From the human T2T-CHM13v2.0 reference genome, Homo sapiens, in NCBI RefSeq assembly GCF_009914755.1, contig NC_060935.1: DNA of 64,000 nt. One strand, given 5' to 3'. A model generated the notes under the pieces. The model did no database searches, was not told the origin of the DNA, and saw only the letters and a list, made by a program, of their open reading frames with translations. The translations under genes were made by a program, and so were the position numbers. Positions 1-64,000 of this stretch are shown in pieces. How positions within the stretch are numbered: the stretch's first letter is position 1; each line of letters begins with the position of its first letter.

Positions 1-59
1 TCATGGCTTTAGAGTAAAATTGTCCTCTAATGCTTATTGCTTGGCATTTTGAATGATCC

Positions 60-330
60 TTAATATTCTGGAAACTTAGGTTTCTCATTTGTAAAATGTA
101 GATTCTATTTATTTTCTAAGGTGAATAGGTGAATTAAATGAACTATAATAAGTAAGCTGACCAGCAACGTACCTGGCACGACATAATTACTCATGAAATG
201 TTAGTTTATTTAGTTTATGACAGATGAGGATGTTAAAGTTCAAAACTGCAAGACTTGCTCAGGGTCACACAGCATTTAGTAGAAACGCTAATAACACTAT
301 AACCTAAGCCTTTTGAGTCATTCCAGTGCC
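60..330. mobile_element. Two MIR fragments in opposite orientations
   Basis: tttctcatttgtaaaatg...cctggcac core, and acagatgagg...cttgctcagggtcacacagc. Confidence 0.6.
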
Positions 331-3300
331 CCTTTCATAATATTATACTGCTCTCCTTTAGCAAAACCACACGAGTTAAAATCTAATCTTCGTGATTCAG
401 AAAACAAAATCTTTCAGTGTCTCCGGGTCATCTCTTTGGTTGATTTTATTAGCTTTAATATTTTTTGTTATTTTGGTGGTTTCTTTCATTATAAAAATCA
501 GTCATCACCTTGCTATAACAGAATACCAGGACAGAAGATAAAGTTGACTTTGTATTTATCCTGAAAGTTACTTCTAAGGAAATAAAGGCAACCTAACAGC
601 CTTTATCAGTTATTTGTTTCTCATCAACCTACAGAGAAAAATTCTACTCCCACCTTCATTCTAGTGAAAAAAAATTAGAGGACAGCTGCATCAATAGAAC
701 ATAATCTTTTCTTTCAAACAGATCAAAAGATCCTACTGCATTTATGTTTTTAAAAAATCATTAGAGTAGGAATACTGGAATTTCTGGCTTGTTTTCTAAA
801 GTAGGAAAAAAAGGAATCCACATTAAATAGAACAAAGATCATATATAGAAAAAATAACTCTTCAAATTATTCTGGCAGCTAAGTTTTCATCATTTTCAAC
901 TATAAGAAAGCACATTATCTAAATGTGAGTCTGGTAATTTAATGGACAAGGTACAAGCACAACAACGAGTAAGACAAATACAAGCTAAATGTTCAGTTTG
1001 AGTAAGGGCCAAGCAGACTGAGTAATTAAAAAAGCGTTTTCACCAGACATCCCTGTAGCTGAAAGACTAGACACTGCTAAAACATTGGCTTCATCTCTAA
1101 ACCACTTAGATTTTAAACGAATTCAAAAGGTGTCATAATACACTTTCATATTTTCTTTTAATTCCCATATAGACTGAACCCTGAATCAGACCTTCAAAAT
1201 CAGATGTCATGGAAGACAAATTATGTCCTACTATATTTAATTCAATACTTTCAGATTAAGAAATCACTTTAAAGGCAAAAATAGTTAATATGTACAAAAG
1301 AAAATGAGGATGAGCAAGTTCAGAGGGGAAAGCTCTGTTTCAGGCTGCATTGAAGAGTTTGAAATTCATGAACTAAGGATAGGTAAGGACATGAAGACTG
1401 GATTAGCCCTAATATCTATTTCCAGCCAAGATAGAATAACAAGGGCTGAGTTCATACTCTTGTCTGAAACAACCCAAGAAACCAAACGGAATATAGGAAA
1501 CAACAGTCTGCAAGACACGGCACATCAGGCAATGAAAGAGAGCAATCATTGAAAAATGGAAAGCGAATGAGATATGCCCAACAATTGTCCCAAATTACTA
1601 TCTTGAGAGCATTTGCAAAGTAAACACAGAAAGGGGAAACACAAGCAGAACCCAGTGGACTCTGAGTGAAAGACATGGAGCTGAGACATTGGGATAAGAG
1701 ATGGCTAGAGTTCTAAGGGAAAAGTACCAGAGAGGAGAGTGTAACACAGAGAGAAAACCTCAGAAATTTGCAGAGTCCTCCTTGAGTACTGAGCTGGATA
1801 CCAGTCACACATGTGAGGACACTATGAAAAGAAGCTGGGGAAAAAAAACAGCTCAAAGGATTAGAGGAAATAGTGCCCAGCACTCATACAGGGTCAGGAA
1901 TAGGTCCTGTTCCCACTGGTTCAGACTGGAAAGCCTAATAATTTATAGGGCACTGGGAAGAGAATTAGAAGGTTCTAAAATGGGAAATAATTACAACTAG
2001 ACTGAGCACTGTTCCAGTTCCCCTAATAAATTTTAACATCAAGACCAAAAGGACCACACTGTTTCCCTATAGCTAAATCCTAAAGCAAAGCTCAAGAATA
2101 TTTATAAGAAATATCAAACACACAAATGAGGTAAAATTTACAATGTATGGCATCCAATCAAAAATTATCAGGCATGCAAAGAAGTGAGAACACATAACCC
2201 ATGAGGAAAAAAAACATCAAGTGAAATAAAACGTGAACTGACACATACGTTAGAATGAGAAATAAAAACATTAAAAAGTCACTATAACCACAGCCCTCCA
2301 AAAAGCAATGTAGAGACATACCAGATTAAAAAAATGCAAATCAAGCTTCCAGAGATAAAAATGTTTACATGTGAGATGAAAAGTATACTAAATGGCCCTT
2401 TAAAATGACTATAGTTAACAATAACTTATTATATATTACCAAATGGTTAGAAGAGAGAACTTTGAATGTTCCTGACATTTTTAAAAAATGATAAATGTTT
2501 GAGGTGATATACTAATCACCCTGAGTTGCTCACTACACACTGTATACATGTATTGAAATATCACTCAGTACCTCTAAATATGTATAATTATTACATGTTA
2601 CATGTCAATTAAAAATAACTTTAAAAAAGAAAAGCACACCGAATGGAATTAATGGGAGATTACACATTATAGAAGAAATGATTAACAAATTTGAAGACAA
2701 CGCAATAGGAAATATTCAAAATAAAAAAGAGAAAACAGAAAAATAAACAGCATGAGTAAGCTGCAGGTTCATTTCAAGTGGCCTAATATAGGTGTAAATG
2801 GAGTCCATGAAGGAAGTGGGAAGGAAAAAAGGGAAGTAATATCTGAACTTTCTCCAAATTTGGCAAAAATTACAAACCCACAGATTCAATATGCACAACA
2901 AACTCTACAAACACTTTAAAGAAAAAAAATGAAAACAAACCCTGTCAACCTAGGTTTTTCACAGCCAGTAAAAACATCTTTCAAAAATAAGAAGGATCTG
3001 CATTGATTTGTCGAAAAAAAATAAGAAAGTACAGACATTTTCAGGCAAAAAAAGACACATGAATTCATCATGAGAAGACCTGCATTGCAAGAAAAGTTAA
3101 AAGGGAGTCCTTCAGGCAGAAAAAAAAGCTAATGCCAGATAAAATATGAATCTACACAAAAAAATGAAGACTACTAGAAAAAGTAACTGCATGGAAGAAT
3201 ATAATTTTTTTCTAATTGTTTAAATCTCTATAAAAGATTAAACAATAATGATAATAATATAATATGGGGTTTATAACATATACATATAACTAGAGTAGCA

Positions 3301-3720
3301 CAAAGTCTGGGAGAAAGAAATGCAAGTATACTTTTGTAAGGTTTTTACACCACACAAGAAACAGTATAACATCACTTGAAGGTATACTGTGATAAGTTAA
3401 AGATGTATACTGTTAATACTAAAGCAACCACTAATATAAGAAAACAAAAGAAATACAGTTAATATACCAAAAAAGGAGATAAAATAAAATCATAAAAAAG
3501 GATTTGGCTAATCCAAGAAGGCAAAGGAAAAAAGGGGTTGGGAGGAAGAAGGAAAAGGAACAAATGGGACAAACGGAAAATAAATAACAGGACAAGACTT
3601 AACCTTAACCATGTCAATAATCACATTAAATACAGATAGCCTTAGCCATTTAGATGTAAACTGTCTAAACCATAAAAGGTGAAGATTATCAGATTGGATA
3701 TAAAAGCTAGATCCCCAGCC

Positions 3721-3972
3721 TGGCAGATCACTTGAGCCCAGGAGTTCGAGACCAGCCTTTGGCAACGTGGCAAAGCCTCATCTCTACAAAAAATACAAAA
3801 ATTAGCTGGGTGTGGTGGCACATGCCTGTGGTCCCAGCTACTCAGGAGGCTGAGGTGGGAGGATCACTTGAGCCTCGGAGGTCAAGGCTGCAGTGAGCGG
3901 AGATCGCACCACTGCACTACAGCCTGGGCAACAGAGGGAGACCCTGTCTTAAAATAATAATAATAATAATAA
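3721..3972 (+). mobile_element. 5'-truncated AluJ
   Basis: Alu body with (TAA)n tail. Confidence 0.9.
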
Positions 3973-5755
3973 GCCAGGTCCAACTATATGCTATATGGTA
4001 CAAAGAGATTCAATATAAAAGAATGAGGAAAGATACACTATGCTAGCACTAGTTCAAAGAAAGCAAGAGTGGCTATATTAATATCAGACAAAGCAGAGTT
4101 CAGAACAAAGAATATCACCAATGTATTTCATAAAGATAAGGGGGTTAATTTATTAAGTGCACATAACAATCCAAATGTTTCTCTGCCTCATGAGAGAGCT
4201 TCAAAATACAGGAAGCAAAAACTGATAAAACTATGAGAACTAGACAATTCCACAATTATCATCAGAGATTTCATCACCTCTCTCACAATATTTAACAGAA
4301 AAACTACACAGAAAATCAGTAGGGATTGATGAGATTTGAATAACATTATCAACTGACTTGATCTCATTGACATTTACAAAACACCCAAAAAGGGCAGAAA
4401 ACTCATGCTTTTCATGTGCACACAGAAGAACATTTCTCAAGATAGATCATATTTTGGGCAATAAAACAAGTATCAATAAACTTAAAAGAATTTAATCATA
4501 CAAAGTATGTTCTCTGATTACAATGGAATTAAAGTAAAATTCAATAACAGAGATACCTAGAAAATTCCCAAATACTTGGAAATTAAATAATATCTTTACC
4601 TAAACAACTTACAGAGCAATAAATAAATCAAAAAGGAAATTAGAAAAGTTTGAACTAAAAGAAAGTGGAAAAAACCCCAAGATACCATAATTTGTGGCAT
4701 GGTATGACATTGTAACAGTACTTAGGGGCAAATTATGGCATTAAATTCCTACATTAGAAAAGAAGAAAGGTCTAAGAAAAATGACATCAGTCAATAAAAT
4801 TGTTAAACCTCTACCCAGACTGCTTGGGACAAAAATCGAGAAGATACAAACTACCAATGTCAGAAATAAGAGAGGCTACAGATACTAAAATAATAATAAA
4901 AGAATATTATAAACAACTTTAAGCCAATAAATTCAACAACTCAGAATGGACAAATTTAAACCTACAAAAAAGCTCACTTAAGAAAAGGTTGAATAGCTCT
5001 GTTTACTGAAGAAATTTAATTTGTAGTTTAAAACATTCCTTCCAAGAAAACTCTAGGCTCATATGGCTTCACTGACAAATTCTACCAAGCATTTAAGATA
5101 GAAATAATATCACCCCTACACAGCTCTTCCAGAAAATTGATGAGAAGATAGTATTTCCCAACTCATTCTATGAGGCCAACATTGCCCAGACACCAATATC
5201 TAGAAAATTCCCAAACACTTGGAAATGAAATAATACCTTTACCTAAACAACTCACAGAGCAATAAAGAAATCAAAAAGGAAATTAGAAAATTTTGAACTA
5301 AAAGAAAGTGGAAAAAAATATTACAAGAAAATAAAACCACAAATCTTAGAACACAAATATCAATATTCTAAACAAAATTTTAACACATCAAATCCAGCAA
5401 TACATAAAAAAAGAATAGTAATCAAAGACCAAATGCTCTCCATCTAAAATCAGAAATAAGAATCAGAAATAAGAATGTCTACTGTCACTTTTCTTCAACA
5501 ATGTACTGAGGATTATAGCCAGTGCAATATGGCAAGAAAAGACATTCAGATTGATTAAGATGTAAAACTGTCTTTATTTGCAGAAAACATGATCATCTAT
5601 TGTAGGCTCTAGTAAGAAAAAAAGGTTACTAGAACCAATGAGTTCAGCAAGGTTGCAGAATACAAAATCAGTATTTTAAAATGAACTTTATTTCTATATA
5701 CCAACAATACGCAACCTAAAATTGAAATTTTAAAAACACTACTTACAAATAACAC

Positions 5756-5873
5756 CAAAACCTGAAATACTTAGGGATAAATATGACAAAAGATGTGAAA
5801 AACTCACACATTGGCAAAACCTGAAATACTTAGGGATAAATATGACAAAAGATGTGAAAAACTCACACATTGG
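5756..5873. repeat. Perfect 59-bp tandem duplication inside the old L1
   Basis: 5756-5814 is identical to 5815-5873. Confidence 0.95.
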
Positions 5874-6347
5874 AAATTATAAAACATTACTGAAATTAAG
5901 AAGACCTAAACAAATGGAGAAACCTACCGTCTTTACAAGTCAATTTTCTCCCTAAGTTCATCTACTAGATACAACATAATCCCAATGGAAAACCAAGTAG
6001 GCTTGCTTGTCAAGAGTGACAAGCTGATTCCAAAATTCATATGAATACGCAAATGACCTAGAATAGCCTAAATAATTTTTTTAAAAGAACAGTTGGAAGA
6101 CTAACATGATCTGATTTCAAGACATATTAAAAAACTGTAGTAATGAGTAAAGTGTGCTACTGGCATAATGACAGGCACATAGATCAATGAATCAGAATGA
6201 AGACTCCAGAAAAGAACTCACATACATATATATGGACAACTCATTTTCAACAAGGGCTCAAACACAATTCAGGGAAGAAAGAGTTTTTCATCAAATGGTG
6301 CTGGAACAAATGAATATACAATAGGTATTTCACTTTCAGCAATTCTA

Positions 6348-6862
<515 letters not shown>

Positions 6863-7704
6863 GAGACTAAAAACACAAGCTTCAGACTGGGAGAAAATAT
6901 TTGCAAATCATGTATCTGATAGAGGACTGATATGTAAACTATATAAAGAACTCTCAAAATAATGGGTAAAAAATTTGAGATATGCAGATGAAAAATAAGT
7001 ACATGAAATGATAGCGTCACTTGTCATTAAAGAAATGCAAATTAAAATGACACTGTTACATCATTACACATTAGAGTGGCTAAATAAAAAGACTGACTAT
7101 ATCAAGCATTGATGAGTACATGTATGAAATGGAACTCTCATACACTTGTGGTAGGAATGGAAAATGGTACAACCATTTTAGAAACTGTTTCGGAGAAGAG
7201 ATTGTTTCTTAAGAAATTAAACATACTCTAGCCATATGATTCAGCCATTCCATTATGTATTTACCCAAAAGAAATGAAGACATTATCCATAAAAAAAATT
7301 TGTAAACAAACATTCTTAGCAGCTTTATTTGTAACAGCTCAAAACTGGAAAAAACCTAAATGTTTATGAACAAGTGAGAGGATAAACAATTTGCGATATA
7401 TCCATACAATGGAATACTACTCAACATAAAAAAGAATGATTTACTGACACAAGTTACGACATGAATCAATCTCAAAATAATTACACTGAATAAAAGAAGC
7501 CAGATCTCTCTCCACCACAAAAAATAAATTATATAAAATTCTAGGAAACATAGAGTACTGTATAGAGCGACAGAAAACATATTGGTGGTTTCACAAGAAA
7601 GGGGTATAGGAGTTCAAAGGGAAGGGTTACAAAGGGCACCAAAGAAGCTTTTGAGTGTGATGTATATGCTCATTATCCTAATTATGGTAAGGTTTTATGG
7701 AGAT

Positions 7705-7706
<2 letters not shown>

Positions 7707-7745
<39 letters not shown>

Positions 7746-7758
7746 TATATATATATAG
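7707..7758. repeat. (CA)n/(TA)n microsatellite
   Basis: Directly seen. Confidence 0.95.
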
Positions 7759-8403
7759 CAAATTGTACACCAGAATTGACCTCTTGGCCAAAACACAGCT
7801 GCCTGAGAATACCAAAATAGAAAACAACTACTTAGCCATTTTAATTACACTTAAGTAATAAAAGTCATGCCTTTCTTCTTCTAATAGTCCTTTCTTTTCA
7901 CACTTTTCTTAGCAGAGTGCACTAAATTCCTTCTCTTACCAATCTACATAGATTTTTGCATCCTCTTGTTGTAATATGGTCCATGGTCTCAAGAAACCAA
8001 AAGCACTTCTACAATCAGATTAAAAACATCTACCATCACCAACTGATCACCACTTGAAAACTTCACAAACCAACATATACTACCCAGTAAACTTACCACA
8101 AAAGCCCAAATTAGAACCCTTAATCATGATCCTCTGAGATCACAATTTTCTTCAACTAAGGAATATCAATCACTTCCAAGCACCTCTAGTTACATAAACA
8201 AATCCACCTTAAACACAAAAGAAAATATTTCCATTTTTAAATTTTGCAGCTTTATGACTTAATAATGCTTCTGTTTTCTTTAATACCAACTTTTCACTTT
8301 GTTTCAAAATCATGCTTTGAAGCATAAGGTGAATCAACAGGCAGTAAAGTTTCTAAAAACTTTTAAATCTTATTAAAATGGTCACTCTCAGAAGCAAATA
8401 TCT

Positions 8404-8439
8404 ATTGCTTCTTGGCCTTTTGGCTAAGATCAAGTGTAG
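8404..8439 (+). pseudogene. 3'-truncated U2 snRNA retro-pseudogene (about the first 36 nt)
   Basis: ATTGCTTCTTGGCCTTTTGGCTAAGATCAAGTGTAG matches the U2 5' end with two CpG transitions. TSD AGAAGCAAATATCT at 8390-8403 and 8438-8451. Confidence 0.95.
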
Positions 8440-8719
8440 AAGCAAATATCTATTCACATCAAACTTTAGAATGCAAATCTGGTATGAACTTCTGCATATG
8501 ATTTTGTCACCTAATTTGTTTAAAAATTCTAATTACAGCAACAGTTTTCAATGGCAGGCAGGTTCCTAAGAACTGAAGAAAAACATCAGGGCCTTGTTTT
8601 GTTCAATGAAACTAGAGACTCCTACAAGGGGAAAAAGTTTATAATACTAATTAATACGTACAGAGTTTTTAAAATCCAACAGTACTGCAAAGTTTATAAC
8701 AAAATCCAAGCCATTTTTT

Positions 8720-9690
8720 GAATGGGTAAACTGTAGTACAGCCATACCATAGAATATTATTCAGCAATTAAAAAAAAAACTATTGATATCTGCAACAAAT
8801 GTGAATGGATCCAAAAGCATTTCGCTGAATGAAAAAACCCAAACCCAAAAGTTTATATGCTATATGATTCCACTTATATAATGTTCTCAAAATGACAAAC
8901 TTACAGGGATACAGAACCAAATTAGGGGTTGCCAGAGGTCAGAGTTGGAGAGAGGGTGTAACTATAAAGGGGTAGCATAAGAGAATTTCTTTGTGGTGAT
9001 AGAAGAGTTCTATATCCTGATTGTGGTGGGAGTTACATGAATCTATACATACAATAAAATATCACAGAACCATGTAATAAAAAAAAGATAAAGTGCATGT
9101 AAAAACTGATAAAATACAAGAAAGGTCAATAATTTAGTTATTAGTATTGTACTCACGTCAGTTTCCTGGTTCTCATAATGTACTAAAGTTATGTAAGATG
9201 TTATCATTGAAGGAGGCTGAGTAGAGTACCTGGGAACTCACTGTACGATTTTTTGTGACATCTTGTAAATCTAAAATTATTTCATAATGAAAATAATTCA
9301 TATTTTCATTGAATTATATAACAAAAGGAGCAATAAAGTGGAGACAAAAAAACACACAAAACTGTAATAAATTCAGTAACATAAAAAATGTATCCATAAA
9401 ATAAGGACAGGAATGCTGCAATTTTAAAAAAATTAAAGAATAAGAAAAAGTTCTGAGAAATGCAAAATAATAGCAGAAATTTTTACAAAGTTACTAGAAG
9501 GGTTGAAAGAAAATACTGAATATATCCTTAAAAGAACAAAAATGCAAAGAAATGGAAAATAAGACAGCATTAAAAAAGAGAACTAATGAAGGAGGTCAAC
9601 ATTCAATTAATATCTGTTCTAGAGAGAACAGAGAAAATAGAGGGGAGCACATTTTCAAGGAAATAATATAAGAAAAATTTCCAGAAGTAG
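8720..9690 (+). mobile_element. L1M 3'UTR fragment followed by an L1M ORF1-like fragment
   Basis: Typical L1ME/MC 3' motifs (atgattccacttatat, gttgccagagg, cctgattgtggtgg). Confidence 0.7.
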
Positions 9691-9740
9691 CTGATATAAG
9701 TAGCACTCATATCAGAAAACTGTTGACAAATACACAAAAC

Positions 9741-10090
9741 TGTAATATAAAAAACTATATATAGCTCTGTAAAAAACTATATGTCTCCATAAAAGGCTAT
9801 ATATATGTTTTTGTCCATGTTTCCTGGCTCGTAACTCCTACTGCCCTTGTTATAATGTTGGGGGCACTTTAGGCCTCAGAAAACAGAATCTCTCTCTCTG
9901 ACCTTCACCTGCCCTCTTTTCATGGCTCCTTTTTCTCTCCAAGGCAGGCCTTAGAAACTAAAAATACATTCTACTCTTCCCCTGCCTTCCTGTAATGGAG
10001 CTGACCATAAAGAAATCCCCTGACCTACTTTGCTTATAGGCCATAGGCCCCTCATTTCAGAAGGTGTCCTGTCCCATACCCTGGAGTTTG
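9741..10090. mobile_element. MER21-like LTR fragment
   Basis: ggcctcagaaaacagaatctctctctctgacc and ctgaccataaagaaat motifs (recalled consensus). Confidence 0.55.
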
Positions 10091-10333
10091 AGTGTGTTTT
10101 TTTTCCACTGACAATACTCCTATCCATTTGAATTAGTCAGACCTCAATAAAGAAGCAATATTTTAAATCCTATTTTTATTCTGGGAGAAAAAATTAGCTG
10201 ATTTTTTTACTATTCTAACAAATACCAGATCCTCTGTTTCGGTTTTTTAAACTAAAGCTTTTAAATGACTTTATATTAATATATTTTTGAAGCAACTGAT
10301 TTGCTTTTTATAAGCATCGTTAATGTGTTAAGT

Positions 10334-10553
10334 CAGGATTTGGCAAACTATGGCTCATGGGCCAAATTCTACCCATTGCCTGATTTTGTAAATAAAGTAT
10401 TATTGGAACACAGCCATGTCTATTCATGATTACTGTTCATGGCTGTTTTCATGCTACAATGACAAAGTTGAGTGGTTAGGACAGAGACTGTGGCCCACAT
10501 AGCCAAAAATATTCACTATCCAGCCCTATACAGAAAAAGTTTGCTGACCCCTG
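10334..10553. mobile_element. MER58A (hAT-Charlie MITE)
   Basis: Terminal inverted repeats cagg..ttggcaaact / agtttgctgacccctg; internal gtaaataaagt..attggaacacagcc. Confidence 0.88.
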
Positions 10554-10999
10554 TATTAAATGTCAACAACTATAATATAAAAAATGCTATCAAACTTCTA
10601 AATAGATTTAATAACAATTTATCTCTCATTTCCTTTTTTTGGTCAATTAGCCTTCTATAAACTTTCTGCTCTTCTGCTTAATATATGGTCAGTTTCCCAA
10701 GGAATAAATGCTTAATTATGGAAAAGGGAAGTTCTCAACTGAAGAATTAGTTAAATTCTCAAAGATCACCTGTAAGTCTGTTGTCGGATATATTTTTCCC
10801 ATAAAAATATTTTAAATGATACTTAAATCCCAGATTACCCCCACAAAGACAACTTCAGCAATAAATATGTATAGCCTAAAAATAGTTTTAATACTATTTC
10901 TAAATCCTGACATCTTTCTCTTCTTCCTAAAATCCCATTGCAGCAGCAGCAGCAGCGCCTAAGAGTATCTTTTCAAATTTCAACTGAAGTCACATGAAG

Positions 11000-12070
11000 A
11001 CCCAGATACTAACATATGGTGATAAATGTTATAAGGAAAAATAAAGGTAATAAAAAAAGAGTGCCACCGCTTTGAATGGTCAAAGTAGAACTCTCTGAGG
11101 GGGAAGTGTCTAAACAAAGACCTAAAAACGTAAGAAATAGAACTATGAAATATAGAAGGGAATAGTAAATGCAAAGGCCCTGTGGTAAGAGTTATCCTTG
11201 GCTTTTTCAAGACATTCAAGAAGCCCAGGGTTGCTGGAGCACAGAAAATAAGAACAACCATGTTAAAAAGGTAGAGCTTAGTTAGGCAAGACTAGAACAA
11301 GATTATGACAGGCATTGAAGGAATGTTTAAAGGGTTTTGGCTTTTGTTTGAGTGAAATGGGTAGCACTGAAGTGTGAATTAAATGACGTAATTTACATTT
11401 TAACAGGATCACTCTAGCTGCAAAGCAAACAATGGGAGAATGGGAGAAAGGAGACAAAGGTAAAACCAGGAGACCATTTCAGATGTTACTGTAAATAATC
11501 AGGCGAAAGCTGAAAGTGACTTGGACCAGTGTTATGGCAGAGTTACGTGGTAGAGTGGACTAGACTATATATTTTGAAGAATATGCCTCTGAAATTTACT
11601 GATGGATGAAATGTAGGAGGTGAGAGAAAAAGAAGAGTTAAGGATGACTCCATGATTTTGTCCTGAGCAACTGGAAGAATGGAAGTTCCATTTACTGAAT
11701 GCAAGTGAAAGTGAAAGGACTAGGTTTAGAAATGTAGGTATATCTTAGACATGTTAAAAGTGAGATGCTTATTACACATCTGTGTATATGTAAGTCTGTG
11801 TATACTTATGGATACATAAGTCTAAAGTTCAGGGGAAAAGTCTAGGCTAGAAATACAAATTTCGGAGTTGGCAGTCACTACATACTTAGTATTCTCAGCA
11901 ACTTCCTAGCATGAAAAATTTTTTAAAAATAGCTAGCCACTATTAAAAATTGTTCAAAGCTAAATTAATGGTTGCACAGGTTTATTGTGTATCTACTGAA
12001 TAGTCATTCATTCAACAAATATTTACTAAATAACTACACTGTGCCAGTTACTGTTCTTGGTACTGTTAAT
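11000..12070 (-). mobile_element. L2 fragments
   Basis: gcaaaggccctgtgg, ctgagcaactggaagaatgg and cattcattcaacaaatattt motifs. Confidence 0.8.
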
Positions 12071-12197
12071 GATTGAGAACAATATTATAATGCATACACA
12101 ACCAATATTTTTCAAGCAATGCTTTTAAAAAATATAATTTTTTTAAACTTTTGGAGTATAAAAGATATGAAGTACAAATACAAGACTCAGTTTTTAA

Positions 12198-12530
<333 letters not shown>

Positions 12531-12999
12531 ACAAAACAGATTTCTAAAGACAAATCACAGCCATCCCACAATCACTCCTTCCAAATGACCTTTGAAAACA
12601 CAACCTTTTTCTATTAAATTCTCCCCACTATGCCTTTTATTCAATCCTAAGTATCAAAAATAAAAATCTATACTGTAATTAGACTGATGAAATTAAAGAC
12701 TAAAATGATTTCTATCAGAGGCCCTTTGATGTTATTGTAATTCAGTATGTCTAACTATCCTAAGAAATATCCACAGAAACACAGAACCTAAGTTTAGGAA
12801 AAACTGTTTAGAAAATCTAGTCCAAACATGTATCTAATTCCTGAATCTTCATCTACAAAGTGTCCTCGAATTGGCTGACCTACTGCTAATGACAGGGAAG
12901 GGGAACTTTTCCCTTTAAAAGTTTCATTCTAGCCTTGGAAAGTTCTGACTCTTAGGCTGTTTTTCCTTCACATTAAGGCTTAAACCTTTTTACCTAACC

Positions 13000-13190
13000 C
13001 AAGTTCAGGGTTTTGGGCCAGGTAATTCTTTGTTGTAAAAAGGCTGTTGTTTGCATTGTAGAATGTTTAGCAGCATCCCTAGCCTCCATCCACCAGTATG
13101 CTAGTACTTCCTCCAGCTCCCCAACCAAAATGTCCCTAGACATTGCCAACACCCACTAGAAGACATAATCATCTGGGCTGAAAACCACTG
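13000..13190. mobile_element. MER20 (hAT-Charlie)
   Basis: ataattctttgttgt-like...atgtttagcagcatccct...gacattgccaa...aaccactg. Confidence 0.8.
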
Positions 13191-13219
13191 CCTTAGTTCT
13201 ACCTGCTGGGACCAAATAA

Positions 13220-13410
13220 CAACAACAACAATGCGAACACTTGGGCATTTAGAACAATACTGAGCACCTTAATCCTCAAAACCACCCCAATTTTACAGCT
13301 GAGAAAATGGAAACTTAGCGGCTAAGCAAGGTGCCTGAAATCATATAGTTAATTAAGTGCTGGATCTGAACCAAGGGGTTCAATTTCAGAGCTCATGCTC
13401 CTAACTTCAA
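13220..13410 (-). mobile_element. MIR
   Basis: ttttacagctgagaaaatgg core. Confidence 0.6.
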
Positions 13411-13530
13411 ACAAGTCTGACTCAAACCATGTCTAATTACTTTTCAAAGGAAAAGTCTTAAAATATCTGAAGATAGCTCTTATTATGACATTCCTTAATA
13501 TCCAACCAGAGCTGTCACAAGATTTCTCTG

Positions 13531-13822
13531 TTTTTTTTTGAGAAAGAGTCTCACTCTGTCATCCAGACTGGAGTGCAGTGGCGTGATCTCTGCTCACTGC
13601 AACCTCTGCCTCCTGGGTTCAAGCAATTCTCGTGCCTCAGCCTCTCAACATAGCTGGGATTACAGGCGTGCACCAACATGCCCAGCTAATTTTTGTAATT
13701 TTAGTAGAGACAGGGTTTCACCATGTTGTCCAGGCTGGTCTCAAACTCCTGGCCTCAAGCAACCCGCACGCCTCAGCTTCCCCAAGTGCTGGGATTACAG
13801 GCGTGAGACATCACGCCCAGCC
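13531..13822 (-). mobile_element. Alu (J/S)
   Basis: Alu consensus; TSD caagatttctct on both sides. Confidence 0.93.
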
Positions 13823-16623
13823 CAAGATTTCTCTTAAATTCTTAGTTCCTTAAACTGGCAACATACCCAACTTTTTCACATCCTTCCTCTTGAATATTCA
13901 CAGAACTAAAAATAACAATACTTTGGTATTCAGCAGTTACTCTACTCTTCCATTAATTGAAATGGATTTTTTAGGGGAGGGGTGAGGAAGAAGATGGGAA
14001 GCCATATGATACTTTTGTCTTATATCTAGTTTACTGCCAACAGCCACCCTCAGGTCTTTTTCATATGTGATGCTGTAGAGCGATGCTACCTTAATGTATC
14101 CTGGTGTTTTTTAGGCCTTACATATATACTCCCAAAAAGTTCATCTAAACTTAGTACAACAACTCAGCCTCAAAAATTATTTTGGAACATTTAGTATATT
14201 ACCCAAAGCAAAGAACAAAGCCACCTTTCAAGATCAATGAATCTCTGGATGGGATCATTTAAAGTCAGAATTGTGTAAATTAATTATCACAATCAGCTGG
14301 TAGCTAACTTATTGTTCCCCCACTTTACTCTCAAGGATATCAAAATGACTTTACCAAAAGCTAAGCTTAAGTCCAAATATATTATAGCGTTGCTAGTCTA
14401 CTAACTGCATCAGAGAAAAATCTAAGTTGGTCTGGCAATCTAATTTTAACAAACCTATCCCTAATCATTTTTAAACTGTTTTTCTTCAAGTCAGTCATAA
14501 ATGAGTCCTTTCCATTTTTAATTCCAAAATCTCCTACCTGCTTCAAAATCAAGCCCAGAATCTCCCATCTTTTAGCAGTTCTTTTATTCTCAGAAAACCT
14601 TCAAAGATCACAAATAATAACAATAATTTTAAGGTGTTGCATGCAGTTCCTTTTATAAGATGTTTTAAATGGCCCAGAAGACAACTCATTTAATCAGATG
14701 AATTCTTTACCTCTATACTCATATTGGCCTTCATGTCCTTCCTATCAATGTTTGTCTTATTTCTATTTCTGTTAGAGGTGGTAGTGGTTTCCTCTTCCAC
14801 TTTGACAAAGAAGCTTCAAGAGCTAGATTTTTCCCTCTCATTGTCATGCATTATTATTATACTTTCCTTGATTATTATTCTTACATTAAATGTAATATAA
14901 GAAACCTTTTTTGGTGGTCTTGACATTTTTCTGAAGTCTCAGTTCATCTGAGCTCTAGTTTTCCTGATTTTTTGTTTATTTTTTATACTTTATGATGGTT
15001 ATCTTAGCTATTTGCTTTGCTTTAAAAGTAATGTGTATGTCTTTAAAGGGTTCACTGTGTAATCACACTGAAGATCTTTCTCTGTCAGAAAAATAATCAA
15101 TATTACATTTTTACTTAACTCCTTAAGACATTCTTTCTTTTTGGAGATATTTATGCTGTGAAATCATGCTGATCTTTTCTCTGATCAGTTATCAGAAAAA
15201 TGCGGATTGGTGAAATAAATTACAAAATATGTATGTACAAAACACTATGTAATCCTTTAAAATTATGCAATAGAAGATCACTTCATGACTAAAGGATGTT
15301 CATAATTAAATTTCTTTTTTTTCAAGGATAGGTTACATAACAGCACTACAGTAATGCCTTTTTAAGTGCATATGTGTTATTTTAGATTTTTATATATACA
15401 CAGAAAAAACAGGTTATATGCCAAAATATTTATTTTTCTTTTTATAATAGAAAAACTTATTTTCATTTTCTTCTATATGTTTTTCTGGGCTTACCAAATT
15501 TACCTAATGAGTATGTACCATTTTCACAATAAGACAGACATTATTATCTTAAAAGAATCAGCACAACCTGGGGAAAGTATCCTATAAAGTATAAGATTAA
15601 AAGGTCTAGCTTGAGATTCTGCTTTTATAACTCTATTTAATAAGCTGACAAAAACATTTCTGGACCCTAAACCACAAAAAAAGTCAATACAAGATACCAC
15701 GAACAGAACTATATAAATAAGTCATGACAACCATAAGATGACCATTCAAACTTTTAGAAATTAAATGGGGGAAATTAAAAGAACTTCCTGACACTTCAAG
15801 GAAAGAATGTTATAAACCATATAAATACATTAAAAACAAAGTAAATGTAAAATGCTGTATATCCCAAATGTCCAAAAAAATTAAGGATCAGCAGGATAAG
15901 GGTAATAAAGAGAGAAGGAAAAAAACCATTAGTCAAAATGTTTTAAATTGTTGTAAAATTTCCTAATAAAGTGAGCAATATCACCTGTTAAGATTTAAAA
16001 TCTCACAGGAAAAACCATTATCCTTATTTAGAAATTTTGTCTGGTTGAAAATTTATACTCACTAATCCAAAACCTCAGTGGCAGTAGTTAGATCATCTAT
16101 TCAGTTTCTGGGTTCTTTGACTTGAAAGAAAGTCACTTTAACCAATTAGAGCTTTATCATTTAAGTACATTCAGTTCTGTAAAGTACTATATATAAATGG
16201 TTCAGTTAATCCTTAGTTCATTCAAATGTAAAAATATATTCAATTCCTTCTTTAGAAAATTTCAATTATTTCATTTATCTTGAATTTTATTTTCAAATAA
16301 ATCAAAAATATTATTGCAAAATTACTCTCTCCTTAAATAAATTTTTAATGATATTCATAAAAAACAGTACCAAACACAATGCATTCTCAAGTTACTTGAA
16401 ATAAAACACAAAGCATCAAACCCACGAAAACAATAAAAACATATTTCATTTATTTTAAGTAACTTGCCATTAAACTGAAAATCAGACATATGATCTTTAT
16501 CTTTAGTCATGTAAATGATCATAATGAAACAAAGGTCACACATATCCCTCTCAATCTTTCTTTCAAATTCATATATGTAAATAATTATAACCCAGAGATA
16601 TCATGTAATAAATGAATACACAC

Positions 16624-16748
16624 CTTCCTTTAGTATATGCCAAGGTAGACACACAAAAACAAGAAAAAAATTTTGAAATCAGAGTATAAAGGGACTCTGC
16701 TCTTTCAAACAATGAAGCACTGAAAGCCAGGTCAGCATCCTTGGGCAT
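16624..16748 (-). CDS. BTBD10: BTBD10 alternative first coding exon: MPKDADLAFSASLFERAESLYTLISKFFSCFCVSTLAYTKG (41 codons + 2 nt)
   Basis: Open frame from ATG 16748 to donor GAAG|gtgtgt at 16624, in the same phase (2) as the exon 2 donor. Swapping 33 aa for 41 aa fits the recalled longer BTBD10 isoform. Confidence 0.8.
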
Positions 16749-16879
16749 TACTAGGAAACTTTAGCACATCTGATATTTCCATCATCTTCAAGATTCCTCT
16801 GAACAATCAGAAAATTCCCCAGTCTCCCCCTACCTCACCTGTCCATAGACTTCCTTTAGCTTCCTCCCTCTACTGTGTA

Positions 16880-17560
16880 ATAATGCTGTTGCAATATTTA
16901 GGCTTTAAATATTCAGAGATACAACCCCCTCTACATATTAATTCAGTTTATTTTCTCACAGACACTGACTCAGCCGTGGGTTGTGCAGCACTGACGTTTC
17001 TAACAAAACAGCATCGTGTGAGCTGTGATCGTCCCATTTCTCCATCTCTGAGCAGTGATTGGATATTGTAATTGATAGACAGGCATAACAAAACGCAGGA
17101 GTTGAGGGCTTAGAGATATGTAGATATGTTGCCAAATGCCATCTGTAAAGCTAATTCTAGCTCTGCCAGCTTGCCAGGGTTTAGAAAACTGGGATACAGC
17201 TAACTTTCTTTTTCCTTTCAAAATTTTATTGTGTATCCATTCTGGGCAGTAAAGCTCTTTAAAATCAAAGAGAAAATATTATTGTACTTAATTAAGAATC
17301 CACTCAAGAACTATTCTTTAAAGCAACCAAACTTTTGCATTTCTAAACTGCTGCTAGGGCTATGAAGTGACTTAAAAGGGAAACTGGAATGTTCAGACTT
17401 TATGCAGTCTCAGGAGAAACGAGCATGCGTACTTCCATGTGGGAATGAAACCTTGCGGCATAGTCTATACTGAATGTATGATGCATTTATCTTTAGTAAC
17501 CTGAGTGGACTGCAGACCTGAGTTTTATATGGTCATATTCCACCCAATTCAAATATTTAA
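16880..17560 (-). promoter_or_regulatory. Putative internal promoter / 5'UTR of the alternative BTBD10 first exon
   Basis: Repeat-free sequence upstream of the alternative exon with TGACTCAGC (AP-1/ARE core, 16966-16974), a CRE half-site TGACG (16992) and GCATGCG (17423). Confidence 0.45.
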
Positions 17561-18554
17561 GAGCTTTTAGTGTATCATCTATCTAGACATTTTAACCTTC
17601 TTATACAGAAAAAGTGCTTTTCTTTTTCTTTTTTAAATAGCAAAAGCTCCTCTAATTCATAATTTAAAAAGAAGTTGTCACAAATTCAGGCCAAATACAT
17701 TTCAACTGAAATGATCTTTAACATCTTCAGCAGGCTACCAAACTGTTCTATATGGATATCATACAAGTATATAACTATGCAACTCTATATATAACTATAC
17801 AACTACTCACCCAGAAACAAGTTGAGCAACTTATAAACAAATTCAGTAATTTTTAAACTAATTTTAAACCAATTCAGTAAATTTTAAACAAATTCAATCA
17901 TATAGACCTGCTGAGAGATCATAGGCACCCTAAAAGTCCATCCATGTTCAGACTAGTTTCTTTAACTGTAAACAAATTTTTAAAAGAGATATACATCTAC
18001 ATTCAAAAGAAAGTTTAAAAAAGAAAGCACCTTTTACTGAATATTCCCAACACAAAAAAAGATAAATATTTGAGATGATGGACATGCTACTTACTCTGAT
18101 ACGATCACTATATGATACACATATCACTAGGTACCCCATAAATATACACAATTATGTGCCAATTTTTAAAATTTTTTAATCTTTTGAAAAAAGAAGGAAA
18201 ATGATCAGAAATAAAATATAATAATTAAATGATTTTTTAAAGTACCTAAAGTTGTTTAGATAGAACAGAAACCATAAGGCAATGCTCTCAAACTCTCAAA
18301 CCTTAATGGTAAATACACATTAGATAGTAACTGTTGCTGTTACTTTTATAAATCAAATAATTTATTTTTATCCTAGCCAGCAAGGAAAAGTGGGGAAAAA
18401 AATCAAAAGTACAAGACGAGAAAAAGTCAGGCTATTCCAAAACATAAATAGAACAAAACAAAACACAAAATTTCAACAAGACAAAATTTAGATTAGCTAT
18501 AAAAACTAAACAATAAAGTATGCTTATTTCCTTACGTTTATAGATTTAAATCCC

Positions 18555-18940
18555 CAACTGTTCAAGGTGACAATGTGCCCAATTTAAAAACCATATTTCT
18601 CAGTCTCCCTGATCCAGAGATGGCCATATGACATGATTCTAGCCAATGACTGGTTTATAAGCAGATATCTGCTGGAAATTTCTGAGAAATTTAATTTCCT
18701 GATATAAATGAAGCCCTTTTCCATTTTTTCCTTCTTGTCTAGAAAGTGAAAATGATATCTGGAACTACAATATCCACCTTGTGATAATGAGAGGAAAGCC
18801 AAGAAAATAAGAGATTTCTGACCCTAACATCCTTAAGCCACTAAACATGCACCCGCCATTGCCTATCTCTGGATTTCTTATTTAAAAGAATAATAAACCC
18901 CTAACATCAGCCAGTGTTTAGTCTTGTTTTCTTTTACTCA
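18555..18940. mobile_element. LTR33/LTR16-like ERVL LTR
   Basis: caatgtgccca...tggccatatgacatgattctagccaatga (recalled consensus). Confidence 0.6.
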
Positions 18941-19837
18941 AACATACCTAAATAAAATACACAATATTCAAAAAAGGAATGAGAGTAGGAGAGGCATGAT
19001 GAAACAAAATCAGCCATGAGTTGGTAACTTCAAGCTGGGTGATGAATACCAGGGGTTCATTACATCTGTTCTATTTTGCATGTATTTAAAATATACCATA
19101 ATAAATTATGTAAAATTTGAAAAAGAAAACAATGAGAAACTTGTTTATAAATCCCAGCTCTGCTATTTACAAGTTGGATGGTCCTGGGCAAGTTTACTCA
19201 TTTCGTTTTTTTTCATTTGCCACATGGGAACAATAATACTATCCACAGAGCTCCAACTTCAGATCCAGTCAAGGTAATCTGAAGATCCATGCCAGAAATG
19301 TCCTCCATCTACCTAATACTCTAATCATCCAGGATTACCTCAAGTCTCATTTTCACCTACTCAAGCTGATAATTATTCTTTCTCTGAACTCTTATTTTAT
19401 AACTCATTACCATAGTTTAAGTGCCTTATTGTCCTCTAATAGTTCCATGCGTGGATACTAAACTATTCCATAACAGTGCACTTTTGAATCTCTCCTGAAC
19501 TGAAGGCAAGTTCTCATTAATACTTGCTATTACTTTTTAAAACCTCTCAGCCAATTAATTTACTATGAATTCAAAAAGTAACACTTTTAAAAAGTCAAAT
19601 CATACTTTTTAAGTGTCCTAAGTTATATGTTCCTAAGCATATGGGACAGGAGGTCTCTAAAAGTTCTTCCTTGGGCAGATTTTCCATGAATGAGGCTAAA
19701 ATAAACTCATTTAACAGACTTCATAGTCTTTGCATTAAAAAAAAATCAATTCACTGGTATTTATTTTCTATTTTACTTTAATGTTTTTCACTCAAATAAC
19801 CCTAAATACTGCTGCAGTCTACCTAAAAAGAGCTCCA

Positions 19838-20005
19838 ATTAGCTGAGTGTGGTGGTAGCGGTGCATGCCTGTAGTCCTAGGTACTCCAGAGGCTGAGGAG
19901 GGAGGATTGCTTAAGCCTAGGAAGCAGAGGTTGCAGTAAGTTGAGATGGTGCCACTGCGCTCCAGCCTGACAGAGTGAGAACCCATTTCAAAAAAAAAAA
20001 AGAAT
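19838..20005 (+). mobile_element. Alu right monomer (FRAM or truncated AluJ)
   Basis: Right arm plus poly(A). Confidence 0.85.
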
Positions 20006-20340
20006 AAAAACAGCACTAAAAAGTTACTGATGTTACAGCTATCAAGAAGAGCTTTGAGTATTTGTTACTGACAATGAAACAACAATAATGAAAAATGCAC
20101 TGTTCATTTTTATTAATTTTTCCCACTGTATGTATGTAGCTTTTATAAAATAATGGCTTATTTTCTCCCTTGTCACCTCTTCATTATATAGTGCAGTATT
20201 ATACCTTAGCAATCTGTTTTTCAGCAGAAAAACAGCAAGAACTAGGATGAATACTATATAATTCACTTGAAAAAAATACACATATATATAACATAGTAGA
20301 TATAAATACAGCCCCACATTTAATGTGATAAAACCAATAC

Positions 20341-20621
20341 TTTTTTTTTTTTGAGACAGCGTCTCACTCTGTCACCCAGGCTGGAATGCAGTGGCCTACT
20401 GTAACCTCCACCTACCAGGTTCAAGGAATTCTCGTGCCTCAACCTCCCAAGCAGCTGGAATTACAGGTGCATGCCACCATTCCCGGCTAATTTTTGTATT
20501 TTTAGTACAGACAGGGTTTTGTCACGTTGGCCAGGCTGGTCTCAAACTCCTGACCTCAAGTGATCTGCCTGCCTCGGCCTCCCAAAGTGTTGGGATTACA
20601 GACATGAACCACCACACCTGG
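20341..20621 (-). mobile_element. Alu (S/J)
   Basis: Alu consensus; TSD aaaaccaa. Confidence 0.92.
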
Positions 20622-21762
20622 CAAAACCAACATATCTTTAATCTAAATGACAAAATAATATCCATGAAATAGAGAAAAAGAACAAAAGCCCCAGTTTGGA
20701 TGCTGACACACACACACACAGAATGAACAAACATAAAAAACCAAAAAAACACTCATACAATTTGGCATGGACTTATAAATTATTAAAAAGTCAACTTAAT
20801 ATTAACATTTTAGACCTCATAACATTAAAAGTCCACAATAAAAGTGAACATATTATCAGGAGACTTAAAAAGTACCAATCACTCAAATTTTCTAGCTATA
20901 GTATATAAAGTACCTGAACTATTTCTTTAAAATCACAAAAACGATTTCATTATCACAATATTATGGCTTTTTTTTTTCAAGAAAGCTGGTATTTGTTATC
21001 AGTGGTAAGAAGAAATTTATATTCAAGTAAGTTAAATGCTCAATAATATCCCCTAAGTAATATTCATAGAAGATATTGCTTTATGAAAACATGCTTACAT
21101 ACCTGTAATATGTGAGGTTTCTGAGTTGTCAATTAACATCTTAAAATTTCAGATCAAAGTGTACAAAATGAGGCATTCCTCATTAAGTTACACAGCAGAA
21201 AATGAAAGTTTTAAAAATAATAGATAGATGGCCTGAAACTTGAAATGAATTTTATTTCACGCAGCAAACTTTAAATAAACCAGTAGAGTCATTCCAGAAA
21301 GATTAATTTTTCTCATTAATGAGAAGGATGACAACACAATATAAACTCAGATAGTTAAAAACGTATGAAGCAAACACTGACATAAATCTATATATTATCC
21401 TGTGTAAGGTATACAATGTATTTAGAGCACAAAATAAATTCCTATTAGAGAGTTTTAAACACAAAGAACTAACCTGTCATGTGAGAGTCCCCAATTAAGT
21501 AAATTATAGCATTTATTCATGGGGTCAACTAGGGAGATTTTCACCATCTTTAGAGACAGAAATAAATATTCAAATACAAATATTAAAAAATTAAAAAGAA
21601 ATGTTTCTCCAAAAGTTATCTATGGAGACAGATAAACATTCACAACGTTTTGTAAAACAGCCCCCATTCTCTGACAGGAATTGCCACAACCAAATGCAGT
21701 AGTATTCTTTACAATCAGTTTTTAGCAGAGCTTTCATATGCGAAATACATATTTTCTACCTA

Positions 21763-21885
<123 letters not shown>

Positions 21886-23849
21886 CTACTGCTCTGAAAG
21901 CACACATGTAGCACCCATAACCTACATAAAAGAGCAGTGTTGACCTTTAAATCTATTCCACGCAGAATAAAATAGTCATAGAATTGTACAGACTTGATAT
22001 TATTGTGACATATTTTTAAAGTGATGAATAGATTATAAAATACTAACCATACAAATGCCACAAATCAAATTAAAATAAACACCAGGGGTCTTCTTAAGTA
22101 CTTTTCATTTGATTTGTCTATTAAATCTGCTACCACTATGTAACAGTTTAATAATGTGCTCTTTATATTTAGTAAATATACTTAAACAACTACTGTATAG
22201 GTACCTCATGTATCCAAATATCATTATGGTACCAAAAAGGCAAAAACAATTCCACAGAATGATTATTTTAGACACAATTTCACTTGGAACATATTTCCTA
22301 ATTACTAAAAGTTTAAGATGCTTAGGAAAGCATGTAGTAAAACCAAATAACCAATGTTATTATTTCTTTAATGATTATTCCTTTAACGAAGTTAAAAACT
22401 CTGAATAGAAATTTAATTTTTACTCAAAAATAAATGTACGTAAGCATTCTGATGTTTCCTTATAGTGCAATAACCATAAAAATGTTTTATCAATGCAATT
22501 CATATACTTTATGCCTTTTCACATGTGAGGCTTGTAACTGCTATTTCTACTATAGTCAAATGAAATGATAAGGAAACTCACTTAACAACAGCTTTACAGA
22601 ATATCTGAGCTAAACACTTTTAAACCACATTCACTATCCAATTTAATGTTCACAATCACCTTGCAAGGTAGGCATTATGATCCCCATATACAGAATAGAA
22701 AGCCTCAGAATTTTAGTAACTTTGCCAAAGATCACAATGCTGCTAAATGGTATTATAAAGAACAAGGATAATTCACTATATAGAATAAAATCTTGATCTC
22801 GAAAAATGCTGAGACTAAAGTATTTGTTTGGAAATAGATGATTTGACTTTCAGAAATTGCAGACACCAAAAGAGAAACCAAATGAAGTTAAACAATTTAA
22901 ACAAAGCTATACAATTTGGACTGGAACTCAGGTTTCCTGACACCCACTCCTGTATACCTTCTATATACTTTTCCAAGCTGGATTTGATGGTGGGAGGTGA
23001 GGTAGAGTTGTACATAAAAGTCAAAGGGAAATTCCAAAACTGGGAAAATACTATACTTTCCTGAGTTTTACACAGTATTGCAGTACAAGTTCACAAAGAA
23101 TGCCAAAGATAAACTCATTAAAATTGTGTTCATATCAAAAATCAGTAGAAAATACATTTTCATTTTAGAGAAACAATTTTACTATAATTTTTTTCTCATA
23201 GTACCTTCTTTCTAAAAACAGCTGAAAATTTTATAATAAATGAGCATTTAATATAATAAATACATAAATAAGTAGGTAGATCCATGAGTGAAATAAAAAT
23301 AAAAGTGGGGGAAAGGAAGAACTGCTGATTCAAATTCTTCCTTTGAATCTATGACTGATGCAAATTCCTGAGCAAATGCCACATAGTTTATTTGCTGAAT
23401 GCTCCTGGAAAAGGAAGCCTATTTCCTATTTGTTATTTCCTTAAGAATGACTGTATCATAAATCAATCAGGTATTAGATGACTATAAAAACCATGAATTA
23501 TTTTGAACATAAAAATATGTCAATGTCATCTGAATTTTAGATTATAAAAATAAAAATGTATTCATTACAAAAAAACTTATAAAAAACCTCAATTTTACTT
23601 TATGACTAGTTATCTGTACTGAAGAGATGAGGTCAAAGAGAAGAAAATGGGGAGAATGAACAAATCGGAGAAGCAAAGGAGAAAGAAAAAAAGTAGTCAC
23701 CAAAAGAGATGCAAAAGGTATAAAGATAGTAGAAAGAAACAATGTGAGAAAATAAAGATGTAGAGATTTGGCAGATTCTGTAGAATGAGATTTAGAACAA
23801 TTTTTCCTTACTCTACATATCCTCAAGTATAAACTATTTCAGGGATTAA

Positions 23850-24140
23850 CCTTTCTTTCTCTTCTTTTCTTTCTTCTTTCTCTTTATCTCTCCTCTTCTT
23901 TTTCTTTTTCTTTCTCTCTTTCTTTGAACTCTAGGCCTCAAGTGATCCTCCCACCTCAGCCTCCCAAAGTGGTAGGATTACAGGCATGAGCCATGGCACC
24001 CAGCCGTTTCTTTCGAGACAGGGTCTCAATCTGTCACCCAGAGTGGAGTACAATGGTGCAATCATAACTCACTGCAGTCTCCAACTCCTGGGCTCAAATG
24101 ATCCTCCCACTTCAGCCTCCAGAATATCTGGGAATACAGA
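23850..24140 (-). mobile_element. CT-rich tract followed by two partial Alu pieces
   Basis: Left-arm 5' piece at ~23925-24005 and right-arm piece at ~24007-24140. Confidence 0.8.
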
Positions 24141-24829
24141 CTAACATATCTTTGAAGAGCATTTTATCTCTTCCTTTTCCTTAACTATCAGATACTCTTC
24201 TGAATAGGATAGCCACAGATGTCCACTGAGGGAAGAATGATCCTAAACCATGGGTGGCAGTGACCAAAAAGCTAACTACAAGGAATAGATAAGCAAGGCA
24301 AATTCAGATTCAGATTTTCTACCACTATTACACTGGTTGGTAAACAGGTGGCAGGAGCGAAATTCCCATGTGTTTTCCTAATCAATCCTATTTAATCAGC
24401 ATGTATTTCACAGCAAGCCATAAGAAAGTAATGAATGTTCAGATAAAGGTGCTCAAAAATCAGCTGAAAAATCATATTCACATTTCATTTGTCAATAAAA
24501 CTTAGGTATTACCACATGAAAGATTTTTCCCCAGCCCTCACATCCAGTAGTCATAGGGTTACAAGCACACTAAAAAATAAGCGGAATTCAAATTGAGATG
24601 TTTGGAAAAACTATGCCTATGTTTGCCTACACAAACATAACGTGTTTTATGTTTGTGTAAAATACACAAAAATGCTAGTGTTTTTAAATTTTATCAATAA
24701 GCTAAGTTATAACTGTAAATGGTTGAAAGGCCACTGGCACATATTATATACTATTTTGTAATATCTGATAATCTCTTCAGTTTTAACCATCCTCTGTGCC
24801 ATTCTCAGTGACAGTATATTTGTTGGATT

Positions 24830-25560
24830 TCATTCATTCATTCAAGCACTTATAAGCATTTACTACAATATGCCAATATGCAAGGTGCTGAAGTAAGTTA
24901 GACATTATTCCTGTACTCAAAAAACTCATCTTAGAAAGGGGAAAAAAGACACCTCTCATGATTCCATATCCTGTATCTCTCTCCCACCTGGAGCACTTCT
25001 ATTCAAGTTCTACTGTTGCCTCATCCTTCACCCTCATTAAATCTTGGTGTTTATTAGGATTCCATCTTCCTCTCTTCTCTACTTGCTGGTTTGAGAGAGA
25101 CAGCAAACAAAATAGAAATGAGGACCAAACCCTTGCAAATATCAGGATTTATACACTACATAGAATCTATGTTTGCATTATCACTATCTGAATTATTTAA
25201 CAGGCACCCCAACTTCAATAGTCAGTCTCATCATCTTGGCCTCTCACATCAATTAATGTCATTTCTATTCATCAAGCTAAAAACTTTGAAGTCATCCTTG
25301 ACTTCTTTTTCATTTCCCCACACCAAGTCTACTTTAGAATCTTCTTTTGACTCCTTCTCTCCCTTTCATTCATACGAGTGCTGCCTTTATTTAAGCCCTT
25401 ATCATCTATCAGTAAAAATGTTGGCTGACCTCCTTACCACCATTCAATTCCTTACTAGCTTTGCTGTAATCAGAACGGCCTTCCTAAAAACTGAATGGCT
25501 CCTCGTTTCCTATATCTAAACTCCTTACTATAAAAAGGTCCTTCAGAATCTGGCACTTGA
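24830..25560. mobile_element. L2 fragments (both orientations)
   Basis: cattcattcattcaa end and pyrimidine-rich L2 ORF2 remnant. Confidence 0.6.
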
Positions 25561-26329
25561 ATCCCCAATGTCCAGAAAAACTAAAGTTTATTGTTGTTTG
25601 GATCTTGTAATCATCAAAAAATAATTACCAGACAACCGAAAATAAAATTCCTGGAAAATATGTCACTATTCATTACTATGTTTAGGCATGATAGAAATAA
25701 ATTTAAATTCAAAATAATCTAGAAATCATCTGTACAGAGGCTGGAACCACTGGGCCTGTTGGCTAGGGGCAGGCATTCAGGAGACTGCCAAAAGTTAACT
25801 GAGAAAAAGATGATGCAATTATTTCCCCTTCTCTTGGACATTCTGTCTAAACAGGAGGTGGGGGTTGGGGGATAGGCAGAATCTTCAAGACTATAGTAAC
25901 AAAATAAATAATTGCTCCTCGGGACACTATTTCCAGGTAGTATCAATTAATGGTAATGATAAATGGAAGAACAAAACAAAACAAAACAAAGACAATGCAC
26001 AGTGTATGGAGACCACTTATTCTATTTTCACTATCGAAGTTCTAGGAAGTTTATATATTTTCTCCTACTTAAACCTTAAAACAACTCTATATTATTATCC
26101 TGTTTCATATATGAGGAAATCTTAAGAGATAAGATTAAAACCCCAGTCTAACAAAAAGCCCATGTTATTTCCAATGCACCAAGCAAGGTATATAAAAATT
26201 GGTACTTTTTTCAAGTCCAAAAGAGTTTAAAGGGAAAAAAAAAAAGAATTGATATTTTTGCTTATTACCAACAATGTGCCTTTTAAACCTCAGCCATCTT
26301 GTGGCTTCATCCAGCCTACTAAAATCTTA

Positions 26330-26721
26330 CTCTTAGTCCATTTTCTGTTGCTGTAACAGAATATCTGACACTGCGTAGTTTATAATGAACAGGAATTTAT
26401 TTAGCTCATGGTTCTGGAGGCTGGAAAGTCCAAAAGCATGTCAGTAGCATGAGGCAAGGGCCTTCATGCTGTGTCATCTATGATAGAAGGTAGAAAGGCA
26501 AGAGAACTTGGGTGAGAGAAAACACTAAGGGCTGGGCTCACTTTTATAATAACCAGCTCTCTTGATAACTGACCAACTCCTGAAATTAACTACATTAATC
26601 CATTTATTAGGGCTCCACCCTCATGACTCAATCAGCATTTATTAGGCCCTTCCCAGCACTTTTACAATGGGGATAAAGTTTCCAACACATGGATTTTTGG
26701 GGACACAGTCAAACCATAGCA
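26330..26721 (-). mobile_element. MST-type MaLR LTR
   Basis: tcttagtccatttt...ggttctggaggctgg...aaaccatagca. Confidence 0.85.
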
Positions 26722-27499
26722 CACTCTAAATAGTGTCATTACACAACAGCTTTTCTATTAATGTAAAATTATTTTTATCTCTCAAACTTTGTAGACAAAA
26801 TATTTCAAGTGTAGCCATTACTAGAAAGACCTGATAGATAAGAGAGGGGGAATAGTGAAGAGGATAGAATTACATAGTGATCCCAGAATCAGACGACAAG
26901 GGCTGCCTTCAGCTACAGAGGTCCAAATATCCAAATATATGGATGGTAAAGACTGACCAGGAGGAAGCCAAGACGACACCTGAGACAGTTAAATGTCCTA
27001 AGATGACATTCTCTATGTGGAAAGGACCAAAAGGAGGAGAGAGAGCCCCAAAGAGCAAATTAATCACTTGATACCGGCAGACAAAAGAGTAAATACCTGA
27101 ATGTTCACAAAGTTAATTTTGTACTAACGACAAAGAAGGCCTTCAGAGGGGCCTACATGGAGGAAGAATTCTAAGGGCCAGAAACTGAAAGATCACTTGA
27201 TGAGCTTCTATCCTTAGGAATAAAAGAGAGACTGTATCACTAAAAACACAGAAAATGTATGATATGGATATAACCACCATGAAAATGTTTATAATTTCCT
27301 CTTGATTGCTAATCTACTCTAAATTCTCCCATGGAGTGTAACATAAATCCAAAAATTAATTGACAGAGAACTGAACAGTCATTTTTAGCAACATCAAGAA
27401 CTGAAAGAGCTTGAGGGATTGCAAACTATCACAGATAATAATGTAGGACAAAGAACAGGTGGAAGCAACTTTTAAAAGAAAAGGAGATCAGACAGACGG

Positions 27500-29210
27500 A
27501 AAGAAACTTCTCGCAAACACAGCCAGGTGAAGTGATCATGCACACCTCCAACAGAAAGCAATTATTTAAATCTAGGTATACTATAAAAAACAACTATTTA
27601 AAAGCACTTGAAAGTGTCCAAAAGCAGACAGTAGTGAAAGAAGAGCTTACTCTTGAAAAACTACAACTAGAAGCAACAGAATCACGAGTTCAGTTTGAAG
27701 TTTTTTTGCTGAGTGGCCTCCCCATCCCTCACAAATATGGTGAAGGAAACCAGGCAGCCACACAGCTCAAAGTGGCAGAGAAAACCTCAGAGCTGAAATT
27801 TCAGGTAGATGTAGTGGAAGTGAAAGAAACAAAGAAAAGTGCAGGCCCAAAATCTGAGCATAAACTCTGCTCAAATCCCTGGCTGATAGCTAAAATACAC
27901 ATGTACGGGAGGTAGGGGAGGGACATCAGGTAGCCTGGCAGAAAAAGCAGGCAGAGACCATAGAGAACTCTGCCCTTGAAAGCTGCATGGCATGAGACAT
28001 GATTTTGATGCTTTCTAAGCTGAATGTATTCCCCAACTGTATACACCTCCAGCAGCAGAAAGCTGAATCCCTTACTGGTTAGGGTATCAGAGGACAAAGA
28101 CCACCACTAGCAGGTAAAGATTAAGAGGGAATTCCCAGAAGTAAAGAACCCACAGAGAGGGTGAATTCCAAAATGTGAGTACAATCTCTGCCCAAATTCT
28201 TGGCTGACCACCAAATTACAGGTGCAGAAAAGCCTTCCCTTTGCCCTGACCCCCAGGAAAACAAGCTAAAAAAGTAAGTAGTTGGAAGAAGTAAGAAATA
28301 AGCACAGATGGCAGCTGCTATACACTTCAGGGGAAACAAGTTTGCAGTTTGAATCCAAGCAAGTTAACATTCTCTAAAACAATAACAAAACAACAACAAC
28401 AAGTCCTCATAAAAATATTACAATGTCCAGGTTTCAACCAAAAATTATAAGACATGCAAAAAATTAAAACAGTAAAAGGCAGAAAACAGAAACTGACTCC
28501 AAGTTGGCCCAGATGTTAGATTTAGCAAACAAAGACTTCAAAGCACCTATTATAAATATATTCAAACAATTAAAGAAAAAGCCTATACAAAGAACTAAAA
28601 GAAGAGCACTGTCTTGACGACTGACACAAAGGGCATCTCAGTAGAGAGGTGCCAACTGTCAAAAGAAATGGAAATTCAGCTCTAGCTGAAAAGAACAATA
28701 ACTAGAATGAAAAATTAGATGGGTACAATGGCATATGGAGATAACAAAAAAAACCATCAGGGAACTTGGAAAACAGATCAATAGAAACTACCCAATCCAT
28801 AGAATAAAGAGCAAGAAAGATTGAAGAAAATTGAAAAGAGATTCAGAGACAGGAGGGACAGTATCTAATAATAAAGGTAGGTAAGTTATTGAATACACAC
28901 AAAACATGAATGAATCTTAAAAGCATTAGATAAGTGAAAGAAGCCAGACTCAAAGGTTACATACCATATGATTTCATATGTATGAAAGACAAAACTATAA
29001 AGACAAAACTATAAAGACAGAGAACAGATCAGCCAGGAGTTAAGGCTGAAGTGATTACACAGGGACAGCACAAAGTAATTTTGGTGAGTGATGAACTATT
29101 CTGTACCTTAATTGTGGTAGTGGTAAACACCTGTATGCTTTTATCAAAACTGACAGAACTGTATATCAGAAAGAAATAATTTTATTGCATTTAAATTTTA
29201 AAAGAAAAAA
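27500..29210 (+). mobile_element. Old L1M 5'UTR/ORF1 remnant and L1ME 3' fragment
   Basis: Repeated ctctgcccaaattcttggctgac units, ORF1-like cagatgttagatttagcaaacaaagacttc and 3'UTR motifs. Confidence 0.7.
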
Positions 29211-30511
29211 TCAGCAATGATTTTAATTAATACATAAAAGCAGCATCAAATATATCAGCAAGGCATAATGAAACCACTTTTTGATCAAAAACCCCAATCA
29301 CACTGTCTCATTACCATAGCAAGCATACTTAATAGCCATCCTTCCACTGCCACAAACGACATACATAAACTTTTGATAAGGAAAACTGGTGAGTTTTCAT
29401 TTCTACTTCTGCCACAACAGTGAGTAATGAAGACGTTTTAGAATCAGAAAAAAACCTGTATAACTGTGTAAAAGTTTATTAACATTCAAGACCGCAATTT
29501 CCTTAAACGTGAAATGAAGAAAATAACACAATTCTCATTATTTAATCTATTATTATTTTAACCATCAAACTGTTAGACAGGATACCTTATATAACACAGT
29601 GCTAGGCACAATGCTTACTGTCTTTAGTAGGCAACCTAATATAAATTTTGTGTATATTTTATTAGTTCATTCATGACTAAAAGTTTTAAGATTTTGCTCA
29701 GCCCTTGTTTAATTATACATGGTATAATTACACATGGTATAACTACACTAATACACACATATATACATAATGAATACATCTCCTTTCTCTCCCTGACATG
29801 ATACACAGTATTATTTGTCCTAGAAAAAATCTAGAACCAATCTAAATGTTCATCTAGTTTATCGGTTAAAACTCTGCACAATATATCATGCAACCAGTAA
29901 AAATAAGATATATAGATACAGATACAGAAAATATTTCAAAATATATTGTTAAGCTAAAAAGCAAGACACAGATATGCATTATGTAATCCCATATTTACAC
30001 ACAAGAAAAACAAAAACAAAAAAACAGAAAAAAGAAAATTTAAAAATTAAATACACATACACACACACACTCATCCATGCTTGTATATGTTAAGATAAAA
30101 TGTCTAGAAATATCACATAAAATTAAAACTAGTTGCCTCTGAGAAAATGCTGGAATAAGGAGACTTACTTTTTGTTGTATCCCTTCATACTACTTGAATT
30201 TTCTACATATTATTTTCAAAATGATAATATTGAGGAAGGTTTATTAAAAAGTGTTTGGAGGTGATAGTGCTATAGAAATTTTCTTCCTTGTTTAATTTTA
30301 CTGCTTAAGTGTAGTTTTGTAAATTTTTTTGGATTGCTTAAATATAGTCACTACATATGCATTGATAGAATATGTTTCTGCCACATGTACCCCATTAGAC
30401 TATAAGATCCTTGAGGGCAAGAACAAAGTATGATTCAGGTTTGTGTCCCCACAGCCTAGCACAATTTGTATGTAAGCTTTTACAAAATGTTAACTACATT
30501 AAGAAGAAAGA

Positions 30512-30850
<339 letters not shown>

Positions 30851-31309
30851 TTACTAGTGCAGAGGAAATAAGAATTACAAAGATTTATAAGCAGTCTTTA
30901 ACTTTTAGTTGTCTTAAGAGAATACTGTCATATACCTGTACTCATGTTTTAGTTATTGCAAAGAGCACCAATCATGTGACTCTCACTCTCAAATAAGCAA
31001 AAATTATAACAATTCAATTTCTAATGCTCTCAGGAAATACATATCAAGATAGTGGGGATAAAAGACAGAAAATATCACATCCCTGAAAACATTTTTCAAG
31101 CTATTACCAAACAAGCCCTAAGTTTCCCCAAAACATTCCTCAAAGATGTGCCTATTTAAATCTCACAGAAGCCCTTTCAATTGTTAAGGCTTGACCTTTT
31201 CTGATTTGTTACAGTTAAAACAAGACAAGCTTAGCTGAGAACTTTATTCAGGATATTTTTATAACCAATTGAATTGTAAGTATCTAATTTCACCATATAA
31301 AATTAAAGT

Positions 31310-31445
31310 GGCCAGGTATGGTGGCATGCACCTATAATCCCACCTACTTGGTAGGCTGAGACAGGAGGATTGCTTGAACCCAAGAGTTCAAGGCAAGCCT
31401 GGGTAACATAATGAGACCCCCAGGTCTAAAAATAAAAAAATAAAT
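31310..31445 (+). mobile_element. FLAM (Alu monomer)
   Basis: Single arm with A-rich tail. Confidence 0.85.
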
Positions 31446-31576
31446 TAAATAAAAATTTTAAAATTAAAAAGATTTTTAAAAATAAAATAAAATTTATTTA
31501 TTCTTTCATTCAAAATTTATTTATTGAGTACTTAAGCACCTTTCAGGCATTTTGATAACTGCTAGGGAGACTCTAA

Positions 31577-31971
<395 letters not shown>

Positions 31972-32949
31972 TGATCTCTAATTCACCAAGATGTTAAGAC
32001 TTCCAAAGTCAGCTCAGTCAACCCTTAATGTTCCAGAGGTGATTTGGATATAAAATCTTTGTGCTAATTGATTTTATCACTTTTATAGAATTTCTATTCA
32101 AATTTTGCTGACTTCTTAATTAACACATTAACACTTCAATAAATGAAGTGTTATTCATTTGTTTCTTTCCCATCACAAACAGCTCAATAAATGTTTGAAA
32201 ATCTTTCCATATTTTAAGCATTTACAAAGTACCTACATTACATGATTAGCATTGTTAAGTAACTAGACACTGTTTAGTTTATAGGCTACCTTCTTAAAAC
32301 TCAAAAGGCATATTTTTTTAATATCCTAAAGAAATAACAATGTTTTAATTTTCTACTATGACCAAAAAGTGTTGACTTCAAAACCAGAAACACCTTAGTT
32401 GAAGCAAACCATCTTGACATAATATCAATTAATACAGGCAATGCTCCTGAAGCTGATGCCTAAATCAAAGGAGATTATGGTCAACTCCTAAGAAGCAACA
32501 CCCTTTAAACAAAGTCAGACAATATTTTAAACAATATTTTTTCCTTCCATGATGCTTTATGTTTTTTCATATAACCTTTATTATGCTGTTCCATTTTGAC
32601 CTATTCATTATTCCCCTTACCTTCCATTCCTTTCCGATTTTTGTCTATCAGCCATCAATTCAACAGGCTAGTAAAGGCTCTATTAAATATGATTCAAGTT
32701 CTAGACTGTAGCACTCACTGCTCAGCGCGACTTTCCATTATCACAACAGTGTGATAATGGAAATGTTCTACGTCTGCACTGTCCGAAAAGTTTAAGGAAT
32801 CTAAAATTTGCCCTGAGACAAAACACTTGCTCACAAAGAAACATTTTACACATCTTTGTGTCTTGGTACTATAGGTAGCATTCCACTTTAATAAAATTAA
32901 AAATGTTGTTATATTCAAAGATCTTTGAATTAAGGTTCATTTCAATAAT

Positions 32950-34500
<1,551 letters not shown>

Positions 34501-34760
34501 TTAATAAGGGGTGTATGTAATATTCATATGTGTATGTATGTATCTGTGTACACACATATATTTCTGACTGGAAGCAATTATCACTGAGTCATGGGATTAT
34601 GGTACCATTTTCTTCTTTGCCCTTTGCTAAATGTTCCCAGTTGCATGTAATACCCATTACTTTTACAGTCAGAAAGAAATTACTCCAAATAAATCTATTT
34701 TTATAGGAAATTTTTCAAACTACTCATCATAAAACAGTTTCAAAATTAACAGCCATTCAA

Positions 34761-34898
34761 GCTGAGTGTGGCGGTATGTGCCTATAATCCCAACTACTTG
34801 GGAGGCTGGGGTGAGAGGATCACTTGAGCCCAGAAGTTCAAGGTCAGCCTGGACAACATAATGAGACTCCATCTCAAAAAAAAAAAAAAAAAAAAAAA
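34761..34898 (+). mobile_element. FLAM with poly(A)
   Basis: Single Alu arm with a long A run. Confidence 0.88.
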
Positions 34899-35558
34899 CT
34901 GTTCCAGTCTACTGTTAAATAATATCATTCACTAGGGAAGCAAAGATGATCAAAGATGCCATACCACTTTAAAATATGGCAGTTTTTCCTTTTCTTAATA
35001 TGTTGAGTTCAAGTAACACGGACAGCTGTATATATGTATATTTATAAACAATGCACATATACTATCACACCAGTATTATGTATATAGTACACACACACAC
35101 GAAATGGAAATTTAAAAAGGATACAGTAAAAAATAAATAGAAGTTCTATTGTTTTCTTCATACAGCACAATGAACAAGTTTTTCATATATCCCCAAAAGC
35201 ACATGCAACCCACTAGGGGGAATCACTGGAACAAACTACTCCAAATCAGGAAACTTGTGGATTTGTATTCTAGTCTCAGCTGTCTTACTGCCTGCCAATA
35301 TCTTTGATCAAAATCAGTTAAGGGGCTTGATTTGCACTTTAGTTTTCTCTTCCAAAAATTGGAGTATTAATGGTTTTAAAGTTACTTTCAGTATTATGGT
35401 TTCATAATCCCACCAGTCTCTCTAATAATTATTCTCTTTTAAAAGAGAAACTCCAACAATTTGGAAAACTAAGTAAGAAACAAGAATGTCTCGCAGTTAA
35501 CCATCTTACAGGAGGTTATGGTCTTCTCTAAGAAAATTCTAAATGAACAAATGAATAG

Positions 35559-36096
<538 letters not shown>

Positions 36097-39000
36097 GGCT
36101 GATTGCTACATTCTTTAGCAAACTAGGTCTCAGTTTCAAGGATCTCAAAGTAAACCCGAGCAAGATACACTAGGGGAAATGCAACATTGGCTTGAACCCT
36201 GATGAAGAATCTATTAAAAAGGGAGAAAAATTTTAATAGTTCTTTCTCCATTAACAGGAGAAGGTAACATCTGTATCTTCCTGACCCGCCTTACTTTCGG
36301 TTCAGAATCAACAAAAAATAAAGGATCCAAACAGATGATGGTAAAAATATAACTAAATCCAACGTGCAAAAACCCTTATTACTTCAACTGCAAATTAAAC
36401 TTACCCAGTTAGAACTGTAGGCATTCCATTTCCTTCTCCCTCATAGTATTAGTAGTCCAGCCTGCTCAGATAAGCCTACCATACAAATGAATAGACAATG
36501 TATAGCCTAAGAATTGAGAGTCCCAAAAATTGAATCATAAGGCACTGAACAAAAGTATACTCAATCCCTTCCCTTAGCCTCCCCTGATCCTCCTTTGGGA
36601 TGGCAACTCAGGGGATGGGAAGAAGCGGAAAGCTATTTCCAAAAAAGAACTTCCTACTTTATGAGTCATGGTAGAAACAAGTAAAGACGAAAATAATGGT
36701 TCCCCCTTCAACAAGCACAATCTTCTCAAATATAAAACAAATTCCTCAGAAGTAGTCTTATAACTCTTCAACAGGAGCACCTCACAAACATAATACATAT
36801 CTCCTCTTCTTTCATTTCCTATTTCAGAGAGAGGCAGAGATTGAATGAACAGATATTAGCCTAGCTTGGCCTGAGATGACTGAGCTAAAATGAAGAAAAG
36901 AAAATCTGCAAATTCCCATAGCAGTCCTGATTAAAAACCAGTATTCTATGTAGTCTCTGCACAAGTTATGATAAATTTAGCCACAAAAGGCAGACCTCTT
37001 TTTAAAACTGCACAATACACAAATGGGTACTTAATCATTTCATCTTCCTTTTCAAAATTCTCTCCCTTACCTAACTTCCTCTCTCACCCTTATCCCAAGT
37101 GAAGACCCCCAACTTGCCCTCTATATGCCTAAAAAACACCTCTTACTTAGCTTTGACCTCTAGCACTCCCATTCCCCATAACCCAACTAGTTATGAATCA
37201 GATTATGTGATTAAATTACTTCACATTAATGGGTAAATGAGGCTTAATCCACAAAGGTCAATTCCACACGTCATTAAACTCTACTATGTATAAGGCACTA
37301 AGTTTAATCAATTAATATACCTATCCTTCTTACAAGAAAAACTAACACAAATCAATCTTTTAATGAACAATGTAAGGAAGGGGCACAAGAGTGTTTGCTT
37401 CACATCACACTTTCTCCACCCAGTTCTTTCCATCCTGTTGCCAAACCCCTCCAATCTCCATCTGGCATGGAATAAAATCCAAGGGATCAGTATTTCTTCC
37501 AGTAAGTCAATGCCTAGGAAGACAATGTGGGATAGCACAGCAAACAATAAACATTCAAATCCTGAAATGGACTGTAGAGGGTCTCTTGTATTTAATTTTA
37601 TATATTAGCTGCAAATACAATAAAGAGCTTCTAAATAATTCAATTTCTGTACAAGATACCTATAAATCAGCTTTGCTCAGAACTCTGAGTTTTTAAACCA
37701 TAAATACTGAGATGCTTTTTCTTCAGTTATTTCCACAGTTAAAACGTTTATAGTAAATACCAGTTCAAATTGCCCTACTATAACTATACTTAAAGGCTAT
37801 TAAACTTAACTACTGTTTTCAATTAGATGTGACATTTTTCCCAAGACCCCTTAAGTTTGAAACTCCAAACTTGCTTTAAACCTCCTTTTTTTCCAGTCAT
37901 AAAATTTATTAATTTTGATTTATAACAGAGCTTCTAAACTGGAGAGGAGAATACAACTATGGACAGGTTTGGATTTGATTCAGTCACATGATATTTTTAA
38001 TGGTTTTAATTAGTTGTCAATATTTTTAAGACGCAAGACACTGAATGCAAAAATCTAGATTTCCGAGTTCTCTTGAGAATGCTGAAGATGGGGTCCATAT
38101 TCTTATATAGCACTGATTAGGGGGACCTGAGACTTGGATGTCTCTCTGATAAGGCATAGTGCATTTCCCTCATTTTCATTATCTAACTAGTACCCGAAGG
38201 CATGTGAGTTTGTTGCTCATGCTATGGCTTTGAAAGGTGCACAATATTTTCCATATCACTTCCATACTTCCCTAAGTCACCTATTATAAAAAGCCAAAAG
38301 CAGACCACAGTGGTTTGCAACTCCATAGTTAATAATTTAAAAAATTCACATGGCTTAGAGGGAGTGAGAAAGAAGAAAATTCAGACTGGTGGAAGGGTAA
38401 CATAATTACATAGGGTTAAAAGTCTATCTGAAAGCTTTTCTGGGAGTGAGAAAAAAGGTGAACGAACACAAAAACATTGTTGAAACACTAAAAGCTTTCC
38501 TGATTGAACACTGTTACTCTCTGGTGGTTCCTTACCACATTCCATGCTTCAGAAACTTCCTTCCTACTTTGTATGTATTAATATAATAGCTGTTAGGTCA
38601 TACACGCTGAGAAATATTGGGAAAATTTATAAAACACATTTACATCATCAGAAATAATTCTTCTCACACTTTTTTTTTTTTTTTTTTTACCAGTCTTGGT
38701 CCACTTTCAAATCCCTTCCCAAGTATTTTCTACTGCTTTCCGCTTTATATTCAAATGACAACTGCAGTCCTGGGTTTCAGGACTGAACTTCAATCCTGGA
38801 CAGGCTCTCTAATACAGAAACTCTTTTGGCCGTTATGGCTGCATTCTTTATTATATCTCTTATTCCGATTTCCACAGTCTCTTTCATTGAAAATTTATCC
38901 CTAACCCCCTCTCTAAAAGATTTTGATCAAATTTGTGTAGTTGGGGGGTTGGGAGGATAGGGGCGGGAAGGAACTCAGTTGTCCAAATACAATTAATATC

Positions 39001-39830
39001 CTGTGCTGTTTCATTTAGATTGCTAATTTAAATAAAAAGCATGAAAACTCTGCAAGATAATAAATCTTCGTAAAATAATCTTGTTTACTAAGTGCACAAA
39101 GCCACAAGCAAGTGAAGCTCTATCTTTCAGCATGTCTGGACTAGTGACTTTTCATCATGGACTCAGAATACTGAGAAAGGAGAAGCAGGAAATCTGTGAG
39201 GCCCAGGGACAGTCACACTGGCCCACACTAACAAATTACTAACCGATGTCTCACCTTCCCCCGCCCCATTCCCAAAGATAAGGGTGTCAGGGCACCTGCA
39301 TCTGAAGAAGAAAGACATCAGAACCTTTTCCGTGCAAGTTTTAAGAAAACAAAGCTTTACCACACGTAAAATGGTTACAACATAAAACCACGCAGCACGT
39401 TAGTGGGGTCTCACTCCTCTTCACCCAGAGGGAGGCTGCCCACCACCTTATCCCCTATTGTGATGCGCCTTCCTCAGGATGTCGCTGCGTTCGTCTGAGA
39501 TGACAGGAAAGGGGCGGGGCACGGGGTTCCTCTGCCCTGGAAAGGGATGAGGGTATCGCCTTCATCCCCGGAGAAAGGCCCCCGGACTCCCAACCCAAAA
39601 GCAGCAGCCGCAAAACTCAAGTCTTATCCCGGCCTCTCCTAATTGGGTGCTCGTGGCCGGAGCCCAAAACGCCACCCACGGTACCCGAGCAGGGTCCGGC
39701 CGCCCAGACCACCGCCGCAGCAGCCTGGCTCTCACGCCCAGATTCGCCCTCCGCCCCTTTCCTCTTTCGCCCCGGCCAAGCCCAGCCTCCCGCGCCGCCC
39801 CCGCCGAGTTCCCCAGCTGAGTCCACTCAC

Positions 39831-40030
39831 TCTCGAACCTGTAGTCCCCCTTCAGTGCCCACACAAGATTGGGGCAAAGGCCGGGGCCAGTGACACCTCC
39901 ACTTCCTCCTCAGCCAGATCCCTCCGGAGGTGGCTGTGGAGGAAGCCACTGAGGCGGCTGCGCGTAGCGGAGCCGCCCCGGCAGGTTGCAGGCCGGCTCC
40001 TCAGCCTCTTACCGCGAGAGCTCACAATGC
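39831..40030 (-). other. BTBD10: BTBD10 non-coding exon 1 (5' boundary approximate)
   Basis: Donor GAGA|gtgagt at 39831 inside the CpG island, followed by a G-rich intron start. Confidence 0.8.
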
Positions 40031-40049
40031 GAAGAGGCGAGGCCAGCAG

Positions 40050-40065
40050 CGTTCTCGCGAGAACG
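40050..40065. promoter_or_regulatory. CGCG element (BANP/ZBTB33-type motif) inside the perfect 16-bp palindrome CGTTCTCGCGAGAACG
   Basis: Exact consensus seen; a degenerate second copy TACCGCGAGA lies at ~40010-40019. Confidence 0.85.
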
Positions 40066-41550
40066 GTGCTCTCCGCCCAGGGGTGGGCGGGGCACCGAAG
40101 GAGAAGGCAGTTGAGGGCGCGGCGGCCACGGGTGGGATCTCAGGCGCGTGGAGAGGAAGGCGCCGCGCGACCTCTCCTCACAGACATCAGCTCGGGTCAA
40201 CCGCGGGCCTCGAGCCCGAGTGGCTGAGGGCTGTTACCTTCAAACCTTTGAATCCCACGTTTTCCCCTTGACTTCCTGTCACCGTTAGAGAAAAGTGGAC
40301 AGCGTCTCGGTCACAGAGTTGGAGAAATAGTGCAGGGACTCTTCAGGGAGAGCGTTTTCCTCATCAAAGCAAACTGCAAAATCGCTTCTGCCGGCGTGGA
40401 CCTGATGAGAGTCGGTCGTCGTGAGGGACACCCTCTGTTCCCTAACGTCCCCCGCTGCTTATTTTTAAACGCTCGGTTGGCGGGAACCCCTGTGCCAGCT
40501 GAAACTCCTTCAGTTTGGCCGCCTAGGAAACACCGAGAGTCACCTACATGGGCTGGCTGGGCAATAAAAACGGGAAAAAATGTAAAAGACACAGTCTCCG
40601 CCTTCGAAGCTTACACCCCCGGGGCAAGACCTACAGGAAAATAGATAATCCCATTATTCTCTGATAAAAGCCGAGCTGCTTGCCATGAGCTCTGGGAGCA
40701 GACGGGGAGGCCTTGTTGAGAAAGCCTTCACCTGGGAGTGACAATTGCGCTGAATCTTAAGCATAAGTAAGTTCTCCAGTTTAGGGAAGAGAGGGAAGGG
40801 CATTGCAAGGAGAGGAAGCAAAGAGGAAGAGGACCTGGTTTGAGTAATTGGGTATGAAAACAGATATTGCAGCAAGAACTTTGTTGAAAAACCTTTAACC
40901 ACTGTTTAGTTCGGATGAGAACATTCCCAGGCTCCTACGTGTGATACGCAAAGTATTTTCCAAATCAGTGTTTATGCTAAGAAGATGAGCAGTTGAGCTG
41001 GACAATTATAAGATAACTTCATCTTTCTCCTGTAAGGACACTTAAATATCAGAAACCTAAGAGAAACGGGTTATTGTCGTAATTCACTAAGTTATTATAG
41101 CCAACATTTTGCTAAATTGGAAATTGCCAATAATTTCAAGTTGTCTACATAAGAGCAATCTAATAGGAATTTTGTGATACAGTTTCTCAGAGAAACTCTG
41201 AGAAAATTCTCAGGCAAAAAACAAAAACGTCATCAGTCCTGATTTATTATCAAAATTTTCTCCTATAAGCTCTGCTCAGAAGAAGTCATTCTGTAGTCCA
41301 AGTTAGGGCTAATGAGGAGCCATACTCTTACATCAAAATAGAAGCTGTCCTTTTCTAAAGAAAGACTCTGGTATTTTGCTGTAGTTTCCACTCACCTTCC
41401 TTTGGACACATTATTTTCATATTACATATAAAAATATGTATACTATATGAAAAATACTATGTATACTATAGTTTTATTTGGCTTACTATACTCTCCCTAC
41501 GAATAAGCCCAACACTTAGGAGGAAAACAAAAAAGTTATTCTAACCCTGC

Positions 41551-41900
41551 TGATACGGTTTGGATCTATGTCCCCACCTGACCTCTCATGTGGAATTGTA
41601 ATCCCCAGTGTTGGAGGTCGTTGGATCATGGGGGCAGATTTCCCTGTTTTTGCCATTCTGGTGATAGTGAGTTCTGGTGAAATCTGTTCTTTAAAAGTGT
41701 GTGGCGCCCCCCCACCCCCGCCCCACTCCTCCCACCATATAAGACGTGCCTGCTGTACCTTGGCTTTCTGCCATGATTGTAAGCTTCCTGAGGCCTCCCC
41801 AGAAGCCCAGCAGAAGCCGTCGGACTTCCTGTACAGCCTGCGGAGCCGTGAGCCAGTTAAACCTCTTTGTTTTATAGCAGTGCAAGAATGGACTAATGCA
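41551..41900 (+). mobile_element. MSTA-type MaLR solo LTR
   Basis: TGATACGGTTTGG...GGACTAATGCA flanked by the 5-bp TSD CCTGC. Confidence 0.92.
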
Positions 41901-42183
41901 CCTGCCATAGGCCAATTGGGTGTTCTGTTAAGCATAATTTCACATCAAGTTCTTGGAATTTTCCAGGAAGCATTAGAAGAATCATATGAATGAAAGACTT
42001 CAGGCAAAATATGGAAACTTTGTTCCATGCTGGAATCTGTTCAAACCATCATATCCTACTTGGATGGGTCCTGGAGCTCATTTCATTCTGCTGTTCTTCA
42101 AAAACAAAAGAGAATGGGAGTTGGGAGAAAATAGAAAATCGAATAAAGTTTCTACTGTTCTTTGCTTTAAAAGAAAATTAACC

Positions 42184-42560
<377 letters not shown>

Positions 42561-42946
42561 TTAGATAATCACAAATCTGCTCTACACGATAATTTGTAAA
42601 TGCTAGCTGACTGCATAGGCTAAGGTTCAGAACTTTAATGAAAGTCTTTCTTCCACACACCAAAGAGGTCCATACAGAAAGAGAAGTTTCATATAGTAGC
42701 AGTGAACAAACAAGATCGTTTGGTAGTTTGTGTTATAGCATGCTAAGGCAATATTGTTTCAAAGCAGATAAGACCACAGACCCAGAATCCTATTTAATTT
42801 TTAAAACCTGGAATTTCTTTGTACTACTAAGTTTGAGCACTGCCATCTAATGGCAGGAACAGGAAAATCACATACACGCAAAAATAACTCGATCCCTATT
42901 CAGCAAATACATTTATTAATCAAGCCCCTGTGTAAGAATACCAGAA

Positions 42947-43070
42947 GAGCTGGGCACTGTGGCACGTGCCTATAATCTCAGCACTTTGGGAGGCGGGAGG
43001 ATCACTTGACAGGAGTTCGAGACTAGCCTGGGCAACATAGCAAGACTTCTCTACAAAACTGAAAAAAATA
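42947..43070 (+). mobile_element. FLAM
   Basis: Single Alu arm. Confidence 0.8.
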
Positions 43071-43131
43071 AAAATACTAAGAGATACAGATAGTATTATA
43101 CATATTCTGACAAAATGAGATGTATAATTAA

Positions 43132-43506
<375 letters not shown>

Positions 43507-43819
43507 CATAAGATTACTTATTTTTATTTTTTCTTTTTCTTTTTTTTTTTTTTTAAGAACACCACCTTTAAGGAGAGCTAGCTTGTAAGCTCCTTTTTTC
43601 AGGGGCATGGGCCTTCTCATTATCACTTCAATGGGAGAGAGCTGATGTATTCCAAGCAGGGTAGAATTTAAGCTAAGCAAATGAAAGAGTCTTAGGCCAA
43701 GGAAGGTAAGACGTTTCTGTAAGCTTTGCCAATTGATTTTGTATTTTCCATTTGTGCATCCCACCAGTCTGGAAGACTGAGGGTAGTATACACAATGGAA
43801 ATGCTAATTCATCTCATCT

Positions 43820-45620
43820 CAATCAGCTTTCACCACACAACATTTCTATAAACATTTTATAAACTCATAATTTTTTTCAATTTTCTTTCTTTCCTCAATT
43901 TTCTATATCCATTCAGTTTTATCGTTTTTTAAATCTCTTCAACTTAAAACAACCTTTAAAAACCTCTGGACAAAATTACTTTCTTTTTAACAAAAAAACA
44001 TATTCTCATGCCTCCTTCATAATCCTTTCTACCAAAAATTCATCCTATTTTTCTTATACACTCTGTATACACAATTGTTTCTCTTATATCTAGTAATTTT
44101 AATTACATTTGTTAATTACAATTTTAACTCTTAGTAACCTTAATTTCTAGTGAAAAACCTAGAAAGTAATTTCGAACTGTTTTATATCAGTAGTTGTAGA
44201 TAAATTTTTTAATTAACATATAAATATAATTAGTTTTTCTATACCACATAAAAACAAGATGCTAAAATATACAAACTTAAACTTATGTTTAGAGATTAAT
44301 AGTTCAGTATTTTAACTTAGAAATAATATTTCAGTATTTTAACTTAGAAGTGACTCTGACATCTTATGCTTATCTATTAATTTAATACAGCATAACTTTA
44401 AAATAACACAGGAATTCTCTCTAATGTCTTCCCCAGTCATCCTGGGTCCCAAGTACCCACATGGCAACGAGGATGGCTGTAAAGGGTGGAGCTCATCTGG
44501 GTCCTGAATTTACATACCAGGTCTAGAGCTTAGGAGAGAGGGCAGAGCTATGAAGAGGATGCCTGGAGGGTCCGACCCTACCCAACATAACCAGGAGGCA
44601 TAGCTTGGCCAGGGAGGATACGTTGGGTTTGCCCTACACCTGACAGCCTAGACACTGTGGACATATGTATGTCTTCAGGCTTCACCAGGGCCACTTGTCT
44701 AGATCCCAGAATCTAAAGGCTCAAACCAAAGATATAAGCTCACAGTAAGATGTGTTCAAGGCTTCAGGGAAGCCCAACAGCCAGCCCTCAGAGCTTTGGC
44801 TCCAAGACAAATCAAACATCAAAAATATCACAGAAATGGCCAGGCATAGCATGGCCATTATAAGCTTATGCTTATATGACTTATGCTTATAATCCCAGCA
44901 TTTTGGGAGGCAAAAGTGGAAGCATCACTTGAGTCCAGGTTTTGAGGCCAGCCTAGGCAAAATAGGGATACCCTGTCTCTACAAAAAATTTAAAAATTAG
45001 CCAGGCATGGTGACACACACCTGTAGTTCTAGCTACTTGGGTGGCTGAGGCAGGAGGATTGCTTGAGCACAGGAGTTCAAGGCTGTAGTGAGCTATGATT
45101 GTGCCACTGCACTCCAGCCCAGGCAACAGAGTAGGACCCTGTCTCAAAAAAAAAAAGAAAGAAAGAAAAGAAAAAAAATTCACAGAAGCAACAGTTTTTT
45201 TGTATGTGTCTTTTTTTTTTTTTTTTTTATAGAGACAAAGTTTCACTATGTTGCCCAGGCTGTTATCAAACTTCCTGGCTCAAGCCATCCTCCTGCCTTG
45301 ACCTCCCAAAGTGCTGAGATTATAGGTGCTAACCACAGTGTTTGGTCACCAAACTCTGTTACCTTAAGACATCTAGTGGAAACAGTATAAATATGTCTCA
45401 CCAAGAGACCTAGGTGAAAATGTCTGAATTATATTTAATACAATTCTGAAGAAATTCTAATTTTATTTTACCAACATTTTAAAAACTAGTTTTAATTACC
45501 AGTGATTACTAAAGTCACGTGAACTTCAAAAGCATTTGGGCTTATTTGCTTAATAAGTGCTCATTTATTCATAAATCAATTTGGCACCATGTAGACAATA
45601 TACAAACATAGGCATGTACC
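43820..45620 (-). mobile_element. MER4-group ERV1 internal sequence, interrupted by an AluJ (~44838-45178, +) and a FLAM (~45200-45345, -)
   Basis: AT-rich motifs typical of the MER4-int group (ttaactcttagtaacc..aatttctagtgaaaaacctag; gattactaaagtcacgtgaac). Confidence 0.6.
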
Positions 45621-46130
45621 CATTGAGGAGAGCAAAATCACGTGGTGATCATTGAACAGGCCCCGGAGACAAAAACTCCTTATCTGAGGAATTTAGAAGG
45701 GAGCAAAGACCACCTGGTGACTATCAAGCAGGCCATCCGGAGGCAAAACTCCTTATCTAGGGAAAATCAGAAGTAATTAAACTTCCCTGGTAGCTAAAGT
45801 CGGCATGTGGTTCCAGGTCTCTTTCAACTTTTATAAGTAACTAAAATTCCTATATATCTCTGGAATGCCATGTGGAAACTCATTTTACAACCCTACGCTC
45901 CTGCCTTATGGTCCATAAATTCTCCATACGCTCCCGCCTTAAGGTCCACAAATTCTCCAGTGAAAAATCCACCACAGCACGCTCAGTCCTCTCACTGAGG
46001 CTTCCCACTGCACTCCTCTGCCACATTCTAATAAACTTTCCTTTTTCAAACCTATACTGGTGCCGATCTTTTTACCGACCTGAGATTCAAACTCCTCCCA
46101 ATTCCAGGGCTCTGACACCTTGCCTGGCAT
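45620..46130 (+). mobile_element. 5' LTR of a class I ERV (MER83/MER84-like)
   Basis: Duplicated unit gagcaaa..cacctggtga..aaaactccttatct and an AATAAA at 46030; directly precedes a leader and gag. Confidence 0.7.
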
Positions 46131-49100
46131 CTTGACCATATGGGGACTTTACTGAGATTTCTCCCTTCTTTGTCCTCCTGCTTCCCTCAGTGGTCTGGTT
46201 CTTCACTTGGGAACCAAAGGCCCTTGGCCAAGGCTGAGATCCTGAAGCCCTAGAGAAGGGATACTTATACTTTGTTGCTGTCCTTAGGGGTGACGGACTA
46301 GCCAGGGTTCTTTTCTGTTTTTGGACTGCCAGTGAGCCAGCTTGAATACTCGTTGGCAATTGAGGGTTTCCGGCTGAGGGCCCTCCCTTGTATTATCTGA
46401 ACTGATGATACCCGATGGCATAACTAAAGAGCGAATTTGCTATTACCCGTCAGGGTGGCAAGTCCACTTTTAACACTCTGTAAATTGTGCCTTGGAAATG
46501 AGCAGCAGTGATCTGAACACTGCACAGACACACTCTACAGGTTGCCGACCCACTTTTGCATTTAACTTCATCACAGGCACCTCATCCCAAGTTACGGGTG
46601 AGTTCTTCACATTAGGCTTGAGCTGACCACTCAAACAAGGGAACAGTTGTACTGGTCATCCAGGAAAGGGTAGGCCCTCTATTTGTGGTGGGACACCCCT
46701 GAATAGAGTGAGTCGAAGGGAAAAGGGACGTCCAAATCCCTCAGGGAAGCCTCGGGGATCTTGTAGTCCCTTACCAAAACCCAACATGGGTTCAATTTAT
46801 TCTTTAATTCATTCCTTCTTGCCATTAGGTTTCAGTCTTAAAAATTGGTCCCATTTTAACCCACAAACTCTCAAAAAAAAAAAGTGTATAATTCTCTTTT
46901 ATAATCAGGGGTCCCATACCTCTGACCTGATGTTCAGGTCTTTTTAGCTTTATCCCAAAACCCAAAATTACATAAAAATCATCGTGTATGCTTCCAAGGA
47001 AGTTCCTCTCTCCCTGATTCTGATGTCTTAGATGATCGTTTCTTTTGTCTATCACACTCTCCTCAGAATGTTACCCCTGCACTTACACCCTCTTCATCTG
47101 TTCCATCCCCCAATCAACTTCCACCATATGCAATACTTTATCCTCCTCACATACTCACACAGGAGTCGCATATGCCACTAGTAGTACAGAGTCCTCAGAA
47201 AATCCCAAAAATATTTTGCCTCTCTGCAAGGTAGCAAATGGAGATTTGGGAACAACGCAAGTTCATTTTTCTTTTCCAATGTCTGATCTTTCACAAATTC
47301 AATCCAAGTTGAGTTCATTTAGCCAGGATCCCTCTAAGTTCATTCAGAAATTTCAGGCTTTAACTATTGCCTTTGATTTAACCTGGCAAGATATATTCGT
47401 GTTATTAACTGTTGTTCTCATGAAGAAAAATCATGTATATAAAAATTTTTGCAATCTATCCATCTGACAAAGGTCTAATGTCCAGAATCTACAAGGAACT
47501 TAAACAAATTTACGAGAAAAAAACAAACAACCCCATCAAAAAGTGGGCAAAGGGTATGAACAGACACTTCTCAAAAGAAGACATTTATGAGATCAACAAA
47601 CATATGAAAAAAAGCTAATTATCACTGGTCATTAAAGAAATGCAAATCAAAACCACAATGAGATATCATCTCACACCAGTTAGAATGGTGATCATTAAAA
47701 AGTCTGGAAACAACAGATGCTGGCAAGGATGCAGAGAAATAGAAATGCTTTTACACTGTTGGTGGGAGTGTAAATTAGTTCATCCATTGTGGAAGACAGT
47801 GTGGCAACTCCTCAAGGATCTAGAACCAGAAATACCATTTGACCCAGCAATCCCATTACTAGGTATATACCCAAAGGATTATAAATCATTCTACTATAAA
47901 GACACATGCACATGTATGTTTATTGCAGCACTATTTACAATAGCAAAGACTTGGAGCCAACCCAAATGCCCATCAATGATAGACTGGATAAAGAAAATGT
48001 GGCACATATACACCATGGAATAATATGCAGCCATAAAGAAGAATGTCCTTTGCAGGGACATGGACGAAGCTGGAAACCTTCATTCTCAGCAAACTAACAC
48101 AGGAACAGAAAACCAAACACTGCATGTTCTCACTCATAAGTAGGAGCTGAGCAATGAGAACACATGGACACAGGGAGGGGAACATCACACACCAGGGCCT
48201 GTTGGGGGGTGGGGCAAAAGGAGAGGGAGAGCATTAGGACAAATATCTAATGCATGCAGGGCTTAAAACCTAGATGACGGGTTGATAGGTGCAGCAAACC
48301 ACCATGGCACATGTATACCTATGTAAAAAACCTGCACGTTCTGCACATGTATCCCGGAACTTAAAGTAAAATAAAAAAAAAATTGATAAACTTCTAAAAA
48401 AAAAAAAGAAAAAGAAAAATCATGCATATGGTCTTAGCTCAAGCTTGGGCAGATGAAGCTCACGCTTGTAATCTTAATGATAACAAAGCTGGGGCAGAAG
48501 CTGTCCACGACACAGAACCCAGCTGGCAGTACCAGGATGCCAATGCCAGCCCAAACAGAGGTGGGGCAGATTAGATTATATGATAACTTGCTTGTTGGAA
48601 GGAATGAAAAAGGCTGTAATAAAACCTGTTAATTTTTCTAAAGTATGAGAAATCACCCAGGAGCCATGAGAATCCTGCCCTTTTCCAAGCTAGACTGGTG
48701 GAGGCTATGAATAAATAAACAAATTTAGACACTGAAAACCCTAAGGGCCAATCCATTCTGGCCATACATTTTATAAGTCAGGCTTCCCGAGACATCAGAC
48801 AAAAACTCCCAAAATTAGATAAAGGTCCACAAACTCCCTTTCTTACATTGTTAAATACAGCCTTTAAGGTTTTCAGTAACTGCGAGGAAACATCAAAAAT
48901 AAAAAAGGCTCAATTGGAGGAGGAAAAATGCTGTTGTCATGCTAATTACATGGTGGCAGCATTGGCGCATTCTTTCTCCTTAGCTAACAACCCCAAGGCT
49001 TGTCCCTATAATACTAATAGTATGGAGGCCTGTCATCGCTGCAGAAATCCAGGACACTGGAGTAGAGAATGTCCCAAACCTCTGGCTTACAAGCTGCTTT

Positions 49101-51790
49101 CAGGACCCTGTCTTCATTTCAAACAAGAGGGCCATTGGAAGAGCGATTGTCCCTCTTTCCCTCATGAGATGGGACCACCTCTTCTTTCTGTGCTGTCATA
49201 GCCACAACCTTGCCAACCTACCTGATGAGAAATTCCTGCAGAACGAGGACTAGGGCAAGGGCAAGGACAAGCACCTCTAACACTATTCCTGGGTTATGCT
49301 CAAGACTTTGAAAGTCATCCTCTAGATGACTGATGGGGCTGTGAGGCTATCCAGGCCCCTGTCTTTTCCACTTCTATGGATGAGCCTCAGATAAATCTGA
49401 TCGTGGCTGAACAAGAAATAATGTTCCTCATAGATACAGGGTCCAACTTTAAACATTTATTGTAACCCAATGTGCCAGTCCTCCATTTCCCTCATGGGTA
49501 TTGAAGGAAAACCCCAATGTAGCTGTTTCACACTGCCACTCCCTTGCAAAATGGAAAACTCATCCTTTAACTACTCCTTTTAGTCCTGCCAAGCTGCCCT
49601 GTTCCATTATTGGGTCATGACTTACTCACAAAATTACAAGCGAATTTACAGTTATAACCTCACCTTCTAGCTGTATTAACTCACACTTCACCAAAAGAGC
49701 CACTGCAGTCAATAGAACCTCACATTCTAAAACAAATGCCATTTGAGGTTTGGAATACATCTGCTCCTGGCCGCTCAATATCAGCTGTTTCTGTCATCAT
49801 TCAGCTTAAAAATCCCAATGAGTTCCTCAGAATCCCCCAATATCCTTGAAACCAGAAGCATGAAAATAGTTAAAGCCTGAAATGACAAAATTTTTAGCCC
49901 ATGGATTACTGAGCTCATGCAACTCACCTTGCAACACTCCTATTTGAGCTGTAAATAAACCAGATGGCTCCTGCCAACTAGTACAGGACCTTAGAATAAT
50001 TAATGAAGCTGTTATTCCTATTCATCCTATCGTCCCAAACCCTTACACCCTTTGTAGATAAATTCCATCTACCACAGCTTGGTTTACTGTACTTGATCTT
50101 AAGAACACCTTTTCCTGCATTCCTATATACCCAGATAGCTATTTTTTTTTTTTTTTTTTTGCCTTTGAAAGGCAAAACCCAGATACTCAAATAACTCAAC
50201 AGTGAACTTGGACAGTTCTGTGCCAGGGATTCAGAGATAACCCCCGCCTTTTTGGACAGGCCCTAGCTAAAGGCCTGTCCACCCTGCAGCCTCTCCCAGA
50301 TAGCAATATACTCCAGTATGTGGATGACCTACTAATCTGTAGTCCTACCAAGGCTGTTTCAGACCAAAATACAGTATTTGTAACTAAACAAATTTGCTAA
50401 CTGTGGGTACAAAGAAGTTTCTTCCAAAGTACAAATATCTGCACAAAGCATTCAATTTTGGGGTCTTAGTTTAACCCCCAGTACAATGAGCCTTTCTAGT
50501 GCCAGTAAAGATCTTACCTTAAAATGACAACCCCTGTAACTAAACAATAGCTTTGGTCCTTTTTGGGTATGTCTGGGTTTTGCAGAATATGGATTCCTTC
50601 CTTCAGAATAATAAGAAAACCTTCATATGAAGCCCTCAAGGGAACTGAGGAACAACCTCTCTTAGGGACTAATGACATGAAGCATGCTCTAAACACTTTA
50701 AAACAGGCTTTAATCTCAGCCCAGCCTTAGCCCTAAAAGATCTGACTAAGTTTTTGCTTTTGTATGTACATGAATGAAGGGGAATTGCTTTGGGTGTCTT
50801 AGCCCAAAATCTGGGGCCCTCTAAGTGCCCTATAACATATTTTTCAAAATTTTAGACTTGATTTCCCAGGGATGGCCCCCTGCTTTGAAGCTTTAGCATC
50901 AGTGGCCCTCTTAGTCCAAAAAAGCCTCAAGCTATATTACTTGCCCCTCCTGGAATCTTACGGTTTTGTAGCACCACCAATAATTATTTAATCCATGTTC
51001 AAGCTTTGGCCCTGTGCCACCTTGATAATTCTCTTCATTATGGTGATTGTATTTTGGGAACAATAGCTCCCACCCAAATCACTGTCTTGAACATAACTCC
51101 AATTCAGAATTTCATTCTAGAAAAAAAGGGCCCTAGGATTTAATGTGGCCACAGTTGTGGGAACTGTCTCACTCTTGCCACTTGGAGGTTTTACTTACCA
51201 TGAAATCACACTACAAGAACTTACCGCCTCCCTTGACATAGCCTTAGCAAAAACTGGCACAAGTATATCAGCGATAGAAAAGTCTTTAGACTCACTAGGA
51301 GGAATGGTTTTTTGTAATGGACAAGCTCAAAATTACCTCCTAGCTGAACAAAGAGGAATCTGTGCTGTCATCAACAAAACTTGTTGCACCTACATTAATG
51401 TATCTGAAAAAATGGAAACTGATACACACACTTTTCCAAAGTAACCAAGACTGGACCAAAACCTTTATTGAAATCACATGGCTTCTTCCATTCTTTAGAC
51501 CTGTATTCCTTGTCATTCTTCTTTTAATATTTTGTCTCTGCCTTTTTATTGCTCTCATTAAGTTTATATCTTCCAGATCACAAAGATTCCACCTATAATG
51601 GCTATGCAATATCAATACCAGCCCGCAACAGCAACTTCCACTTATATGGGGTCTCTTGACGGAATCTGGTCTTCCCCCATGAACGAGTTTTTCATAGCCC
51701 CTCATTCCTTTCATGACAAAGAGCAGAAAAGGGAAAAATGCAACTTATCCCTACATTTTGCCTCAGTTTCTTCTTTTAGTTCAACAAGAT
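46130..51790 (+). mobile_element. Decayed class I (gamma-like) ERV internal region: gag, pro, RT and env TM; RNase H, integrase, most of SU and the 3' LTR are missing
   Basis: Gag FSQDPSKFIQKFQALTIAFDLTWQDI and two zinc knuckles (CHRCRNPGHWSREC; degenerate second); gag stop TGA at 49331; FLIDTG at 49424; LQYVDDLLIC at 50311; env YLLAEQRGICAVINKTCC (CX6CC). Confidence 0.92.
47441..48411 (+). mobile_element. 5'-truncated L1PA (PA7/8-like) inserted in gag
   Basis: ORF2 C-terminus (CWWECKLV) and 3'UTR; 18-bp TSD aagaaaaatcatgYatat at 47423-47440 / 48412-48429. Confidence 0.95.
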
Positions 51791-51795
51791 ATTGT

Positions 51796-52125
51796 AGGAT
51801 TTCCTACTTAGTTTAGCTAAGAGCCAGGTCCTTGTCACACGGCCAATATTAGCCTCGCAGACACTTTGAAGGATGAGAATAGTGGAATTCATTGGGCAAA
51901 AAGGAAAAAATGAGAAACAGGGACTCTCCACACAGCCAAAGTCCCTGTTAGTGTGCTTCCCACCTCACAGATTGAATTCCAGGTTCCACCCAGGAAGAGG
52001 AGGGGCCAGACTCCACCCAACTGCAAAAGGCACGAACTTCTGTGACTCCACCCCAGTGTGCATTCCTCTCAGTGCACAGGCTGGTTGGAGTTTCTCTGGG
52101 GACCCCTTCCCACCTGGCTGTCTCA
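51796..52125 (-). mobile_element. MER61-type LTR
   Basis: Reverse complement begins TGAGACAGCCAGGTGGGAAGGGGTCCCC. Confidence 0.8.
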
Positions 52126-52383
52126 AAAAGAAATGTTTGTAAATTATATGAAGGACTTATATAAGAATATATAAAGAACTCAACTCCATAATAAATAAGA
52201 AGACAAAAGAGTACAATTAAAGAGTGGCAAAAGACTTGCACAGACACTTCTATGAAGACATATAAATGAATTATAAACATAGGAAAAGGTGCTCAAAGTT
52301 CTTAGTCATTAAGTAAATGTAAATTAAAACCACAATGAGATACCAATACACATGCACAAGAATGGCTATCATAAAAAATGAGG

Positions 52384-52699
<316 letters not shown>

Positions 52700-52907
52700 T
52701 TACGTGACTATATTATAGTTCATGGAATGTTAAGAGATAATGTCACCTTTTCCAGGCCTGGCCCATAACACCTTCACACAAGTATTCTTACATTTTTCAA
52801 TTCCAGCTAACTGGACTGGAAACAACCCCAGTGTTACATGGTAGAAATAGAATTCCTGGTCATCCTGTTGACCTGTTTGCCTGCCTGGGAATATAACATT
52901 CCAGTAA

Positions 52908-53201
<294 letters not shown>

Positions 53202-53519
53202 TAATGTTATATGAACAAGAAATAAACTTCTATTCAATTTAAGTGAATATACATTTGGGATGTATTTGTTATAGCAATTTGTTCACCCTAATGAACTCAG
53301 AAATGAATACCTTTAAATGGGATTCTGACTAGCAAAAATTTAAAAATAGAGAGATGGGGCTTAGCCAGATGGATGGTAATATCACAAGGTGAAAAGACAG
53401 CCTACGTTTTTCGAAGGCAAACATTTGAAAAGCTAGTATCAGACCATTCAATCTAATCATATACCCGTTAATTAGACTGAATAGTCTAATACTAGCTTTT
53501 CAATATAAAATAACCAAGG

Positions 53520-53615
53520 AGTATATATATACACATATACACACACTATTTATTAAATAGTGTGTATTTATTAAATGGTTAAATTTGAAATCTTTAAAAG
53601 GCATATACATGTGTG

Positions 53616-53647
<32 letters not shown>

Positions 53648-53750
53648 TATACACACACCCTTTGATTAGATTATATATGTATAGGTATACTATTTATACA
53701 TATGAAATCTATATGTATATATAAAATCTACACATAGATTTTATATATAG
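53520..53750. repeat. (TA)n/(CA)n low-complexity region
   Basis: Directly seen. Confidence 0.85.
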
Positions 53751-54877
53751 ATAATAGAAAGACTAATGATAAAAGTAAAATGGGGATGAATTGGGGGATG
53801 TGATAGAGAAAGGTCTTACAAGAAATTTTTGTACTGGCAATATTGTATTTCATAATCTCAGTGGTGAGTAATGGAAGTTAATTCTATTTTTTTCTTAAAA
53901 ATTTGCATATATGTTTTATGCAGGCTTCTATATGTACAATAAATTTTACTGTTTAAAAAAGTAAAAACATATCGATATTAAGTAGGTTCTATCCCAGGCA
54001 TGTAAATATATTTAACTTATCACATTGAGCTAAAAGTAAAACATTGCATGTGTTTGGAAAATCATTTTATAAAGTTTAATTCCCTTTTATTATCTCAAAT
54101 GAACTCTTGGAAAACTAGTTGTAAAAGGGAATGTCATCAATGTGTTAATGGACTTTCTCTTCTTGAGAAATTATGGACACATTCCTATTAAGGTAAAGAA
54201 TATGATAAGGAAGCTCAACATCATCACTCATTAACAAGAACTTAGAGGTACTGAATAATGCCATAAGAATTGAAAAAAAGGTGTAATCAGAGGGGAAAAA
54301 AGAGAAAAAAGTATCACTATTTGAGATTATATGATTATCTACATGTATAACAAGCTTAATCAAAAGACAAACTATTAGAATTAATAAGAGAGTCCAGCAG
54401 GGTTGTTGGATGTAAGATAAAAGTAGAAAAATGAACAATGTTCCTGTATACCAAAAATAACTAAATAGAAAATGTAATTAACATTTAGATACTTTTCATA
54501 ATAACCACACAATAAACTACATAGTATTCAGCAATTAACGAAGGCTATGTAAGATCTTTCCAGAGAAAATTTGAACTATTTAAAAGGCATAAAATGAGAT
54601 CAGAATAAATGAAGACCCTTACAGTATCAATGAATAGGATGATATAATAAAGATGACAATTCCTCCTAACACAAATTTATAATTTTAATACAATCCCAAT
54701 CAAAATGGCAATTGGCTTTTTTTAGAAGAGAGCTCAGTTGATTGTAAAATTTATATGGGAGAACAGACGTCTATAAAGAAGGATGTGTGCATGTGTGTAC
54801 ACTTAATTTATATTACTTGAACAAATACATCATTAGAACAGAATAAACAAAGAGAGCTCAAATATAAACCTATATTT

Positions 54878-56490
54878 GTGACATCAGCAAGATGGCAGAA
54901 TAGGAAGTTCCAGCCCTCATTGCCTCACAGAAACATTTATTTAACAATGATATAGGGAGACTTTATGAGGCTTAAAAATGCCTTTATGAGAATTCCAGAA
55001 TCCAGTTGAGAAGAATTGTAGTACCCTAGAGCAGCACAAAACTGAGAATAGCTATGTTGAAATGGTGGCCATAGCAGAAAAACACAAAAAAGAATTGACA
55101 TGTCCCATTTAACTTAAACTATTCAAAGATCCCTGCTTGACGCCCTGCAAACACAACTTCTGCTTCACCTGCCTCAGGCAGTTGGAGAGGGAGAACTAGC
55201 ATGTCCTTTCACTTGTTCCCAGTGTCTTGACATCTCTTGGATCCAGAGGATCTAGACCAATATGGCCCTGGGGAAGCTAGTGGCTGAGATCACAGTGATG
55301 ACACTTGTGACACTTGTGCTGAGCATGTTCTGCATGGAGTTCTATGAAAAGATGAGTCTGAATGTGGCCACAAGTAATAACCTCCTCATATTTTCTAATG
55401 ACCTGTGGAGCCTCTTATGGAGATATGTCCAGATGAGACCACCAGAGAATGCCAAGACATTAATCTCTGCTCCTCCTGTCCTAGGGTCCTCGTGCTTCAC
55501 CTCTGGCTGACATTATTAGGAGTTGAAAGTGGGAGAAATAAAAAGATGGATTGCGGGTGTTTGCAGAGAATCTGCATTTCATGAAGAACCTTTCCTAGTA
55601 TCATCAGATCTCTGGTTCTGAGTGGTGAGCCTCAAGAGCGTATGTGAAGTCACTGCTAGCACAGAAACTAGGACGGTTCTCCATGTGAGCCCAAACTTAG
55701 AAGTGGGGATTTTCCTGGACTGTGACCTGAAAACCATTTCATTTTTCAACACGTCTGATAGTTTCCATTTATTCACCTTCACAATATGTCTATCTTGGAG
55801 CCTCTATTTTCACTCTTTGGACCTGGGATCCCAAGAGAGGGTGAGAACATGCAACACATGAAGATCTGTACCAAGGAAGGTATCGATGTCATAATTTGAC
55901 CACAGTCCTCTCAGGGAGCCAGGAAAAGAGGAATATGCAGGATGAAACTGTCAGATCATACACTTTCATCTTTTTTGACATTACCAGGAGTTTATAAGTT
56001 TGAGAAACCATTTGTTTTACTAAAAAGTAAGCTTTAAGATTAGAATTGCAAAAATAAACAATTGATTTTAAAACCTAACTTAATTGTAAATACTGGTCTT
56101 TGCTCAAGATAAAATTGGACCAAACCCAAGAGGCCCACAGTGTGAGGGCTAGTTTTGTTTCTCCTCTTGTGTGTTTCCCAGGGCTACCTCCGTGAACTGC
56201 TGCTTCCTCATGTAACCAAGAACTTGTTTCTGAAGAGTGCCTAGGTTGTCTGTTCATAGGCTCAACCCCCGTGGACTTGAGAAGGAAGGTTTCCTGTGTA
56301 TGCCCCACATGGGGAGGAGAATCACAGGGCTGGAGATATTCAGAGGGACATGGTGTCCAAGGATTAAGTTGGGAAATGAAGGAAAAGTCCAGGAAGAGTC
56401 ATTTGTTGGCATGAACTGAAAGTTGATTCAAAGAGCACAATAAGGCAAATTTTCAGCCTCTTTTCCCTCAAAATTAAATAAAATAAAAAA
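54878..56490 (+). pseudogene. Processed pseudogene of an RFPL4B-like RING + PRY/SPRY (B30.2) protein; decayed CDS ~55062-55899
   Basis: Decayed C3HC4 RING (TCPI*..CKHNFCFTC..TCSQC), PRY (MSLNVATSNNLLIFSNDL) and SPRY motifs (VLGSSCFTSG*HY*ELKVG..W..GVCRE, VGIFLDCD). No B-box and no introns. A-rich tail at 56470-56490; TSD 54861-54877 / 56487-56503 (14/17 identical). Confidence 0.88.
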
Positions 56491-56690
56491 TAGACCTATG
56501 TTTAACCCAAGAACCTAAGGTATGATTTTTAAAATGTCTCCATAAAGCCATGGGGAAATAATGGATTGTTTCACAGATGGTGTTTGGGATACTGACTGTC
56601 CATATGAAAAAGTCAATAAAACGCAAACATAGCATTTTAGCATACACAAGACTAGTCTTCAGAAGAATAACTACCTTAAAGTGAAAGGTA

Positions 56691-62802
<6,112 letters not shown>

Positions 62803-63320
62803 AAAGTGAAAGGTAAAACTCTAAAGCAGATGTAAGAGGTAACTTTGTGGCCTAGGGCTGGGGAAATACTTCTTCAACAAGACTCCTGAAAAATACAAAC
62901 AATAAAGTGAAAAATTGATATATCTGAGTTCATCGAAATTAACTATAAAGACGGCAGCTGTGGTGCTGGTGGCGACGCAGTTGCTGCAGGGATCGGGTTC
63001 TCGGGGCTGCCCGCGGCTAAGGTGAGCCACAGGTGAGCCAGGCCTTGGCCTGGGACTGGGGCAGCTGGAGTCTTTCCAGAGGCTCTATCTTTGGGTTCTG
63101 CAGGCTCATGTCCTCAGGCAGGCTCACCCCTGGAGACACCAGCCTCATCCCAGAGGCGATGGGGGTGCTTCCCAGCTTTGCATCTCCACCCCTGGCTCAC
63201 AGTCCCATTTGTCTCTCCTCTCCTCCTTGGCTACTGGGTACTATCCTGCCCTCACCTCTTCAGCAGAGGCCATGTCTCATCTCTCTGCCTCTGCCCCACT
63301 CTCCTTTGGCATTTTTCCCT

Positions 63321-64000
63321 TGTGTCCAGAATTTGTGGGTTCTTGGTCTCACTGACTTCAAGAATGAAGCCGGGGACCCTTGTGGTGAGTGCTACAGTTC
63401 TTAAAGTTGGTGTGTCCGGAGTTTGTTCCTTCAGATGTTCAGATGTGTCTGGAGTTTCTTCCTTCCGGTGGGTTTGTGGTCTCACTGACTTCAAGAGTGA
63501 AGCCGCGGACCCTCGTGGTGAGTGTTACAGCTCTTAAAAGCAGTGCATCTGGATTTGTTCATTCCTTCCAGTGGGTTCGTGGTGTCACTGGCTTCAGGAG
63601 TGAAGCTGCAGACCTTCATGGTGAGTGTTACAGCTCATAAAGTTAGTGCGGACCCAAAGAGTGAGCAGCAGCAAGATTTATTGCAAAGAGCGAAAGAACC
63701 AAGCTTTCATAGCATGGAAGGGGACCCGAATGGGTTGCCGCTGCTGGCTCGGGTGGCCTGCTTATATTCCCTTATCTGGCCCCACCCAAATCCTACTGAT
63801 TGGTACATTTTACAGAGAGCTGGTCCATTTTACAGAGAGCTGATTGGTCCGTTTTGACAGGGTGCTGATTGGTGCGTTTACAAACCTCTAGCTAGACACA
63901 GAGTGCTGATTGGTGCGTTTACAATCCTTTAGCTAGACACAAAAGTTCTCCAAGTCCCCACCCGACCCAGAAGCCGGCTGGTTTCACCTCTCAATGGCTC
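63321..64000 (-). mobile_element. Second LTR12 (ERV9), antisense; may continue past the window end
   Basis: Reverse complement of the LTR12 U5 repeats and gctgattgg repeats. Confidence 0.92.

What the first reader, a model, noticed from the sequence alone, without database searches (positions are those of the whole stretch)
54878..56503. Complete retrocopy of an RFPL4B-like RING-PRY/SPRY ligase, possibly from a gene lost in humans
Seen: a decayed intronless ORF (55062-55899) encoding a C3HC4 RING, a short linker without a B-box, PRY and SPRY. It has in-frame stops at 55110, 55253, 55508, 55517 and 55619 and two frameshifts (~55195, ~55790). It is followed by ~570 nt of 3'UTR, an AATAAG 26 nt before an A-rich tail, and a 17-bp TSD (AATATAAACCTATATTT / AAAATAGACCTATGTTT) that splits an older L1 ORF2. 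Knowledge: RING + B30.2 without a B-box is the RFPL architecture; LLIFSNDL, CFTSG-HY-E-KVGEIK-W and VGIFLDCDL resemble RFPL4B as recalled. RFPL4 genes are oocyte / cleavage-embryo (DUX4-associated) genes. Inference: the linker and RING differ a lot from RFPL4B, so the parent may be another paralog that survives only in other mammals. The ORF track shows only two unlabeled fragments of it.
Basis: partly seen in the sequence, partly recalled or inferred. Interest (0 to 1): 0.78.

Follow-up and report, generated by a model that had tools for sequence, protein, structure and literature searches.

The report
Ancient L1-spliced RFPL ligase retrocopy
This is a dead, very old retrocopy of a RING-SPRY ubiquitin-ligase gene from an RFPL branch with no intact member found, and its first 188 bases come from the start of an L1 element that was spliced onto the gene's message before it was copied back into DNA.

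Summary
It has a 3'UTR, an AATAAG, an A-rich tail and a 14-of-17 target-site duplication.

Two things change the reading.

First, the supposed 5'UTR (54878-55065) is the exact start of an old L1 5'UTR. The L1 likeness stops where 11 of 15 genomic L1 copies continue with GT(A/G)(A/G)GA, a splice donor. A second human copy on chr10 joins a different upstream exon at the same base. So a spliced mRNA that started at an L1 promoter was retrocopied.

Second, the coding part is neither RFPL4B nor RFPL4A. It forms a third RFPL clade (100/100 support) with decayed human copies on chr10 and chr2 and with ORF fragments of unknown source. A further decayed copy on chr5 was not in the tree. This clade is weakly sister to RFPL4B (91/32).

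No intact parent was found in the human T2T genome or in two very large protein libraries. "Lost in humans" fits. "Survives in other mammals" has no support.

It is an ordinary dead pseudogene with an unusual origin. Empty-site dating and GENCODE annotation could not be checked.

The parts
54583..54767 (.). Older dispersed repeat in the left flank (L1 ORF2-like) into which the retrocopy inserted
   Evidence: 18 of 18 genome candidates match at 69-82% identity over query 24-208. The translated left flank (54300-54877) is 31% identical over 143 aa to an old L1 copy (L040), E 5e-9.
54861..54877 (+). Left target-site duplication (AATATAAACCTATATTT)
   Evidence: 14 of 17 bases identical to 56487-56503. 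It starts A-rich, as expected at an L1 endonuclease nick site.
54878..55065 (+). Exon derived from the first ~188 nt of an old L1 5'UTR. It starts at the L1 5' terminus and ends at the L1 splice donor.
   Evidence: 138 genome candidates, 40 scored, 69-89% identity. In 3 of 3 copies checked, colinear L1 ORF1 and ORF2 lie downstream. 7 of 7 copies begin within 1-2 nt of 54878. 11 of 15 copies read GT(A/G)(A/G)GA right after the point where the window departs.
55066..55899 (+). Decayed RFPL-type coding exon: 5 nt of native leader, ATA at 55071 in place of Met, then RING, short linker, PRY/SPRY and stop at 55897-55899
   Evidence: Translations. RFPL4A and RFPL4B Met1 aligns at 55071. 65-67% DNA identity to copies on chr10, chr2 and chr5.
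55101..55225 (+). C3HC4 RING finger, broken by TAA at 55110 and a frameshift at 55197-55198
   Evidence: Pfam PF13445 1.6e-7, PF15227 2.4e-7, PF00097 3.3e-7, PF13923 2.8e-6.
55334..55896 (+). PRY/SPRY (B30.2) domain and C-terminus. Stops at 55508, 55517 and 55619; frameshift near 55784.
   Evidence: Pfam SPRY 3e-7. PDB 2fbe (RFPL1-like) 1.1e-26 over query residues 73-240. The C-terminus matches family fragments at 53-67%.
55900..56469 (+). 3'UTR of the source transcript
   Evidence: Unique in the human genome at first look: 1 of 1 candidate is itself. 56182-56248 is 79% identical to the chr10 copy's 3' region. No match to the RFPL4B, RFPL4A or RFPL1-3 loci held.
56439..56444 (+). AATAAG, a possible decayed polyadenylation signal
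   Evidence: Read directly, 25 nt before the A-rich run. Its function is inferred.
56470..56486 (+). Decayed poly(A) tail (A-rich run)
   Evidence: Read directly.
56487..56503 (+). Right target-site duplication (AAAATAGACCTATGTTT)
   Evidence: 14 of 17 bases identical to 54861-54877.

Best explanation
Window 54878-56486 is one L1-mediated retrocopy insertion. It is tens of millions of years old, roughly 60-100 My by a crude estimate, and it is now dead. Its template was a chimeric, spliced mRNA.

Inferred steps in the origin:
1. Transcription began at the own start site of an old L1 element, from its sense promoter.
2. The first ~188 nt of the L1 5'UTR were used as an exon, up to a GTAAGA-type donor.
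3. That exon was spliced to the acceptor of the single coding exon of an RFPL-type RING-PRY/SPRY E3-ligase gene, 5 nt upstream of the position of its start codon.
4. The polyadenylated mRNA was reverse-transcribed into an older L1 fragment, leaving a 17-bp target-site duplication.

The source gene belonged to a third RFPL lineage, distinct from RFPL4B and from RFPL4A/RFPL1-3. It has RFPL4B-like architecture: a canonical C3HC4 RING, no RDM, no B-box and a short tail. Its other known remains are decayed copies on human chr10, chr2 and chr5, and ORF fragments from other, unidentified genomes. No intact member was found.

The insertion has no evident present function: five stops, two frameshifts and no start codon at the native position.

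Shown: the anatomy, the L1 identity of the 5' piece, the position of the junction, the shared acceptor and the clade. Inferred: cis- versus trans-splicing, germline expression of the source, and the age.
For: L1 identity of 54878-55065.
- 138 genomic candidates were found and 40 were scored, at 69-89% identity.
- In 3 of 3 copies examined, L1 ORF1 and ORF2 homology follows colinearly.
- 7 of 7 aligned copies start within 1-2 nt of the insertion's first base.

Splice junction.
- The window follows the L1 family up to '...GAAATGG' and then reads TGGCCATAGCAG.
- 11 of 15 L1 copies read GT(A/G)(A/G)GA at that point; 4 of 15 read ATAAGA.

Same acceptor in an independent copy.
- On chr10 an RFPL-type RING exon ends '...AACTTCTATG' and is followed by TGACAATAGCAG.
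- That end is homologous to the exon-1 donor of the two-exon chr12 genes ('AAGTTCCAAG|GTAAGG').

Single insertion event. The TSD (14 of 17) brackets the L1 piece, the gene and the A-tail together.

RFPL membership. Pfam finds RING and SPRY and no B-box. The PDB best hit is the RFPL1-like SPRY at 1.1e-26.

Third clade. In the careful LG+G4 tree of 58 rows, the family of 8 rows has 100/100 support, RFPL4B 100/100, RFPL4A/1-3 99/99 and all RFPL 100/100. The quick C20 trees give the same three clades.

Family ties at the DNA level. Identity is 65-67% to the chr10, chr2 and chr5 copies, with a shared 3'UTR stretch with chr10. Against RFPL4B only a 61-nt patch matches.

No parent.
- Only 4 genomic candidates match the coding DNA, and only the locus itself matches the 3'UTR.
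- In 1.84 billion representative proteins, nothing longer than about 200 aa exceeds 46% identity.
- Word-index searches returned only RFPL4A-type proteins at 35-40% identity and short fragments.
Against: - Four of 15 L1 copies lack the GT at the junction, and the source L1 copy itself is unknown.
- The parent's genomic acceptor cannot be seen, because no parent locus was found. The acceptor is inferred from two retrocopies.
- All members of the 'third clade' are decayed or fragmentary. Shared neutral decay and long branches can inflate clade support. The clade's position relative to RFPL4B is weak (91/32; SH-aLRT 78).
- The careful mixture-model tree did not finish.
- All three human copies carry ATA where Met should be. 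The source may therefore already have been a transcribed pseudogene, or may have used an upstream start.
- The ATG in the L1 piece may be a later CpG-decay product. Copies read ATGG, ACAG, ACTG or ATGA there.
- Age rests on 188 nt compared with copies chosen for their similarity to the query.
Confidence: 0.72

Rival explanations
1. One reading: a plain, complete retrocopy of an RFPL4B-like gene with its own 5'UTR and ATG, whose parent survives in other mammals.
For: The RING resembles RFPL4B most, at 40-47% identity. The architecture matches RFPL4B: a canonical RING, no RDM and a short tail. The family is weakly sister to RFPL4B (91/32).
Against: - The 5' 188 nt and the ATG are L1 sequence.
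- Full-length identity to RFPL4B proteins is 31-35%, no higher than to RFPL4A-type proteins at 33-37%.
- RFPL4B is monophyletic without the family, at 100/100.
- No intact relative was found in other mammals.
Confidence: 0.08
2. The parent was the stem lineage of today's RFPL4B (or of the common RFPL4 ancestor), so no gene was lost. The 'third clade' comes from very old copies plus long-branch effects.
For: - The family plus RFPL4B are grouped at 91/32 and SH-aLRT 78.
- They share architecture.
- RFPL4B evolves fast: human versus other orders is about 55-58% identity.
- All family rows are decayed.
Against: - The family has a long shared stem of its own, 0.37-0.6 changes per column, with 100/100 support. 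Copies budding successively from the RFPL4B stem would not share one.
- Family members share a C-terminal motif and 3'UTR stretches that RFPL4B lacks.
Confidence: 0.15
3. The L1 piece was joined not by splicing but by template switching of the L1 reverse transcriptase, or by RNA ligation, during retrocopying.
For: Chimeric L1 insertions made by template switching or ligation are documented. Law & Burns, bioRxiv 10.1101/2025.02.02.635956: abstract, outline and passages seen.
Against: This needs two coincidences. The break in L1 must fall exactly at a GT donor (11 of 15 copies). The break in the gene must fall at the same base where the chr10 copy joins another exon that ends at a donor.
Confidence: 0.08
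4. There were two independent insertions: a short L1 5' fragment and a 5'-truncated RFPL retrocopy that happen to abut.
For: None specific. Nested repeats are common in this window.
Against: The TSD brackets both parts as one unit, and the rest of the L1 does not follow the A-tail. The older flank repeat resumes there instead. An L1 insertion made of only the first 188 nt of the 5' end is not how L1 truncates; L1 copies are typically 5'-truncated (established knowledge).
Confidence: 0.03

Closest known systems
RFPL4B (human chr6 locus; 263-aa ORF confirmed as RFPL4B, 84-92% identical to primate proteins named so)
   Same: RING directly followed by PRY/SPRY with no B-box or coiled coil. Canonical C3HC4 RING Pfam hits and no RDM (PF11002). 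One coding exon. Short tail ending soon after '...KIC'. Weak sister grouping (91/32).
   Different: Only 31% identical over the full length. The window copy lies outside the 100/100 RFPL4B clade. There is no 3'UTR likeness. The post-RING 'N.ALGKLV' stretch resembles RFPL4A-type proteins and TRIMs rather than RFPL4B.
RFPL4A / RFPL1-3 group (chr19 and chr22 loci; names of the human loci recalled from their positions, orthologue names)
   Same: Same family. The best whole-domain scores are to RFPL4A-type proteins, at 35-41% identity.
   Different: Those proteins carry the RDM motif PF11002 and a degenerate RING. They have two coding exons. They form a separate 99/99 clade.
Annotated RFPL4A processed pseudogenes such as RFPL4AP3 on chr4 (named in passages of PMC6906185 and PMC13702204)
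   Same: Dispersed, dead retrocopies of an RFPL gene.
   Different: The chr4, chr3 and chr8 copies are 48-69% identical to RFPL4A proteins and 28-51% identical to the window copy. Their parents still exist, and they showed no DNA match to the window's L1-derived 5' exon.
L1 chimeric insertions with gene exons (Law & Burns, bioRxiv 10.1101/2025.02.02.635956) and L1 5'UTR splice-donor hybrid transcripts (Belancio et al. 2006, recalled, not read here)
   Same: An L1 sequence and a gene exon are joined at splice sites and then retrotransposed as one unit with TSD and A-tail.
   Different: The cases in the passages I saw have gene 5' exons upstream of an L1 body. Here the topology is reversed: an L1 5' exon lies upstream of a gene body, so the product is a gene retrocopy and not an L1 copy. 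It also involves an old, extinct L1 family.

Membership tests
L1-mediated processed retrocopy | Target-site duplication flanking the insert | tested here: met
   54861-54877 and 56487-56503 match at 14 of 17 bases.
L1-mediated processed retrocopy | 3' poly(A) tail preceded by a polyadenylation signal | tested here: met
   A-rich run at 56470-56486. AATAAG (one base off the canonical signal) lies 25 nt upstream.
L1-mediated processed retrocopy | Evidence of splicing (exon-exon junction, no intron) | tested here: met
   The L1 exon ends at a donor in 11 of 15 copies. The chr10 copy uses the same acceptor point. RING and SPRY are contiguous, whereas RFPL4A-type genes have an intron there.
L1-mediated processed retrocopy | Identifiable parent gene elsewhere in the genome | tested here: not met
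   Only decayed copies on chr10, chr2, chr5 and chr12 match. The 3'UTR matches only itself.
RFPL family (RING + B30.2 without B-box) | C3HC4 RING finger | tested here: met
   PF13445 1.6e-7, PF15227 2.4e-7, PF00097 3.3e-7.
RFPL family (RING + B30.2 without B-box) | PRY/SPRY (B30.2) domain | tested here: met
   PF00622 3e-7. PRY model PF13765 was not reported at E<=1, but the alignment to the RFPL1-like B30.2 structure 2fbe spans residues 73-240 at 1.1e-26.
RFPL family (RING + B30.2 without B-box) | No B-box or coiled coil between RING and B30.2 | tested here: met
   No B-box model at E<=1. About 36 codons lie between the last RING Cys (55223) and the start of the B30.2 alignment (55334).
RFPL family (RING + B30.2 without B-box) | Falls inside the RFPL clade relative to TRIM27, TRIM11, TRIM39-like, TRIM68 and the chr11:4.45 SPRY exon | tested here: met
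   All-RFPL branch 100/100.
RFPL family (RING + B30.2 without B-box) | RDM motif (PF11002) | tested here: not met
   No hit at E<=1. The RFPL4B rows also lack it, while the RFPL4A-type rows have it.
RFPL4B orthologue group | Groups within the RFPL4B clade | tested here: not met
   RFPL4B (19 rows) is 100/100 without the window copy. The window family is a separate 100/100 clade.
RFPL4B orthologue group | Colinear 3'UTR with RFPL4B | tested here: not met
   No match genome-wide or to the RFPL4B locus, including 1.4 kb past its stop codon.
L1 sense-promoter spliced chimeric transcript | 5' end coincides with the L1 5' terminus | tested here: met
   7 of 7 aligned L1 copies begin within 1-2 nt of 54878. 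The YY1-box-like AAGATGGCNGAATAGGAA occurs twice in the window against 0.03 expected by chance. The other occurrence is at the 5' end of the young L1 at 56702. The motif's YY1 role is recalled.
L1 sense-promoter spliced chimeric transcript | The 5' piece belongs to a real L1 family | tested here: met
   3 of 3 copies carry colinear ORF1 and ORF2 homology downstream. The subfamily name was not determined, because no Dfam was on hand.
L1 sense-promoter spliced chimeric transcript | Source locus with L1 upstream of the gene (cis) or evidence of trans-splicing | not testable with these tools
   No source locus was found in the human genome, and no other mammalian genomes are held.

The most novel reading that the evidence does not exclude
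The L1 5'UTR exon was not a one-off. It was the regular promoter and first exon of a now-extinct early-eutherian RFPL paralogue, a third RFPL4-type lineage. That would be an ancient exaptation of an L1 sense promoter for a germline or early-embryo E3 ligase. The gene is known only from fossil retrocopies (chr11, chr10, chr2 and chr5 in human, and fragments in other mammals). Its transcript structure, including alternative first exons, can be read from those fossils.
Probability: 0.2. Interest if true: 0.55.

Novelty: new variant of a known kind. Interest (0 to 1): 0.38.

Why it matters
As a locus it is a dead pseudogene with no sign of present function, so the direct importance is low. It has two points of interest.

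First, it is a fossil record of an mRNA that began at the sense promoter of an old L1 and was spliced to a host coding exon. L1-gene chimeric insertions described in the passages I read have the opposite order, with gene exons in front of L1. This copy and the chr10 copy let one read the exon structure of a gene that can no longer be found.

Second, together with the chr10, chr2 and chr5 copies it points to a third RFPL lineage beside RFPL4B and RFPL4A/1-3. My literature searches did not find this lineage described. That bears on how this fast-evolving family expanded and lost members. RFPL4 genes appear in the DUX4 and FSHD papers listed.

Tried and rejected
- **chr12:107.85 Mb as the parent: rejected.** It holds two tandem, two-exon, RFPL4A-type pseudogenes, 55-57% identical to sloth RFPL4A but 32-41% identical to the window copy. 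They fall in the RFPL4A/1-3 clade.
- **chr4 (RFPL4AP3), chr3 and chr8 hits:** these are RFPL4A-type processed pseudogenes, not this family. **chr2:223.13 and chr4:68.47** scored best against TRIM27 and are not this family either.
- **An L1 exon on the other family copies:** not found on chr10, chr2 or chr5.
- **Paralogous empty-site test.** I looked for other copies of the flank repeat that span the insertion point. It was inconclusive: 0 of 11 loci aligned the right flank convincingly next to the left-flank match.
- **Right flank as L1 ORF2:** not significant with the window's young L1 or with three old L1 copies.
- **Careful mixture-model tree (LG+C20):** it did not finish in two 300-s runs. 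I report the quick C20 trees and the finished careful LG+G4 tree. The two long fragment rows P0030 and P0162 were left out. They were in the family clade.
- **Papers on RFPL pseudogenes or RFPL evolution**: nothing on this locus or on a third clade. The library does not hold most subscription papers, and Bonnefont et al. 2008 on RFPL1-3 is recalled only.
- **One paper search** failed on a disallowed character and was reworded.
Full report
**1. Observation**

- Frame A (55062-55199) reads MVAIAEKHKKELTCPIx...CKHNFCFTC. It has TAA at 55110 and TAG at 55197.
- Frame B (55118-55861) carries the end of the RING, a short linker and the PRY/SPRY. Its stops are at 55253, 55508, 55517 and 55619.
- Frame C (55762-55899) gives the C-terminus (...GIPREGENMQHMKICTKEGIDVII, then stop).

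Pfam finds RING models on frame A (best 1.6e-7) and SPRY on frame B (3e-7). It finds no B-box and no RDM model at E<=1.

AATAAG lies at 56439. An A-rich run lies at 56470-56486. The repeat pair 54861-54877 / 56487-56503 matches at 14 of 17 bases.

**2. Family**

Among solved structures, the best match is the RFPL1-like B30.2 domain 2fbe at 1.1e-26. Pyrin, TRIM21 and butyrophilins score about 1e-18.

A word-indexed search of 5.8 billion proteins returned 9 hits, all named RFPL4A, RFPL4 or RFPL3, at 35-39% identity; one shorter alignment reached 47%.

An exhaustive HMMER search of 1.84 billion representatives gave 1445 hits at E<=1e-3 and only 6 at E<=1e-30.
- One of the six is the window's own 82-aa ORF.
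- The other five are long multi-SPRY proteins at 27-34% identity.
- No representative longer than about 200 aa exceeds 46% identity.
- The closest are short ORF fragments at 44-55% identity.

**3. The 5' end is L1**

The window's own assembly (T2T human) can be searched. Forty were scored, at 69-89% identity.

An alignment with seven of these places shows two things.
- All seven begin within 1-2 nt of the insertion's first base, with unrelated sequence upstream.
- All seven run on past the point where the window changes to RFPL sequence.

Three of three copies examined carry colinear homology to L1 ORF1 and ORF2 downstream. The probe was the window's own young L1. So 54878-55065 is the very start of an old L1 5'UTR.

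With 15 copies aligned, 11 read GT(A/G)(A/G)GA immediately after '...ATGG', the last bases shared with the window. Four read ATAAGA. The L1 likeness therefore ends at a splice donor.

**4. The acceptor**

The coding DNA has only three other matches in the genome.

| Place | Identity | Extent |
|---|---|---|
| chr10:105.63 Mb | 65% | plus a 67-nt 3'UTR stretch at 79% |
| chr2:173.25 Mb | 67% | |
| chr12:107.85 Mb | 67% | 197 nt only |

A fourth, weaker relative lies at chr5:128.63 Mb: 65% identity over 340 nt.

Homology of the chr10 and chr2 copies to the window begins at 55065-55071.

On chr10, the sequence just upstream is another RFPL-type RING exon ending '...AACTTCTATG'. That position matches the exon-1 donor of the two-exon chr12 genes ('AAGTTCCAAG|GTAAGG'). 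It is followed by TGACAATAGCAG. The window reads '...GAAATGG' followed by TGGCCATAGCAG.

Two different upstream exons, each ending at a donor, are thus joined to the same base of the coding exon. This is what splicing predicts. Template switching would produce it only by double coincidence.

The TSD brackets the L1 exon, the gene and the A-tail together as one unit. The older flank repeat resumes after the tail.

**5. Start codon**

Met1 of RFPL4A-type and RFPL4B proteins aligns with ATA at 55071. The chr10 and chr2 copies also read ATA there. The source therefore probably lacked ATG at that place. It either used an upstream start or was already disabled.

L1 copies read ATGG, ACAG, ACTG or ATGA at this spot. 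That pattern is expected of a decayed CpG, so the ATG may be secondary.

**6. Which RFPL?**

The 263-aa ORF at chr6:113.53 Mb is RFPL4B. It is 84-92% identical to primate proteins of that name.

Identity of the frame-corrected window peptide, with X at each break, to other proteins:

| Compared with | Identity |
|---|---|
| Human RFPL4B | 31% |
| RFPL4B of other orders | 32-35% |
| RFPL4A-type proteins | 33-37% |
| chr2 copy | 44% |
| chr10 copy | 39% |
| Two family fragments | 55-60% |

Region by region, the RING and the C-terminal tail resemble RFPL4B most, and the middle resembles RFPL4A-type proteins most. The Pfam profile (canonical RING models, no RDM) is that of the RFPL4B rows, not of the RFPL4A rows.

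Trees were built from 60 rows (quick, LG+C20) and from 58 rows (quick C20, and careful LG+G4).
- All show three clades.
- In the careful tree, the window family (window, chr10, chr2 and five fragments, one named 'RFPLA protein, partial' from Crocuta) has 100/100 support.
- RFPL4B has 100/100 and RFPL4A/RFPL1-3 has 99/99.
- The family plus RFPL4B is only weakly joined (91/32; SH-aLRT 78 in the quick tree).
- The careful mixture-model run did not finish.

**7. Parent**

The 3'UTR matches nothing else in the human genome at the first look. It does not match the RFPL4B, RFPL4A or RFPL1-3 loci held.

It does share a stretch with the chr10 copy. One fragment ORF of unknown source (P0166) reads through a colinear 3' region (the second point is by eye).

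A profile search with the family alignment found 10 proteins. They were fragments and the same RFPL4A-type proteins, with no intact family member.

So no parent is visible in human. None turned up elsewhere, within the limits of those libraries.

**8. Age**

K2P distance of the window's L1 exon to seven L1 copies averages 0.263. Among those copies it averages 0.327.

At the 0.17% per My rate quoted in Law & Burns (passage seen), this puts the L1 family near 95 My and the exon at very roughly 60-80 My. The estimate is biased, because the copies were chosen for their similarity to the query.

Copies within the RFPL family differ by about 34%. That is more than one burst from a single source would give. 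The tree also splits them into two sub-groups.

**9. Comparison with what is known**

Processed pseudogenes of RFPL4A exist and are named; RFPL4AP3 on chr4 is one.

L1 chimeras joined at splice sites are described by Law & Burns, but with gene 5' exons upstream of L1. L1 5'UTR donors that make hybrid transcripts are known from Belancio et al. 2006, which I recall and did not read here.

The present case reverses the topology and involves an extinct L1 family and an apparently extinct RFPL lineage. I found no paper on this locus or on a third RFPL clade.

**10. Verdict**

This is a dead pseudogene of unusual origin. It is wrong on the 5'UTR and start codon, and unsupported on a surviving parent.

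Noticed in passing
G000 chr12:107,845,458-107,847,470 and 107,851,855-107,854,007 (loci L036/L037): Two tandem, unprocessed, two-exon RFPL4A-type pseudogenes, each a RING/RDM exon, an intron of about 1.2-1.5 kb and a SPRY exon. They are 55-57% identical to sloth RFPL4A, with donors GTAAGG/GTTAGG and acceptors intact in sequence. This looks like the remains of an RFPL locus lost in humans.
   Followed up: partly
G000 chr10:105,626,7xx-105,627,8xx, minus strand (locus L034): A family copy with two RING segments in tandem. An RFPL-type exon 1 (RING + linker) is spliced in frame onto the complete RING-SPRY exon. Its 3' end is interrupted by a young L1 ORF2 fragment.
   Followed up: partly
window 56695-~62600: A young, near full-length L1 starts 190 nt after the retrocopy. 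Its 5' end reads AAGATGGCTGAATAGGAACAGCTCCAG at 56702. It served here as the L1 ORF1/ORF2 probe.
   Followed up: partly
G000 chr5:128,634,596-128,635,211 (locus L042): A fourth, heavily decayed member of the window's RFPL family: 65% DNA identity over 340 nt and five stops.
   Followed up: partly
G000 chr3:81.42 Mb and chr8:49.73 Mb (loci L043, L044): Further RFPL4A-type processed pseudogenes, with RING and SPRY contiguous on chr3. I did not check whether they are annotated.
   Followed up: no
G000 chr2:173,251,9xx (locus L035): The chr2 family copy begins exactly at the end of an upstream dispersed repeat and is cut off after the SPRY core, with an Alu a few hundred bases further on. Its ORF is present in the protein libraries as a 126-aa fragment, P0099.
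   Followed up: no
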